A DNA stretch of 64,000 bases. It comes from a virus (taxonomy: Duplodnaviria; Caudoviricetes). The position numbers and the translations under genes are program-made. The notes under the pieces are model-generated. The model did not search any database. It was not told the DNA's origin and was given only the letters and a program-made list of their open reading frames with translations. Where the stretch lies: positions 1 to 64,000 of the IMG/VR virus record IMGVR_UViG_3300002835_000027. One strand, written 5' to 3'. Positions 1 to 64,000 of the stretch are shown piece after piece; within the stretch, counting starts at the first letter, position 1, and each line of letters opens with the position of its first letter.

Positions 1-270
1 GTCGAAAGAACGGAGCAAGAATTAATTATGGATCGTATTTCTAGTAAATGGATATTACAATGGGCTTTAGGTGAAGCTTGTGTAATGTTAGCTAATATCA
101 GAGGTAAATATGGTTCAGTTCCTGGGGCTGGTGGATCAGTTAGTTTAAATTCTAGTGATTTACAAGCTAGAGCGGATGAGATGTTTGATAAATGCAGAAT
201 GGAAATCAATACTTACCTCGCTAGTGAACCAGAAAAATTTGGTATGGAAAGTACTATGGTATTGGGGTAA
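1..270 (+). CDS. Neck protein, T4 gp13-like (C-terminal part; begins upstream of window)
   Basis: Frame is open from base 1; motif W..QWALG..C.ML..IRGKYG.VPG.GG.VSLN..DL...A resembles the gp13 C-terminus; followed by gp14/gp15-like genes. Confidence 0.75.
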   Translation, partial: VERTEQELIMDRISSKWILQWALGEACVMLANIRGKYGSVPGAGGSVSLNSSDLQARADEMFDKCRMEINTYLASEPEKFGMESTMVLG

Positions 271-273
271 TAT

Positions 274-1788
274 ATGGCTACTTATAATCCGAATAGAATC
301 ATCCCGCCAATGATTCAGCAGAATGGTTCATTTCAATTATTTAATGAACCATTATCCGATAAGTTAATGAATGAATATGTAACCGAAGGTCTTATGATCG
401 GTGGTACTAATGTCCTCATTTATAAATTATTAGGTATACATGAACAAAAAGATTTATTACCGTTAGATGGAACTGTAATTGCTAACGGTGAATACCCCGA
501 ATTTCCGGCTAGTAATGTTTTTCAAGATGATCCTTGCGAATGGCGTTCTATTAAAAAATGCGGTAAGCGAGATCCAAATACTTATATTGGTTATGATTTT
601 GGGCCGATAAAAATTAAAGATACAGATATTAATAAGTATGCGATTCATACTGAAGTAAAATATCATGTTACTTCAGTTTATATACAGCAAGGCGAATTAC
701 CTAAAAATCGTATAATTAAAGCTCGAGTTGAAAATTCAGAAAATGGTATTAATTGGAAAGGTATTGCTCTTTTAACTATACCAAATGATGCTGATGCTCA
801 TTGGTTAGATATTAAACAAAGTTATCCTGCTAGATTTTGGCGTATAGTTCCTATCCAATATGTGGGAACTGAAGATGATTTATGGATTATCAAAAAATTA
901 TCATTCTCCGAATATACGAAAACTCATATAAGCAATATCCAAGATGATATGGCTTTCTTAGAAAATAGAGATAGAAGTTATTCAATTGATCCTATAGTTA
1001 TCAAAGCATTTTATAATCAAGTTGATGTAATGACAGAATTTAGTGCGATGGGTTTAAATTTAAATAACCAATATAATTTTAAAATGGGTTTTAATATGGT
1101 CGTTCAGCGTTTAAAACGACCTATTGTTATTGGTGATATTATTGATGTTTTATGCGAAGTTCAATATGATACAAATTTAACTCCAGTTAAAAAATATTTA
1201 GAGGTTACTGATGTAACTTGGGATAGTGGTGGTTTTACTCCTGGGTGGCAACCAACCTTATATTCTATTACAGCTCAACCAATGATCGCAAGTCAAGAAA
1301 CTATGGACTTAATGGGTGATTTAAATAATGACTTCTTTGATAGTATCGGTGAGTCATTTAATACTACTGCATTAAAATCATCTAAAAAAATTAAAGCGGA
1401 AGCTAATACATTAGTTCCTGAAGTTGGTGGTAGCTTTAATGATGCTAAACAAATCGATGCTGAGACTATTCGCAAAGGTGCTAGATTCGGAGCCAATTAT
1501 AGTTCATCTAATCCATACGAATATTTTCAAGAAGATGCTATGCCACCAAATGGGTTGCCTTATACTGAAGGTGATGATTATCCTAAAAATCCGAAGAATA
1601 AAGATTATCATCGATTAACTTATTCGACTTTAGAAGATCCGATTCCACCTAGATTATATAGATATTCATCAGCAAAACAAAGATGGATCTTTATGGAAGA
1701 AGATAAACGTATGAGATCTAATTCAAAAAAACCAACGATATCAAATTATGAAGATAATGGTGTCGATATTACTAAAATAGGCCGTTAA
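274..1788 (+). CDS. Neck/head-closure protein, gp14-like, with inserted discoidin (F5/8 type C) domain
   Basis: gp14-like segments (EGLMIGG.NVLIYKLLG; IQDD.FLENRDRSY; RPIVIGDII) flank a discoidin-like block (YIGYDFG...VYIQQG...VENSENGINW...ARFWRIVP); synteny between gp13 and gp15. Confidence 0.65.
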   Translation: MATYNPNRIIPPMIQQNGSFQLFNEPLSDKLMNEYVTEGLMIGGTNVLIYKLLGIHEQKDLLPLDGTVIANGEYPEFPASNVFQDDPCEWRSIKKCGKRDPNTYIGYDFGPIKIKDTDINKYAIHTEVKYHVTSVYIQQGELPKNRIIKARVENSENGINWKGIALLTIPNDADAHWLDIKQSYPARFWRIVPIQYVGTEDDLWIIKKLSFSEYTKTHISNIQDDMAFLENRDRSYSIDPIVIKAFYNQVDVMTEFSAMGLNLNNQYNFKMGFNMVVQRLKRPIVIGDIIDVLCEVQYDTNLTPVKKYLEVTDVTWDSGGFTPGWQPTLYSITAQPMIASQETMDLMGDLNNDFFDSIGESFNTTALKSSKKIKAEANTLVPEVGGSFNDAKQIDAETIRKGARFGANYSSSNPYEYFQEDAMPPNGLPYTEGDDYPKNPKNKDYHRLTYSTLEDPIPPRLYRYSSAKQRWIFMEEDKRMRSNSKKPTISNYEDNGVDITKIGR

Positions 1789-1789
1789 A

Positions 1790-2536
1790 ATGAATTATTA
1801 TTATAATAATCAGATTAAAAAACATATAGTCCAATTTATGGAAATCTTTAGGGGGTTTGAAGTAAAGACTGGTCGAACTAAAGATGGAACTATCAAATCT
1901 ATCGATGTTCCTGTTATGTATGGTAGTATGGATAGAGTTTCTGCTGCTATTGCCTCAGGTAATACTCAAAATCAACCATTAAGATTACCCGTAGTATCAG
2001 CTTATCTTAGAGATATTACTATGGCATCAGATCGATTTAAAGGTGTCGATACTATAAAAACAATGTCGTATACTCCAGTTGGCGGTGTTTTTCCCGAAGA
2101 TACTAAAACGATTAGTCAAGTTATGCCTACTCCATTTAAATTATCAATGGAGTTAAAAATATATAGTAGTAATTTGGATTCCCAATTACAAATATTAGAG
2201 CAAGTTTTAATTTTATTTAATCCCAGTTTGCAAATTCAAACTTCAGATGCATTATTCGATGGCGGCAAAATTACCACAGTTGAATTAACTAGTATTAGCA
2301 ATGAAGAAAACTTCCCAGTAATGGGTGAACGCAGAACTATTATTCATACTTTAAATTTTGAATTTATAGTTTATTTGTCTGCGCCGGCTGAAATTAAAAA
2401 CGATAGAATTAGAACTATTAAGTTACGAATAGCTAGTGTAAATGATACTATGGATTTTGATAATATTGTTTTAGATGATAGGTTAGATCCGAATAAAAGT
2501 GCGTTTGATTTATCGGTTTTAGATACCTTGGCATAA
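1790..2536 (+). CDS. Tail sheath stabiliser / tail terminator, gp15-like
   Basis: YYYNNQIKKHIVQF..IF, VPVMYG, LPVVS, PTPF.LSMEL.I, QILEQVL.LFNP motifs typical of gp15. Confidence 0.85.
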   Translation: MNYYYNNQIKKHIVQFMEIFRGFEVKTGRTKDGTIKSIDVPVMYGSMDRVSAAIASGNTQNQPLRLPVVSAYLRDITMASDRFKGVDTIKTMSYTPVGGVFPEDTKTISQVMPTPFKLSMELKIYSSNLDSQLQILEQVLILFNPSLQIQTSDALFDGGKITTVELTSISNEENFPVMGERRTIIHTLNFEFIVYLSAPAEIKNDRIRTIKLRIASVNDTMDFDNIVLDDRLDPNKSAFDLSVLDTLA

Positions 2537-2593
2537 TTGGGGTATATGCCGATTTAAATTAAATCAATATCATTACATAAATTTATTATTTAA

Positions 2594-2647
2594 GCCGTTT
2601 TATACGGCAAAAGAAAAGCCGTAATCATAACAATTACGGCTTTTTCT
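2594..2647. terminator. Bidirectional intrinsic terminator (two hairpins) between convergent gp15 and sheath genes
   Basis: AAAAGCCGTAAT (2614-2625) pairs with ATTACGGCTTTT (2633-2644), with A and T runs on either side; small GCCGT/ACGGC hairpin at 2594-2608. Confidence 0.8.
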
Positions 2648-2655
2648 ATGTAACT

Positions 2656-5571
2656 TTATGCGGTTACTGAATCGCCGGTTTTTACTAACGTAATTGGTAC
2701 GTAGATAAACTCGATCGCTTTTGTTGGTTTTAATGCAATATGAACATATAATTCATTACGATCAATCGTGTCTGCTGTATTATTGCTAGTATCGCATAAT
2801 ACCGCGAAGTCATACAAACCACGTTTGATTTTAATGTCATGTAAATACGAATTAACCAATGATGTTACGTTTTTACGTGTAATATCATCATTTGGTTCCA
2901 TTAAGAAGCGATATAATGCTTTTCTTACACCACGTCTAATAAACATTATCAAACGCGCAACGTTAATACGATCTAATGCCGAATTAAATCCTAAGTTAAC
3001 GCGAGTTTTTTGACCCCATACCATAACACCATGTTGCAATGAATCATGTATTGGGTTAATATTACATAATGAATATAAACTATCGCGTAAACCTTCATTT
3101 AAACGAACTCGTTTAAACATAGCATCTGGCGTACCTAATAAACCTTCAACGTAACCAACCGCATTTACACCAATTGTTCCTGATACTAAGCCTCTATTTG
3201 GACCAGCTGGTGCCATCCAAACATAACTTGTATTATCACTATTAGTTAATGCAGCTAACGCGATACCAGAGGCGGCACACATTACATCATATCCATCTAA
3301 GTTTGATGCATATCCATGTGGATAATAATAAGCAATCAAACCACGATTATCTGATCTAATATTATTAGATATTGATATAATAGTTGATTGATCAATTGAT
3401 TGGCCCCAACTAATAACATCACGAGGTGTCATATTCATTGGAGTATCAGCTAATACTAATGCTTCGTATTTTACTTGTTCAACTAAACTTAACATTTCGT
3501 CAGCTAATTCTGGGAAACCAGGACATAATACTAAGTTAAATTCATAACCCTCAGATGTAATATCACTACCCATCAAAGGTTCAACTTCCATATTAACACT
3601 TGAGTTATCGCGAATAACTTGAACAAATTTATTTACGACTGCTAATCGACGTGATGCATCATCACTACCAATTAAATTATCCGAACCATTATGAGCTGAT
3701 AATTCTTTTGAGAAGAACCAACTTTGAGTGCGTTCGTATTGTAAACAAACAGTTTTTACTAAATTTCCGAATTGTTCAACAGATATACCATTTACTTTAC
3801 GGTTATTTAATACCATACTAACATCGCCAGTAAATGTAGCTCCAGTTAATAAAGCAACAGTACCAGATGATGTTTTAGATAAAATAGTTAAAACAGTGCT
3901 TCTACCAACATTAGATGCAGTACCCGTATAGATTCCGTCAACTAATGAACCACCGGCATCAACAGTAAATCCATCTGATGCTAAAATATTAACTGATGGT
4001 CTGAAATCAATATCAACTAAACCATTAATCACGATTGGTCTAATAGTAATCGATTTTGAAGCCGAAGCCGAAGATGATGGTAATTCGTTTACTGTGTGAT
4101 TGTTTGGATAATTTTGAACTACAAATTGAGGAATCGAACCAGTTAATCTACCAACAGTATCAACGTAAAGTTCAATATCAACATTCGCTGGAACTTTATT
4201 AGTGATATTAATAATATCTAAATCTAATAATTTCGCTGCGTCTGATACTGCATCTGCACGAATAGCATTAATTTGTGTTGGTGTTAATGATGTAGTGGTT
4301 GAATTACCTATATTTAAAGTGTAACTACCATAAGAAGCAGTTAAATTACATTCACCAGTTGTTAAATTAACTGTTCCTGCAATTGTAGCTCCATGTAGAC
4401 GTAATTTACCTTTAATAACTGAACCAGAACCGTCAGTAAAGAATGTTTGTTGTGCACGACCTGTTATTGGTGGCGTTGCTGCTGGGTTAGCTGCAATAGC
4501 AGGAATAAACACTGAACCATTATTAAATGAATTACGCATTGAACCGATATCGGTTGGGCGAATCATTTCTCTAAGGCGACCAAGAATACCAGTAAAGTGA
4601 GTTGATGCTACTGGTGGTTGGCTAGTTACTGGATCATAAGGTGATGCGTAAACTAAACGAGCGGCGGCACTTAATAAATTTGTTTCTTTAGTAGATTCAG
4701 TGTATTGGTTTGTGCTTAAAATTAATCCGTTTGTGTTTTTATTAGTAGCTACTGGTAGATATTGGGAATAACTATACTGTAAATGTCCATTTGCATCTAA
4801 AGTTGTATTTTCTACGTTATAAAAATTACCACTTAAAATATTAGAAATGTTAAATCTTAGATATGCACTATCTCTATATTTGTCTGCAAAGGTGCTAGTT
4901 GTTTTAGCTAACTCGACCATCGCATTATTAATAATTTTTTCTAATTGTGCATTTTCAGCTTGCATTTCATTCAATTCTTTATAATAAGCGCTATACTTAT
5001 CAATTAAAGCTTGAGATGCATTTGTTGGAATCGGTAAAATATTACCAGCATCATCCAATAAATCAACTGGAATTTGAATAGATCCACCCAATAATTGAGT
5101 ATTTCTATTTGCTGTTCTATAATTTTGAACTGCATTTAAATAAATGGTAGCAGCTAATTTTGCATTAGAAACTACATTAGGTGTTGTTTTTGATTCCCAG
5201 ATATTAGATGCTGTTTCTGTATCATCATCTAAATCGATATCTGCGCGGATAACGTAAGCGCGATTTCCCAATTTTAAAAATTGGTTTAATGCGAACAACC
5301 CATATTCATTTCTGCAATCGCCGTGCAAAGGTTGATCGTAAACATCGCGTTTAAAAATCGGAAATCCGTATGCCTCAATACTTTCACGTAATGAAGTAAT
5401 TAACCGTGGGACGCCAGCTTCGATTGTTCCGTAGGCAACCGAGTTAGTGTTTGGTAAAAGTTTTCCGTATTTGGTGGCGATAAAAAAAAGTGGTACTGTA
5501 GATGCCGTTGATGGTAAGTAAATGGACTCATCACTAACAGTTACTTGTACCCCAGGGTTAAGTAATGCCAT
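2656..5571 (-). CDS. Contractile tail sheath protein (gp18-like), 971 aa
   Basis: N-terminal LLNPGVQVTVSDES; C-terminal WMAPAGPNRG, INPI, VWGQKT, SALDRINVARL, LMEPNDDITR, CDTSNNTADTIDRNEL, KPTKAIEFIYVPI. Confidence 0.95.
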   Translation of the reverse strand: MALLNPGVQVTVSDESIYLPSTASTVPLFFIATKYGKLLPNTNSVAYGTIEAGVPRLITSLRESIEAYGFPIFKRDVYDQPLHGDCRNEYGLFALNQFLKLGNRAYVIRADIDLDDDTETASNIWESKTTPNVVSNAKLAATIYLNAVQNYRTANRNTQLLGGSIQIPVDLLDDAGNILPIPTNASQALIDKYSAYYKELNEMQAENAQLEKIINNAMVELAKTTSTFADKYRDSAYLRFNISNILSGNFYNVENTTLDANGHLQYSYSQYLPVATNKNTNGLILSTNQYTESTKETNLLSAAARLVYASPYDPVTSQPPVASTHFTGILGRLREMIRPTDIGSMRNSFNNGSVFIPAIAANPAATPPITGRAQQTFFTDGSGSVIKGKLRLHGATIAGTVNLTTGECNLTASYGSYTLNIGNSTTTSLTPTQINAIRADAVSDAAKLLDLDIINITNKVPANVDIELYVDTVGRLTGSIPQFVVQNYPNNHTVNELPSSSASASKSITIRPIVINGLVDIDFRPSVNILASDGFTVDAGGSLVDGIYTGTASNVGRSTVLTILSKTSSGTVALLTGATFTGDVSMVLNNRKVNGISVEQFGNLVKTVCLQYERTQSWFFSKELSAHNGSDNLIGSDDASRRLAVVNKFVQVIRDNSSVNMEVEPLMGSDITSEGYEFNLVLCPGFPELADEMLSLVEQVKYEALVLADTPMNMTPRDVISWGQSIDQSTIISISNNIRSDNRGLIAYYYPHGYASNLDGYDVMCAASGIALAALTNSDNTSYVWMAPAGPNRGLVSGTIGVNAVGYVEGLLGTPDAMFKRVRLNEGLRDSLYSLCNINPIHDSLQHGVMVWGQKTRVNLGFNSALDRINVARLIMFIRRGVRKALYRFLMEPNDDITRKNVTSLVNSYLHDIKIKRGLYDFAVLCDTSNNTADTIDRNELYVHIALKPTKAIEFIYVPITLVKTGDSVTA

Positions 5572-5602
5572 GTTTTAACTCCCAAAATATGTAATTTAGT
5601 AT

Positions 5603-5635
5603 TTTGATATTTATTAGTAGGACATAAATATCAAA
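5603..5635. promoter_or_regulatory. Back-to-back late promoters (ATAAATA) for sheath (-) and tube (+)
   Basis: 12-bp inverted repeat TTTGATATTTAT (5603-5614) / ATAAATATCAAA (5624-5635); each arm contains the T4 late-promoter-like core ATAAATA 35-40 nt before a start codon. Confidence 0.7.
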
Positions 5636-5664
5636 TATGTATACAGCACACTTAGGAGTCATAA

Positions 5665-6342
5665 ATGGCAACAATTATGGATATCGGTATTGATCCTACC
5701 AATATTGGTATGTATCAGCCGAAGCTTAAAAATAGATGGAAAGCGGTGTTTTTAAATCTAGGTGGTCCTAGAAGCACTGCTATTGGGTATGAGTCGATTT
5801 TATCTAATGCATTAGAAATGTTATCGTCTGAACCCAATGCAATTACAATGCAATGTACTAATTTTCAAAGACCGTCATTGCAGTTCCAAGAAGTAGAATT
5901 ACACAGATATAACTCAGTTGCATATGTGGGTTCAAAACATTCATGGAATGAATGTACTATGACGTTAGAAGATGACGTTACCAGTAAAGCAGCTAGAAAA
6001 TTACGCGAACAATTAGAACGTCAACAATATTTAATTGGTGATTCAGGCCAAATGAATATTTTAGGTGCTGGTTTAGGAACTGCTAATTTATTAGGCACTG
6101 CAGCAACTGCATCTGAATATAAATTCGCATGTACTGTTGCGATGTTAGATGGTGGTGTTAATGAATTAGAAAGATGGCATTTGCAAGGTTGCTGGTTTAA
6201 ATCAGTTAACTGGGGTGATTTGGCTTATTCTGACGGTGAAAAAGTAACTATTGAAGTTACTATGCGTTTTGATCATGCAGTTCAAAGATTCCCAAATGTC
6301 GAATATGGTCATGCTTTGGGTGGTGCAGGAAATACCGAATAA
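5665..6342 (+). CDS. Tail tube protein (gp19-like)
   Basis: QPKLKNRW, RPSLQFQEVELHRYNS, GSKHSW...TMTLEDD, ERWHLQGCW, WGDLAYS, IEVTMRFDHA; GGAG RBS. Confidence 0.88.
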   Translation: MATIMDIGIDPTNIGMYQPKLKNRWKAVFLNLGGPRSTAIGYESILSNALEMLSSEPNAITMQCTNFQRPSLQFQEVELHRYNSVAYVGSKHSWNECTMTLEDDVTSKAARKLREQLERQQYLIGDSGQMNILGAGLGTANLLGTAATASEYKFACTVAMLDGGVNELERWHLQGCWFKSVNWGDLAYSDGEKVTIEVTMRFDHAVQRFPNVEYGHALGGAGNTE

Positions 6343-6344
6343 TT

Positions 6345-7892
6345 ATGAGCGCATATAACGTATTTAATTCTTTTATTCAAGGGGCTATCGTTGGTGTAAC
6401 TAATGCTGCGATTGGTAAAGTTATACATCGTAGTATACCCCGAGATGGTCAAAATTTATTAGCCGCTCTTGGTGTTAGACGTCCTTTATTAGGGGTTAAA
6501 GACCCAGTTGCTAATACTTTGATAACAGCAGGATTAAATTCGGCGATTCATATTATCGGTGCGATCAATTCAGGTTACCTTAATTCTAATAATTATGGTA
6601 ATTATAATAGTTATAGTAGTAACGGAATTATGGGGCGCAACTTATCGTCGCAAAGCGGGTTATTAGCGTCCCATATTAACGGTTTAACTGATATGCAGGC
6701 TGGATTATTGGATAGATGGGAATATTTAACTCCCGGTTTATTCGATAGTTCAATCTCGCAACTTATTTTAAATGAAAGAGCTACCGGGACTATCGCTAAT
6801 GCAGATGGTATTCCTAGTTTAACGAGAAGTCCATATGAAGAACATAATAATATCAGTACACTTACTGGTGATGATTATTATGCATTCGATATAGTTAATT
6901 TTTATCCTAAAGCGAAATATACTTACTTAGTTCATTTTACTTTTTATCAAGAATACCAACCATCATTAGAAGATTCGTTTACTTTTTTAATTAAAAAATT
7001 CGATAAACCAAAAATAACAATTAACCACGAAGAAGTTAATTTTTATAATTTTAAATCGCATATACCTAAAAATATTACATACTCTCCAGTATCTTTAGAT
7101 ATACATGATGATATTAGAAATGAATCATTAAACTTTTTGGTTTCTTACTTGCGAAGAGTAAGCCCAATATTTAATCATGAGAGTTCTAAATTATTTGAAA
7201 CTAATGGTTTAGATTTTTCAAAGTCAACAGCATCGTATTCATTAGTAACTCAACAAAATAATGTTAATATTATAGAAAGTATTAAAGTTTATCATCTATA
7301 TAATGCTAATAGAACTATGGATATCCACGTTTTCAATAATCCTAAAATTCAAGAAATTAATTTAGGTGATTTTGATATGGCTGATGGTACTAATGGTAGC
7401 AATATCGTATTAGAATTTGTTTATGATAATTATTTCTTAAATACGGGAATTGCACCAGAAGTACCAACTAATGTAATATCAGTTTCAGAATTAGCACCAA
7501 ATCCACGGACCGAAGTTCTAACATCGAAAGGTGCTGAATTAACTGATGATTTAACTAACTTATTGAATGATGCGGGAGATCCATCATCTAAAACTAATGA
7601 TGATCCGGCTACTTTATCTAAAGCTAAAAATGGTGATTCCATTATTAATCCTATACCGAGTAAATTACCTGAACAAATTAATTTAGGTTTAGAAAATCCT
7701 AAATTTGCTAATTCATTACAATTAAATCAAATAAGTCAAGATACAAAAACTCCTAAACTTAATGTAGCTAGTGCAATTAATTCATTAAATAAAGAACCAT
7801 TAAAAACTCCAAATTCAATTACTGGTTATGATCAAAATACTAGTGCTGGGGCTCAGCGAATAACACCAAACTTCCAATCATACTTAGTTTAA
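6345..7892 (+). CDS. Tube-fold baseplate/tube-initiator protein (gp48/gp54-like)
   Basis: Central tube-like segment KFDKPKITINHEEVNFYN...ITYSPVSLDIHDD...NPKIQEINLGDFD...LEFVYD; directly follows the tube gene. Confidence 0.55.
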   Translation: MSAYNVFNSFIQGAIVGVTNAAIGKVIHRSIPRDGQNLLAALGVRRPLLGVKDPVANTLITAGLNSAIHIIGAINSGYLNSNNYGNYNSYSSNGIMGRNLSSQSGLLASHINGLTDMQAGLLDRWEYLTPGLFDSSISQLILNERATGTIANADGIPSLTRSPYEEHNNISTLTGDDYYAFDIVNFYPKAKYTYLVHFTFYQEYQPSLEDSFTFLIKKFDKPKITINHEEVNFYNFKSHIPKNITYSPVSLDIHDDIRNESLNFLVSYLRRVSPIFNHESSKLFETNGLDFSKSTASYSLVTQQNNVNIIESIKVYHLYNANRTMDIHVFNNPKIQEINLGDFDMADGTNGSNIVLEFVYDNYFLNTGIAPEVPTNVISVSELAPNPRTEVLTSKGAELTDDLTNLLNDAGDPSSKTNDDPATLSKAKNGDSIINPIPSKLPEQINLGLENPKFANSLQLNQISQDTKTPKLNVASAINSLNKEPLKTPNSITGYDQNTSAGAQRITPNFQSYLV

Positions 7893-7894
7893 TT

Positions 7895-8332
7895 ATGGCA
7901 AGGTTTACTCAGGGTTTATATACGCCGAATAATCCCGAAAAATATATAGGTGATATTGAAAAAATTAGATTTATGTCTTCTTGGGAATTATCTATGCATA
8001 AATTTTTAGATAATAATACCAAAATAGTAAGATGGAGTTCGGAAACTATCGCTATTAAATATATTAAACCAACCGATCAAAAAATTCATAGATATTTTCC
8101 AGATTATTACGTTGAATATATTAATACTCAAAATCAATTAAAAAGATGTATTATCGAAGTTAAACCCCACGCACAAACTAAAGTATCCAGAGCTAAAAAA
8201 CCAAAAAATAAGTTATACGAAGATATTCAATATGCCGTAAATCAAGCAAAATGGCATGCATGCAAACATTTTTGCGATATGAATAACATCGAATTTAAGA
8301 TTATTACCGAAAAACAAATGTTTCGAGTCTAA
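7895..8332 (+). CDS. Head completion nuclease (T4 gp4-like, TnsA-type PD-(D/E)XK fold)
   Basis: QGLYTPNNPEKYIGD, SSWE, WSSE, HRYFPDY, IEVKP, NQAKW, FKIITE. Confidence 0.92.
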   Translation: MARFTQGLYTPNNPEKYIGDIEKIRFMSSWELSMHKFLDNNTKIVRWSSETIAIKYIKPTDQKIHRYFPDYYVEYINTQNQLKRCIIEVKPHAQTKVSRAKKPKNKLYEDIQYAVNQAKWHACKHFCDMNNIEFKIITEKQMFRV

Positions 8333-8439
8333 TCAACGAGTTATCCCAAAATAAAATCAAAATTATACAATAATATAATATATAACCCTTTAATTTTGAC
8401 GTATTTCATGTCCTTTTATATACGCCTAAAATATAGGTA

Positions 8440-8447
8440 TATAAATA
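8440..8447 (+). promoter_or_regulatory. Late promoter TATAAATA upstream of terminase genes
   Basis: Exact T4 late consensus 16 nt before the ATG at 8463. Confidence 0.6.
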
Positions 8448-8462
8448 TTTTTTATTTAAGAC

Positions 8463-8876
8463 ATGGACAATTTAATAGAACACCCATTTGAAGACTTATT
8501 CGATATAGAATCTGGAACTACTGTATTGCCTGAATTAGTAGAAGAAGAAGTAAAATTAACTAATTTTGATCTATTCGACGATAAAGATATTGAAATAGAG
8601 CAGCAATACGAAACAATTTACAATGCGGCTTTTGCTGCATTTACTAATCAATGTATGGCTGTAGAACGAGGCGCTGATCCAGGGCATACCCCTAGAAATA
8701 TGGAAGTTGCTAATCAATTTTTAACTACTGCATTAAATGCAGTTAAAGAAAAAGCTGACTTAAAACATAAGAAAGAAAAAAATAGAGTCGTTAGTTCTAA
8801 AAATATAACTAATAATAATTTAATCATGGATAGAAAGGATATCTTAGATATGATTCAAAATGGAACACTAAAATGA
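8463..8876 (+). CDS. terS: Terminase small subunit (probable)
   Basis: Helical 137-aa protein with EVANQFLTTALNA and C-terminal TNNNLIMDR.DIL; ATGA overlap with the large subunit. Confidence 0.65.
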   Translation: MDNLIEHPFEDLFDIESGTTVLPELVEEEVKLTNFDLFDDKDIEIEQQYETIYNAAFAAFTNQCMAVERGADPGHTPRNMEVANQFLTTALNAVKEKADLKHKKEKNRVVSSKNITNNNLIMDRKDILDMIQNGTLK

Positions 8877-10438
8877 GAAGAACCCAGCTTAAAATGCCGG
8901 GTGAGTTAAGTGAATATTCTGCGGAATCGGTTCAAAATTTAATTCAATGCGCAACGGACCCAATATTTTTCATATTAAATTTTTGTAAAATTACCCACCC
9001 GGCAAGAGGTATCGTTCCTTTTGAATTATATGAGTTCCAGCGAGAGATGGTGGAGTCATTCGCTTTTAATCATAATACTATTGTTTGTGCTAGTCGACAA
9101 GTAGGTAAATCACAAACATCATGTGCGTTCCTTTTATGGTATGCTATCTTTCATAAAAACAAAGAAATATTAATTGTATCTAATAAAGCAAAGAATGCTA
9201 AAGATATGGTTAATCGTATTGTGTTTATGTATGAAAATTTACCCAATTGGATAAAACCAGCTATTAATCCAACAAATTGGAATAAATTAGAAATTTCATT
9301 TGAAAATGGTAGTAGAATAGTATCAGAAAGTACGACTACGAATAGTGGTCGTGGTATGTCTATATCATTATTATTTTGTGATGAATTTGCTTTCATAAAT
9401 CCAACTATAGCAGAAGAATTTTGGACTAGTATACGCCCCACATTATCAACTGGCGGTAAATCGATTATAGCTAGTACACCAAATGGCGATGATAATTTAT
9501 ATGCCGAATTATGGCGCGGTGCGTCAGCTGGAACTAACGCATTTAATGCATTATTTGTTCCTTGGGATTCAGTTCCCGGTAGAGATGACGAATTTAGAAA
9601 AAAAGAAATCGCGATTATCGGACCTGAAAAATTTGCCCAGGAATATGAATGTGAGTTTATTTCAAATGATCCATTACTATTTAGTTCTAGATACGTAATT
9701 ACATATAAAACCGATCCATTACCAGAACCTGATGCTAGAGGTGTTGTTTGGTTCGATACTATAGACAGTAATAAAACTTATTTAATCGCCGTAGATCCAG
9801 CAACCGGTAGCGGTAGTGATTATACAGTCATTGTTTTATATAACTTCCCAGATCTACAGCAAATTGCCGAGTTTAGAAGCAATGTAATGTCATCACCCCT
9901 TGCTTATAATATTATTAAGTATATGCTTAAATTATTACAATCAAAAGGAGTTGAAAATGTTTACTGGAGCTTAGAAAATAATGGCGTAGGTGAAGGGATG
10001 TTAAGTCTACAATCAATTGATGAAAATCCAGTCGAAATCGGCGAATTACTTTCAGATAAAGGAAAACGGAGATTAGGATTTAATACCGGTAAAAATAAAC
10101 TTACTTTATGTATCACTTTTAAACAGATGTTCGAATCCGGTCGCATTAAAATCAAATCTAAAAATACAATAAACGAGATGAAAAACTTTGTTCGTAAAAA
10201 TGGATCATATTCCGCTAGGTCTGGGTCTACTGATGATACAATATCAGCTCATCTTATATTAATGCGCATGTTAGATGAATTAGTTCGATATGAAGATGAT
10301 GCATATGCACTAATGTATGAATCCGACTTCATCAATGAATTTAATGATGATACAAATTATATCGAACCTACACCAATAGTAACTAGTTCCGGTGATAGTG
10401 AAATGGACGTTTGGAGTTGGTACGAAAATCATCGATAA
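8873..10438 (+). CDS. terL: Terminase large subunit (gp17-like)
   Basis: Walker A SRQVGKS, Walker B LLFCDEFAF, STPNG, FAQEYECEF, nuclease VDPATG...SDY and TDD; uninterrupted. Confidence 0.97.
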   Translation: MRRTQLKMPGELSEYSAESVQNLIQCATDPIFFILNFCKITHPARGIVPFELYEFQREMVESFAFNHNTIVCASRQVGKSQTSCAFLLWYAIFHKNKEILIVSNKAKNAKDMVNRIVFMYENLPNWIKPAINPTNWNKLEISFENGSRIVSESTTTNSGRGMSISLLFCDEFAFINPTIAEEFWTSIRPTLSTGGKSIIASTPNGDDNLYAELWRGASAGTNAFNALFVPWDSVPGRDDEFRKKEIAIIGPEKFAQEYECEFISNDPLLFSSRYVITYKTDPLPEPDARGVVWFDTIDSNKTYLIAVDPATGSGSDYTVIVLYNFPDLQQIAEFRSNVMSSPLAYNIIKYMLKLLQSKGVENVYWSLENNGVGEGMLSLQSIDENPVEIGELLSDKGKRRLGFNTGKNKLTLCITFKQMFESGRIKIKSKNTINEMKNFVRKNGSYSARSGSTDDTISAHLILMRMLDELVRYEDDAYALMYESDFINEFNDDTNYIEPTPIVTSSGDSEMDVWSWYENHR

Positions 10439-10484
10439 TACTTTAGTATTATAGTATAATACCCCATTTACTATGGGGTATTAT
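10432..10484 (+). promoter_or_regulatory. Sigma70-like promoter overlapping a 12-bp hairpin that covers the RBS of the next gene
   Basis: TCGATA (10432-10437)-17-TATAAT (10455-10460); stem ATAATACCCCAT (10456-10467) / ATGGGGTATTAT (10473-10484); ATG at 10486. Confidence 0.55.
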
Positions 10485-10485
10485 C

Positions 10486-12060
10486 ATGCAAATTAAAAAA
10501 TCAGCGGTAAATGCAAGTAGTGGAATTATTAATATAACTGAACTCTTTGATATTAGTAAAGATTCATCGAAATATATAGTTTTAAATTTATATAATGATA
10601 TGAATTATTTTAATACGGTTAAATCTGGGGCTGAAATTATAGCTGGTTCTTCTACTATAAAACCCTCGTATTTTTATCCCGGAACTGAAAGTACTAGTGT
10701 TATTTTTACGTATAAAAATGGAATTTATACTAATAGTAAATACGGGAAATTAACCGATATTAAAATAGCTAACACCACAACCAATAATAACGTCGCAGTC
10801 GTCTCATTAAGCGCAGTAAATTATATAGATCCGACATTTACTTCATTAGTCGATATGCCTAGTGTTTATTTAAATGATATACGAGGAACTGAAGTAACTG
10901 CTTCTATCATCAATCAATCGAATGTAACTAATGCTAGTTCATTAATCGATATCGCTAAATCATTCGTCGGTAAAGTCTGGAGTATGGGTGGTTATTGGAC
11001 TTTATTAAATACTATCGCATCATTATACGGATCATCATTACCAATTAGTAGTATTGGATATACTACAACGCCGGAAAGTAACGATAAATGGATTTTAAAA
11101 TATAATGGTATTAAACCGGTTGGTGATTGGAAATCATTAATTAGCCCAGGTGATATTATTTTTATGAGTAATACTAATGATTATGGGGGTGGGGCTATTT
11201 GCGTTTCCGGTAAAGGGCCTAATGCTATGGTAATCGATAACGTTATTACTAAAAATAACATTATCGATAGTAATTATATTAAAATAGCAGAACCTCATTT
11301 ATTTAGTTCTGAGGATATCTATAATTCACCTAGTAATCGAGTGTTTATATATTCATATAATGGCAGTTTAACTAAAACACCAGTTATAACAAAAACCGTA
11401 GTTCAACCTAAAGTTGTAATGACCGATACACCAAATATTAATTATACCATACCGGGAAAAAATGGGGATATAACTGTATCACCAGTCCCAGATAAAGTAT
11501 TCGGTCCAGGCCAACATATTACATCATTAGGTCAAATGACTTTATTTTATCCGAGTAAAAACGGAATTATTATTTCTGGATATAAAGAAGATCAAGTTAC
11601 GGTATCCATTTCGAATTTACCTGATTGGGCTAAAGGAATTGGGTTAACTCCAATGAAAGATGGTGTTTATAAAATTGCAGTAACTGGGACTTTAAAAGAT
11701 TTATCAGTAACTGATTATATAAATTTAATAGTGGATACTAAGTTATTAGTCGATATTAAAGATATGTCATGGAAAGCAGGTTATCAGAGTACTTTAAGTA
11801 TAAATAAAGGATCTACGGATAAGTATTATGTGGTTTGTAATAACAAAGAAGATATATCTTGGATGAAAATAGACCAAGTTAAAGGCGAAATTAGCGGAGT
11901 CCCACCTTTGAGTGAATGGGGGGCTGATTTAAATTTAACGGTATATCAACAAGCAAATTATTATGCTCCACGATATAATGTGGATGATTTTACAATACAT
12001 ATTACAAATCCGATAAATCTAATAGGAGCTCCGACGGGCGGTTCATATTTTTCTTTTTGA
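10486..12060 (+). CDS. Protein with degenerate NlpC/P60-like domain and C-terminal He_PIG/cadherin-like Ig domains
   Basis: IDIAKSFVGKVW...ISPGDIIF pattern; SNLPDW and WMKIDQVKGEISGVP motifs typical of putative-Ig repeats. Confidence 0.5.
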   Translation: MQIKKSAVNASSGIINITELFDISKDSSKYIVLNLYNDMNYFNTVKSGAEIIAGSSTIKPSYFYPGTESTSVIFTYKNGIYTNSKYGKLTDIKIANTTTNNNVAVVSLSAVNYIDPTFTSLVDMPSVYLNDIRGTEVTASIINQSNVTNASSLIDIAKSFVGKVWSMGGYWTLLNTIASLYGSSLPISSIGYTTTPESNDKWILKYNGIKPVGDWKSLISPGDIIFMSNTNDYGGGAICVSGKGPNAMVIDNVITKNNIIDSNYIKIAEPHLFSSEDIYNSPSNRVFIYSYNGSLTKTPVITKTVVQPKVVMTDTPNINYTIPGKNGDITVSPVPDKVFGPGQHITSLGQMTLFYPSKNGIIISGYKEDQVTVSISNLPDWAKGIGLTPMKDGVYKIAVTGTLKDLSVTDYINLIVDTKLLVDIKDMSWKAGYQSTLSINKGSTDKYYVVCNNKEDISWMKIDQVKGEISGVPPLSEWGADLNLTVYQQANYYAPRYNVDDFTIHITNPINLIGAPTGGSYFSF

Positions 12061-12069
12061 GATTTTTAA

Positions 12070-13554
12070 ATGACCAGTTCTACATTATACGTAAACTTTT
12101 CGAATAACGCATTAGATAGAAAAGCAACAATTCCATTAGCACCAAATTCGGTTGATACGACATCAACATCATTGCGGTTACATGGTAGAGGTTCGCCTAA
12201 TTACGGATCTGACTTATGGACTAATATGATCAAAATTATGGAAAACTTCTGTTCTCCTGATGATCCAATTTATCCAACTGAAGGTCAATTATGGTATAAT
12301 GCCGGCACTAAACAATTAAGCATTTATACTCGCAATTCAGATAATGCTTATTTTTGGGATGCATTAGCGTACGATAATAAACCTATAACAATCCCACCGG
12401 ATTTAATAAAAGGGTTTATTAAAGATAATGGAACTATTCCGATGGTCGCCCCATTAATCTTAGAATTAGAAACTTACGATAAGAATGATTTACCGTTAAT
12501 TACGACGCAGACTCAATTAACGCATGCAACCTCTAGAAAATACGTCGATCGCAAAATTTCAAAATTAGAATCATCGATAATAACATTAGATAATTTAAAA
12601 GATAAATTATTGTTATTAACTGACCTCCCATTCTTATATAAAACATCCGGTAGTGCTGATGATCAGCGTACTATGAGTAATGTTCTGATATTGGTTGATG
12701 AATTTAATAGTAGTGGTAATTTATTAACGCCGACTAGTAGAGCTAATCGATTAAATGCATCATCTAGAGCTTATGTTGATTATCAAGTTAGTGAATTAAA
12801 AAATTATGTCGATAAAAAACCGGCCGCTGCAACGCCGAATAATACGGGTTTATCTGAAGCTGATTTAGCTGCAGCTTTAGCAAAATTAACTGGAGCTAAT
12901 AATCCATTTATTAAGAAACGAAGCTCTGCCGTAGTTGATCGAACAATGATCGACCAATTAATTTTACCGACATATAGTTTACCGTTAAGTAGTAAAGATA
13001 ATGAATTAGAAGCAGCATCTCGCAAATACGTAGACGATTCAATTGCTTCAAAAACTACAGCTGCTACGAAAGCACCAAATGTTAGTCAGTGGTATATAGA
13101 ATATCCAAATGGAATGGTTACTATCTACGGAGAATTAACCGAAGCTGATTCTACCACATTTATAGAAAATTCATGGGGAGCAAAATCCGGTCTTCCTGCA
13201 TTGGGTATGAAACGATATTTTAGAAAATGGAATATATCATTACCATTCGATCTACACCCGAATTATATTATTAAATCCGATGTAATTACTAATACCTCCC
13301 CCGAAATTAACAAGTATGCAAAACAAACTTATGACCCATTACAAGGCGATTGGGGTAGTGGGTATAAAGTTACCAATCACGGCGTAGGGGATCAGTGGCA
13401 AGTGGATGGTGTAGTTCAACCAACTAATATGACAAAAAATTCATTATCACTTCGATTCGTTTATAAAACGTATGTTAAAATAGTCGACGCGGTTACGACA
13501 GAAACAATTATTCAATACCCAGTTACTTACACAATCACCGGAATTAAAGCATAA
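12070..13554 (+). CDS. Tail fibre paralogue 1
   Basis: Shared N-terminus TSL.L.GRG..NYG..LWTN...IMENFC....P..P.EGQLWY; three A(T/S)SR(K/A)YVD shaft motifs. Confidence 0.75.
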   Translation: MTSSTLYVNFSNNALDRKATIPLAPNSVDTTSTSLRLHGRGSPNYGSDLWTNMIKIMENFCSPDDPIYPTEGQLWYNAGTKQLSIYTRNSDNAYFWDALAYDNKPITIPPDLIKGFIKDNGTIPMVAPLILELETYDKNDLPLITTQTQLTHATSRKYVDRKISKLESSIITLDNLKDKLLLLTDLPFLYKTSGSADDQRTMSNVLILVDEFNSSGNLLTPTSRANRLNASSRAYVDYQVSELKNYVDKKPAAATPNNTGLSEADLAAALAKLTGANNPFIKKRSSAVVDRTMIDQLILPTYSLPLSSKDNELEAASRKYVDDSIASKTTAATKAPNVSQWYIEYPNGMVTIYGELTEADSTTFIENSWGAKSGLPALGMKRYFRKWNISLPFDLHPNYIIKSDVITNTSPEINKYAKQTYDPLQGDWGSGYKVTNHGVGDQWQVDGVVQPTNMTKNSLSLRFVYKTYVKIVDAVTTETIIQYPVTYTITGIKA

Positions 13555-13567
13555 AGGATATTAACGA

Positions 13568-15235
13568 ATGGCAACAGATCATTTATATACCGTTACTTAT
13601 AGTGACACAAATACAGGTAAATCGCCGTTTACTATACGCTACGGTGAGTTTAATAACGAAAATACATCTCTTACTCTATATGGATATGGTGCTAAAGATT
13701 ATGGTTTGGGTTTAACTGAAAACTTTGTTAAATTATTAGAAAATTTTTGTTCTTATCAAGATCCATCGCATGCAACTGAAGGCCAGTTGTGGTATAACCC
13801 GAGAAATAAACAATTATCATTATACGTTAAAAAAACAAAACCAGATGGTTCGGCTAATGGTTATAAATGGACTGCTATAACACCAGTTATTGGATTTGAT
13901 GGTAATATACAAGCAGTTGATCCAAACGATGCTGCTGCTAATGTTACTAATGCAGTTTTTACTAATACATTAAAAGATTATTTGCATAAATCGGGTAGGT
14001 TTAACGATTCGGCTGGTAATTCACAGCCATTCACTATGACCGGTAATCTTATATTATTAGATGATTCAACTTGGTATAATCAAGATGGTTCTATATCAAC
14101 AACCAATACTGATCCAAATCTTGGTTTATATGCCACTCCAAAAAAATACGTCGATCTTAAAGTAAAAACTGAAATTGATAATCAATTAAAACTTGTTGAT
14201 TTATCACAAACTCAATCTGCAATATTAGCGGCGTTGAAAAATATGACGGAGTTACCTTTTATCTTTAATGATAATAAAGATCCGTCAAAAAGAACAATGA
14301 AAAAAGGTAATGAATTGTTTTTAAGAGACCAATCGGATCTTAAATCAGTTTCGGATAATGAAGCAGTCTCGAAATCATACGTCGTTGCAGCTATATCATC
14401 TGCAAATTCAAATCCATTAGATAAATTATCATCGACTCAAAAAACACTAGATGCATTAATCGAATTAGCTAAAGGTGATACCGCTCCATTTATTAAAAAA
14501 TCGGGCGATAAAATGAATACCGATGCGGTTTTGCAACTGAGAGATCAGAAAGGTAAAACTTTAGTCGCAAATGAAGCTATTACTCATGAATATCTAGAAG
14601 AGCGTTTAGCTGGAGCTATCGCACCACCAACGGTTTCAGGAACTGGACTTAGTAGTGTTTCTTATACGAAAATGGAAGACGGAACGTTAATGGTTTACGG
14701 AACCGTTCGAAATTTTGATTATGGTAGTTATGACGATAAAATTACTGAAATTATGACTTGTGAGCCTGTTTCTTGGGCTAATATATCAGGATGTCCCCCA
14801 TTTATCAATAACGATTTCGCGGTTCAATTAACAGATAATAATCAAGATTTTTCAGTTGCTGGAGTTTTATATAAATCGGCATTTTGGCGTTTCCGTGGTG
14901 GTTGTTGGGGCGGAAATACGAAATATTTAGGTTACCCGAATTGGAATGGTGCTTGGTATAATTCGAGAACAACCTCCGGATCTAAAGATCTTAGTAATGT
15001 TTGGTCCTCAGCACAAAGAGCGGCAGTATCAAAACATGCTCACGATGCAACTAACGGTAATGGTAACGGCAAAACAATGAATCCATCATTCTACGTATTC
15101 CCAATAGTTTATCAATCCCACGCTAAAACAACAACTAGTTTCCATATCGGTGGATGGAGTTATCGCCCATTAGCGTGGGATTATGTTCGCAATATGGTTT
15201 CTTGTAATTTTACCGCGATTGGGCGCTGGAAATAA
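13568..15235 (+). CDS. Tail fibre paralogue 2
   Basis: Same N-terminal module; ATPKKYVD, AVSKSYV; gp53/H-lectin-like tip YTKMEDGTLMVYG...FTAIGRWK. Confidence 0.75.
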   Translation: MATDHLYTVTYSDTNTGKSPFTIRYGEFNNENTSLTLYGYGAKDYGLGLTENFVKLLENFCSYQDPSHATEGQLWYNPRNKQLSLYVKKTKPDGSANGYKWTAITPVIGFDGNIQAVDPNDAAANVTNAVFTNTLKDYLHKSGRFNDSAGNSQPFTMTGNLILLDDSTWYNQDGSISTTNTDPNLGLYATPKKYVDLKVKTEIDNQLKLVDLSQTQSAILAALKNMTELPFIFNDNKDPSKRTMKKGNELFLRDQSDLKSVSDNEAVSKSYVVAAISSANSNPLDKLSSTQKTLDALIELAKGDTAPFIKKSGDKMNTDAVLQLRDQKGKTLVANEAITHEYLEERLAGAIAPPTVSGTGLSSVSYTKMEDGTLMVYGTVRNFDYGSYDDKITEIMTCEPVSWANISGCPPFINNDFAVQLTDNNQDFSVAGVLYKSAFWRFRGGCWGGNTKYLGYPNWNGAWYNSRTTSGSKDLSNVWSSAQRAAVSKHAHDATNGNGNGKTMNPSFYVFPIVYQSHAKTTTSFHIGGWSYRPLAWDYVRNMVSCNFTAIGRWK

Positions 15236-15930
15236 TGAATTATACAATTAATTTTTCAGATCCAAGTAAAGCAGATAGTATTACTGTAAGTAGTAATACT
15301 ATCGATACATCAACCCCTCTGCAATTAATTGGATACGAAACTACTGAGTATGGCGACGAATATTGGACTAATATTTTACGCATAATGGAACATTTTAGTT
15401 CCAAAACAGCACCTAGTAATGCATTGATAGGACAGATGTGGTATCGATCATCTGATAGTTCCGTTTTAATTTACCAAGCACCAAATGAATGGATTGATTT
15501 ATCGAATGATAATATTATAGATACCACAAATTATATTTCTACCTATACATCAAATACAGTAACTAATTTAAAATTAGCTGATGATGAATCGGGTGATACT
15601 GTTTATTCCGGCGAAACTAAAAATAGTAATCATGCGGCAACGAAACAATTTGCAGATAATTATAAATCATGTGGTATTAAAAACGTTACATTTAGTGATT
15701 CCGATATAACTTACTCTTATACACTATATCCAAATAAGTTCGTTGTTATGAATGGAGTTAATACTAGTTCAGGTTATAAAGTAATGTTACCATTTACTAT
15801 GAAAGATAATGATTATGCAGTAGTCTGTACCAATACTGATAAAACTATGCATTATTCAATTACTAATAAAGCGCCCGATACCTTCACCCCAAATGGAAAT
15901 AATTGGTTATTAGTAGGATATACATTATGA
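15235..15930 (+). CDS. Short tail fibre paralogue 3
   Basis: Same N-terminal module; AATKQFAD; tip LPFTMKDNDYAV. Confidence 0.72.
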   Translation: MNYTINFSDPSKADSITVSSNTIDTSTPLQLIGYETTEYGDEYWTNILRIMEHFSSKTAPSNALIGQMWYRSSDSSVLIYQAPNEWIDLSNDNIIDTTNYISTYTSNTVTNLKLADDESGDTVYSGETKNSNHAATKQFADNYKSCGIKNVTFSDSDITYSYTLYPNKFVVMNGVNTSSGYKVMLPFTMKDNDYAVVCTNTDKTMHYSITNKAPDTFTPNGNNWLLVGYTL

Positions 15931-16574
15931 ATTATACAGTAACTCATGCAAATGGCGATAATTTAATAGTCTACGCCAATTCATTAAATGATGCAACTTC
16001 GATTACCATGATCGGTCAAGGTTATACCGATTATGGTCAAATATTTTGGGGTAATTTCGTTCATATTTTAGAAAATTTTAGTAGTCCGCATGCACCACCT
16101 AGACCAATAACTGGCCAAATATGGTATGATAATTATAATAAATTAGTTAAAGTTTATAATGGAACTAATTGGGATGCAATTAACGGCCCAGCTACGGATA
16201 TGTCTAGTTATTCGACTATTAATAACTCGCAAATGACTGGTCCATTAGAGTTAACCGTAATACCGACAACTGATAATTCGGTCGTAACTAGAGAATATAT
16301 TGAATTAAAAAAATTCACGTTTAAAGAAGAAACTAATGATTATGTTTTATTCGATAATAATTATGTGATTATAAACTTAATGATTTATCCGAATAATCGA
16401 GTCGTTACATTACCTAAAGTTATGGCAGATACTAATTATTCAGTATTGGTTACTTTACACGGCGAAGGTGGTATTCATACAAATACTCATAGTAAAACAA
16501 CGACTGGTTTTACAGTAGCTAGTAATTCGACTACTGGTACTATATCTTGCATAGTAATGGGATTCGCAAAATGA
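15927..16574 (+). CDS. Short tail fibre paralogue 4
   Basis: Start moved to ATG 15927 (ATGA overlap, AGGA RBS); same N-terminal module; tip LPKVMADTNYSV. Confidence 0.72.
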   Translation: MNYTVTHANGDNLIVYANSLNDATSITMIGQGYTDYGQIFWGNFVHILENFSSPHAPPRPITGQIWYDNYNKLVKVYNGTNWDAINGPATDMSSYSTINNSQMTGPLELTVIPTTDNSVVTREYIELKKFTFKEETNDYVLFDNNYVIINLMIYPNNRVVTLPKVMADTNYSVLVTLHGEGGIHTNTHSKTTTGFTVASNSTTGTISCIVMGFAK

Positions 16575-17311
16575 CATTAAAAATTGAATTTGCTAACAGA
16601 TCAAAAGCACCAATTTACGTAAAAGATTATGAATATAATAATTTAACATCAATCAATTTAGTTGGAAGATACGTAGAAAATTACGGTGAAATAGTTTGGA
16701 CTGACGTCTTACGCATATTAGAAAATTGGGCTAATGAAGTTCCGCCATTAAGACCAACCGAAGGTCAATTTTGGTATGATACTTCAAATAAACAATTAAA
16801 AGTAAATATCTCTAGACAATTAGGTCAGGGTGATTGGGTTAATGTCGGAACTAAAGAACAAACGGTACCAACCGGAGTTTTAAAATTAAGTGGCGGCCTA
16901 TTAAATAATGAATTGTTTATTACTAATGATATAGTAGCAGAAAATGACCCGGCTACGAAATCGTATGTAGATGCGAACTGTGTAGTTAAATTAAAATCAG
17001 ATAATTCAAAATATCAATATAATATATTAAGTTTTTGTAATTATGCAACCATTAATGGTAATATACCACAAAGTAAGTTATCAACTGGTGCATACAAAGT
17101 TACATTACCTATTGTTATGAAAGATGATAATTATTCGGTAATATTATCTCCATCGACAACAACACCAAATGGTTTAATTCCAACTAATGCACCATTAGGT
17201 CATCATTTTTTTATAAGTAATAAAACAATTAATGAATTTACTATTGGTGTAGATACTTCTTTACCAGTAAATTGCGAAATTGATTTTACAGTTATTGGTT
17301 ATGCGGCTTAG
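16571..17311 (+). CDS. Short tail fibre paralogue 5
   Basis: Start moved to ATG 16571 (ATGA overlap); same N-terminal module; PATKSYVD; tip LPIVMKDDNYSV. Confidence 0.72.
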   Translation: MTLKIEFANRSKAPIYVKDYEYNNLTSINLVGRYVENYGEIVWTDVLRILENWANEVPPLRPTEGQFWYDTSNKQLKVNISRQLGQGDWVNVGTKEQTVPTGVLKLSGGLLNNELFITNDIVAENDPATKSYVDANCVVKLKSDNSKYQYNILSFCNYATINGNIPQSKLSTGAYKVTLPIVMKDDNYSVILSPSTTTPNGLIPTNAPLGHHFFISNKTINEFTIGVDTSLPVNCEIDFTVIGYAA

Positions 17312-17372
17312 GATTTGGATTATCTAGACCATGATAAATATTTGATATTTTATTTTTAAGTGAATTCGACAT

Positions 17373-18854
17373 ATGGCATATACAATAAAATTTACTGATC
17401 ACGCATCTGACGTAGGTAAAACTTCATTTACTATCGATCCTAATACTACGGATGGTCCTGGCGGCGATACTACCCATACCTCATTAACACTGTATGGAAG
17501 AGGTTATTCTAATTACGGTGAAGGATTATGGACTAATTTGGTTCATATGCTCGAACATTTCTGCGGTCCAGATAAACCACCCCAACCGACCGTCGGTCAA
17601 ATATGGTATGATAGTGCAGCAGACGTATTACATGTTTATAAAAATTTTATCGATGATACTTCGCACAATGAGACTAAAGATTGGGTTGCATTATGTGATA
17701 CTAAAAGTATTAAAAATAGTTTATCACTTTATTTAAAAACTGGCGATTTATTAACTGAATTAGGCAATATCAGCACCCCAGATAAATTATTCGGCGTTAA
17801 TGATTTTACCCGCGGATTACATTTATTTTTAGATGGTGGATATTTACCAATAACGGGCGGCACATTAACCGGTAACTTAATTTTACCAGTAGATGAAACC
17901 TTAGATGATTATCAAGCGATTTATTATAAATTCTTAAAAGATAATTATTTAACTAAAGCTGATTTTGATGATGCATTATCTCGTTTATTGATGCCACCAG
18001 CTACTGCATTAAATATTGGGTTTGAAGGTAGTTTATTCGGTACTGGTTTAGACGTAGTTAAAAACACTGAATTGCTTGGTTATGATGTCGAGGAATGGGG
18101 TATCGGTATTGATATGACGAACCCAGCTGCACCTCCTGCATCGACGGGTGGTGGTTTAGGTAGTAATATTAATAACAACAGTACGGATCCAGCTAGTTCA
18201 ATTTATTTGCAATTGAAAGTTCCGTCCGATGCTAAACGATCTACATTAACTGGTGGATTAAAATTAGATGGTTCACTTACATTATTGAATAATAGTACTA
18301 TTCAATTAGTAGAAGATGGTTCGAATATTGATGATCCATTAACTAGTTTAGTTAATGGTGCTAATACCATCGACCCAGCTAAAGCATATCAAGCAGCTAC
18401 TAAAAAATATGTTTATGATAGAACGACCCCAAATTACGTAGCTGGAAAACTTAAAGGTAATGTATTCTTCGTAGATGCAGTTCAAACCGCTATAGCAAGT
18501 TCATTACAAACCATAACTGATTCGATAGCTACATTGAGAAATTCATTAGCTGGTATGATTGGTGTAGGTCAAACTTGGCAAGATATGAAGGCATCGAGAG
18601 TATCAGGAACTACATATACTAATAATACTGGAAAACCGATACAAATAATAGTTACTCTTGCTGATACTATGGGTAGGTCGACTGTTGAAGTAATAGTTGG
18701 TGGTCTTGTTATTATCCCGGCAGTAGATTATGATATCGCTTCTGGATCAGCAACTTTTTGCGTCCAGATTATAATTCCAAATAATACGGATTATAAAATA
18801 ACTCATACTGGCTCTAGTGCCGGTTCAATCCATTCGTGGTTCGAATTAAGATAA
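17373..18854 (+). CDS. Tail fibre paralogue 6 with a different tip domain
   Basis: Same N-terminal module; YLPITGGTLTGNL, AATKKYV; tip IGVGQTWQD...GTTYTNNTGKPI...WFELR common in phage fibres; ATAAATA at 17334-17340. Confidence 0.78.
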   Translation: MAYTIKFTDHASDVGKTSFTIDPNTTDGPGGDTTHTSLTLYGRGYSNYGEGLWTNLVHMLEHFCGPDKPPQPTVGQIWYDSAADVLHVYKNFIDDTSHNETKDWVALCDTKSIKNSLSLYLKTGDLLTELGNISTPDKLFGVNDFTRGLHLFLDGGYLPITGGTLTGNLILPVDETLDDYQAIYYKFLKDNYLTKADFDDALSRLLMPPATALNIGFEGSLFGTGLDVVKNTELLGYDVEEWGIGIDMTNPAAPPASTGGGLGSNINNNSTDPASSIYLQLKVPSDAKRSTLTGGLKLDGSLTLLNNSTIQLVEDGSNIDDPLTSLVNGANTIDPAKAYQAATKKYVYDRTTPNYVAGKLKGNVFFVDAVQTAIASSLQTITDSIATLRNSLAGMIGVGQTWQDMKASRVSGTTYTNNTGKPIQIIVTLADTMGRSTVEVIVGGLVIIPAVDYDIASGSATFCVQIIIPNNTDYKITHTGSSAGSIHSWFELR

Positions 18855-18864
18855 TATAAAATTA

Positions 18865-18900
18865 TATAATACATCATTATAATTATAATGATGTATTATA
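18865..18900. terminator. Perfect 36-bp palindrome between convergent genes; probable bidirectional terminator
   Basis: TATAATACATCATTATAATTATAATGATGTATTATA equals its own reverse complement. Confidence 0.65.
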
Positions 18901-18908
18901 ATTACATT

Positions 18909-19373
18909 TTAAACGTATCGAACTGTTTTATATCGTTTTATAATATCTTTAACTAATTCAGCAAATTCCGGATATACTGGATGTATTTGTCTAATACTTT
19001 CGTATGTAGTCCAAGCATTATATAACGCATTACCATCTATCGGCGATATACGGACGCTTAATTTGCGCATAATCGAATCCGCCGCTTGAAATTCGGATTT
19101 TAATACAAGTTCATAAAACTGATCAACCATATCGCCTAAATAAACGACTGGCGGTAATGATTGTTCGACTTCTGCTTCTGCATAATTAATAATCGGAAAA
19201 GTTCCATCAACTGTACCACACCATATACAATACGATATACTAAAAATAGAACCATCGTATTTAAATCCTAATATATCAGCTGGTGCTTTAGGCCAAGCTC
19301 CCCGAACTTCAATATTATCATCACATTTTGTAAAAACAGTAATTAATTGATTTTGACATTTTTTACAAGTCAT
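18909..19373 (-). CDS. Hypothetical protein with N-terminal zinc-ribbon-like cysteines
   Basis: CKKC...C...CIWC; GGAG RBS. Confidence 0.65.
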   Translation of the reverse strand: MTCKKCQNQLITVFTKCDDNIEVRGAWPKAPADILGFKYDGSIFSISYCIWCGTVDGTFPIINYAEAEVEQSLPPVVYLGDMVDQFYELVLKSEFQAADSIMRKLSVRISPIDGNALYNAWTTYESIRQIHPVYPEFAELVKDIIKRYKTVRYV

Positions 19374-19386
19374 ATAATCTCCATAA

Positions 19387-19410
19387 AAATGCCCTCATAT
19401 GAGGGCATTT
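19387..19410 (-). terminator. Intrinsic terminator after the queC-gat-traR unit
   Basis: Perfect palindrome AAATGCCCTCATATGAGGGCATTT ending in a T run on the minus strand. Confidence 0.7.
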
Positions 19411-19413
19411 ATT

Positions 19414-19677
19414 TTATAAGTAAATCCGTTCTTGCCAATCATGATCGGATTGGCAATCAACACATAAATCACAATTTTTATGTATCGATAGAACTATTCG
19501 CTGTCTCGCTAGTGGAATTATATCACCACAGCTGTCACATTCTTTATTTGGGTCTAATCGTAATTCGATATTACCTTTCGGTGATCGATTACCTAATATT
19601 TTTTGAATCGCAAAATTACGTTCGGCTTCTTCCACTGCCGATGCAATATCGCATTCATCCATTACCTCATTATTCAT
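19414..19677 (-). CDS. TraR/DksA-family C4 zinc-finger transcription factor
   Basis: N-terminal DECDIA (DxxDxA), C..CGDIIPLARQ...C..CVDCQ. Confidence 0.88.
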   Translation of the reverse strand: MNNEVMDECDIASAVEEAERNFAIQKILGNRSPKGNIELRLDPNKECDSCGDIIPLARQRIVLSIHKNCDLCVDCQSDHDWQERIYL

Positions 19678-19688
19678 ATTAATTCCTT

Positions 19689-20303
19689 TTAAAAATAATA
19701 TGGGTTATGCGTATTATTAAATGAATCCACTCTAAAATAATGTATCTCCCTTAATTGATATATTACGTTATTATCTATCATCTCCGAATCATCGAATTTA
19801 GTAGAGCTGATATTGCAGTATATATCCTGATATAATGGAGATATTGCATTTCTAAACATATACAATTTATTATTTTTAATGCATACGCAAGCAAATGATC
19901 CTTCGATATCGGATAATTTATTAAAATCTTCTGATATGTATTCGCCTAATAATTGCGTATCCCATTGATGTTTACTATTTATAATCTCATTTATTCGTTG
20001 TACTTCTTGTGTTTTAATAATACCATTATGCAGTAATTTAATGGTATTATTTACATATGGATGTATGCGATCGAATGATTTTACTAACCCACCAGTAGGT
20101 GCTTGACAATGTCCTAAGATATAATCATCAGTTTGAACATTATCTAATAATTTAAGATTAAAATCCCCGAATCCCTTAAAAGTTAAAGTAGTTCCTTCTG
20201 GCCGATATAAAGTTAACGAATGACTAAAAGCTCCCCGATATCGATTTAACTCTAATAACTCAATGAATTTATCTTTATTGTAACTACCGATAATACTACA
20301 CAT
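19689..20303 (-). CDS. Class II (Ntn) glutamine amidotransferase
   Basis: N-terminal MC nucleophile, RG, GHCQAPT, HPY, HNGII, WDT, GSFA, RN..SPL. Confidence 0.88.
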   Translation of the reverse strand: MCSIIGSYNKDKFIELLELNRYRGAFSHSLTLYRPEGTTLTFKGFGDFNLKLLDNVQTDDYILGHCQAPTGGLVKSFDRIHPYVNNTIKLLHNGIIKTQEVQRINEIINSKHQWDTQLLGEYISEDFNKLSDIEGSFACVCIKNNKLYMFRNAISPLYQDIYCNISSTKFDDSEMIDNNVIYQLREIHYFRVDSFNNTHNPYYF

Positions 20304-20331
20304 AATTATACCTTAGGCTGAATTAATTAAA

Positions 20332-21057
20332 TTACCACGAAATTTCTTTTGAATAAGGAACCGGGTCAACTAAATTTAAATTTTTAAATGCCATAATCCT
20401 TTCAGCACAAGATGCACAAATACCACACGATACACCATTTTCATCAGCATCATAACAAGTTAATGATAAACTATAATCACAATCTAATGCTAACCCAATT
20501 TTTAATTCCTCGGTCTTATTTAACGAAACAAGCGGAGTAAAAATTTCAATTTTATTCAATCTATTTAAATTCGCTACATTTTGCAATGATTCTACAAATT
20601 CAGGAGTAGTATCCCAATAGTTATATTGATCATTAGAATTTAATCCTAATGCAATCGCCCCACAATTATTTGCTTCAGCAAATGATAATAACATAGATGA
20701 AAATAATAAATTACGAAATGGAATATAAGAAACCACTTGCGGATTACCTAATGCTTCGATAATAGTAGGAACTTTAATATCAGATCCTTGAATATTAGAA
20801 GAAACTCCTTTACTAATATCACCTAAGAATGAAACATCAACTAATTGATGATTAACTCCTAATTTATCGCAAGATTTTTTAGCTACTTCTAATTCGTAAC
20901 TTTGCTTTTGTTGATAATAAAAACTAATAGCATGAACATTTTCAGCTCCGTACTTATGTTTTAACATATAAAGTAAAGTCGTACTATCCAACCCGCCAGA
21001 TAATGATAAAGCTACTTTTTTAGTATCTGGGAAATAAACATTTTCTAATTCAGTCAT
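20332..21057 (-). CDS. queC: 7-cyano-7-deazaguanine (preQ0) synthase
   Basis: SGGLDS PP-loop, YIPFRN, Y.DT.PEF, TPL..LNK, TCY...CGICASCAER zinc site. Confidence 0.96.
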   Translation of the reverse strand: MTELENVYFPDTKKVALSLSGGLDSTTLLYMLKHKYGAENVHAISFYYQQKQSYELEVAKKSCDKLGVNHQLVDVSFLGDISKGVSSNIQGSDIKVPTIIEALGNPQVVSYIPFRNLLFSSMLLSFAEANNCGAIALGLNSNDQYNYWDTTPEFVESLQNVANLNRLNKIEIFTPLVSLNKTEELKIGLALDCDYSLSLTCYDADENGVSCGICASCAERIMAFKNLNLVDPVPYSKEISW

Positions 21058-21086
21058 ATCAATCTCAATATTAATTAAAAAATAAT

Positions 21087-21115
21087 ATTATACTACTTTT
21101 TAAATAAAATATCAA
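21087..21115 (-). promoter_or_regulatory. Sigma70-type promoter for queC
   Basis: TTGATA-17-TATAAT on the minus strand. Confidence 0.75.
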
Positions 21116-21270
21116 TACATTTAAATAGACATCAAAATCCGGGCATAATAGGCCTATATTTCCAAGATAAATTAAAATCAATGGTAATATATAAGATTAA
21201 TTAAAATTGGCTATAAAGCCAAAATTAAACAGGGATTTAACATAATAAATATCAATTTTAGGAGTGTTAC

Positions 21271-21579
21271 ATGTTATTACAAGAATTAATGGGGAATCCT
21301 AGCCATTACGAACACGATCAATTAATTAAAAAAGCTATTAAAAAATATGCAAAAGATCCATATATGATTATTGATAGTGCGGTTGGTTTAGTTCATAAAG
21401 TTTATAATGAATTGGGTTTACCCATCCCGACATTATTAAGTGATCCAGAATACGATAATTTTAATGCGAACAATATATTCGCAGTTAAACAATTACAAAA
21501 AGCAACGATGGATGGCGTCAGAGACGATAGATGGAAAATAACTAAAGATTCTAGTCCGTTTTTAAAAACAACCAAATAA
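21271..21579 (+). CDS. Hypothetical late protein
   Basis: AGGAG RBS; ATAAATATCAA at 21245; starts MLLQEL. Confidence 0.7.
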   Translation: MLLQELMGNPSHYEHDQLIKKAIKKYAKDPYMIIDSAVGLVHKVYNELGLPIPTLLSDPEYDNFNANNIFAVKQLQKATMDGVRDDRWKITKDSSPFLKTTK

Positions 21580-21588
21580 TACGAAGTA

Positions 21589-21617
21589 TTGAATATTTAA
21601 GTAGTATGAGTTATAAT
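21589..21617 (+). promoter_or_regulatory. Sigma70-type promoter for queE
   Basis: TTGAAT-17-TATAAT. Confidence 0.7.
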
Positions 21618-21646
21618 ATACTTTTTTAATATAAAGAGTATATAAT

Positions 21647-22462
21647 ATGGCAAATCAATATAGATTATCTGAGCAGTTCTTTTCAATACAGGGCGAAGGT
21701 CAATATGCGGGCTCGCCATCATTATGGGCTCGTGTATTTGGTTGTAATCTTAAATGTCCTAAATTTCCATGCGATACTGAATATAGTTGGAATGGTGATT
21801 ATAAAGATGATGCGTCATTAGTTACTGCATCACAAATAGTCGATAATTGGGTTGAAATGCTTAAAACCAAAGAAAATCCAGCTGGTGATTTAATACATCC
21901 GATCACTCGAAATATTATGCATATGGTAATTACTGGAGGTGAACCATTATTACCTAAATATCAACGCATGTTTGTTGAAGTTTATCGTGAATTAGCAGAT
22001 CGTTATAATAAAGAGCAACCATTTTATGCGACGATCGAATCTAACGGAACTCAATCATTATCTACTGAGTTCGAAGAATTTATGAATCAACCATACGGTA
22101 TAAATGATCCGTATTTTGATGTTTTATTTTCATTTAGTCCGAAATTAGAAACAGTTAGCGGCGAAAAAAATGCAATTAATTATGAAAATATTATTCATAT
22201 AATGTCTGAATATTCAGTTCAATTGAAATTTGTTTGTGATGCTACAGCTGAGTGCGAAGAAGAATTGGATTACGTAGTTAATAAATTATCATCGATGTGT
22301 ACAAAATCATTATTAACGGATAAATTATGGGTAATGCCGCTAGGAACTACACGTGACGATCAATTACAGATTGCACCTATTGTAGAAAAATATCAAGCAA
22401 AAGGATATAAAATTGCGACAAGAAATCATACGTATATTTGGTCGGACGATAAGGGTAGATAA
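21647..22462 (+). CDS. queE: 7-carboxy-7-deazaguanine synthase (radical SAM)
   Basis: FFSIQGEG..AG.PS, R.FGCNLKC....CDT.YSW, ITGGEP, IESNGT, SPKL, LKFV, VMPLG. Confidence 0.93.
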   Translation: MANQYRLSEQFFSIQGEGQYAGSPSLWARVFGCNLKCPKFPCDTEYSWNGDYKDDASLVTASQIVDNWVEMLKTKENPAGDLIHPITRNIMHMVITGGEPLLPKYQRMFVEVYRELADRYNKEQPFYATIESNGTQSLSTEFEEFMNQPYGINDPYFDVLFSFSPKLETVSGEKNAINYENIIHIMSEYSVQLKFVCDATAECEEELDYVVNKLSSMCTKSLLTDKLWVMPLGTTRDDQLQIAPIVEKYQAKGYKIATRNHTYIWSDDKGR

Positions 22463-22496
22463 TAACCGGTGAATTTATCTGGAATAAATATTAGTG

Positions 22497-22710
22497 AAGA
22501 AGTAAAAAGATATTGTTTGATAGATTTGTAAAACAGAAGTAAGGAAAACGATTCAATCGCGATATAAGTCGTTATTTTATATCGCATTTACGTTAAATGA
22601 ATAGTGTTTTATAAGCGGTGAAATTCCGAAATATACCAAAAAACGCTATCCACCTCATGTTAGTTACTCAGTTGTATTTTAGGTAACTAATAGAAAGGAG
22701 ATATTAAGAT
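22497..22710 (+). ncRNA. Candidate structured 5' leader or small RNA upstream of cell-wall hydrolase
   Basis: ORF-free interval after ATAAATA (22484-22490) with successive stems 22559-22585, 22586-22598, 22601-22649 (enclosing CGG-TGAAATT-CCG) and 22660-22690. Confidence 0.4.
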
Positions 22711-23169
22711 ATGGTAAAAAAAATAGGTTTAATATGGTTGGGTTATATGTTATTTACGCCGGTAGGATTTGCAAAAACCTCGGTAAGTAAAGTTGACTCA
22801 GATATTCAATGTATGGTACGTACAGCTCAAGCTGAAGCAGAAAATCAATCGAAACCTGCTAAAATTGGAGTTTTGTATGTGATTCATAATCGAGTCAAAC
22901 AAAGACATAAATCGTACTGTACTATAGTTAATGAAAAATCACAGTTTAGCCATCGACGGATTAAATTGGCTAAAAAGTGTAAACGACAATACATGGAGTT
23001 GTATAATTTAGCAAAAGCAGTCATGGATGAAAGTGTTGAAGATGTAACAGACGGAGCTACATTTTTTCACGACGACTCATTAACAAAGAACCCGTTTAGA
23101 CGAACTAAACGCACAATTAAATTAGACAATATGGTCTTTTATAGATCTACTAAAACTTCTAGCGCATGA
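22711..23169 (+). CDS. Cell wall hydrolase, SleB/Hydrolase_2 family, with signal peptide
   Basis: C.....QAEAENQ, V.YVIHNRV, CTIV...SQFS, DVTDGATFFH, MVFY; AAGGAG RBS; hydrophobic N-terminus. Confidence 0.9.
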   Translation: MVKKIGLIWLGYMLFTPVGFAKTSVSKVDSDIQCMVRTAQAEAENQSKPAKIGVLYVIHNRVKQRHKSYCTIVNEKSQFSHRRIKLAKKCKRQYMELYNLAKAVMDESVEDVTDGATFFHDDSLTKNPFRRTKRTIKLDNMVFYRSTKTSSA

Positions 23170-23224
23170 CGATCTAGAATATTATTACAAATAAACAATA
23201 TCTTGCAGTTCCCGTTTTCCGAGG

Positions 23225-23254
23225 AGAGTTGGTTTTATTAACCAACTCTTTTTT
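23225..23254 (+). terminator. Intrinsic terminator
   Basis: AGAGTTGGTT / AACCAACTCT stem followed by a T run. Confidence 0.8.
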
Positions 23255-23301
23255 AATGTCCAATAAATATATATTTTTAAATACTATTCCGGGGATTTAA
23301 T

Positions 23302-23454
23302 ATGGAATTATTGCTAGAATTATATGAAAAATACAACGGTTCGACAAAAGCCGCAGTTAGTAAACAGACGAAAGCTACAGTTTATCACGATGATTATATA
23401 AAATCAAAAAGTGGTAAAAAAGCTAAAAAACGTTATAGTAAAAAAAATAAATAA
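23302..23454 (+). CDS. Small basic protein (50 aa) not in the ORF track
   Basis: Hand translation MELLLELYEKYNGSTKAAVSKQTKATVYHDDYIKSKSGKKAKKRYSKKNK; GGGGA RBS; ATAAATA at 23263. Confidence 0.6.
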   Translation: MELLLELYEKYNGSTKAAVSKQTKATVYHDDYIKSKSGKKAKKRYSKKNK

Positions 23455-23465
23455 TCGGATTTAAA

Positions 23466-24260
23466 ATGACACCTCAAGATATTTTAAGATTGGCTGGCGT
23501 AGCGCAGACTGATCAACCAGAACCTCATTGTTCGATGAGCCCTGAATATACCGCCGACCAAAAAGAAGATTCTTGCTGTGATGGTGTAAAATATGCATTA
23601 TTAGATTTTATCGAGCGATATAATCACGAAAGTGAAAATCAGCAAACCCCAAATGCGAAACGATTATATTTAGATATAGTAACTAAATTAGATAATATTA
23701 TCGGCCGCTTAAACTCAAATGATATTGATAATGCGAAACAATTATTTAATCAATTAGATAATCGTATTAAACAAAATATAATATCATCAGATGATGTATT
23801 ATCATCATTTTTCAACTGTGATACTAATAATCAAATAACGGTGACTATAATGGCAAATGAAGCAGATGACGATTGCTGCCCAGTAGATGTACCGAGTGAA
23901 ATTATTGCTGATATTAAAACCGCAATTAAAGAATTAGATGATGGTAATAATTATGAATATATTTCTCATCTATCTGGAGCGGCGGATGAATTTCAGCGTC
24001 ATCAATACACTCGCGAAATATTAAATACATTATTAAACTACTTAACTAAAGCAAATGAAAACTCAGTAACAAATGCATCTATCTATTTAACTTCAGTTAG
24101 TAATGTTTATAAATGTTGCATACCTCAATCAGTTTGGAAGTTCCTAGCTGTAGATTACCATAAAGGTAATTCAATTAAAGATAAATTAAATATGGTTAAA
24201 AATAAATTGGTAGTGAAACCAATTACAATCAACAGTATGGATACTAACAATAAAGGGTAA
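23466..24260 (+). CDS. Hypothetical protein (possible virion protein; internal duplication)
   Basis: Starts with ILRLAGV motif seen in large-phage virion proteins; two DxCC-led helical halves. Confidence 0.6.
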   Translation: MTPQDILRLAGVAQTDQPEPHCSMSPEYTADQKEDSCCDGVKYALLDFIERYNHESENQQTPNAKRLYLDIVTKLDNIIGRLNSNDIDNAKQLFNQLDNRIKQNIISSDDVLSSFFNCDTNNQITVTIMANEADDDCCPVDVPSEIIADIKTAIKELDDGNNYEYISHLSGAADEFQRHQYTREILNTLLNYLTKANENSVTNASIYLTSVSNVYKCCIPQSVWKFLAVDYHKGNSIKDKLNMVKNKLVVKPITINSMDTNNKG

Positions 24261-24266
24261 AAACCA

Positions 24267-24761
24267 ATGGATCTTATTCGCGAATTAAATGATGAAGTAG
24301 AACAATCAGTTCTAGAATTAAACGAAGCAGTTATTGCTTTTAATGAAAATTGTTTGTTTTTAAATTATGATGGTGCAGATCTCTGCGAAACTGCAATTAA
24401 TTTTTTAACTAAATTATCTAACGATATAGGCGAACAAAAATTAACTGAATCTGAAATTGCAAGTAAAATGAGTGCACTTTCAGTATTATCGTTATTTAAA
24501 AAGCCGCAAGATTATTCAAATATTGTTACTGAATCTTCTTCTATTAGAAGTTATATGAAATTAGATGAATCAACTGATGGTTTAGATGAAAGTCAAGCTA
24601 TTTGGTTAGAAGCATTGGGTAAATTAAAATCAGAACATAATGAAAATGGATTATCACTAAAAAAACATTATATTGAATTATTAGAAAACAATCCATCAAC
24701 ATTAAGTTCAGTTATAGCCGAATTAAAAAGCGACTATAAAAATATTAGAAATAAAATTTAA
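24267..24761 (+). CDS. Acidic hypothetical protein, possible internal head/core protein
   Basis: Many L-x-E sites (LNE, LCE, LTE, LDE x2). Confidence 0.6.
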   Translation: MDLIRELNDEVEQSVLELNEAVIAFNENCLFLNYDGADLCETAINFLTKLSNDIGEQKLTESEIASKMSALSVLSLFKKPQDYSNIVTESSSIRSYMKLDESTDGLDESQAIWLEALGKLKSEHNENGLSLKKHYIELLENNPSTLSSVIAELKSDYKNIRNKI

Positions 24762-25426
24762 CTAATAGATCTAAAAAATTCACTTCTTATCTGAGCATCA
24801 CTTTTAAACAGTCCAGACATTGCGGCTGTTGAAGTGATGCTACTGGTATCTCGAACACCACGAGTCATAACACACATATGATTTGCATTAATAACTACGC
24901 CGACATCATCAGTTTCTAAAATACATTTTAATGCTTCCATAATTTGATGAGTTAATCTTTCTTGAACTTGCGGTCTTTTCGCAAAAAATTCAACGATTCG
25001 ATTAATTTTACTTAATCCAATAACTGTTTTGTTCGGAATATATGCAACATGACATCCACCGCCAGTTAATGACATAATCGGTAATAAATGATGTTCGCAA
25101 GATGAATGCAATGTAATATCTTTTACTAATACAAATTCTTCAGGACAACTCATTTTATTTTCAATAACAGTACATTTTGGGAAATTATCATAATTTAACC
25201 CAGAAAAAATTTCCTTAACGTACATCTTAGCTACACGATGAGGTGTTTCTTGTAAACTATCATCGGTTAAATCGACATGTAATGCTTTTAAAATTTTAGC
25301 AACATAACCTTCAATTTGCTCTAATTGCTCATTTTCAGTTAATATACGTTCGGTAGTAGGTGTTTCAATACCTAATGATAATAAATGCTGATGTACTTTT
25401 TGACCTAAGGCTTCATCTTTTTTCAT
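24758..25426 (-). CDS. folE: GTP cyclohydrolase I
   Basis: ETPHRVAKMY..EIFSGL, S.CEHHLLP, VIGLSKINRIV, RPQVQERLT.QI, HMCV.TRGV; start placed at the ATG after GGAG. Confidence 0.97.
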   Translation of the reverse strand: MKKDEALGQKVHQHLLSLGIETPTTERILTENEQLEQIEGYVAKILKALHVDLTDDSLQETPHRVAKMYVKEIFSGLNYDNFPKCTVIENKMSCPEEFVLVKDITLHSSCEHHLLPIMSLTGGGCHVAYIPNKTVIGLSKINRIVEFFAKRPQVQERLTHQIMEALKCILETDDVGVVINANHMCVMTRGVRDTSSITSTAAMSGLFKSDAQIRSEFFRSIS

Positions 25427-25452
25427 GTAAAAATTCTCCATTTAAAAGTAAA

Positions 25453-25481
25453 ATTATAACCGATATTTACATAAAATACAA
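25453..25481 (-). promoter_or_regulatory. Sigma70-type promoter for folE
   Basis: TTGTAT-17-TATAAT on the minus strand. Confidence 0.6.
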
Positions 25482-25489
25482 GCAGATAT

Positions 25490-25966
25490 TTAATTTGGTA
25501 AACCAGAAATTTGCATCATTTGTCTAGTATTACTAGTCCATAATGTATATTGTTGTTTATTATCCGGGCTTGTACTCGTTTTATGATCAATATCAGTTCC
25601 ATTTAAAATAGCCGATCTAATTCGAAATTCGTCTTTTGTGCCTTTTGAAATATCATATTCCCATAATTCAGTAAAGGTACCGTCGCCATCTTTTCTTTTG
25701 TATATTAAATGAGCATCTTTAATTGTTCTAATGACTCCCTGTCTATCAGGATCTCCCTCATCTTCTTCATCGTCATTATCTTCTGATTGATTCTGATCAT
25801 CTGAATCATTATATGAATCATCTGATTGTTTATTTAGGTCATTGTTAATATTTTGAGATTTATCTTCGTCTGAATCATCCGATTGATCTTCGTCATTATT
25901 TTGTTTACTAAAATCAATCAACTTGAATTTTGCTTCAGATAAATATTGTTCGAATCTTAATTTCAT
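25490..25966 (-). CDS. Hypothetical protein with acidic linker; candidate internal head protein
   Basis: N-terminus MKLRFEQYLSEAK resembles the T4 capsid-targeting sequence; D/E/N/Q-rich linker then a globular domain. Confidence 0.65.
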   Translation of the reverse strand: MKLRFEQYLSEAKFKLIDFSKQNNDEDQSDDSDEDKSQNINNDLNKQSDDSYNDSDDQNQSEDNDDEEDEGDPDRQGVIRTIKDAHLIYKRKDGDGTFTELWEYDISKGTKDEFRIRSAILNGTDIDHKTSTSPDNKQQYTLWTSNTRQMMQISGLPN

Positions 25967-26000
25967 GGCGCCGCATCTTTGGAAAAGGAAAAAATAAAAT

Positions 26001-26402
26001 ATGACTCATACAATAGATGATATCATTATTGATGAAAAACCCATTTCGGATCATTATCCATATTTATCACGCATTATTTTTAATAACGGATTAAATTATA
26101 CATGCCTTATAGATAATGTTTACCCAAAATGGATTGCTGCATACAACTTATCGCAATTAAGTACCTATCATATAGATGAAAAAAATCTATGTTCAATAAT
26201 CGATAAATGGCATACCGACGGATCAATTATACCAGTCTCTATATTCTTCGAACAGCAGGGTATGAAACCTTATATTTCAAATATTTTAAATCATTTTAAT
26301 ATGAAAAATATTAAATCAATTACCGGCCCAGTTTATTCATTTAATCAGAAACCAAAATCAGTTAAGAAGATTAGAATTGCCTCTAATATAATCCATAAAT
26401 GA
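26001..26402 (+). CDS. Hypothetical protein
   Basis: AAGGA RBS; YPYLS...W.....IPVSIF...ITGPV; basic C-terminus. Confidence 0.65.
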   Translation: MTHTIDDIIIDEKPISDHYPYLSRIIFNNGLNYTCLIDNVYPKWIAAYNLSQLSTYHIDEKNLCSIIDKWHTDGSIIPVSIFFEQQGMKPYISNILNHFNMKNIKSITGPVYSFNQKPKSVKKIRIASNIIHK

Positions 26403-26738
26403 TTGATGTTCAAATGCATTACTATTTCTATCGGAATTTGGATCAATTAATGCTTTTGCATCTTGAGTTAATTCACCAGTTTCGGTAGTAACGCCGTGCG
26501 ACTGTAATAATTCTTCGCCTTTATCTGTTATATGAATAGTATTATCTTTATGTGAATATTCGATAATTTCTAATTCATCTAATAAATCTCTTGCCGCAAT
26601 TAATTTCTCGTCAGTTAATGATACGTGACTCGGTTCATTAACTGCGCCGGCTTCTACTGACAAAGCCAATAATTTTTTTTGATATTCAGTTAATTCAATA
26701 TCGTGCAATTCTTGGTGTATCGTTTCGAAAATATTCAT
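26358..26738 (-). CDS. Hypothetical protein, possible winged helix
   Basis: LTEYQKKLL...L.ELEII.......IHITDKGEELL pattern. Confidence 0.55.
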   Translation of the reverse strand: MNIFETIHQELHDIELTEYQKKLLALSVEAGAVNEPSHVSLTDEKLIAARDLLDELEIIEYSHKDNTIHITDKGEELLQSHGVTTETGELTQDAKALIDPNSDRNSNAFEHQSFMDYIRGNSNLLN

Positions 26739-26746
26739 TATAATCC

Positions 26747-27319
26747 TTATAAGATTTGTGCACTTATTAAATGCATTTGTAATACTACTATATGAGCATA
26801 AGCTACCGCATGCGATTTTTTATAATCAGATGCATTTGCTTTTTTATATATTTCAGCCCGAGTATTAATTTTATCCGCTATGTATTTATTTAATAAAATC
26901 CGCTTTCCTGGTCTAATTAATGCGATACAATCAGCAATTTCCATTATTGATCTTGGTTTTATTTTATAAACGATATCGAAACTATTACCCAATTGAAATA
27001 ATTTAGAGACGTTTTCTTTTACTAATAATATATTCCAATCCGGCTCCTTTTTAATTAAAGCTTTAATTTGAGTTTTATCTTCGAAAATATCAAGGGCTGA
27101 TAAATGCAACATATCAATTTTAAAATAATTAAAATCAGATGCTACATTAAATGGTATTGCTGCTAATTTCGTAATTGGATCGGTTGGTATATTTTGGAAA
27201 TAAACTCCTACTGGATGTTTTAATAATTCATTATTTTGAATTCTTGATGCGTAAGCGACATCAAATAATGATTTCGGATCGAATGAACTTACTACATCAA
27301 TATCAATATCGGCGGACAT
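26747..27319 (-). CDS. Minimal DnaE (Pol III alpha)-like catalytic core, 190 aa
   Basis: ADIDID, KHPVGV, FKIDML.L, LFQL, KPRSI.EIADCIALIRPG, KKSHAVAYA in DnaE order; GAGG RBS. Confidence 0.85.
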   Translation of the reverse strand: MSADIDIDVVSSFDPKSLFDVAYASRIQNNELLKHPVGVYFQNIPTDPITKLAAIPFNVASDFNYFKIDMLHLSALDIFEDKTQIKALIKKEPDWNILLVKENVSKLFQLGNSFDIVYKIKPRSIMEIADCIALIRPGKRILLNKYIADKINTRAEIYKKANASDYKKSHAVAYAHIVVLQMHLISAQIL

Positions 27320-27348
27320 ATTTTCCTCAATTTCTATAGTACGATAGT

Positions 27349-27377
27349 ATTATAACATAATTATAGCAAATAGTCAA
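27349..27377 (-). promoter_or_regulatory. Sigma70-type promoter for the mini-DnaE gene
   Basis: TTGACT-17-TATAAT with extended TG. Confidence 0.8.
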
Positions 27378-27451
27378 TATATCGGCTGGAACTATATAAT
27401 AAAATAATATATAATTCATATTACATACGTTAATTATATTGAGGAAAACTG

Positions 27452-28168
27452 ATGTTATTTAACCCCGAAGAAATAGTCCAGCGCGGTATTATCTCTGGCT
27501 CATTCAAAATACAAACTAATGCTATAGATTTTACATTAGATTCATTATTTGGTATAGACAATCAAATTAGTTACATTTCTAATGATAAAACTCAAATCGA
27601 ACATCAAGGCAGAGTTAAACTCCCATTATTAAATGCAAATTCTGTTCGCAAAAATTATTTTTTATCATCAACCGAAGATGAAAATATAAGTGGTTGGTTA
27701 TTAAGTCCTAATACGTCGTACGATGGAACCAGTGAAGTTTACGTCGAAGTTCCTGAAGGTATGGCTGCATTCTTAATTGTTAGATCTACGTTAAATAGAA
27801 ATGCGATTAGATTAACCTCAGGATTATACGATTCCGGATATAAAGGACATATTGGTTTCGCTTTACATAATGGTGTAGGTGAAACCTTTATAGAACAAGG
27901 AACATGCGTCGGTCAAATTTGTTTTATTGAATCTAAAAATGCGGCGCTGTATGCTGGCGGATATAATAATGAGAAAGGTCAACATTGGACAGATTCGACT
28001 CAAGGTAAAGTTAAACCCAAAACCAAAGAATCTGTAGATCCAGTAGTTGATTTATCAATTGAACCGAAAGTTGAAAATACATCTGCGGTCGAAGTAGTAG
28101 TTGCTACTGAATCAATTGAAGTAGTTACTGAATCAAAACCAACAACTACAACTCGTAGACGTAGATAA
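27452..28168 (+). CDS. dCTP deaminase / trimeric dUTPase family protein
   Basis: NAIDFTL, EVPEGMAAFLIVRSTLNR, SGLYDSGYKG, IEQGT.VGQI.F, Y.GGY. Confidence 0.85.
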   Translation: MLFNPEEIVQRGIISGSFKIQTNAIDFTLDSLFGIDNQISYISNDKTQIEHQGRVKLPLLNANSVRKNYFLSSTEDENISGWLLSPNTSYDGTSEVYVEVPEGMAAFLIVRSTLNRNAIRLTSGLYDSGYKGHIGFALHNGVGETFIEQGTCVGQICFIESKNAALYAGGYNNEKGQHWTDSTQGKVKPKTKESVDPVVDLSIEPKVENTSAVEVVVATESIEVVTESKPTTTTRRRR

Positions 28169-28176
28169 TAGTTTAT

Positions 28177-28210
28177 AACCCACTATATTAATTAATATAG
28201 TGGGTTTTTT
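28177..28210 (+). terminator. Intrinsic terminator (perfect 30-bp palindrome plus T run)
   Basis: AACCCACTATATTAATTAATATAGTGGGTT followed by TTTT. Confidence 0.8.
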
Positions 28211-28243
28211 ATTGGTATAAATATCCGTTTTTATGAGGTAATT

Positions 28244-29839
28244 ATGGGATTTGTATCATATTCGATAGCAAAAGAATTCGTATCAAAATTAGAATTAACT
28301 AATATAGATGATTGGAATCGATACATATCATCTACTAATTTTATTAATTCTAAGCAAATATCATACCCACCTATTCCTAAAAATATACCAAAAGACCCAC
28401 TAAAATATTATACATTAACTAATGAATGGATTGATTGGAATGATTTTTTAACTAATAGATTATCAAGTCAATATATTTCAATTGATGATTTTAAATTATA
28501 CTTAAAAGAAATTGATTTATTAGGATATGACGAATATAAATTTATGATTCATGTTTTATTAAATGGATCTTATTATATTACCTTTAAAGGTAAGCATATT
28601 GCAGCGAAATCAAACGATATACCAAATTTACCATTATTAGAATATAAATCACATATTAAAGAATCAGATTTTGGGAAAAATAAATTAGATTCCATTAAAT
28701 ATTGGCCGTTTGATCAATCAAGACAATTTGCTAGATCATTAAATTTATCATCGTATACTGATTGGTTAATGTTTATTATGGATGCTAGATTATCTAACAT
28801 TAAACCCATATTATTACCGGAAAGACCAGAGTTATATTATAAATTAACTAATGATTGGACATCATGGGGTGATTTTTTAAATATACCGAATAGTTCTATA
28901 ATAATAATAGAACCAAATCCCCAAGCTAGATATTACTTATCTTATGATGATGCAAAAGCTTTTACTAGAACATTAGGATTAAAACATCAATATGAATGGA
29001 AGTTATATACAGATTGTCCAAAATCAAAATTTTATTATAATTATACTGGAGACTTATGTATTCGAAAACCGATTACTATTCCGGTTAATGTCCAAAAACA
29101 TTATAGTGAATCGAATGAATGGGTTTCATGGCATGATTTTTTAGGAACTGAAGAAAAGAAAAATTATCTATTATCTGAATTATCCGATATTGCAAAACAA
29201 AATAAAATTAAATATGCAACCGAATGGCGATCATTTGCGAAAACAAATAACCTACCGATATATGTGGATGTTATATCACCATCTAGTTCTAATTGGGTAA
29301 CTGGAGAGTGGGTAGATTGGAAATATTTTTTAGGTTTGCATCATACCAAAACTAAAATTTTATCGTATGATGAAGCAAAACAATTTATTAAATCATTAAA
29401 ATTTAATACATTAGCTGAATTTCAGTTATGGTGGGATAAAGAAAAACCGACCTATATTCCAAAAAATTTATATAGATATAAAAAACAAGAACATTTCGAT
29501 ATAAATGATTTTTTTGGCAAATCAACTATTACTAAATTAACTAATAGTGATGATAGTGTTTGTTACGTCTCTAGATATAATAATGAAATACATAGAAATA
29601 TAATTTGTATATCAGTCGATAAAAACGGGATGTATAATGCATTAAATGTAATTCAAAAAAAAGATCAGTATCTATATTCTATGTATAAATTAAATAGTGA
29701 TACACATACTCTTAAACGAATAGTAGACAAATATTGTTCGAAATATGATCGAGGTGATTCGAACCAATATGTCGTAACTGATTTATATGATTTACTAGAC
29801 GAGTTAGCTGATCATTTTGATATTATCAATACGTATTAG
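28244..29839 (+). CDS. Tandem-repeat protein ('integrase repeat unit'-like, about 6 copies)
   Basis: Repeats SY..AK.F...L.L.....W......IP..P..YY....EW..W.DFL; TATAAATA at 28216; GAGG RBS. Confidence 0.7.
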   Translation: MGFVSYSIAKEFVSKLELTNIDDWNRYISSTNFINSKQISYPPIPKNIPKDPLKYYTLTNEWIDWNDFLTNRLSSQYISIDDFKLYLKEIDLLGYDEYKFMIHVLLNGSYYITFKGKHIAAKSNDIPNLPLLEYKSHIKESDFGKNKLDSIKYWPFDQSRQFARSLNLSSYTDWLMFIMDARLSNIKPILLPERPELYYKLTNDWTSWGDFLNIPNSSIIIIEPNPQARYYLSYDDAKAFTRTLGLKHQYEWKLYTDCPKSKFYYNYTGDLCIRKPITIPVNVQKHYSESNEWVSWHDFLGTEEKKNYLLSELSDIAKQNKIKYATEWRSFAKTNNLPIYVDVISPSSSNWVTGEWVDWKYFLGLHHTKTKILSYDEAKQFIKSLKFNTLAEFQLWWDKEKPTYIPKNLYRYKKQEHFDINDFFGKSTITKLTNSDDSVCYVSRYNNEIHRNIICISVDKNGMYNALNVIQKKDQYLYSMYKLNSDTHTLKRIVDKYCSKYDRGDSNQYVVTDLYDLLDELADHFDIINTY

Positions 29840-29882
29840 GGGGTGATAAATATCTTATTTGTATTCATTTGGGTTTCTGTTA

Positions 29883-32800
29883 ATGTCTGAGAATTTCGAT
29901 TATAGAATTGATTATTTAAAAGTTGATGAGCTGTTACCAATTAATGTCCAAACGGATATTATTACTTCGAGTTTTAATAATGGTATCAATAGATTTTTAA
30001 CAAAAGAAGACGGGAAAACCGTTTCTGGAATTATCGGACGTAAATATGGTACGCAATATCATATTATAGGAAATACAATTAATCAAATTTTTATATCCTT
30101 AGATTACACTGATATTTTTATTACAGGCTTTAATTTTAATATCTATAATTCTATCAATAGTGGTAATTATACTGTAGTATCTAGTTCTTATATAAAAGAA
30201 ACTGACCGTACCGTTATTACGATTGCTAATGATTTACAGTTAACTGCAGATAATACATTATTTGGTTTTATTGGACTACCGAATAAAACCGAACAGAATA
30301 AAATTACAGAAACTGATACGTTTAGAGATGCATTTCAATTGCAGCCATTATTATATTCAGAATCGGCTACTGAAAATCATATTACGTCGATTGAAGATAT
30401 TTGGCGCAAACTAGATATACTAGGTATTGATATTGATCGTTTTGATAAATGGGGTAAATGCGAACAATTTACTTTCGCACCACCAATTGATATTGATAAA
30501 TTTGTTAATTTTGCTGATTATTACTGGACTGGGGATACTGATACTGAACCAAATTATATTACCATTAATAATAAATTAACTAGAATTCAATCGAAAATTA
30601 ATAAAATCTATCTATTTAAATCTAAGAACCCGTCTGATACATCATTAGATGCAGAAGCTGATTTGTTAATAACTGCTAGAAATAAAATAATAACTGAAAT
30701 TGAGTCTATTGTTAGGCCAGCATCATGGGATAGTAAAATTATTATTCCTAAATATCAATGGATTGATGAAAATAAATGGAAGCATAAATCTGATTTGGAA
30801 GGCGAGATATATGCATACAAAGCAAAATTACCAATTATTGAATATTTTGATGATTTGGAAATTAATGAATGGACTTATACCAAACATAATTGGATGTATC
30901 GCTCGGATTCAACTGCGCCCTGGATCACCGTAGATCAAGGCCCGACTGATAATGAATTATCTATTAGATTTCCTATTATAGGAAATGATAATACTACTTT
31001 TACTGTAGAGGGTAATCATACTAATGTTTTTGTAGCTGGTTATCAATTTACGGTTTCTGAGTCGGTTAATTCTGGTGTTTTTAAAGTAATTAGTAGTTCA
31101 TTTACTGCCAATACAACTATCATTACCGTAGAAGCTTATTTAAATATTAGTTTACCGTCGTTATTAGATTTTTATAGTAAAACCGAATTTTTTGGAGTAG
31201 TTGGTCAATATTACGGTATTATATCACCGGCCACAACTAGTTTAGGTGATAAATGGGAAGGATTATATACTCATTGGATGTGGGTTTCTAAAGAATTACC
31301 AGTCCCGATCAATCACCAAGAACCAATTACCCAATTATCTTACAAATACGTAATTCCTGATTTCGGATACGGTATAGTTTATGATAATGAAGATGGTATG
31401 GATTATGGATATGATGGCGTTGCTAGATTTACTGCACCAATTAATTATATTTTAGATACTGATGACATTCAAGTCTATATCAATGGTATTCGACAATATG
31501 GAACTTACATAGAATCGGTTTCGACCAATACTAGTCATTTTGATATACCTAAATTAGACGTAGATCATTTTGATGCGCCGGATGAACCATTTTCGATATT
31601 AACTAATTGTATTGATATTATTATACCGCTATATAAAGATGATACTATATTAGTTAAAGTCGGTCCTGCAGTTAATAGTGATATTAATCGCCATGGTAAT
31701 TATGTTCGAGTTTATAATGAAAAAGCATTAGGCGATACTCCTGTTATTAGATTACGTAATTTAATTGAATATCGAATCCACGAACAAGTTAAAATAAAGC
31801 CGAATCAATATTTAAATTTTGACATTTATAAACCAGATGGTACGACGGATAAATCTGCAAATAATATCTTTAAATACAAAGAAGATTTAATATCGAAGAT
31901 CAATGAGACATTGGAAGTTCGAACCGAAATTCATAGTAATAATTATGCATTCGAAAATTTATTAGCTAAAGATAATGCATTATATTGTTATAATAATAAT
32001 GGGGTATTAAATACGGTTTGGCAAAAATGCTTAACTGATTATATTCCAAAAAAAGTAAACGCATATAGACAAGCTGACTTTAATGGAGTTTGGGAATTAC
32101 CCGAACCAATGCGTTTGAATATTTACAATGAATGTCGCAACGATATATCTTATCAAAATTTAAGACCGCACTTTAATAATATTTTATCATTACAAACCGG
32201 TTCCGATAATAATTTAAAAAATATTTCGACCGCATCTAATATTATTACATTACCTAATAAGTATTTGTATGATGGTGGTAATATAAAAATATTTAATAAT
32301 CAATATGCAGTTTTATTATCAATGATGCATACCGATATTATTAGCTTTAAAACGGTTTTAACTAGAGTTAAAACACAATATGCTAATAATTTAAAAAATA
32401 TAAAACTTACGACATTAAAAAATCACCCAGCTGAAGATATGTGGTCAATATTGGCCAAAAACCGGCCTTTAAATAATAGTGAGGTTTATGATCTTATCAT
32501 TTCGATGATTATTAAATACTCGACGTTTAATGCCGATTTAACTAAGATATTTGGTGATTCTACTTCATATAAAGAAATATTAGAAAATGGAATTACCGTC
32601 GGTAAGGGTGTTAAATCATGGGTCGCAACTCTACCAGTTCTTGGGTTTAAAAAACCAACCACTCCTATATTATTAGTCGACCCAATATTAAATATTAATA
32701 AAATACGTCATCATGATGGTCATTATTCAACAACTATATTAACATCTGATGATTTAACGACGATTAGATATAATATACAAACAAATAGTTCATTGGATAA

Positions 32801-35800
32801 TTTAATTACCGTTAGTGATACTGAACCACTTAAATCACCAGGAACCTTATGGTTAACTTCAGATAATATTTTAAAACGTTGTGTGGAAAATGTTTGGGAA
32901 GTTTTTGATATTCTACATATTATTAATCAAGTTACTTTAACCATAGAAAATCAATTATATGAAGTTTCGTTGATTACTAATACAAAACTTGATATTTCTA
33001 CTATTTTTGGTAGTGATGATTATACTTTATTTTTCCCGCAATTAAAAATTAAATATTTAGAGTATGTTAAAACATTACAGAATTTAACTACCGTTTATGA
33101 TTATGTCGCAAGCGATGCATTTACTTGGAATTATCATTATACTGATACTCAGACGATTAGATATCAAACTCAACCGCAGAGTTGGGCTGCTAGATGGTAT
33201 GAAATATATGAATTGCAATACGGAACTGCATATCCTCATTTAGAGCCCTGGAAATTACAATCTTTTGACCGGAAACCTAGTAATTGGGATTCAGTTTATA
33301 AAGTAAATGGTCAATGGACTACTACTATGTGGGCTGATATTAAAAGTGGTAATATTAATGCTAGTATCATTAAACCAGCAAATATTACATATAAAACATA
33401 TTCAGTTATCAGTGTAAATGATACTGGGCGTACTATTGGTCAGTATCCGATAAATGCTTTATTACCACCTTATATTACAACACTAGGTTTATCACATAAT
33501 TCATTAATATCCGGTAATACGCCTCCAATTAAACGCGAGTCATTATTTGTATTCGGCCAACAACCATTACAAGAAAGAATTTGGCGCGAATCAATAGATT
33601 ACAATTACGATTTATTATATACCTTATTCCAATTACAACCATTAAAAATATTAAATAGATTTTTCAATGATAAAACGATTAATGTAAATGGTTTAAATAT
33701 CGATACTAGAACTAATAAAGTTTTATCGCATAAAGATGTTTTATTTCATGGTACGGTATTAAACGGAGTTAAATATATTAGTAATAATGTGAATCAATGG
33801 TTTATTCATGCATTAAGAATGGATTCTAATACTAATATTATCCCTCAATTTATTGATACTTGGACTAATTGGGAAGCTAAATTAACTTACCAAACTGATT
33901 CAGTAATTAATGTTAATTCACTATCAACCGATAACGAATATTTTTATATTACGAAACCGGATTATAATATCCATTTAAAAAAATCACCAAATGCTATAAA
34001 TCATTGGTTACATTCATTGGTTTTTTCATTAAATAAACCGGGCGAATATAATATAAATGCATATAATAAATTAAAATCGCCAGTAGCGGATGGTGCTGAT
34101 TGGGAATTCCGATTAGATACGTTAGTTATGGATAGTGGGCCTATAGCCTATTATGATGTTCGCAAATATTATATGATCGATATAATTACATATAATAATC
34201 CACAAGATACTAACCCTAGATCGACATTTAAAATTGCGAAATATAATGATGATGGTATTTTAACGCCAGTTCCAGAAATAAATTTACCTTGGATTAATAC
34301 GGATACGGTAAATATTAATTATGATTCTGCTTCTATTAAATCAGATCAAGCATATCATGTATTTAAGTATAATAATACGGATAGATATTACTTATCGGAA
34401 TTAAATACAGAGTTAAATACTTACGGACCAGTTAATTTATTTGATCAGTTAGTTTGTTATACTGAAGCTCAATTAAATACTGGAACTATACAACCAAACG
34501 ATTATGATTTAAAATATAATGCCGCGACTGGTAAAATAATGCAGTATAGATTAATGTCTGATGTTTGGGTTTCTTACTCATCGACTACTAATCAATTTAT
34601 TATACCAGCAACAAATGTTAATATTATTTTAATTAATAATAATCAATTAGTTAATCCATCATTATATACCGTCGATACTAATAAAATTACATTATCACCG
34701 AATTTAATTATTAATAATTTAGTTATTAGATTAGAAGTACCTAATGGTTCTACAATAGAAGAACGCCGTGATGAATTTTATGCATTAAATTCAGTTCATA
34801 GTCCGTTATTATGGAAACATATATCAATCGATAAGAAAACGATTAAACATATCATTGCACCAATTACTATTACTGGCGTCCAAAACGTCATTAATTTTAT
34901 TGATGGGTATGCTGCGATGTTAAATGATTATGGTTTTATATTTAATGATTATGAACGGCCAAGATTTGATCCGACCTATACCGATCGAGTAATTGGTTGG
35001 CAGTTAGAAATTGAAAAGTTTATAGATAAAGTATGGATTGGATTTAATACTGATTACAATACTACCGCTTCTAAAATTAATAATATATTCGAATTTAATG
35101 AAATATACGATTATATCGATGTTAATCCATTTAAATATGGTTTTTGGGTTAATACACCAAAAGGTATTATTTCAAATATTTTAACTGGCTCGTATAAAGA
35201 TATTCATCTTACCCCATTAATTTATGATAATCATGGTAATGCTATAGCAACGTCAGATAATTTAAGTATTTTACGAACTGATAAATTAACTGCAATTACT
35301 CACCCAGTAATAGAAACTAATTATATTGGTGGGGCTAAAATATTCATAGATTATTACGAACATATTATTACCTTTAATGATTATACTACTAATTTAAATT
35401 TACTGTATGATTCATTTTTGGGATTAAATACCGAGCGAATTAATATATCGTTATTTAAACATTACGAAACAACTAAAAGACCGAATTTGGGTGGGTGTTT
35501 TTTAAGTAATGATATTATGGTAGATAATTTAGAATCTAGTATAACTAACGTAGCCTCATTTTACGATTCGTATGCAAATACAGAAACTAAAAAGCATATT
35601 AAAGATGCTCGGGCGGTGTTAGGATATAATAATATAGATTATCTAAATAAATTGGATTCTAAATCTAAATTTTTATTCTGGAAAGGCCTAATACACAATA
35701 AGGGATCTAATAGTAGTGTTTATACATATGCTCAAATGAGTAATATGAATCGAGTAGATATTGATGAAATTTGGTCGTATAAAACCAGCAATTACGGTAG

Positions 35801-38024
35801 TAAACAACCAATCGAACAATATATTAATATTTTCGAATCCGATGTTTATAAAAATAAAATTAGATATCTATTTGATGATTCATATACTAGCTCTACTGAT
35901 AATTTTACTCAGATAAAAACAACAGATATAACTAGATGGAACGAAGTTACTACGAATAGTAATGGTATTATGGATTGTGTTTTAACTAATGCGACTAGAT
36001 ACCTATTTAATCCTAGAGCTAAGCAATCAGAACCGGTTAGTATTTCTAAATATGACGATTTAACCAATAATGTTTATTACTTACCACTAAAAAATCATTG
36101 TGAGTATTGTGAATTATACGTAGAATTAAATTACGATAATTTAACGACCTTAAATTATTCATCGGGTGAAATAATTATTCCAGATTATGTTTATGGTACT
36201 AATATGATAACAGTATTAGTCGACGGTATAAAGCAACAAGTAACAGAAATATTAAATAACGGAACATTTATTTCTAATAAAATTATTATTCCTACTATTA
36301 CTGATGCTAAAAAAATATCGATTATTTACGGTCGAGGAAAATTAGTAAAAGATTTACATTATACTCAACTACGAACAAATTTAATTAGATTTTTATCATT
36401 TACTAATACAAGTAACATGTATAGTATGCCGGCGGCGTTAAATAATCATTGTGATTTATTAGATGTTCATTTATATAATATTAATCATTTAAATTATAGT
36501 GCGAATATAGTAGATACTAAACAAAATATTATAGTTACATCATTACCTTATTTTAATCCAGTATTAGGTGTTTATAATCAAAAAATATCGTCGGTAGATT
36601 ATATTGCAAATACGGATCCTGCAAATTATACTGATTCATTTTGGAATAAACCAGAAGTTGGAATGAAATGGGTTGATACATCTGACGTGGGATATTATTG
36701 TTATAATGATCCTGCAGTTTATCCAAATATTAACGATCGGATTGCATTATGGGGTTTGACGACTGAATGGAGTCATATAACTTGTTATGAATGGGTTGAA
36801 TCACCAATTATACCATCGGAGTGGGATACGTATGTTCAATTAGGAACTAGTATTAATACTGAAAATGATTTAAAATTTGTAGGCAAACCATTAACTGTAT
36901 TATATAAAAGAACTAGAGCTTCGGAAATTGATAGTTGGAGTGATTGGTATATAGAAAGAAATACTTATCAGATAATCAATGCTTACGATTATTGGTCTAC
37001 TATTACTTCTAATAATGGTTCACTTACATTCAAAGTAACCTTAGATATTAATTCAGCGATTGATAATTATTATGTTTATGTTAATGAAATTAAATATGAT
37101 AAGTATGAAGTATTCGCAATTGATAATAAATTAACATCTATTACAGTTCATGGTTTAAGTGATAAGGATACCGTCAAATTAATTAGATTTGCTGATACGC
37201 CGACTGCTGATGAAATTAATCAGGCTAATCCGACTGGATTATTTGATTATATTCACGGATATAAATTTAATGTCGTTAAATCGTATGATGATGTTGGAGA
37301 AAATGCAACTTATAAGTATTATTTTTGGGTAACTAATCAAATTAGTAGATTATCTAATGATATATCAACAACGGATATTGAAAAATTATTCCTACACAAT
37401 AATAACGCGTATAGATTTTATGTAGATACTAATAAATGGGTATTAGCCGGATTAAATAACATAATTAAATATGATAATTTTTCATTACAGATTATAAAAA
37501 ATTATGCATTAAATTCATTAAATCCATACATTGAAAATACTCATAATAATTATAGTGAATGGCAATTACTTAGAACTTATAGTATAGAAAAAATTCCAAA
37601 AACATTATGGGTAAAATTAATTGAATCTATGATTGAACGCAAATTAAATAGCACAGCAACCGTTCCATTATATAGTAAAATTATATTCGATAATACGAAC
37701 GGAACAAATACTAGATTTGGATTAAATGACGGTCAAACTTTAGGTAATTCAAAATTACTAATTAAATCGATAACTGATTTATTATATGACGCTAATTTTG
37801 ATATTGCAAATCGAGATTCATTTTTTGAAAATTATAATTTTAATAATCAATTGAATATTATTACTACTATGAATCACATTTATGATAATTTCGATGCAAA
37901 ATTAGTAAATGAAATATTCTTTCATTTAATTAAAGATACTTTAACTTGTTCTAATAATTTAAATGGTTTATTAAAAACATCAATGATTGTATTAGATTGC
38001 GAAATGACAATGGGGTTTGTATAA
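29883..38024 (+). CDS. Very large virion structural protein (~2710 aa), probable baseplate component
   Basis: Single long ORF; PPIDIDKFVNFADYYW, YPHLEPW, YEWVESPIIPSEW, YYFWV motifs; late promoter core at 29846; first ATG at 29883. Confidence 0.7.
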   Translation: MSENFDYRIDYLKVDELLPINVQTDIITSSFNNGINRFLTKEDGKTVSGIIGRKYGTQYHIIGNTINQIFISLDYTDIFITGFNFNIYNSINSGNYTVVSSSYIKETDRTVITIANDLQLTADNTLFGFIGLPNKTEQNKITETDTFRDAFQLQPLLYSESATENHITSIEDIWRKLDILGIDIDRFDKWGKCEQFTFAPPIDIDKFVNFADYYWTGDTDTEPNYITINNKLTRIQSKINKIYLFKSKNPSDTSLDAEADLLITARNKIITEIESIVRPASWDSKIIIPKYQWIDENKWKHKSDLEGEIYAYKAKLPIIEYFDDLEINEWTYTKHNWMYRSDSTAPWITVDQGPTDNELSIRFPIIGNDNTTFTVEGNHTNVFVAGYQFTVSESVNSGVFKVISSSFTANTTIITVEAYLNISLPSLLDFYSKTEFFGVVGQYYGIISPATTSLGDKWEGLYTHWMWVSKELPVPINHQEPITQLSYKYVIPDFGYGIVYDNEDGMDYGYDGVARFTAPINYILDTDDIQVYINGIRQYGTYIESVSTNTSHFDIPKLDVDHFDAPDEPFSILTNCIDIIIPLYKDDTILVKVGPAVNSDINRHGNYVRVYNEKALGDTPVIRLRNLIEYRIHEQVKIKPNQYLNFDIYKPDGTTDKSANNIFKYKEDLISKINETLEVRTEIHSNNYAFENLLAKDNALYCYNNNGVLNTVWQKCLTDYIPKKVNAYRQADFNGVWELPEPMRLNIYNECRNDISYQNLRPHFNNILSLQTGSDNNLKNISTASNIITLPNKYLYDGGNIKIFNNQYAVLLSMMHTDIISFKTVLTRVKTQYANNLKNIKLTTLKNHPAEDMWSILAKNRPLNNSEVYDLIISMIIKYSTFNADLTKIFGDSTSYKEILENGITVGKGVKSWVATLPVLGFKKPTTPILLVDPILNINKIRHHDGHYSTTILTSDDLTTIRYNIQTNSSLDNLITVSDTEPLKSPGTLWLTSDNILKRCVENVWEVFDILHIINQVTLTIENQLYEVSLITNTKLDISTIFGSDDYTLFFPQLKIKYLEYVKTLQNLTTVYDYVASDAFTWNYHYTDTQTIRYQTQPQSWAARWYEIYELQYGTAYPHLEPWKLQSFDRKPSNWDSVYKVNGQWTTTMWADIKSGNINASIIKPANITYKTYSVISVNDTGRTIGQYPINALLPPYITTLGLSHNSLISGNTPPIKRESLFVFGQQPLQERIWRESIDYNYDLLYTLFQLQPLKILNRFFNDKTINVNGLNIDTRTNKVLSHKDVLFHGTVLNGVKYISNNVNQWFIHALRMDSNTNIIPQFIDTWTNWEAKLTYQTDSVINVNSLSTDNEYFYITKPDYNIHLKKSPNAINHWLHSLVFSLNKPGEYNINAYNKLKSPVADGADWEFRLDTLVMDSGPIAYYDVRKYYMIDIITYNNPQDTNPRSTFKIAKYNDDGILTPVPEINLPWINTDTVNINYDSASIKSDQAYHVFKYNNTDRYYLSELNTELNTYGPVNLFDQLVCYTEAQLNTGTIQPNDYDLKYNAATGKIMQYRLMSDVWVSYSSTTNQFIIPATNVNIILINNNQLVNPSLYTVDTNKITLSPNLIINNLVIRLEVPNGSTIEERRDEFYALNSVHSPLLWKHISIDKKTIKHIIAPITITGVQNVINFIDGYAAMLNDYGFIFNDYERPRFDPTYTDRVIGWQLEIEKFIDKVWIGFNTDYNTTASKINNIFEFNEIYDYIDVNPFKYGFWVNTPKGIISNILTGSYKDIHLTPLIYDNHGNAIATSDNLSILRTDKLTAITHPVIETNYIGGAKIFIDYYEHIITFNDYTTNLNLLYDSFLGLNTERINISLFKHYETTKRPNLGGCFLSNDIMVDNLESSITNVASFYDSYANTETKKHIKDARAVLGYNNIDYLNKLDSKSKFLFWKGLIHNKGSNSSVYTYAQMSNMNRVDIDEIWSYKTSNYGSKQPIEQYINIFESDVYKNKIRYLFDDSYTSSTDNFTQIKTTDITRWNEVTTNSNGIMDCVLTNATRYLFNPRAKQSEPVSISKYDDLTNNVYYLPLKNHCEYCELYVELNYDNLTTLNYSSGEIIIPDYVYGTNMITVLVDGIKQQVTEILNNGTFISNKIIIPTITDAKKISIIYGRGKLVKDLHYTQLRTNLIRFLSFTNTSNMYSMPAALNNHCDLLDVHLYNINHLNYSANIVDTKQNIIVTSLPYFNPVLGVYNQKISSVDYIANTDPANYTDSFWNKPEVGMKWVDTSDVGYYCYNDPAVYPNINDRIALWGLTTEWSHITCYEWVESPIIPSEWDTYVQLGTSINTENDLKFVGKPLTVLYKRTRASEIDSWSDWYIERNTYQIINAYDYWSTITSNNGSLTFKVTLDINSAIDNYYVYVNEIKYDKYEVFAIDNKLTSITVHGLSDKDTVKLIRFADTPTADEINQANPTGLFDYIHGYKFNVVKSYDDVGENATYKYYFWVTNQISRLSNDISTTDIEKLFLHNNNAYRFYVDTNKWVLAGLNNIIKYDNFSLQIIKNYALNSLNPYIENTHNNYSEWQLLRTYSIEKIPKTLWVKLIESMIERKLNSTATVPLYSKIIFDNTNGTNTRFGLNDGQTLGNSKLLIKSITDLLYDANFDIANRDSFFENYNFNNQLNIITTMNHIYDNFDAKLVNEIFFHLIKDTLTCSNNLNGLLKTSMIVLDCEMTMGFV

Positions 38025-38860
38025 TGATATCAAAAATGAATCCGAAGTATAAAATACCGACTGATGAATTAGATCATTTAGTAGATTATATTAACGATAT
38101 TAAACCATTTAGAACTAAATTAGCTGATATTGTATGTACATTTACGTTCGTAGAACATGCATATGCATATGCATCAGAGACTTGTAATTCAGTCGTTGAT
38201 TTTATTATGGATTATCATTTAGATCCCGAAGCTGGGTATGCTGAAGAACGATTCGTTTACGTAGATTATGATGATAATACCTCTGCAAAAATACCAAATG
38301 TTGCTTCTGGTTATGAGGAATGGGGTTTTAGTGCGGATCATTTCGATGGATTGGTTCGAGTTGAAGATTATGTTCCTAGTTCACCAACTACTATTAAAAC
38401 AAGCTTTAAAGAGCAATTGATTATCGATACTTCTAGAACAATACAAGATGGTTTTGATATTGAAGCTTCGGATACTGATCTATTTGATTCGATTAATTTA
38501 GGAACATTACCGGCAGTCAAACCAACTCCGGTATTAATATTACCAGATGAATCGGATCCTTTTGCGGATATGTTCGAACCATTAGTAATTCCGACTCCTG
38601 TAGTAGCTGCATTCTCAGCATTCGCATTTAATGAATTTGATTCAGCAATGGAACCAGTATTATTAACAGCGAGTGATACTTTAATTTTAAGTGAGTTATT
38701 CGATGATGGTGAGTTTGGAAATATAGTTTCTACTTATACTGGATTGATTGATCAAGTAGCATTTGATGATGGTGATTTTGATCGAGTAATAACGGACGTA
38801 CTAACATTAAATGATAGTACGTTCGATACTGATTTTATTAGAGTATTGTTTAACGAATAA
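38024..38860 (+). CDS. Baseplate-associated protein with acidic FD repeats
   Basis: LVDYINDIKPFRTKL then repeated FD..(.)FD motifs; TAATG overlap with the upstream gene. Confidence 0.6.
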   Translation: MISKMNPKYKIPTDELDHLVDYINDIKPFRTKLADIVCTFTFVEHAYAYASETCNSVVDFIMDYHLDPEAGYAEERFVYVDYDDNTSAKIPNVASGYEEWGFSADHFDGLVRVEDYVPSSPTTIKTSFKEQLIIDTSRTIQDGFDIEASDTDLFDSINLGTLPAVKPTPVLILPDESDPFADMFEPLVIPTPVVAAFSAFAFNEFDSAMEPVLLTASDTLILSELFDDGEFGNIVSTYTGLIDQVAFDDGDFDRVITDVLTLNDSTFDTDFIRVLFNE

Positions 38861-39262
38861 TTATTTGCGATTTTGACTAGATGCCATTTTAATTTGAATA
38901 GAATTAATCATTTCACTATAAATGGCATCTTGCGATTTTAAACGCTCAATATCATGTTGGATTTCAGTTAATTGGGTAATTTTATCATCACTTGATTTTA
39001 ATTGACTTTCTAATGCAATTATTCTATTTTCTAGCATATTATATTGAGTTATTATAGCAACGACTACACTAACAATCTGAAATAGTAATGCTGGGCTAAT
39101 ATGCAATGATTCAAGCGACCACGATTTATTTGTTTTTTGTTTTTCGTTATGTTTTTCAATAATTTCTTCGACTAAATCTTCTGTATCTTCATACTGCTGT
39201 TTAGTCAAACTAACTTCGTTAGAATTATTGATTTTTCGTCTATCGATTCCATCGAACATCAC
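38861..39262 (-). CDS. Single-TM protein with C-terminal coiled coil
   Basis: AAGGAGG RBS; IDRRK N-terminus; hydrophobic ISPALLFQIVSVVVAIIT; heptad tail. Confidence 0.7.
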   Translation of the reverse strand: MMFDGIDRRKINNSNEVSLTKQQYEDTEDLVEEIIEKHNEKQKTNKSWSLESLHISPALLFQIVSVVVAIITQYNMLENRIIALESQLKSSDDKITQLTEIQHDIERLKSQDAIYSEMINSIQIKMASSQNRK

Positions 39263-39272
39263 ATCATCCTCC

Positions 39273-40316
39273 TTAAAACATATATGTAATTGATGTAAGT
39301 ATAGTATTTATATCTCGATGTATAGGATCGGTATAATTAAAATTCCAATTGTTAGTTATCGTTCGATGATATTCTATTGCTACAGTTATATTATTAAAAG
39401 TATCAGCTACACCCACAAATGCATCGAATAATTTAGTAGTATCGTTTTCTCGATATCCATATGATTCACCAATATAAGTTTTCCATTTATCTATAAAATT
39501 ATAAGATACGGTCGAATATTGGCCTACTACATTAGTTGATGCATTTAGTTGTCTATACGTAACTTCACTCTGAATTTTAAAATCGTCAATTATTTGCTGA
39601 ATACCAAAAAAATGCATATGTTGATAGGTATTTAAATCAATAATTTGTTTAAAAAATGGAGGGTTGATATTATTTACTGTACCTTCCGAATCGGTATATG
39701 AATATCGTATAACAGTATCATCGTAACATATTTTAGCATTAAATCCGAATGCTATATTACCTTTTACTATAAATGAAAAACCGGGATCATAAACATCAAT
39801 TAATGGGTTATCTATTACTGGTTTACCGACGTACGCTTTTAATTTTAAATGCAATCTATCATTAACCTGAATATTATCATTTATTGCTAACCCGTCTACT
39901 ATATCTGGTAAATTTAAATATCGTCTAGGATCGTAAGTGCTTAATGGTAATAAAATAGAGCCATTTATAAATGAATTAGTTGTCGAAGTATTAATAAATC
40001 CGACTGGAATAGTCATGCGTCCAAAATTTAATTCGAATTGATTGGTATCGGTCGTATATATCGCCGTCGATATCATTAATCGTCGCAACGGATTATATGG
40101 ATTATTAGAAACTTGGGATGATAAAATCCACGAATTATTTGAAATATCTCCGTTTATTACTACACTAAAATCATTATTGCTAGGATTGATATCGCTAGTA
40201 GCATAGCCGTAATTAACAAAACCGGACATATTAATAAGATAATCTTTATAGTTATAGGTTATACCATAACTATTAACTGATAAACTAATCAGTAATATTA
40301 ATAATTTGTACTTCAT
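39273..40316 (-). CDS. Outer-membrane beta-barrel (porin-like) protein
   Basis: Signal peptide; SGFVNYGYA; GRMTIP; alternating hydrophobic strands; terminal TSITYMF beta-signal. Confidence 0.72.
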   Translation of the reverse strand: MKYKLLILLISLSVNSYGITYNYKDYLINMSGFVNYGYATSDINPSNNDFSVVINGDISNNSWILSSQVSNNPYNPLRRLMISTAIYTTDTNQFELNFGRMTIPVGFINTSTTNSFINGSILLPLSTYDPRRYLNLPDIVDGLAINDNIQVNDRLHLKLKAYVGKPVIDNPLIDVYDPGFSFIVKGNIAFGFNAKICYDDTVIRYSYTDSEGTVNNINPPFFKQIIDLNTYQHMHFFGIQQIIDDFKIQSEVTYRQLNASTNVVGQYSTVSYNFIDKWKTYIGESYGYRENDTTKLFDAFVGVADTFNNITVAIEYHRTITNNWNFNYTDPIHRDINTILTSITYMF

Positions 40317-40707
40317 TGCTATTCTTCATCGTATCGGTTGAAAGTATGTACGTGATCGCACCACTAATATGTTTAACAATATCTATGGCTTCAGCCATAG
40401 ATTTTACTACTATAACATGTTTAGCGTCACCTTGTAATATTTTATCATTAACAACCACATTAAAATTATATGGCGTTATTCTCAATATCGAAGATACAAA
40501 TAATAAATGTAACGGATCTTCGAATGATATAAATACGGGAGTAATAGGAATACCATTATTCCAGTACTGTGTTTTCAACATAAATATAGATTGAACTTCG
40601 TACCGGTATAATTTTTTTTGTGGAATGGCTGGATTATTGATAATAATAACATCACCCCATACATTGAGAGACATTACCAACAATAATATGGCAATCACTT
40701 TCATCAC
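40285..40707 (-). CDS. Small periplasmic binding-protein-like protein (short 'phosphate ABC substrate-binding' type)
   Basis: Signal peptide; VIIIN.P.....L....VQSIFM.K...W.NG.PI.PV; AIDIV..ISGAITYI. Confidence 0.72.
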   Translation of the reverse strand: MMKVIAILLLVMSLNVWGDVIIINNPAIPQKKLYRYEVQSIFMLKTQYWNNGIPITPVFISFEDPLHLLFVSSILRITPYNFNVVVNDKILQGDAKHVIVVKSMAEAIDIVKHISGAITYILSTDTMKNSNEVQIINITD

Positions 40708-40857
40708 CTAATATCCTTTTATGTGAAAAAATTAATTTAAAGTGTATATCGTTATGATATCGCAATTGATGTATGTATAAATATAATAATACATTAGATA
40801 TATTACATATTTATCAAAACACTAGATAAATCCCGAATTAAATTTGCGAGTATACAA

Positions 40858-42228
40858 ATGAAGCTACCATTTAGACAAGGTATCGTTAAATATACGGTGG
40901 ATAATAATAAAACACCGACCTTCCTTTATACAGATAACCGCAGTAATTATATTTCATTAACTGCAAAAATTAACAATGTTTTAATTGCATTTGCACATAA
41001 TGATGTTAATTACTTATATGAGGAAACAACCAATATTGCGAATGCATGGGGTCCGTTTGCTAACAATATAAAATATTGGATGTATTGGGATATCGATGTA
41101 AAAACTGGATTTCGCTCATTTGGTAGTACCGCTATTGAACCAGTAATTGGTTCAACTCCGCCGGCTGTTAAAAAAATATCAGAATATGGTAATGCCGCAT
41201 TAATTGATATTGATACTCATTGGTTCGATTTAACTAGAACTGGCATGTATGTTTGGGATGGCGAACATTGGATTAATAAAATTCGATTATTTGCCGGAAC
41301 TTATCATAATATGGCTATCACGACATATGCCTTATCATCACAAGTTGGTATATTTAATGATTGTGATGCGGGTTTTATTATTTTTAATGATAATAATACA
41401 CCTAGACATAGAGCTAGAGATGATGGGACTTATAAGTTTTTAACATCGGATACTCCATTCTACGAATCAGGTTTGATGACTGATTCAGTAAGTTTGCAAC
41501 CAATTATAAAATTTAATAAAGCAACCGAAATTATACCGAGATATAGTTTAGTCGCACTAACAACAAATAGTAATATTAAATTAGCGTCGTGGGATGATAC
41601 TGAATATAATGCAGCTATTGGTATTACTCAGCTTAATTTGGGCGTAAATGAAACTGGATTGGTTTATAATCATATTTACGTAAAAAATCCGGCTTGGAAT
41701 TGGGTTGGTTTATTAAACGAACCGATTTATTTGGGGTTAGATGGTCAAATTTCGACCACTCCGCCAGTAACTGGTTTTACTCAACGAGTCGGCACCATAG
41801 TTTCGTTAGATACTGTTTATATTGATACTACATTTCAAGTAGTTTATAATGATGTTGCGTTAGGTAGCAGCGTCGTACCATTAAGTTTTGATACGATAAA
41901 TGGTAAATTATATACTTCGTTTATAAATGATACTCATCAATCTAGTTTCATTTCATATTTAGTTTACGGAAATTCTTATAGACAACGAAAACCAAATAAT
42001 GTATGGATTTTAGTTCATGATTCGAAATTACCTAACTTTTTAGTTCAAGTTTATGATGATATGGGGGCAGTAATTTTACCCGAAAATATTCAGCATACAA
42101 CTAAAATTATTTCTATTACTGATAATAATACGATTCCAAAAATTAATCGTGACGTTCCGGCTAGTCATACCATCGTCATTACGTTCAGCAAAAAAGTCTC
42201 TGGTATCGCCCAGTTATTTTTATTTTAA
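40858..42228 (+). CDS. Virion structural protein, paralogue A
   Basis: Colinear with 42255 ORF (RQGI, FAH...NYL.EE, AWGPF, YWD....TG.R.FG, HWF, IRLFAG, YLG..G, Q..GT.VS.DT); TATAAATA at 40776. Confidence 0.7.
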   Translation: MKLPFRQGIVKYTVDNNKTPTFLYTDNRSNYISLTAKINNVLIAFAHNDVNYLYEETTNIANAWGPFANNIKYWMYWDIDVKTGFRSFGSTAIEPVIGSTPPAVKKISEYGNAALIDIDTHWFDLTRTGMYVWDGEHWINKIRLFAGTYHNMAITTYALSSQVGIFNDCDAGFIIFNDNNTPRHRARDDGTYKFLTSDTPFYESGLMTDSVSLQPIIKFNKATEIIPRYSLVALTTNSNIKLASWDDTEYNAAIGITQLNLGVNETGLVYNHIYVKNPAWNWVGLLNEPIYLGLDGQISTTPPVTGFTQRVGTIVSLDTVYIDTTFQVVYNDVALGSSVVPLSFDTINGKLYTSFINDTHQSSFISYLVYGNSYRQRKPNNVWILVHDSKLPNFLVQVYDDMGAVILPENIQHTTKIISITDNNTIPKINRDVPASHTIVITFSKKVSGIAQLFLF

Positions 42229-42254
42229 TAAATTTGTAAAATAAGGTCTACCAC

Positions 42255-43859
42255 ATGAAAATATCTTATAGACAAGGTATCATTAAAAGTCAATTAACTG
42301 CAGTTAATGGCGAACAAATACCAGCGTTTTTAATAAAAGATGATTTAACTAATTATATTAAATTATACGTTAATGCATCATCTACTATTGTTACTTTTGC
42401 TCACGGTAATGCGAATTACTTATTTGAAGAATCTAATACAATTGAACATGCTTGGGGTCCATTTACACCTCCATTAAAAGCATCATATTGGTTATATTGG
42501 GATTTAAATATTGAAACTGGTATTCGTACTTTTGGCCATACAACATTAGTTCCTATTATTTCAAACGTAGCTCCAGTTTATCCAGAAACCGACCAACATT
42601 GGTTTAATAAAGCTGATAATATTATGTATGTTTGGAATGGGTTAGGTTGGACTGAAACTATTCGTTTATTTGCCGGTATATACAGCGGAAATAAAATTAC
42701 GCCTTATAAATTAGAATCACAAGTTAATTTAACTGGAAATATTTACGCCGGCTTTATTTTATTCGACGATGAAAATTTACCAATCAAAAAAACAAATTCT
42801 AATCATTTTTTAACAACTGAAACTCAATTTTATACGACTAAATCAAATACAAGTCCAGTAAAATTTGATACGACTACAGTTTATGTAAAGGCTGCTGAAA
42901 ATATTCCAGAATATAAAGCAGTTGCTTATTATGATGATGATTCTATTATGTTAGCTAGTTATACGGATCAATATCATAGACCAGCCGCTGGTTTAATTAA
43001 AAATGAAACTTTTAAAGATCAAACAACTGCGATTGTTTCTGATGGCTATATTACTAACGTAGCTTGGGATTGGAGTGGAGTTCCTGTATCGACGCCATTA
43101 TATTTAGGCCAACACGGTACATTACAATTATTACCTCCGAAATCAGGTTTTGTTCAAAAAATCGGAACCGTCGTTTCTGCAGATACTATTTTATTAAATA
43201 TTGAATCTCAGATTATCTACAATACAGCAGATCATATTAATTTTTCAATACCGGTCGCAATCGATACGGTATCTGGTAAATTATATACATCGTATCCAAA
43301 TAACCAAACATTACCGACAGTCACTGCCGAACCAAATATTATGGTTAATGGAGTTAATGCTCCGGTTCCGGCTCCTGATAGCACTGCAAATACGATGCAA
43401 TTTGCAGGTTATACCTATATTCAAAAAACAGCTTTAGATGTTTGGACGTTAGGTCATAATTTAGCGACAACTAAAGTATTTGTTCAAGTTTACGATACTG
43501 ATGGTTCATATATTGTTCCAGAACATATTATCGTCGCCGATGCAAATAATATTAAAGTAATATTTAATGAACCGACTAGTGGTACAGCTCAAGTTGTGTT
43601 ATTCTTAAAACCTGGGGCGGTTGATGTTATTAGTGTTGATACTCCGGTTTATGAATATTCGCAACAAACACCGTCGAATAATTGGATTATTAATCATGGT
43701 ATTAGTGAAATTCCTATTACTAGAGTGTTTATTGAGGATTTAGCGAATTTAGGAACTTATATTGTGATTCATCCATTGCGAATCATACATAATAAGTCGT
43801 CTAAACAGACTATTATTAAATTTAATAAACCGACGGTCGGTAAAGTTCGATTTATATAA
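42255..43859 (+). CDS. Virion structural protein, paralogue B, with two C-terminal W-x-I-x-H modules
   Basis: Paralogue of the 40858 ORF; VWTLGHNL and NWIINHGI modules. Confidence 0.7.
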   Translation: MKISYRQGIIKSQLTAVNGEQIPAFLIKDDLTNYIKLYVNASSTIVTFAHGNANYLFEESNTIEHAWGPFTPPLKASYWLYWDLNIETGIRTFGHTTLVPIISNVAPVYPETDQHWFNKADNIMYVWNGLGWTETIRLFAGIYSGNKITPYKLESQVNLTGNIYAGFILFDDENLPIKKTNSNHFLTTETQFYTTKSNTSPVKFDTTTVYVKAAENIPEYKAVAYYDDDSIMLASYTDQYHRPAAGLIKNETFKDQTTAIVSDGYITNVAWDWSGVPVSTPLYLGQHGTLQLLPPKSGFVQKIGTVVSADTILLNIESQIIYNTADHINFSIPVAIDTVSGKLYTSYPNNQTLPTVTAEPNIMVNGVNAPVPAPDSTANTMQFAGYTYIQKTALDVWTLGHNLATTKVFVQVYDTDGSYIVPEHIIVADANNIKVIFNEPTSGTAQVVLFLKPGAVDVISVDTPVYEYSQQTPSNNWIINHGISEIPITRVFIEDLANLGTYIVIHPLRIIHNKSSKQTIIKFNKPTVGKVRFI

Positions 43860-43900
43860 ATATTAGCACGCAAGCATCCATTTAATTTTTAGGAGATAAT

Positions 43901-44131
43901 ATGGCTTGGAATCCAATAAGTAAACAATACAATCCAGATATTCCAGAAGCAGTTTGGATTATAGATCATGGTTTAGATACCTCAGTTCCAGCAATAGATT
44001 GCTGGGTTAAATTGAACCCGGCGGTGGAAGAATATACTGCGATAATTCCGTTAGAAACTCGAGTGGTAGATAACAATACAGTACATATTTCCTTTTCGAG
44101 TCCTTTATTAGGCACCGCAAAAATATATTAA
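43901..44131 (+). CDS. Stand-alone W-x-I-x-H beta module protein
   Basis: VWIIDHGL...IIP......NTVHISFSSP..GTAK; AGGAG RBS; TATAAATA at 43855. Confidence 0.75.
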   Translation: MAWNPISKQYNPDIPEAVWIIDHGLDTSVPAIDCWVKLNPAVEEYTAIIPLETRVVDNNTVHISFSSPLLGTAKIY

Positions 44132-44143
44132 TAGGGATTTAAA

Positions 44144-44356
44144 ATGGCCGTACAATCTTTTTTCTTTGATACTCCAGCTACTGAATGGCAAGTTCAACAT
44201 AACTTTAACAGTCATTTTGTTAATATTGATGTTGTTGTTTTTTATAATAGTGCTTGGGAAACCATATTACCAACTGATATTAAATCACTTAATGCGAATA
44301 CAACATTGGTTACCTTTACTACGCCAATGACTGGTTTAGCTCGCGTAGCGTATTAA
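44144..44356 (+). CDS. Stand-alone W-x-I-x-H beta module protein
   Basis: EWQVQHNF...ILP......NTTLVTFTTP.TGLAR. Confidence 0.75.
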   Translation: MAVQSFFFDTPATEWQVQHNFNSHFVNIDVVVFYNSAWETILPTDIKSLNANTTLVTFTTPMTGLARVAY

Positions 44357-44378
44357 TTACAGAACTATTAATGATTAT

Positions 44379-45464
44379 ATGCAACCAAATAATATAACAG
44401 TAGATATTGAAGGTAGATGTATTATTTCCGACGATTTAGGGATTATACATCTAAATAAAACAAATTCATTACATTGCCAAAATTTATCTAGAGCTTTGAC
44501 TCGAGGATTGGCTTATGAAAATAATGCTCATATTCATAGAATAGCGTTTGGAAATGGCGGAACTTATTTAGACGCCGCATATAATACTATTAAAAATAAA
44601 CCAAATAATGGTCTATCGCCTGATTTGGCTGGATATAAATCTAGATTATATAATGAAATATATTCGGAAATTATATCAGCCAATGAAGATTTGGGTGCTG
44701 GGTTAGGTACTTACGCAGCTAGTGATCCGACTAATGGTTCTGGTGTTATAAGTAATGAATTATATGATGAGGAACCGCCATATTCTCAAGTAATATTAAC
44801 TTGCGTTATTAATAAAAATGAGCCTAGTGGTCAATATCTAACCCAGATTTCAAATGATTCGTCTAATACTACGTTTGAATTTGATGAAATTGCATTATTT
44901 GTTGGTGGTGCCGATTCTGAAATGGCGACTAGTGGATATCAATCAATCACTATAAGCACTCCTAATTTATTTGTAAATTCCGGATTAAAACGCAATAAAA
45001 GTTATGATTTATCTTTAAATATCAATGGGGCGATAAAGCAATATAGCATTTATACTGGCCCATTAAAAGCTGATAATAATATTAATTTTGCTGAAATGGT
45101 TGTTATATTAAGACAATACATAAAAGGTATTTCGATTGATATGAGTGATACTGCAGCTACTGCACTATTCGGTTATTTGGTATTTAAAGGTAAAACGGTA
45201 AGTACTAATTCATTATTATCAACCATATCTATAGTCGAAGATCATGATAATCTTAATTGGTTATTTAATAATATCCCGTTAATGACTAGTATAAATGAGC
45301 CGGTTGCTGGTACGGTTGCTAGCGTAGCGAATAATAGAAATAATCCATCTCAAGAATTATCTAGAATGCTAACTCATTTAATTTTAGATAGACCAATTAA
45401 AAAATCAGCAGATCGTATTTTTATAATTAAGTATATACTAAATATTAGAATTCGAGGTAAATAA
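44379..45464 (+). CDS. Baseplate/fibre-attachment protein, paralogue 1
   Basis: I.G.C.I.DD, N..H..N, FGNGGTY, LYNE, FEFDEIALF, RMLTH, PIKKSADR.F.IKY shared with the next two ORFs. Confidence 0.65.
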   Translation: MQPNNITVDIEGRCIISDDLGIIHLNKTNSLHCQNLSRALTRGLAYENNAHIHRIAFGNGGTYLDAAYNTIKNKPNNGLSPDLAGYKSRLYNEIYSEIISANEDLGAGLGTYAASDPTNGSGVISNELYDEEPPYSQVILTCVINKNEPSGQYLTQISNDSSNTTFEFDEIALFVGGADSEMATSGYQSITISTPNLFVNSGLKRNKSYDLSLNINGAIKQYSIYTGPLKADNNINFAEMVVILRQYIKGISIDMSDTAATALFGYLVFKGKTVSTNSLLSTISIVEDHDNLNWLFNNIPLMTSINEPVAGTVASVANNRNNPSQELSRMLTHLILDRPIKKSADRIFIIKYILNIRIRGK

Positions 45465-45465
45465 T

Positions 45466-46500
45466 ATGAAAAATAATTTACCCGTTACTATTACTGGACA
45501 TTGCTTAATTACTGATGATTTAGATAATGTCCATTTAAACCAATCTAATGCTATTCATTCTCCTAATATGTCGCAAATTATTGCAAGAATATTATCGAGG
45601 GAAGGTAATAGTTCTGTTGCTCGAATTGGTTTAGGTAACGGGGGAACTTATTATGATACGATATCGAAATCAACGACATTAAAATATAAACACGTTCGAG
45701 ATGGATTACCACCGGCTGATATGGGGTGGAATTCAACCTTATATAATGAAACATTATCTATTACTAATTTTAATATGTATAGTGTGGATAATGATAGATT
45801 ATCTCAAGTTATAATTGAATTTAAATTAGATAACTTTAATTTACCGACTCAATTGATTAGAAATATTAATGATTATATTCCATTAAAATTAAATGAACCT
45901 TTTGTTTTTAATGAAATTGGTTTATTTAGTGGGGGTTTACCATTAAAACCTACTCATGGATATCAGACCGTTCGATTATCGACTGATAGTTTAGATAATA
46001 TATGTATTGATGCCGGTAATTATGAATATATTATCGTAATAGATGATGGAGAACCGCGGTTAATATCATTAAATATTTTAAAATCAATAACTTATTTAGA
46101 ATTAATTGATTTGCTGAATATTGATTTAGCTAAATATAATGCAACTGCCTCGATAATCTGCTATAACGATGGTAGTATTATAAACAGTTATATTAAAATT
46201 CAGAGTAATAATGTTAGTAAATATTCAAAAGTAAATATTAAAAAAATACATCCGGTTAATAATTGGTTATTTGGCTCATTAAAACATTATTCCGAATTAA
46301 ATAAACCAATAAATGGTAAATCGGCGGGGATGAGAAACCATCCATTAGATCCAGCAAAAGAAAGTGAACGATTATTAACTCATATTATCTTTTCACCAGT
46401 CTTAAAATCAAACAGTCGAACTTTTAATATACGATATACTTTAACTATACATACTAAAAAATCAGAAAATAAAGATAAACAAGTATTGGTGATAATATGA
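45466..46500 (+). CDS. Baseplate/fibre-attachment protein, paralogue 2
   Basis: Same motifs: LGNGGTY, LYNE, FVFNEIGLF, RLLTHIIFSPVLKSNSR. Confidence 0.65.
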   Translation: MKNNLPVTITGHCLITDDLDNVHLNQSNAIHSPNMSQIIARILSREGNSSVARIGLGNGGTYYDTISKSTTLKYKHVRDGLPPADMGWNSTLYNETLSITNFNMYSVDNDRLSQVIIEFKLDNFNLPTQLIRNINDYIPLKLNEPFVFNEIGLFSGGLPLKPTHGYQTVRLSTDSLDNICIDAGNYEYIIVIDDGEPRLISLNILKSITYLELIDLLNIDLAKYNATASIICYNDGSIINSYIKIQSNNVSKYSKVNIKKIHPVNNWLFGSLKHYSELNKPINGKSAGMRNHPLDPAKESERLLTHIIFSPVLKSNSRTFNIRYTLTIHTKKSENKDKQVLVII

Positions 46501-47771
46501 GTTATAATGTTAATATACTGGGTCATTGTAAAATATTAGACGACAATAACAATGTAATATTAGACCAAAAAAACGATATACATCCAGCTAATATGGCTAG
46601 AATAATATCTCGCGGTCTCGCCGGCGAACAAAATCACTGGATTAGTAGCTTAAAACTGGGCGATATGGGTTCTTATCCAACTAACGATGGTATTATACAC
46701 CGAAGCGCTAATGATGGGTTAGAGCCGGATTATAATGGTTGGAGATCCTCATTATATAATCAAACTTATACTAAATATATCGATAATACTAATTTAACTA
46801 TTAGAAGTATAGAATCGGCTAATTCAAATTTCGGATTACCACTTACAGATCCATTATTTAATGCTGGTAGTATCAATGCTAATAATTCGAGTTTAGAAAT
46901 TAACCTATTATTAGATTCGGATGAACCATTTCATCAGCAAGATGGTGGGGTTTATGTATTTGATGAATTAGCTTTATATTCCGGATTATCGAATTATAAA
47001 AATTCTAGTTCTCATATAATATTATTAAATTTAACTGAGGATTCGGAACATCCGAATCTAATTAATAATCATGATTATATATTAGATATCAAAATAAATG
47101 GTGTTATTCGCCAATATACGATAACAACACTAAAATACGGGACTGGCATCAATTATAGATGCACATATTTAGATTTAATTGAATCATTAACTAATGCAGT
47201 TTATGATCCGACTTTTTTAATTCAAGTATCTTTTAATAAATTAGCTGGTTCTATTACTTTTTATAGTCCGAGTAGTATAATAGAAATAGTTCAATCTAAT
47301 GATAAAAACTGGTTATTTAATATATCTAGTTTTAATGGATTTGGTTTAAAATCAGTTACTAATAATAATATTGCGGAATTAGAACTCGAACAAACCGATA
47401 AAAATAATATAAGCAATCCATTAAAAGAAGCACCTCGTTTATTAACTCATATGACGTTTAATCCAGTTAGAAAACCAGCATTAAGTAATTATTATCTTAC
47501 TTATTGTATTGATATTCTAGTTGATAGAACAGATCCGGTTTCAGATGATTATACGATACCAGATGATTATCGAGTCACCAGTCCGTTTATATTTCATGCA
47601 GTAACTAGTTCTAATAGATGGACTATAAATCATAATTTAGGATATTATCCAAAAATTAATGTTTTTATTAATGATATTTTATATACGACATATCAAACAT
47701 CATATCCATCTGTTGATTCTATCGTATTAATTTTTGCTACGCCACAAATAGGCGTAGCAAAATTAGTTTAA
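46497..47771 (+). CDS. Baseplate/fibre-attachment protein, paralogue 3, with C-terminal W-x-I-x-H module
   Basis: Same motifs (YVFDELALY, RLLTHMTFNPVRK) plus RWTINHNLGYYP. Confidence 0.65.
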   Translation: MSYNVNILGHCKILDDNNNVILDQKNDIHPANMARIISRGLAGEQNHWISSLKLGDMGSYPTNDGIIHRSANDGLEPDYNGWRSSLYNQTYTKYIDNTNLTIRSIESANSNFGLPLTDPLFNAGSINANNSSLEINLLLDSDEPFHQQDGGVYVFDELALYSGLSNYKNSSSHIILLNLTEDSEHPNLINNHDYILDIKINGVIRQYTITTLKYGTGINYRCTYLDLIESLTNAVYDPTFLIQVSFNKLAGSITFYSPSSIIEIVQSNDKNWLFNISSFNGFGLKSVTNNNIAELELEQTDKNNISNPLKEAPRLLTHMTFNPVRKPALSNYYLTYCIDILVDRTDPVSDDYTIPDDYRVTSPFIFHAVTSSNRWTINHNLGYYPKINVFINDILYTTYQTSYPSVDSIVLIFATPQIGVAKLV

Positions 47772-47774
47772 CAA

Positions 47775-48206
47775 TTATTTAGTTTTTGTTGGTTTTGCTA
47801 CTGCATCGAAACTAGGGGCGACTTCGGGCGCAACTTCTGGTGCTTGAAATGGTGCTTGTGTTGATGCTTGTTGGGGTGTATATGCGGCCTGCTGATTACT
47901 ACCGAATGGTAAAATATGACCATTTGTAGTTTTATGTTTTACTAATTGATTAAAAAATTCTAGAGCATTAGCACCATTACCTAAAGTATGCTGTTCTAAA
48001 ACTTTCCATAATTGATCATGCAATTGCGTATTTCTATTTTTTAAAATTTTGCGCAATCTTGATTTATCAATACGATCTAATGCATTTAATGGGAAATAAT
48101 AAACGTCGCCCGATGGTGCGCGGTTCATAATTGCACATTCAGTTAACATACCGTTTGCGTCTAGATCTAACCATTCAACGAATGGATATGGTGATTGAGG
48201 ATTCAT
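47775..48206 (-). CDS. Hypothetical protein
   Basis: Start moved to the ATG after GGAG; late-promoter core at 48237-48243; Ala/Pro-rich tail. Confidence 0.7.
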   Translation of the reverse strand: MNPQSPYPFVEWLDLDANGMLTECAIMNRAPSGDVYYFPLNALDRIDKSRLRKILKNRNTQLHDQLWKVLEQHTLGNGANALEFFNQLVKHKTTNGHILPFGSNQQAAYTPQQASTQAPFQAPEVAPEVAPSFDAVAKPTKTK

Positions 48207-48299
48207 GTAAAACTCCATATAAAATAATAATGTCATTATTTATAACGGTATTTTTTGGGTGAAAAATAAATAGAATATTACAATTAACGGTGAACTTAT

Positions 48300-48614
48300 A
48301 TGGATGAAATAAATTTATTAATACTAAAAATATTAGTTTCGTACCAAGCTATTTTTTCGTATGGTGTTATTATAGGTATGATTGGGCATTACGCTAAAAA
48401 GAAAATTAAAGAAGAAACTGAGGTTAAACTTTCTGAGTGGTTCGGTAGTGTCGGTTTATATGGAACTATTAGTTCAATTAGTGCCGCATTTATGGCTATA
48501 TTAGGGGCGTTATCAAATGGTTTGATAACGCCTGATATGAGTATCTACTCGTTGCTTTATATCGGATTAACTACTGGATATACGGTAGATTCATCTTTAA
48601 ATAACGACAAATAG
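48300..48614 (+). CDS. Small multi-TM membrane protein, holin candidate
   Basis: About three hydrophobic segments with a KKKIK loop; ATAAATA at 48266. Confidence 0.55.
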   Translation: MDEINLLILKILVSYQAIFSYGVIIGMIGHYAKKKIKEETEVKLSEWFGSVGLYGTISSISAAFMAILGALSNGLITPDMSIYSLLYIGLTTGYTVDSSLNNDK

Positions 48615-48615
48615 C

Positions 48616-49599
48616 TTATTTCAACGATAACATCGGTATATACGAATCAATAGCTTTACTAATATTTTTTAATTCGTATTTACCCAATACTTTTAAAAAT
48701 TTAAAATGATCGTACTTACCGATGTTATTAAATCCAGCTTCGATAGTATCCCACATAATTTGTTGGATATCTTCCGGCTGATGAGTTAAATTAGTTAATA
48801 ATTTATTTTCATTAACTGCAGTTCCAACCGTAATAGTTCTACCATCAGCATCAGTCCATTCAGAATTCATCAAATTCGTATGCAAATATGGATCGTAAAA
48901 TGCTTCTTTGATCTTCTTTTTTCTATATCTAGGATAAGCCGACGGAACATTATCTCCAGAATCTCCAGTCATAGCTTTTTCATATAAGTAATAATCAACT
49001 GAATCAAAACCACAATCTTCAACGTATCTATTATTCCCAGTAGCTGGATCGATTAATTGAACGTTTTTATATCTTAGTAATTGTAACATATCTTTATCGG
49101 TACTAATTACGGTAACACAATGATTATCATATAATGTAGTTTCAGTGCTTCTATTATCACTCGCGGTATCATCACCGCCATATTTTCTACAAATGCCGGC
49201 AATAAGATCATCAGCTTCTAAACCATCCGCGGCTAAACAAACAATAGATGTACAATCTTGAATTATCTGTTCAAATGTAGTAATAAATGATTTATACATT
49301 TGATATAATTCGATTTGAGTAGGTGTCATTGATTGTCTGCGATGACCTTTATATAGTTTTTTCATATACGCATCTTCAGATTGAGTATATTCTTTACGCC
49401 AAGGAGTTCTATCGAAAACGAATATCATCTTATGTGGTTTATATGTTCGATAATACTTATTAGTCATACCGAAACCGGTATTGAACGCTAATTTCATTAA
49501 TAAATCTTTATCCAATTCTCTACTATTTACATAAAACGCCTTATATAAAATAGTTGACATATCAAAAACTAATAAATGCTGTTTATCTATCGTATTCAT
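48616..49599 (-). CDS. rnh: T4-type RNase H / 5'-3' flap exonuclease
   Basis: VFD, WRK, YKGHR, LEADDLIA, ISTDKDMLQL, GDSGDNVP. Confidence 0.93.
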   Translation of the reverse strand: MNTIDKQHLLVFDMSTILYKAFYVNSRELDKDLLMKLAFNTGFGMTNKYYRTYKPHKMIFVFDRTPWRKEYTQSEDAYMKKLYKGHRRQSMTPTQIELYQMYKSFITTFEQIIQDCTSIVCLAADGLEADDLIAGICRKYGGDDTASDNRSTETTLYDNHCVTVISTDKDMLQLLRYKNVQLIDPATGNNRYVEDCGFDSVDYYLYEKAMTGDSGDNVPSAYPRYRKKKIKEAFYDPYLHTNLMNSEWTDADGRTITVGTAVNENKLLTNLTHQPEDIQQIMWDTIEAGFNNIGKYDHFKFLKVLGKYELKNISKAIDSYIPMLSLK

Positions 49600-49883
49600 T
49601 CAAAATCACTCGTAAAATCAGATTCTAATTTAAGTCGCTCTTCTAGCGACAAACTAGTCGCATGCAACCATTTTTGAACAACTATTTCATCACTCGCGCC
49701 ATGATATCCATTTGCTCTTAGATACCGAATAAAATCATCGTCCCAATCTAATTTTAATTCAATTCCTCTAACTGGATCAATTTTATCACTAACTATGCTA
49801 AAATGATTTTCTTTTTTCTGTTTTATCGATTCATTAACTTCAGATTCAGCCTTATTTTTAAATAATCTTTTAAATATATTCAT
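49596..49883 (-). CDS. Hypothetical protein
   Basis: LKLDWDDDFI.YL..NGY.G.SDE.VVQKW; coupled to rnh. Confidence 0.7.
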   Translation of the reverse strand: MNIFKRLFKNKAESEVNESIKQKKENHFSIVSDKIDPVRGIELKLDWDDDFIRYLRANGYHGASDEIVVQKWLHATSLSLEERLKLESDFTSDFE

Positions 49884-49895
49884 TGAAATACCCTA

Positions 49896-50588
49896 TTATG
49901 ATTTTTGAGGGATATAAAGATCGATACCTTTAGTATTAATTTTAATCATCCCTCGTTCGGTAATATAAAATTTCTTAGCATCGCAATCGGTAAATGCTGA
50001 TAATATAGATTTAATTGGGTACTTATAAACAAAATTAATATCTGAATTATCAACTAAATTATATGCGAAGCCTTCATTATACAGTAATTTATCATTATTT
50101 TCGTCCTGTAATTTATATTGAACCGAATTATTATCACACATAATCATAATAACGTCAGTTTTCATTGCATTTCGTCCTTTTTTAAGGATATTTACTAAAC
50201 TTTCTTCTATAGAAACTTCAAATAAATCATTTACTTTTGCACTAGTCGGTGCTTTAATTGCTAATGTATTAGCGCAACTATATTCTAAATTTAATCTATC
50301 AGTCGTGATAGATATCTTATCTGCATCCATATCCTCTGATTTAGTATGACATTCAATAATAGCATCATTCGAAACTAAATTTAATCTACTTAATAAAACA
50401 TCCATTCTATTAATACCAATCGATTTACATCCGATATTAATATCGCATTCTGTTAATATAGCGGCAGTGCGATCTTCATTGATCCCTCTAATAATATTAG
50501 GCTCTATAATAAATGATTCGATACTAAATAATTTAGCGACATGAACTGCATTTAATATTATATTTACTGTATTTTCGTCTAGTACCAT
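49896..50588 (-). CDS. Probable sliding clamp (gp45-like)
   Basis: 230 aa, two-domain alpha/beta pattern, immediately downstream of the polymerase. Confidence 0.55.
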   Translation of the reverse strand: MVLDENTVNIILNAVHVAKLFSIESFIIEPNIIRGINEDRTAAILTECDINIGCKSIGINRMDVLLSRLNLVSNDAIIECHTKSEDMDADKISITTDRLNLEYSCANTLAIKAPTSAKVNDLFEVSIEESLVNILKKGRNAMKTDVIMIMCDNNSVQYKLQDENNDKLLYNEGFAYNLVDNSDINFVYKYPIKSILSAFTDCDAKKFYITERGMIKINTKGIDLYIPQKS

Positions 50589-50597
50589 CTCAATTCC

Positions 50598-53195
50598 TTA
50601 AAAATTAAATAAATCTTCTGCTTGTAATATCTGCATAGTCGGTGTTTTTAAATTGATTGCTTTTAAAATATTATCTAATGGTTTATCTACTAATCTATTA
50701 ATTTGCTGATCTTTATCTATTTTAGGAATAAAATCATCAATAAACCATTGTGGTAAATGTTCTAAATCAGTCGGTATCGCAATCGATTTAAATTTACCTA
50801 TTGCTCGTTTTAAATAATAAACTTTAATTTTAGATCCAGAACCAATCGGTTGATTTTCCGTATCCCCATACTGAACTAAATTAATATTAAAAAATATACT
50901 TGCTGCTGCGCCACCAGGAATATTAGCCTTACTACCTAAGTTTTCGTATAATTCAGTATACTCCTCTACTTTATTAACGCCTTTTGGTAATCCCATTTCT
51001 AATAAATTTTTAAAATCATTTAACTCTTCTTTGTATGCGACAATATCTTTTGCAATATCATTCCAATCTTCACCCAACAATAAACGTTTAATAAAACTAG
51101 TTAATTTTGCAGCTACTGGTTTAGGTAACGTAGTTTTTTTAATATCTAAACCCATCGTTTTCATTTTATCGCTAGCTTTACCTTCATTATCAACTACATG
51201 TATAGTATAACGTTTTTTCTCAACAAATATACTACTATCGCCGACAATTTCACGCCCGCATTTAATCATTTCATCAAATACTGGTTGACATAAAAAAGCT
51301 TGTTTCATAAATGGTTGATATGATTTATTAACTTGGTCTGCTACTGCATCAGCTATTTGAATCGCTTCGTCTTTATCGTTAGTAGGAACTACGAAATATG
51401 TACTATCAGTATCGCCGTAAATAACCGTTTCTGATTGGAATTTACCATTAAATATAGGACCAGTTAATGAAATATCATAAGTTAATGTATTCGGGTGATA
51501 ATATTCTTTACGTTCTGCAGTTAATAAATCTAATACACTTGATCTATCATTATGAGTAGAATTCGCCATATATTCTTCATCAAATGGATTATTAGCTAAG
51601 TATTTTTTACTATGTTCCTTATTTAATTCATCGATAACTTTGTTATTTTCATATAATGGAAAATCAATATTATAATTACCTTCGATTAATTCATTTACTT
51701 TACGACATTGATGTCTTAAAATCATTCGACCAGTACCAGTTACGGATTCGCCAGATTCTAACCTAAAGAACCTAAAGTTATAATTACTTAGACATCCATA
51801 AGTTGAATTTAATTTAATTTTAAAGATAAATTGAAATCGATCATAATGTTTAGCTTCTTCTAAGTATTTTGTATATAACGCCTGATCCTTACCTTTATAT
51901 TGTTCTGCTAATTTTTCACACTCTTTCTTTTTAGCTTGATATATTTTTCGCTGCGTATACCAAGTACCTAATAATGACGGGATAACACCCTCAAATTCTT
52001 GAGTATAAACCGTTCCGTATCCACTAACCGACCATTTCTTTTCTATAAAGAAATCAATCCACTCCGTAGTTAATCTAGTTTCATACGAACCATCTTCATA
52101 TCTTAATGTTAATTCGCATTCTTTATATTCAGCAATACAAGCCCAATCTTTAATATTATTAACGAATTGCCCGCGAATAGTTTCCGGGCTAATATTGATA
52201 GCTCGAATAGCCGATGGATATAATGAATTAATATCAATTGATGCAATCCATCTATGTAGTCCTCGTTGCGGAAATAAAACGTAAGCTCCTTGAATCGAGC
52301 CATCCGCAGTATCCCATCTATCAGGAACTCGCTTGTTTAATTCGTAATGACAATAGTTGATAATAGCATTATCAACCATTCGAACAGTTCCGAAAATATG
52401 AGTAAATTGATTAGTACTAGTATGAATCATATCATTAGCTAATCGGATATATTTTAATTTAGATTCGAATCCGGCTAGAATTTCGGTATCGCGAACGTTA
52501 TATCTTAAAAAATGATTAAAATCATTTACGTATAATTGTTCTAATGTTCCAGGATATGATAATTTCGCTAAATGCGGTAAAACATCTTCAGATATAACTT
52601 CTAATTTATAACTTTGCCTTTCAACAACTTCGAATTTTTTAAATAATTCGAGATAATCTAATGATACCCTACCGCTTAATTCTACTTGTAAATTTTCTTT
52701 ACCTTTAACGAAAACCGATCTATATATTGGAATATTCGCTTGAGGAAAACTCATTCTTTTTAAATGATGTTCACCTAAAACCATTTCAATTCGGCGGCAA
52801 ATATACGGATCATCGAAGCCCGAACTATTCCATCCGGATAATAAACTAACGTCTTCTATTTCATCTAAAAATGACAATAACATATCGGATTCATTTTTAA
52901 AAAAAATAATCTCAGTTAATTCAGATAACGAATTATCAAAATTATTTAAATCAAAACCTGGGGGTGGGACGGCAAATACTTTTGATTTAGTAAGCCATTC
53001 TTTATGCATCGATATTGCATTAATTGGGGCGTATGGATTTAATGGACTTGAAAAACCCGTCGGACCACTATATTCATATTTTGAATTAGTATACGAAATC
53101 CATTTTTTAGTTTGTTCGTCGTATATTTCAATTTGTTCTTGTTGTTTTTTAGGTAATTGTCGAATTTCACCCAAAGTGACTTCTAAGTTATCCAT
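50598..53195 (-). CDS. Family B DNA polymerase, large C-terminal part (ExoII, ExoIII, polymerase domain)
   Basis: SGWNSSGFDDPY, YNVRDTE, SIDINSLYPS, KIKLNSTYG, YGDTDS, KKRY; lacks the N-terminal domain and the ExoI DxE. Confidence 0.96.
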   Translation of the reverse strand: MDNLEVTLGEIRQLPKKQQEQIEIYDEQTKKWISYTNSKYEYSGPTGFSSPLNPYAPINAISMHKEWLTKSKVFAVPPPGFDLNNFDNSLSELTEIIFFKNESDMLLSFLDEIEDVSLLSGWNSSGFDDPYICRRIEMVLGEHHLKRMSFPQANIPIYRSVFVKGKENLQVELSGRVSLDYLELFKKFEVVERQSYKLEVISEDVLPHLAKLSYPGTLEQLYVNDFNHFLRYNVRDTEILAGFESKLKYIRLANDMIHTSTNQFTHIFGTVRMVDNAIINYCHYELNKRVPDRWDTADGSIQGAYVLFPQRGLHRWIASIDINSLYPSAIRAINISPETIRGQFVNNIKDWACIAEYKECELTLRYEDGSYETRLTTEWIDFFIEKKWSVSGYGTVYTQEFEGVIPSLLGTWYTQRKIYQAKKKECEKLAEQYKGKDQALYTKYLEEAKHYDRFQFIFKIKLNSTYGCLSNYNFRFFRLESGESVTGTGRMILRHQCRKVNELIEGNYNIDFPLYENNKVIDELNKEHSKKYLANNPFDEEYMANSTHNDRSSVLDLLTAERKEYYHPNTLTYDISLTGPIFNGKFQSETVIYGDTDSTYFVVPTNDKDEAIQIADAVADQVNKSYQPFMKQAFLCQPVFDEMIKCGREIVGDSSIFVEKKRYTIHVVDNEGKASDKMKTMGLDIKKTTLPKPVAAKLTSFIKRLLLGEDWNDIAKDIVAYKEELNDFKNLLEMGLPKGVNKVEEYTELYENLGSKANIPGGAAASIFFNINLVQYGDTENQPIGSGSKIKVYYLKRAIGKFKSIAIPTDLEHLPQWFIDDFIPKIDKDQQINRLVDKPLDNILKAINLKTPTMQILQAEDLFNF

Positions 53196-53230
53196 AATAT
53201 ATTTTTAATTAGGTAAATTTAATTTATTAT

Positions 53231-53259
53231 ATTATACTTGAAATATTGATTAAAATCAA
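53231..53259 (-). promoter_or_regulatory. Sigma70-type promoter for the large polymerase fragment
   Basis: TTGATT-17-TATAAT on the minus strand. Confidence 0.75.
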
Positions 53260-53265
53260 TTATTT

Positions 53266-53862
53266 TTAAACTGATGCTAATATTCTAGTTGCGTATGCAT
53301 TGCCGAATTTACAGGTCGTAGTTAACCAGGGGAATGAATAAAAATTAAATACTTCTTGTGTCGCTGTTGTTCTGATAGTAAGATACGGTCTATTCGGTGC
53401 ATTAGTTGGCGTATCTGGAGAGAACATTGTAGTATTAGTTCTAGTAAAAGATGCTGGATTAGGAACCGAAACATTAGATTTATATCCTTCACTATCCGGA
53501 GTAACTAACATTGGAGATAAACCAATACCACTTATCGGAACATCATAAGTAACATTTAATTTTAGATCTTTGTATATTTTAATATTATTAATGAAGTTTG
53601 CAACTTCATTCGCAGATTGTTGATTTTCAAAAACGGCGTATCGCCATATTTGATTATTAATATAACTATTAACACTACTATCAGAATATTCCGCCCATAC
53701 TACATATAAAACTGAATTTCGAACTATAGTGCCTTCATACGTCATATTATAATTATTACCAGTATAATCAATTACCATTGATGATAAAGTATTAGTATAC
53801 GTATAACCGGGCGGAGTATACACTAGATTTTGTGATATATTAGCCCTCAAATAAGTCGCCAT
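53266..53862 (-). CDS. Hypothetical protein between the polymerase halves
   Basis: GGAG RBS; ATAAATA at 53893-53899; Tyr/Thr/Asn-rich; no nuclease motif recognised. Confidence 0.7.
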   Translation of the reverse strand: MATYLRANISQNLVYTPPGYTYTNTLSSMVIDYTGNNYNMTYEGTIVRNSVLYVVWAEYSDSSVNSYINNQIWRYAVFENQQSANEVANFINNIKIYKDLKLNVTYDVPISGIGLSPMLVTPDSEGYKSNVSVPNPASFTRTNTTMFSPDTPTNAPNRPYLTIRTTATQEVFNFYSFPWLTTTCKFGNAYATRILASV

Positions 53863-53895
53863 ACTACTCCGCCGATTGATTTAAATAAAAATTAT

Positions 53896-54177
53896 TTATC
53901 GTTTCACTGGTTGGGATAATGCGTAAGCTTTAATATAATCCATAGGGTCATGATATGCATCATTAGTCCACCCCAATGCGGCGTATGCTTCGAATCTAAT
54001 AGCGTGGTGTTCATCTGCTAGTGCATCTTTAGTAAAACCTAATTTGCGATATGCATTCAATCGAACTACTGGATCAGAATCTTGTAATGATTTCGTTGGG
54101 TATCCATTTCTATTATAATGTTTTAATTTATTTTGACGGCCTGGAAATGTATCATATTCTTTCGGATCTAAAATCAT
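53896..54177 (-). CDS. Small LRV/HEAT-like repeat protein between the polymerase halves
   Basis: Three repeats G[YFW]...[SA]L.D....[VI]R..AY..L; AGGA RBS. Confidence 0.65.
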   Translation of the reverse strand: MILDPKEYDTFPGRQNKLKHYNRNGYPTKSLQDSDPVVRLNAYRKLGFTKDALADEHHAIRFEAYAALGWTNDAYHDPMDYIKAYALSQPVKR

Positions 54178-54189
54178 TTTATTTTCCTA

Positions 54190-54609
54190 TTATTTTGGTT
54201 TCATTCTTATTTTAACAACAGTTTCATCGGGGAACGTCTGCGATTTATAATCAACCTCAATATCATATAACATAATATTAAGATCGGGCGCTGGTTGATT
54301 ATAATAATACTTTGATAATACTTTAGTATCTACGCCTATATCCGATTCGTATAATTTTTCACCTCGTTCTTCGATAAGCATTTTTTTAGCTGCTCGAAAA
54401 TCTCGAAGATTATCGAATTCGTATTTCTTTAATTTATCATTAAAAATACTGGTATGTTCACCTTCTTCATCATTCTTCATAAAAAATTCGAATATACCCG
54501 GATATTTTTTTAGTACGTGTTTATGATCGATACATTCCCAAACATAAACTTCATCACCTTCAACGAAACCTTTATCATTTCGTTTCATCGTTGCTGATAT
54601 ATAGCCCAT
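54190..54609 (-). CDS. Family B DNA polymerase, N-terminal fragment with ExoI motif
   Basis: YISA, VYVWE, SIF..KL, KLYESDI....KVLSKYY...PAPDLNIMLYDIEVD. Confidence 0.88.
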   Translation of the reverse strand: MGYISATMKRNDKGFVEGDEVYVWECIDHKHVLKKYPGIFEFFMKNDEEGEHTSIFNDKLKKYEFDNLRDFRAAKKMLIEERGEKLYESDIGVDTKVLSKYYYNQPAPDLNIMLYDIEVDYKSQTFPDETVVKIRMKPK

Positions 54610-54611
54610 AC

Positions 54612-54806
54612 TTAATCCTCTATTTCGTTATCTACTTTTGGTATTTTTTTAATACTGGATAATGGGCGACTAATACATAATCGATAATCCCCATTATCCA
54701 ATATTGCTTGTATTATACCATTATTTCGATAAGTAGATGAAATAACTTTAAACCTGCCGGATATACCAGTAACTATAACATTAACGCCAGCTTTTAAATA
54801 TTCCAT
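54612..54806 (-). CDS. Hypothetical protein (small SH3-like beta protein)
   Basis: AGGT RBS; tightly packed in the operon. Confidence 0.55.
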   Translation of the reverse strand: MEYLKAGVNVIVTGISGRFKVISSTYRNNGIIQAILDNGDYRLCISRPLSSIKKIPKVDNEIED

Positions 54807-54818
54807 CGCAATACCTAC

Positions 54819-55097
54819 TTAATCATCAATTCCCATAACACTTTCATATAATGCTTCGAATTCACTATATTCAGCTTGGGTTTCACTAAAATTATTTTTA
54901 TGATATGTTTTTGTCATCTTTCTAGCATGTTTCGGAGCAATTTGTAATTGATCTTTAATTGCATCAAAAATTGATTTCATTTGATCTTTTTGATCGTCGA
55001 TTCGTTGCATACATAAAGCCGCTTCCTCGATCATACCTTTTAATTTTTTAATATCGGCTGGGCTAGTTGGTAAAATTAATTCAGATGTATTAGTCAT
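54819..55097 (-). CDS. dsbA: Double-stranded DNA-binding protein (T4 DsbA-like)
   Basis: KLKGMIEEA..CMQRID...DQMK.I....K......PK..RKM.KTYHK..F...E..EFEALYE. Confidence 0.8.
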   Translation of the reverse strand: MTNTSELILPTSPADIKKLKGMIEEAALCMQRIDDQKDQMKSIFDAIKDQLQIAPKHARKMTKTYHKNNFSETQAEYSEFEALYESVMGIDD

Positions 55098-55144
55098 TTT
55101 TAAATATTCCTATATAAAAGTTAAAGTACTATAGTACTAAAAAT

Positions 55145-55173
55145 ATTATAATACATTTATAATTAAAGATCAA
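55145..55173 (-). promoter_or_regulatory. Sigma70-type promoter for the dsbA-polN operon
   Basis: TTGATC-17-TATAAT on the minus strand. Confidence 0.75.
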
Positions 55174-55175
55174 TC

Positions 55176-58100
55176 TTACGGTCTACCAAAACCAGTAGCA
55201 TCTCGCTTACTATGAGTTCTAGTAGCTACTCCACCACCCGTTGTATTCCCCTCTACTGAATTAAAGGTACCGTCTCCATTATCTTTAACTACTATACCAC
55301 AATGTCCGATATTACCATCATTGTGGGTATAGAAAACAATATCGCCTGGTTGTAATTGGGTACTATTATTAATCCATTTACCTTGAGATTTAAATTGTGA
55401 GGCCATAGCCGAAGTTAGAGGAGTCATTGGAACTGCAGCACCGGCTCGTTTAGCACACCACATAACAAACGCAGCGCACCATGCTTTATGATTGGTACCT
55501 GCTTCAGCTCCGTATTTCGTATCATTATTTGGACCTTCTTTAAATCCAACTTCACCTAAAGCGATTTGAACTAATTTACTATTACCGCCCCCAGATGTCG
55601 GTTGTACTACGTCTGGATTAGGTCCGTCGGTTACGGTACCACCATATTGATGATACAATTTAATTATAGTTGATATTTTTGAACTCGGCATCGATGACCA
55701 TTGATTACCTAATGCATTTGATTTATGTGCAACTGCAGTGTTTATCTTACCGGCAATAACCAAATCAAGAATACCGATACTTTTTAATATTAATTTACAT
55801 ACCTTATCTTGACTAGCTTTACTAAAATCAGATTGCTTATGATCATTAAATGTAGTCCATACTATTTGATATCTACCTGAAGCTGTTGATTTTCTACCAT
55901 CTTTATAAACGAATGGTTGATATTTTAATGGATAACTTGGATCAAACGGATGATGGCTATAATCATCGAATGTTCTACGTCCACTTATCATAACTAATTG
56001 ATTATATCCATCATCGCCAGCTAAATCAGTTTCTAATTTACCTATAGTTTTCATAAATGCGGTTAAATTATCATTACTTTCTGGTGTACTATTTGGATCT
56101 CCGTTACTACCATTACCCAAGCCGCCATTACCACCACCGCCACCCCCACCAGCTCCTCCTTTTTTAGCCGGTTGATTACTATCTTGCATACCGTCTGAAG
56201 CTGGAACTGGACATAATGTTAATATTTGAGTAAATTCACCTTTACTAAATTTACTATCAACTTGATAAACATAATATGAATCTTGATACCATCCCGGCGT
56301 ACTATAATAATTTTCGGCAGATGCATCAGAACCGCCTTGCATATATGACGGTTTTGGAACTCGAACGTTCACTTTACAAGTCGGCATGGATTCCGAAGTT
56401 CCGTATTTGTTATTATGATCTTCGGTTACTTTTTTTGATTCTTCTGCTGATTTACTAGTTCCGTCGGCATTAACGTACGTATCATTAGGTGGCGTATAAC
56501 CAGCTAATAATAATGGATTACCGATTATTTTTAATGAATGTTTTTCTGCGGTTTGACCAATAATATCAGAAATTACTTTTCTAGATTGAAACAATGTTTG
56601 TGGATCCATTGATCCAGATCCAGCTCTAGTTGGATCCATTACTGGAGGTGATATCGGCGTATTAGCTAATCTATTAGATGGAACCGTACCTATCGTCGGA
56701 TTTATTGCTCCGGTTTGTTTTTTATCACCGTCCGTTTCTGCCGGATCAGTTATATCTTTTACATTATCATTTAATTGCTTATTAGTTATAACAGATTGTG
56801 GATGATAATATTTAAAAGCGTGACCTGAACTCCAAGAACCATTATAACTCATATCAAATTGCAATATATCTAAATTTTTACCAGTATAGATATAATCATA
56901 TTCTAAAACTGATGGTAATTTAGTATCATCAGTTGATACTTGATTATTATTTTGAGTATTGCTTACAGCTGGGTCTTCTTTACTTTGAGCTGCTACTTTA
57001 TCGTCGATTGATGCTTCGGTTTCCATAACCGTTTTTTCAATAGAATAAATTAACGTTCTAGCTTGTTTATCTTTATTAAAATACGTATATGATTTAATAA
57101 CTGGTTTATAAAAAACTTTATCGCCCGATATATTATATTCTTCTCGGATTTTTGGACATAAACTAATAATTTTTTGTATTGAATCTAATATATGTTCTCC
57201 GATCGAAGTATTTAATATTATATAATCGACTTCTTCATTTGCAACGTCGGTTTTATTATTTTTATTATTAGCTGGCGTTACTTTACCGCTATGTTTACCA
57301 CCACCTTGTTCCATTCTGGCGACGGCGTTAGTCATAGCCTCGTTAATTTTTGGATCTGTAAAGTCTACATTCTTATCATCTAATGAAACGCCAGTTTGTT
57401 TCGATAGAAATTGAGCATAAGCTTCTGGATTATTTTTACCGTCACCTTTTGGTGCATATCTATTAGTAAACGCCCTTAAACTATGAATACCATGTTTAGA
57501 TGAATATAAACCAATTTGTCTACTTAATGCCTTTCTTCCTTCTTCTGGGGTTGCATAAGATTGAAATCCTTTACCGTTAGTATTTCTTATATTACCGATA
57601 TTATTATTCGATGGGATATTATATCCGGCCATATCAGTTAATGATGGGCTTTTTGCAGTGGAATTCGCGGCATTAGGAACTTTATCCGGCGGTGTTGTAT
57701 TATTAGTTTTTGGTGATGTTTTTGGAGGAGCTACTCGCTGATCATCACTAACTTCTAAAACATATTCATTTGATTTATAAGCTTCGTCTAATTTAATTTC
57801 GCATAATTGATTTGGTTGGACCAATGAAGCTGATTTATTTTCTTCTGATCGTTTATTAACCGACTCTTGTAATTTTTGTAATGCGTCGGATAATAATGCG
57901 GTTGATTTATATGAAACCCCACCAGTATTCATCGATGCGGAACTATTAGCTGCGTCGTTAAATAAACTAGCGCATTTTAATGAATAACTAGTTCCCTTAT
58001 TTGATAAGGTCATCGACATAGTAGTTATTTCAAATGGGATTACATTTATACTATCAATTACGTGGGGTTGATTATTATTATAATCATCTAAATAACCGAC

Positions 58101-58562
58101 AAAAATAATTTTTAATCCGAAAGTTAAACTTTCAATTGCCATTGATATATCAGCGCCGTCACTAAGTCCGGCAGATGATTGTGCAGCTATTAATAATATA
58201 GCTGGGAAATCCATAGTAAACGGTTCTAAAATGGACATATTTAGAAGCGTCATAACTTCTAAACTAAAACCTAAGCTTTTCTCGGGTGTATTTTGAAATA
58301 CGTGAGAAATCTCCAAATCCACAATACTAAAATCGGCATCTTGCATTGAATTGTAAATAACCGAATATTTGTTCCCGGCTGATGTTGTTTTTGCAGTATA
58401 TCTATCTGCTGCATTATCTGGGTGTGAATATCTACTTAAATCAGATTTATCTTCTGTATTATCGATATCAGCGAATGTGGTTTCAACTGATGGGCCGGCT
58501 AATAAAATAAAATGATATGAGTAGCTTCTATATTTGTGGAGTGGATTTGGTGTAGCTGACAT
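55176..58562 (-). CDS. Baseplate hub-like protein with three peptidoglycan-hydrolase domains
   Basis: NPLHKYRSYSY start; lysozyme-like NNIGNIR..F.TPEEG..RYAP..NNP.AY; lambda-type lysozyme AFMKTIG.LE..GYN..STASGRYQI; CHAP WCAAFV.W..GHCGIV..EGN. Confidence 0.82.
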   Translation of the reverse strand: MSATPNPLHKYRSYSYHFILLAGPSVETTFADIDNTEDKSDLSRYSHPDNAADRYTAKTTSAGNKYSVIYNSMQDADFSIVDLEISHVFQNTPEKSLGFSLEVMTLLNMSILEPFTMDFPAILLIAAQSSAGLSDGADISMAIESLTFGLKIIFVGYLDDYNNNQPHVIDSINVIPFEITTMSMTLSNKGTSYSLKCASLFNDAANSSASMNTGGVSYKSTALLSDALQKLQESVNKRSEENKSASLVQPNQLCEIKLDEAYKSNEYVLEVSDDQRVAPPKTSPKTNNTTPPDKVPNAANSTAKSPSLTDMAGYNIPSNNNIGNIRNTNGKGFQSYATPEEGRKALSRQIGLYSSKHGIHSLRAFTNRYAPKGDGKNNPEAYAQFLSKQTGVSLDDKNVDFTDPKINEAMTNAVARMEQGGGKHSGKVTPANNKNNKTDVANEEVDYIILNTSIGEHILDSIQKIISLCPKIREEYNISGDKVFYKPVIKSYTYFNKDKQARTLIYSIEKTVMETEASIDDKVAAQSKEDPAVSNTQNNNQVSTDDTKLPSVLEYDYIYTGKNLDILQFDMSYNGSWSSGHAFKYYHPQSVITNKQLNDNVKDITDPAETDGDKKQTGAINPTIGTVPSNRLANTPISPPVMDPTRAGSGSMDPQTLFQSRKVISDIIGQTAEKHSLKIIGNPLLLAGYTPPNDTYVNADGTSKSAEESKKVTEDHNNKYGTSESMPTCKVNVRVPKPSYMQGGSDASAENYYSTPGWYQDSYYVYQVDSKFSKGEFTQILTLCPVPASDGMQDSNQPAKKGGAGGGGGGGNGGLGNGSNGDPNSTPESNDNLTAFMKTIGKLETDLAGDDGYNQLVMISGRRTFDDYSHHPFDPSYPLKYQPFVYKDGRKSTASGRYQIVWTTFNDHKQSDFSKASQDKVCKLILKSIGILDLVIAGKINTAVAHKSNALGNQWSSMPSSKISTIIKLYHQYGGTVTDGPNPDVVQPTSGGGNSKLVQIALGEVGFKEGPNNDTKYGAEAGTNHKAWCAAFVMWCAKRAGAAVPMTPLTSAMASQFKSQGKWINNSTQLQPGDIVFYTHNDGNIGHCGIVVKDNGDGTFNSVEGNTTGGGVATRTHSKRDATGFGRP

Positions 58563-58846
58563 TAAATTAATCCCATATGAAATCGTTTGATTGTTGGTAA
58601 TTGAATTTGCAATCCTTCTACTAATTCATTAACCTCTAATATATTATTATATTGCATAACGAACCAAGCGACGTCACTTCTACCGAAATAATCGAAAGCG
58701 ATCATATGGGGTTTTTTACTGTATTTTTTATCAATAGTAATAGTTATGTCATCATATGACTTAGTAAAGATTTGTCTATTCCACCAACCGGGTTTTTTTA
58801 GATCGTCTACCGACCCACCTATTTTATATCTACTATATTGATTCAT
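58562..58846 (-). CDS. Baseplate wedge protein, gp53/LysM-like
   Basis: KYSKKPHMIAFDYFGRSDVAWFVMQYNNI.....L.EGL.I.LP. Confidence 0.8.
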   Translation of the reverse strand: MNQYSRYKIGGSVDDLKKPGWWNRQIFTKSYDDITITIDKKYSKKPHMIAFDYFGRSDVAWFVMQYNNILEVNELVEGLQIQLPTIKRFHMGLI

Positions 58847-58848
58847 AA

Positions 58849-59460
58849 TTAAAATGATGGTAAAATGCCTTGTTTAAAAGAATATAAGTTAAACTTTTCA
58901 AATTCAACTGCGGAATGTTGTTCTAATAATGAAACTGTAACTGTTGTTATTATAGGAAATGGAACGCCACCTAATTGATCATCATTCGATTCGGCTAATG
59001 TTGGGATATAATCGACGTCATTAGGATATGACATACTAAAGTTTTCTAAGACTACCGGTATTTTTACCATATGGCCTCTATTTGTTTCTGAAGCATATGC
59101 GGAAAATAATAAAACTTCTGGTGGTGCACCTAACCAATTTTTTAACTGGTCGCCCATTGGGCCGCTAGTATCACCAAAATAAGCTTTAGTCCAAGCTCTT
59201 AGTGTTAATACTTTTTTTAAATTACGTCTAGCTTCTAATGCATTTCTAGATACTAATTTAATATCACCAAGATCGAATTTCCGACTAGGTGAATTTTCGT
59301 ACGGATGATAATTACCAATTAAATGAGTTGGATTTAATGTTCCGTAAATTGCTGAATTTTGCTCTGATATTGTAGGCATGGTATTAAAAACGACCAAGTC
59401 TTTACTAATAGTTCCTTCTAATCTTATTTTAAATTTATTATCTAATTCATCCGGGGTCAT
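58849..59460 (-). CDS. Baseplate/tube-associated structural protein
   Basis: P.ISE...A.Y....PTH, GAPPEVL.FSAY, KIPVVL...S.SYPNDVDYI, V.VSL.EQHS. Confidence 0.6.
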   Translation of the reverse strand: MTPDELDNKFKIRLEGTISKDLVVFNTMPTISEQNSAIYGTLNPTHLIGNYHPYENSPSRKFDLGDIKLVSRNALEARRNLKKVLTLRAWTKAYFGDTSGPMGDQLKNWLGAPPEVLLFSAYASETNRGHMVKIPVVLENFSMSYPNDVDYIPTLAESNDDQLGGVPFPIITTVTVSLLEQHSAVEFEKFNLYSFKQGILPSF

Positions 59461-59490
59461 TGATTTGCCTAAATTAATACATATAAAGTA

Positions 59491-59519
59491 TTGATTATTT
59501 ATGTTAAATCCGGTATAAT
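59491..59519 (+). promoter_or_regulatory. Sigma70-type promoter of gp55 overlapping an antisense late promoter
   Basis: TTGATT (59491-59496)-17-TATAAT (59514-59519); ATAAATA on the minus strand at 59496-59502. Confidence 0.7.
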
Positions 59520-59552
59520 CATTAAAATTTACGTTAATTCACGGAGTGAAAG

Positions 59553-60032
59553 ATGTCGAAAAAAAGAATACCAAGAAACTACTTAAGTAACGCCAATTTA
59601 TTGGAGCAGTTGGCTTTAAGTAGACAAAAGGGTGAAATGACCCACGAATTTTCAAAAATGATTATGTTATTATGTGAGCGGTATTCTAAAAAAAGCAACT
59701 TCGCACGGTACACATTTATTGCTGATATGCAAAGTTATGCTATATTAAATATTGTAAAAAATTGGAGATCATTTGATGAAGCTAGATTTGATAACCCATT
59801 TGCGTATTATACTCAAAATATACACTACTCATTTGTTCAATACCTTAATATGGAGAAGAAACATAGAAATATACGAGATAAACTTTTAGTGAATAATGGA
59901 TTAGATCCATCACATTCATTTTCTGCTGAATATGCTGAAAACGAAAACGTAGCATCAAACCCAGCATTATTATTTAATCCAGCCGAAATTATGTTCCAAG
60001 AACCCACTCCAGAAACCGACGATGACGAGTAA
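59553..60032 (+). CDS. Late-transcription sigma factor (T4 gp55-like)
   Basis: NYLSNANLL, MIMLLCERYS.KSNFARYTF..DM...A, FD...FDNPFAYYTQ..HYSF...LN.EKK. Confidence 0.92.
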   Translation: MSKKRIPRNYLSNANLLEQLALSRQKGEMTHEFSKMIMLLCERYSKKSNFARYTFIADMQSYAILNIVKNWRSFDEARFDNPFAYYTQNIHYSFVQYLNMEKKHRNIRDKLLVNNGLDPSHSFSAEYAENENVASNPALLFNPAEIMFQEPTPETDDDE

Positions 60033-60044
60033 GTCAAAAACGAC

Positions 60045-61076
60045 ATGAAAACATTAAACAAATCATTAATGTTTACCGATATTCATTTTGGTAAAAAAAA
60101 TAACTCAGATCAACATAATTTACATTGTATTCAATTTATTGAATTTGTTTGTAATCATATTAAACAAAATCAAGATATTGATCATGTTATATTTTTAGGA
60201 GATTGGCATGAAAATAGATCGGCTATTAATGTATCTACTTTATATTATAGTTATAACGGCGCTAGTTTATTAAACGATTTAAATATTCCAATTTATTTTA
60301 TTATTGGAAATCATGACCTTTATACTAAACATAGTAGAGAAGTTCATTCATGCCATTGGTTTGATGAATTAACTAATTTTATAGTAATCGATCATCCTAC
60401 TGTAGTTGAAAATATAGGTAATGGGGCTTTATTAAGTCCGTTCTTATTTCATTATGAATATCCAACATTAAATGATTATAATGTTAAAAATGTCTATGGG
60501 CATTTTGAATTTTCCGGCTTTGTTGTAACTGGGGCGAGTACTAAATTCCAAGGCGGACCTGATCATACGGATTATAGTAAATTTAAACGCGTATTTTCAG
60601 GTCACTTTCATAAAAGACAAATAACTGATAATGTCATTTATATCGGAAATACATTTCCGATGGATTTTAGTGACGCTAATGATTTTGATCGAGGATTTGC
60701 AATTCACGATCATATTAATGATGATGTTAGTTTTATTAATTGGCCTGATTGTCCGAAATATATTAGTACCAATCTATCTACTATTATTGATAATCAAATA
60801 GAAATACCGGATGGTGCAAATATTAAATGTATAGCTGATATTACTATGGATTATAGTAAAATGATAGAATTTAAACGAACTATCATGGAAGTTTATAATT
60901 TAGCTGATATTGCTATAGAAGAACCACCAACTCAATTTTTTGCGGACGGAATTGAAGAAATTGAAGATACAAAAGTTATTTCAATAAATGATGCTATTGT
61001 TGATATGTTAAGTAAAAACATCGAATCGAACGGCATCGATAATAATCAATTAATCCAAATTTATATACAATTATGA
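60045..61076 (+). CDS. Recombination endonuclease subunit (gp47/SbcD/Mre11)
   Basis: TDIHFG, LGDW, GNHD, GHFE, SGHFH metallophosphoesterase motifs. Confidence 0.95.
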   Translation: MKTLNKSLMFTDIHFGKKNNSDQHNLHCIQFIEFVCNHIKQNQDIDHVIFLGDWHENRSAINVSTLYYSYNGASLLNDLNIPIYFIIGNHDLYTKHSREVHSCHWFDELTNFIVIDHPTVVENIGNGALLSPFLFHYEYPTLNDYNVKNVYGHFEFSGFVVTGASTKFQGGPDHTDYSKFKRVFSGHFHKRQITDNVIYIGNTFPMDFSDANDFDRGFAIHDHINDDVSFINWPDCPKYISTNLSTIIDNQIEIPDGANIKCIADITMDYSKMIEFKRTIMEVYNLADIAIEEPPTQFFADGIEEIEDTKVISINDAIVDMLSKNIESNGIDNNQLIQIYIQL

Positions 61077-62842
61077 TTACCTTTTTCGAATTAAATATTA
61101 GAAATTTTTTATCCTATGGAAATGTTCCCACTTCAGTTAATTTAAATCAAGGTGGTGTTGTTTTAATATCGGGAACAAACGGAGTAGGTAAAAGCTCCAT
61201 TATCGAAGCGTTAATATTTGCATTATATAATACAACTATGGCTGAAGGTAATGTTGATGATTTAGTAAATGATATTAATGGCCGAGATATGGAAGTCTCG
61301 GTTACTTTTCATAAACCAACTCAAGGTTATTATAAAGTAACACGAGCAAGAAAAGTTGGTAAATCAGCAAATGGAAATTTCGTTAAACTATATCATAATA
61401 AAACCGAATTAGTATTTGAAGATGATCATGAAATTTCATTAGATGGTACTAGAACGACTGATCAATTAATAATTACTGTATTAGGTATGACGTACGAAAT
61501 GTTTTCACGTATGATTGTAGTATCTGCTACTAATTCACCATTCCTTGATTTGCCCGTAACTGCGACCGGTAAATCATCACAAACTGGATTTATGGAACGG
61601 TTATTTGATTTACATATATTAGCAGAAAAAGCTCAAGTGTTAAAAGATCAAATTAAATTAAATGAAGTTGCAGTTAAACAACATATATCGAAAATTGATC
61701 AAATTAGACAAGAACAAAGTAGATTAAATCAGCAAATCGAAAATGCAAGAAATAAAGCAGAAAATCATGATTCTACAGTTAAACAAAATATATTTCATTA
61801 TAATGAACGTTTAGAAAAAATTAGCTGCATTAATATAGATCAGGAACGGGCATATTATGATCAAGTAAAAACTGCGAAGCTTGAAATTAATGAATTTAAA
61901 CAACAGCAAATTACATTATCTAATAGTTATACTAAACAAAATGCGATTAAAGATCAAAAAGAATCAGAATTAGTGAGCTTAAAAAATAGTAAATGCCCGT
62001 ATTGCGAACAACATTATCATAACGAAGAAAAAATTAATGAATGTACTATTAAGATAGATGAATGCAATCAGAATATTTTAGAAATGGTTGATTTTTTAGA
62101 TGAATTAGATAAATCAATCGAAGAGAAAATGTTGGAACATGATGATATATTATCTAAAATGTCGGTGAAAGAATTAGAAGCAATTTTAAATATTAAGCAC
62201 GAAATTGATACTATTAAAACTAAGATATCTGATTTAAAAGATAGTAAAAATGTTTATTTAGAACAGTTAACTGAATTAGAGCAAATCGAATTAGATCCGA
62301 TAGATACTGAAGGTTTAGATAAATTAAAGAATCTATCAGCGCATCAAGATTTTCTTTTAAAATTATTAACTAAAAAAGATAGTTTCGTAAGAAAGACTCT
62401 ATTAAATTCGAATTTAAAATATTTAAATAGTAGAGTTCAAAAATATCTACAAGATATGGGATTACCATTCTTAGTTGAATTTAATTCTGCTATGGCTGCA
62501 GAAATTAAAAAATTAGGTAGAAAAAGACCATTTGGTAAATTATCCAACGGTCAAAAATCTCGAGTTAATATAGCATTAACTTTAGCATTTAGAGATGTAC
62601 GACAAAAGATGAGTGCTCCAGTTAATGTGTTTATGTGCGATGAATGTTTAGATGTCGGTTTAGATGAAAGTGGTATTTCTGCAGCTATTTCGATTTTAAA
62701 GAAAAAAGCATACGAAGATAAAATTACAATCTATATTATTACTCATAGAGCGGAAACTAGTAATTTATTTGATCAAGTAATGCATATTACTATGGATAAT
62801 GATTTTAGTAAAATCGAGTATAAAAGCAATTTAATTGGCTAA
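61073..62842 (+). CDS. Recombination ATPase subunit (gp46/SbcC/Rad50)
   Basis: NFLSYGN, GTNGVGKS, coiled coil with CPYC hook, LSNGQ, DECLD.GLD, IITH. Confidence 0.96.
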   Translation: MITFFELNIRNFLSYGNVPTSVNLNQGGVVLISGTNGVGKSSIIEALIFALYNTTMAEGNVDDLVNDINGRDMEVSVTFHKPTQGYYKVTRARKVGKSANGNFVKLYHNKTELVFEDDHEISLDGTRTTDQLIITVLGMTYEMFSRMIVVSATNSPFLDLPVTATGKSSQTGFMERLFDLHILAEKAQVLKDQIKLNEVAVKQHISKIDQIRQEQSRLNQQIENARNKAENHDSTVKQNIFHYNERLEKISCINIDQERAYYDQVKTAKLEINEFKQQQITLSNSYTKQNAIKDQKESELVSLKNSKCPYCEQHYHNEEKINECTIKIDECNQNILEMVDFLDELDKSIEEKMLEHDDILSKMSVKELEAILNIKHEIDTIKTKISDLKDSKNVYLEQLTELEQIELDPIDTEGLDKLKNLSAHQDFLLKLLTKKDSFVRKTLLNSNLKYLNSRVQKYLQDMGLPFLVEFNSAMAAEIKKLGRKRPFGKLSNGQKSRVNIALTLAFRDVRQKMSAPVNVFMCDECLDVGLDESGISAAISILKKKAYEDKITIYIITHRAETSNLFDQVMHITMDNDFSKIEYKSNLIG

Positions 62843-62893
62843 TATCCACCGGTCATATATTATATTCTAAATATTAACATTTAGGATATAAGT

Positions 62894-63397
62894 ATGACCG
62901 TTTTTATAGGGATAGATCAATCATATACTAGTACTGGGTATTGCGTAATAAAAGATAATGATGTTTTAGATTTTGGTGTTTTTAAAACGTCGATCCATGA
63001 TGGTGATATTCACGATCGTGCAAATAATGTAGTAAATAGTATTACGTCATTATGTAATAATTATAATGATTTTAAATTTTCAATGGAGGGTTTATCCTTC
63101 GGTCAACGCGGTAGTGCGACTAGAGATTTAGCTGGTTTGCAATTTATTATTATCAATCATATACGGTTTCAGTTAAAAGTATTAGACATAAATATAATAT
63201 CTCCGAAATCGATCAAGAAATTTGCTACTGGTTCTGGTGGGAGTTCAAAAGTAAAAGTAACTAAAACGATGATGGTGCATTCGTTACCAGAAGAAATAAA
63301 AGCATTATTTAAAACGAAATATAAAACATCTACTGGATTATATGATGTAACTGATGCTTATTATCTGGCGAAGTATAATCAATCGATTTCAAAATAA
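62894..63397 (+). CDS. RuvC-like Holliday junction resolvase
   Basis: IGIDQSYTSTG, MEG.SFG, DLAGL, P.SIKKFATG.G, DVTDAY. Confidence 0.85.
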   Translation: MTVFIGIDQSYTSTGYCVIKDNDVLDFGVFKTSIHDGDIHDRANNVVNSITSLCNNYNDFKFSMEGLSFGQRGSATRDLAGLQFIIINHIRFQLKVLDINIISPKSIKKFATGSGGSSKVKVTKTMMVHSLPEEIKALFKTKYKTSTGLYDVTDAYYLAKYNQSISK

Positions 63398-63414
63398 AAC
63401 TAACAGGTATACCT

Positions 63415-63744
63415 ATGAATTTACATGAATTATTAAACGGCGGTACTATTAATCATACAACTGCAATGTATAATGATAAACCTAGAAATATGCATCCAGC
63501 TTATCCACAATCACAGACTGCAGAACCAAATCATCAAACTCAAAATACCAATCATCCGACTGAACAAGAAGATAAAGTAACAATGGATATTCCATTATTC
63601 ATTCGATTATTGGAATGGGCTAAAGAAGATTCGGAAACTGATATGGATTTGCATGAAGTAGCTGAGCGTATTACTAAACGTCAATCCGAATGTTTAACTA
63701 TGGATGATTACGATTCAATTATTATTCCGAAATCAAAAGACTAA
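63415..63744 (+). CDS. Hypothetical protein
   Basis: AGGT RBS; MNLHELL start; VTMDIPLFIRLLEWAKED...DMDLHEVAE domain. Confidence 0.7.
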   Translation: MNLHELLNGGTINHTTAMYNDKPRNMHPAYPQSQTAEPNHQTQNTNHPTEQEDKVTMDIPLFIRLLEWAKEDSETDMDLHEVAERITKRQSECLTMDDYDSIIIPKSKD

Positions 63745-64000
63745 TGACTATTTTATATCAATGCAATAAATGCAATAGACAAATCGATTTAATAACTACA
63801 GTTCCGGCTATGTATCGATGTGTTATTTCTGCTGATTGCAATGGTGAAATGTTCTTTATTAAGTATAATAAAAATATTAGTAGAGGGCAGGAGCCGCCGG
63901 CGACTGATTATATTGATTGGATTAAACAGGATCATATTTTTACCTTTAATCAAGTGAAACCAGTTAAAAATTGGCGAATAAAACATCAGTTAAATAATCA
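63744..64000 (+). CDS. Partial ORF running off the window: zinc-finger-like N-terminus plus W-x-I-x-H module
   Basis: Hand translation MTILYQCNKCNRQID...RCVISADCNG...FTFNQVKPVKNWRIKHQLNN with no stop; TAATG overlap. Confidence 0.7.
   Translation, partial: MTILYQCNKCNRQIDLITTVPAMYRCVISADCNGEMFFIKYNKNISRGQEPPATDYIDWIKQDHIFTFNQVKPVKNWRIKHQLNN

Follow-up and report, generated by a model that had tools for sequence, protein, structure and literature searches.

A family-B DNA polymerase of a freshwater giant phage encoded by two genes, with ExoI separated from ExoII and ExoIII

The polymerase locus of a freshwater giant phage raises the question of how a replicative enzyme can be encoded by a gene cut next to its proofreading motifs. 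In the window, the 64,000-nt stretch of phage DNA analyzed here, the initial annotation had read a family-B DNA polymerase (PolB) as two genes broken inside the proofreading active site. It further proposed that proofreading needs a heterodimer and that separate promoters could set the ratio of proofreading to non-proofreading enzyme. To answer the question, we considered whether the break is real, where it lies, what caused it, and how the two products might work together.

On the minus strand, the small polymerase ORF is followed by ORF93, ORF198, and the large polymerase ORF, and the two ORFs between the halves are unrelated to the polymerase, as initially annotated (Table 1). The halves are separated by 994 nt and lie in different reading frames, and the non-coding DNA of the gap is limited to stretches of 12, 33, and 70 nt. 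Of the 22 listed runs, 20 (12 of them possibly the source) contained 55% or more of the words sampled from positions 52900-54700. Moreover, contigs with 0 differences spanned both the 53195/53266 and the 54177/54190 junctions in 4/4 metagenome runs examined, and no joined, unsplit form was seen among the contigs of these four runs. Assemblies of lake runs with dates from 2016 to 2024 also yielded the identical sequence. Because the exact contigs over both junctions come from four separate runs, the split is not an assembly artefact, and the two-piece gene stands as annotated.

Table 1. Positions of the features of the split polymerase locus in the window
Feature	Position	Strand	Basis or remark
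Promoter-like site TTGATC-17-TATAAT, second site	55145..55173	-	upstream of ORF92 (55097-54819)
PolB small subunit gene, 139 aa	54190..54609	-	N-terminal domain, ExoI strand, insertion-module strand 1
ExoI motif DIEV (D116, E118)	54253..54264	-	invariant in 6/6 stand-alone small subunits
C-terminal tail KSQTFPDETVVKIRMKPK, net charge +3	54193..54246	-	N-terminal part of the insertion module, to the hairpin turn
ORF93, small HEAT-repeat-like protein, AGGA ribosome-binding site	53896..54177	-	Pfam HEAT_2 E 5.4e-5, fails cut-off; Atlas 0.91
ORF198, orphan protein, GGAG ribosome-binding site	53266..53862	-	Pfam, PHROG, and relative searches
Spacer before the large ORF, 70 nt	53196..53265	-	no Shine-Dalgarno word
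Sigma-70-like site TTGATT-17-TATAAT	53231..53259	-	likely early promoter
PolB large subunit gene, 865 aa	50598..53195	-	rest of the module, ExoII, ExoIII, second half of the N-terminal domain, palm, fingers, thumb
N-terminal head of the large subunit, 46 aa	53058..53195	-	C-terminal part of the insertion module; first 30 residues net charge -3
ExoII region GWNSSGFDDPY	52803..52835	-	alignments, structure match, motif location
ExoIII YNVRD	52488..52502	-	alignments, structure match, motif location
Polymerase motif C YGDTDS	51402..51419	-	uninterrupted; inteins at this point in relatives

Based on profile and structure searches, the large ORF belongs to the T4/RB69 gp43 type of family-B polymerases (Pfam DNA_pol_B, E 1.9e-33; PHROG 262, E 1e-153; T4/RB69 structures, E 9e-47). 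Its matches begin only at position 124 of 242 in the Pfam exonuclease profile and at position 124 of 856 in PHROG 262, and when aligned to the unsplit 882-aa polymerase of XacN1 it picks up at GFSSP, so the residues missing after ExoI resume where the annotation had placed them. The small ORF is similar to the N-termini of giant-phage DNA polymerases in 80 phage records, all below 60% identity, with at least 80% of the query covered in 69 of them. It ends 18 residues past DIEVDY with TAA followed by TAG, and it weakly covers positions 50-85 of 242 of the Pfam exonuclease profile (E 0.028, fails the cut-off). A search of its profile against solved structures gave no match by sequence; its fold is therefore assigned from the homology to N-termini of phage polymerases and from the complex model described below.

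The 3'-5' exonuclease of these enzymes is defined by the motifs ExoI (DxE), ExoII (NxxxFD), and ExoIII (YxxxD). All three are present in the window but are distributed over two chains, ExoI in the small ORF and the other two in the large ORF, in agreement with the initial assignment. The large ORF also contains motifs A (DINSLYPS), B (KIKLNSTYG), and C. These six motifs are intact and invariant in the alignments, and judged by their sequences both halves look functional. Thus, whereas a family-B polymerase is typically a single polypeptide, this one is encoded by two ORFs. The polymerase genes of relatives are heavily invaded by selfish elements, with inteins in loci L028, L006, and L030 and a true split intein at motif C in L031.

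The break falls in the turn of the first beta-hairpin of an insertion module of ~60 aa that follows ExoI. The distance from DIEV to GFSS is 74 aa in eight of nine unsplit relatives (P0010-P0015, L030, L031, and L036), in all of which the module is contiguous; the loop of P0010 exceeds that of the other unsplit forms by 8 aa. In the window, a tail of 24 aa and a head of 50 aa add up to the same 74 aa, and the halves, collinear on one strand, together equal the unsplit protein. The module is missing from 29 of the 35 loci inspected and from XacN1 and RaK2. When the module was modeled by itself with AF2 (8 sequences, mean pLDDT 76.3), strands were formed at residues 16-21 and 27-31, and the break is located in the turn between them. 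In other words, the claim of a break within the proofreading active site holds insofar as ExoI is parted from ExoII and ExoIII, but the cut itself lies outside the core, in a lineage-specific insertion.

The same loop is also split in loci L028/L029 and L006, and the split architecture is retained in at least four lineages at 34-98% identity. Stand-alone small subunits account for four of the seven matches (9 candidates), at 60-98% identity, and each terminates 18-22 residues past DIEVxY; a 98%-identical relative differs by a conservative change and an in-frame one-codon indel. Similarly, the matching large subunits P0008 and P0009 begin with the head. In L028/L029 and L006, an HNH homing-endonuclease gene fills the gap. 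The 332-aa ORF of L028 and a 170-aa ORF of L006 match phrog_655 (homing endonuclease; E 8.7e-24 and 4.6e-32, respectively), one gap ORF of L006 matches the N-terminal half of this L028 protein and the other its C-terminal half (E 7e-15 and 3e-12), and the N-terminal 140 aa of the L028 ORF have HNH or homing-endonuclease matches in 1026 phage records. In the tree, split L028 stands beside unsplit L030 and L031 with branch lengths of 0.014-0.05, and the split label requires four changes across 23 rows. Collectively, an HNH gene in the same loop and close unsplit relatives identify the locus as a gene in pieces of the homing-endonuclease type, and the cause of the split is an insertion of the mobile-element type.

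The gap of the window is occupied differently. Neither ORF93 nor ORF198 is similar to the endonuclease of the relatives, and ORF93 was ruled out as a nuclease. No endonuclease gene or remnant was found in the gap or elsewhere in the 133-kb record, and no flanking repeats delimiting an inserted element were found at the gap. Only distant relatives of ORF198 were found, among them a 607-aa protein that has four fn3 domains and is matched at its N-terminus. The composition of both ORFs is native, within 2 SD of 59 ORFs, and hence gives no sign of recent import. Because the gap contains no endonuclease, we infer an endonuclease-driven origin in the lineage of the window from its relatives only.

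To understand how the products might combine, the small and large chains were modeled as a complex. The model scored 0.84, against 0.00 for the best of three controls; in calibration, 58 of 80 solved complexes attained this mark, as did 2 of 110 mismatched pairs, although custom alignments were used here and these calibration counts apply only roughly. The runs share at least 96% of their contacts, with a partner pLDDT of at least 88 and 285-287 contacts between the chains. Residues 111-118 of the small subunit are predicted to lie against residues 58-65 and 116-120 of the large subunit, where the ExoI-bearing strand is placed between two strands, and tail residues 122-137 are predicted to lie against head residues 2-12, 21-25, and 32-49. 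Since the fold to which the two halves belong has solved structures, this outcome indicates likeness rather than proof of binding. The polymerase gene being cut in two at an endonuclease-prone spot, the enzyme most likely consists of two interlocked proteins; the model thus favors the heterodimer already proposed, most likely an obligate and tightly interlocked non-covalent one, whose halves would assemble into active enzyme without splicing.

Taken as a whole, we favor, with a probability of about 0.8, a two-gene family-B replicative polymerase that arose by an endonuclease-type split within the module, followed by non-covalent assembly of two chains. An ancestor of the clade would have gained the strand-rich module in the exonuclease domain, inserted after the ExoI strand and before the one that follows, and DNA would later have been inserted into the codons of its first hairpin turn, giving the upstream part a stop codon and the downstream part a start. 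In the relatives, the inserted DNA is the free-standing HNH gene; in the lineage of the window, the gap holds the HEAT-like ORF, the orphan ORF, and the spacer with its likely early promoter, without an endonuclease gene. The 139-aa product comprises ExoI together with half of the N-terminal domain and strand 1 of the module, and the 865-aa product all else. The ExoI strand would enter between two strands of the exonuclease sheet of the large subunit, the two halves of the N-terminal domain would pack against each other, and the module hairpin would be rebuilt by the basic tail and the acidic head. With such a three-way assembly, both chains would be required for proofreading and probably also for the enzyme as a whole to fold stably. 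As the small subunit would supply part of the N-terminal domain as well as an inserted strand, the large ORF alone is likelier to be misfolded than to act as an exonuclease-free polymerase.

Genes in pieces of the homing-endonuclease type are known, and the PolB site is new among them. As described in the available part of Crona et al. (2011, PMC3045599), the nrdA-a/mobE/nrdA-b genes of Aeromonas phage Aeh1 form such a 'gene in pieces': a free-standing HNH endonuclease gene interrupts an essential, replication-related enzyme close to the active site, both halves run collinearly on the same strand, neither RNA nor protein splicing occurs, and a basic C-terminal tail is opposed to an acidic N-terminal tail at the break. 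Additionally, the downstream half overlaps the 3' end of the endonuclease gene in L028 (17 nt) and L006 (50 nt), with no spacer, an arrangement described as typical in the available part of Dassa et al. (2009, PMC2677866). In contrast, the Aeh1 enzyme is a ribonucleotide reductase, its tails are, in the same portion of PMC3045599, new sequence from the insertion whereas ours are halves of a module contiguous in unsplit relatives, and the gap of the window contains, in place of the endonuclease, a pair of unrelated ORFs plus a spacer bearing a promoter-like site.

Other two-chain polymerases are broken elsewhere. Split gp43A/gp43B genes of T4-like Aeromonas phages (Petrov and Karam, via the part of PMC2677866 available) also yield a family-B polymerase from two genes, in one case with a GIY-YIG homing endonuclease gene between them. 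However, that break divides the exonuclease/N-terminal part from the palm and fingers and keeps ExoI, ExoII, and ExoIII together in a single chain; the halves of this type, represented by PHROGs 2062 and 1918, meet near residue 425-432 of the large ORF, whereas the break here precedes its residue 1, far upstream as the annotation had recognized. For PhiKZ, the available part of a preprint (bioRxiv 2026, PMC13648687) describes gp82 and gp50 as a giant-phage family-B polymerase in two chains that form a stable 1:1 complex, with a break within a lineage-specific insertion domain and halves that co-fold. There, however, the insertion is in the palm, a single chain carries the N-terminal domain together with the entire exonuclease, and no endonuclease is named in that part. 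Finally, 'fractured' polymerase genes with split inteins in giant and environmental phages (available parts of PMC2677866 and, for phage MIJ3, PMC6892783; locus L031) likewise comprise a pair of ORFs, which in many cases flank an HNH endonuclease gene, but are described there as carrying intein blocks A, B, F, and G, a Ser/Cys start, and a His-Asn plus nucleophile end; these blocks are seen in the true inteins of the relatives' polymerase genes, L031 among them, and are absent from the tail and head of the window.

Two variants concern the origin of the module, and we consider each of them rather unlikely, though far from negligible. The ~60-aa module could be a domesticated piece of a selfish element, either a dead intein N-terminal lobe or the tails of an endonuclease cassette, which now serves as a built-in clasp. 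Alternatively, it could have arrived with the mobile element as tail, endonuclease gene, and head, the contiguous modules being scars of endonuclease loss and fusion. L006, which has module and endonuclease, is sister with support 100 to the module-less L018; L028 and L031 are 42% identical in the module but 79% and 94% in its flanks; the same endonuclease family occupies the same loop in two polymerases only 41-47% identical; the longer P0010 loop is as expected of a fused tail and head; and the +3 tail and -3 head resemble the charged tails reported for Aeh1 in the available part of PMC3045599. Against such an arrival, independent fusions should not yield exactly 74 aa in eight of nine unsplit modules, the core clade has the module in 11/11 members and the split in only 3/11, and the module of unsplit L030 and L031 is conserved like its flanks (73% vs 75% identity).

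A separate question is whether the split has been put to use, with a large subunit that alone would be an active non-proofreading polymerase and two promoters that set its complementation by the small subunit, and hence the mutation rate. ExoI is indeed physically apart from ExoII and ExoIII, the annotated TTGATT-17-TATAAT word is present directly before the large ORF, and the second site probably heads an upstream operon that includes the small subunit. Promoter-like sites in general are not enriched (34 vs 38.2 +/- 6.1 in shuffles); for the stricter word TTGA-N18-20-TATAAT, the window has 10 occurrences against 5.65 +/- 2.36 expected, and 6 of these 10 sites, including that of the large ORF, lie 30-65 nt upstream of a same-strand ORF start. 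No RNA fold stands out in the 70-nt spacer (z -0.57). However, the small subunit is no detachable exonuclease module, as it contains half of the N-terminal domain and a strand that the complex model places inside the sheet of the large subunit. Furthermore, the overlaps in L028 and L006 indicate that separate promoter control is not conserved, and with close relatives unsplit, the split looks neutral rather than adaptive. Consequently, a promoter-set proofreading ratio finds no support, and tunable fidelity of this kind is very improbable.

Similarly improbable is a non-functional remnant, with replication left to the host or to another polymerase encoded in the unsequenced genome half. The record is ~45% complete, and the invasion of the relatives' genes by selfish elements would fit decay. 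Nevertheless, both ORFs are intact with every catalytic motif kept, the architecture persists in the lineages described above, the sequence is identical across the lake runs of 2016 to 2024, and the 133 kb hold no other PolB or PolA (PF00136 at 1 locus, PF00476 at 0). Least plausible of all is restoration of one chain, by removal of the 994-nt gap as an intron or by tail and head acting as a very small ligating split intein: introns and inteins are frequent in phage polymerase genes, as in the loci noted above, and inteins are the best, though weak, hits in fold searches with the module (Foldseek Prp8 intein, E 0.55, TM 0.43; VIA Z 3.7, rmsd 5.1, 62 aligned; 11 of 36 VIA rows inteins by title), but Rfam gave no match in 52800-54700 at E up to 1, including no group I or II intron core, two ORFs, each with a ribosome-binding site, take up the gap, the module has about half the size of an intein splicing (HINT) domain or less and stays contiguous within unsplit polymerases, eight aligned modules have no conserved Cys/Ser/Thr at the start and no His-Asn at the end, hhalign against real inteins of the same genes gave a probability of 0.8%, and a Pfam scan of the contiguous modules of L031, L030, and L036 at E up to 10 found no intein family.

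A gene cut in pieces by an endonuclease-type insertion, with its products assembled non-covalently, thus remains the preferred reading. If the module is in addition a domesticated piece of a selfish element, its first hairpin, which would open harmlessly, would be a safe landing pad on which an essential polymerase survives repeated endonuclease invasion. Module and endonuclease might then travel between polymerase lineages as one cassette, as the comparison of L006 with L018 suggests.

The window comes from a 133-kb IMG/VR virus record, approximately 45% complete and with a G+C content of approximately 30%; its polymerase has its relatives among giant phages, including XacN1, RaK2, and 121Q. 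The family-B DNA polymerase is encoded in two separate ORFs, between which lie ORF93 and ORF198 (table). The small ORF resembles the N-termini of phage DNA polymerases, with matches in 80 phage records, each at less than 60% identity, and stops 18 residues past the ExoI sequence DIEVDY; its profile had no match in the PDB. The large ORF contains all of ExoII, ExoIII, and motifs A, B, and C and matches DNA_pol_B (Pfam, E 1.9e-33) and the T4/RB69 structures (E 9e-47). Its matches to the Pfam exonuclease domain and to PHROG 262 start at profile positions 124 of 242 and 124 of 856, respectively. In an alignment with the unsplit 882-aa enzyme of XacN1, the small ORF extends from the N-terminal end up to and including ExoI, and the large ORF picks up at GFSSP. 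Collectively, the ORF coordinates, the XacN1 alignment, and the motif positions confirm the two-ORF layout described in the initial annotation. Relative to XacN1, an insertion of ~60–80 aa, common to the clade, precedes motif C (51420–51660; large ORF residues ~513–592); in P0010, an unsplit relative, this region (residues ~654–735) is without counterpart in many relatives. Upstream of the polymerase operon lies a 1128-aa ORF (55176–58562, minus strand) with a glycine-rich stretch, the C-terminal part of which, judged by eye, resembles a cell-wall hydrolase.

Coordinates of the polymerase-region ORFs and of promoter-like words in the window
Feature	Position	Strand	Length
Small ORF	54609-54190	-	139 aa
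ORF93	54177-53896	-	93 aa
ORF198	53862-53266	-	198 aa
Large ORF	53195-50598	-	865 aa
TTGA-N18-20-TATAAT near ORF start	21087-21115	-	
TTGA-N18-20-TATAAT near ORF start	21589-21617	+	
TTGA-N18-20-TATAAT near ORF start	27349-27377	-	
TTGA-N18-20-TATAAT near ORF start	55145-55173	-	
TTGA-N18-20-TATAAT near ORF start	59491-59519	+	
TTGA-N18-20-TATAAT before large ORF	53231-53259		
TATAAATA (example)	8440-8447	+	
TATAAATA (example)	28216-28223	+	
TATAAATA (example)	39305-39312	-	
TATAAATA (example)	48237-48244	-	

At least 55% of the sampled words of 52900–54700 were present in 20 of the 22 listed runs (freshwater and lake metagenomes, 2016 to 2024), of which 12 may be the record's own source. In four of four runs, zero-difference contigs span two junctions, large ORF/ORF198 and ORF93/small ORF, and no contig of these runs joins the polymerase halves across the gap. 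The two-piece layout therefore holds in all four runs, and an assembly artefact is ruled out. Contigs of all four runs end or start at 53878–54037, inside ORF93, where strain microdiversity or a short repeat may break the assembly graphs. No near-identical DNA was found among isolated phages.

A word search limited to residues 1–62 of the large ORF gave nine proteins from 12 candidates. P0008 and P0009 begin with the same head as the large ORF, whereas P0010–P0015 are unsplit enzymes of 1010–1472 aa, in which the tail of the small ORF and the head of the large ORF form one unbroken insertion of ~60 aa (the module) between ExoI and GFSSP; the ninth, P0016, is without it. The span from DIEV to GFSS is 74 aa in eight of nine unsplit forms, and the two parts in the window, of 24 and 50 residues, add up to the same 74; therefore, no protein residues were gained or lost at the break. 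Among 35 related loci, the module occurs in five (two split, three contiguous), 29 have a 4-residue linker or similar, and one has another insertion at the same loop. This count omits L010, L021, L034, L029, L043, and L046–L048 as duplicates or near-duplicates by hit patterns, L025 and L050, whose contigs end before ExoI, and the isolates L016 and L017, which were read separately. In a tblastn search of a 50,697-record collection of isolated phages with large-ORF residues 1–110, the head was not found, residues 1–32 being covered in none of 14 records. The loop after ExoI seems to be an insertion hot spot. At L049 (7061–9790), a different insertion of ~70 aa occupies this loop directly after ExoI.

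The AF2 model of the module alone (eight sequences, mean pLDDT 76.3) has four short strands and short helices, and the break sits in the turn that links strand 1 to strand 2. Because the module is contiguous in relatives and the break falls in a modelled hairpin turn, the break lies beside the active-site strand rather than inside it, on a surface hairpin of an accessory module. The proposal that the polymerase is broken inside the proofreading active site is thus not borne out, the turn lying next to the ExoI strand.

Stand-alone small subunits also occur in four further protein clusters (60–98% identity). In loci L028/L029 (small subunit 60% identical to that of the window), a 332-aa ORF breaks up this same loop; L006 (34% identical) has two ORFs there, 170 and 163 aa long, which correspond to the N- and C-terminal portions of the L028 protein. 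PHROG 655 (homing endonuclease) is matched by the 332-aa ORF (E 8.7e-24) and by the 170-aa ORF (E 4.6e-32), and the nuclease part resembles HNH/homing endonucleases in 1026 phage records, mostly T4-like. Moreover, the end of the endonuclease gene lies within the large ORF, the two sharing 17 nt in L028 and 50 nt in L006; such an overlap of the downstream half is typical of endonuclease-fractured genes, according to Dassa et al. 2009 (PMC2677866). In a tree of residues 197–600 (23 rows, quick search, SH-aLRT support), split L028 groups with unsplit L030 and L031 on branches of 0.014–0.05, the window falls in a group (support 99) with P0009, which is split, and P0010, which is unsplit, and the split label requires four changes. 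Since split and unsplit forms coexist among close kin, the distribution, as read from sequence, bears the signature of a mobile insertion. The proteins P0002 and P0009 are encoded on one 55-kb contig. In L006 (6001–11184), a single polymerase gene is invaded at three places: by the HNH endonuclease (two ORFs) in the ExoI module, by a free LAGLIDADG ORF further down (9052–9708, Pfam E 4.6e-33), and by a 376-aa intein at YGD|TDS.

Regarding the origin of the module, the order favoured by the sequence comparison is that a contiguous module would have come first and the insertion later, because the unsplit modules share the 74-aa length (eight of nine) and all 11 of the 11 core-clade members carry the module. 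Both observations weigh against the alternative that the module travels with the endonuclease, of which there are hints: L006 is sister (support 100) to the module-free L018, L028 and L031 are 42% identical in the module vs 79% and 94% in its flanks, and the loop of P0010 is 8 aa longer than in other unsplit forms. Fold searches with the module returned nothing significant. Their weak top rows are inteins aligned from the first residues (Foldseek E 0.55; VIA Z 3.7, rmsd 5.1, 62 aligned), and 11 of the 36 VIA rows are inteins by title. Sequence profiles gave no support to an intein likeness, and the module profile found nothing in the PDB but a Kelch-like hairpin word, summed over repeats. An intein-like fold of the module may accordingly be taken as a lead only.

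Neither the gap in the window nor the whole 133-kb record contains an endonuclease gene. ORF93 is HEAT-repeat-like (Pfam match below cut-off; Atlas 0.91). ORF198 is an orphan: a search over 1.84 billion representatives gave four matches, itself included, and the sole clear distant relative is a 607-aa protein, matched at its N-terminus, that carries four fn3 domains. It has no above-cut-off Pfam family and no PHROG, and its models are uninformative (AF2 pLDDT 30.7, unusable; Atlas pLDDT 0.29, with no usable feature match). Neither ORF has relatives in IMG/VR or paralogues within the record. Each has a ribosome-binding site, their composition is native (within 2 SD of 59 ORFs), and the gap is flanked by no repeats beyond short AT-rich matches. 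ORF93 and ORF198 may have replaced an endonuclease gene or may themselves have caused the split.

On the best reading, the two polypeptides would assemble non-covalently. An alternative genetic code was dropped, given that TAA and then TAG close the small ORF, the halves lie in different frames, and table 11 leaves ORFs of up to 2713 aa open. Splicing of the module as an intein is unlikely, every sequence hallmark of inteins being absent. Furthermore, there is neither signal nor room for an intron, because Rfam gave no match at E up to 1 over the gap region and the non-coding spaces measure only 12, 33, and 70 nt. True inteins, one of them a true split intein, occur elsewhere in the polymerase genes of relatives. 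In L031 (7001–9619 and 9638–10579), a natural split intein divides the polymerase at motif C; the two ORFs are 18 nt apart without an endonuclease gene between them, the first running from YGDTD into an intein-like N-part and the intein part of the second ending ILVHN before STYF. In L030 (7783–9143), the exonuclease domain carries an in-frame insertion of ~450 aa at P0010 residue 269, with a sub-threshold match to Intein_splicing (Pfam, E 3.4e-6, 27.4 bits vs a cut-off of 35.8).

The modelled complex of the small subunit with large residues 1–420 scored 0.84 and the best of three controls 0.00, which favours the heterodimer proposed in the initial annotation. The mark is reached by 58 of 80 solved complexes vs 2 of 110 mismatched pairs, counts that hold roughly because our own alignments were supplied, and a pass denotes likeness rather than binding, since each chain is one half of a fold for which many structures have been solved. 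At least 96% of contacts are common to the runs, and the partner pLDDT is at least 88. In the model, the ExoI strand (small residues 111–118) lies between large residues 58–65 and 116–120, the tail (122–137) rests on the head (2–12, 21–25, and 32–49), and the N-terminal domain touches residues 217–293. Because the small chain gives a strand within the sheet and half a domain, we infer that it would form an obligate heterodimer rather than serve as an optional proofreading subunit. The tail carries a charge of +3 and the first 30 head residues −3, which recalls the oppositely charged tails of split Aeh1 NrdA (PMC3045599).

Ahead of the large ORF, TTGATT-17-TATAAT is found at 53259–53231. Loose promoter-like matches are not commoner in the window than in shuffles (34 vs 38.2 ± 6.1), and the stricter TTGA-N18-20-TATAAT occurs 10 times vs 5.65 ± 2.36 expected, a count reached by 7 of 100 shuffles. 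Six of the ten lie 30–65 nt upstream of a same-strand ORF start, among them the site ahead of the large ORF and one preceding ORF92, the head of the operon containing the small subunit. These six are probably a class of early promoters, and a promoter before the large ORF is plausible. It is not conserved in split relatives, and no link to fidelity control emerged; the idea that separate promoters set the proofreading ratio thus found no support. No RNA fold stands out in the spacer before the large ORF (z −0.57), and the absence of a Shine-Dalgarno sequence there is uninformative, since 23 of 51 ORFs are without one. The word TATAAATA, which we take to be the T4-type late-promoter word, is rare in the window (9 vs 36.6 ± 5.6 in shuffles, a strong depletion), and several copies lie directly upstream of ORF starts. 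This depletion and placement suggest T4-like late transcription in the window phage.

Among known systems, the Aeh1 nrdA-a/mobE/nrdA-b gene in pieces is the closest in mechanism to the split in the window. Known split family-B polymerases are broken elsewhere: T4-like gp43A/B further downstream, as initially stated, with the PHROG halves meeting near large ORF residue 425–432 (literature via Dassa 2009); PhiKZ gp82/gp50 within a palm insertion (PMC13648687); MIJ3 at a split intein accompanied by an HNH gene (PMC6892783); and the archaeal split family-B polymerases likewise at another position (cited in Dassa 2009). The literature covered, with most subscription journals and supplements outside its scope, described no polymerase broken between ExoI and ExoII; the splits it contained all lie at intein sites or in the palm or fingers. 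The polymerase described here is the first we could find with a two-metal proofreading site shared between two chains. Natural split family-B polymerases form a short list, to which this one contributes a new break point, and it provides a natural test of how a polymerase tolerates a cut beside a catalytic strand. L028 (split) and L030/L031 (unsplit) are close relatives that can be compared as a matched set to study endonuclease homing and what it costs, and the break site may serve for engineering two-piece polymerases. Finally, if the module were a mobile-element relic, selfish DNA would have left a structural domain in a core replication enzyme.
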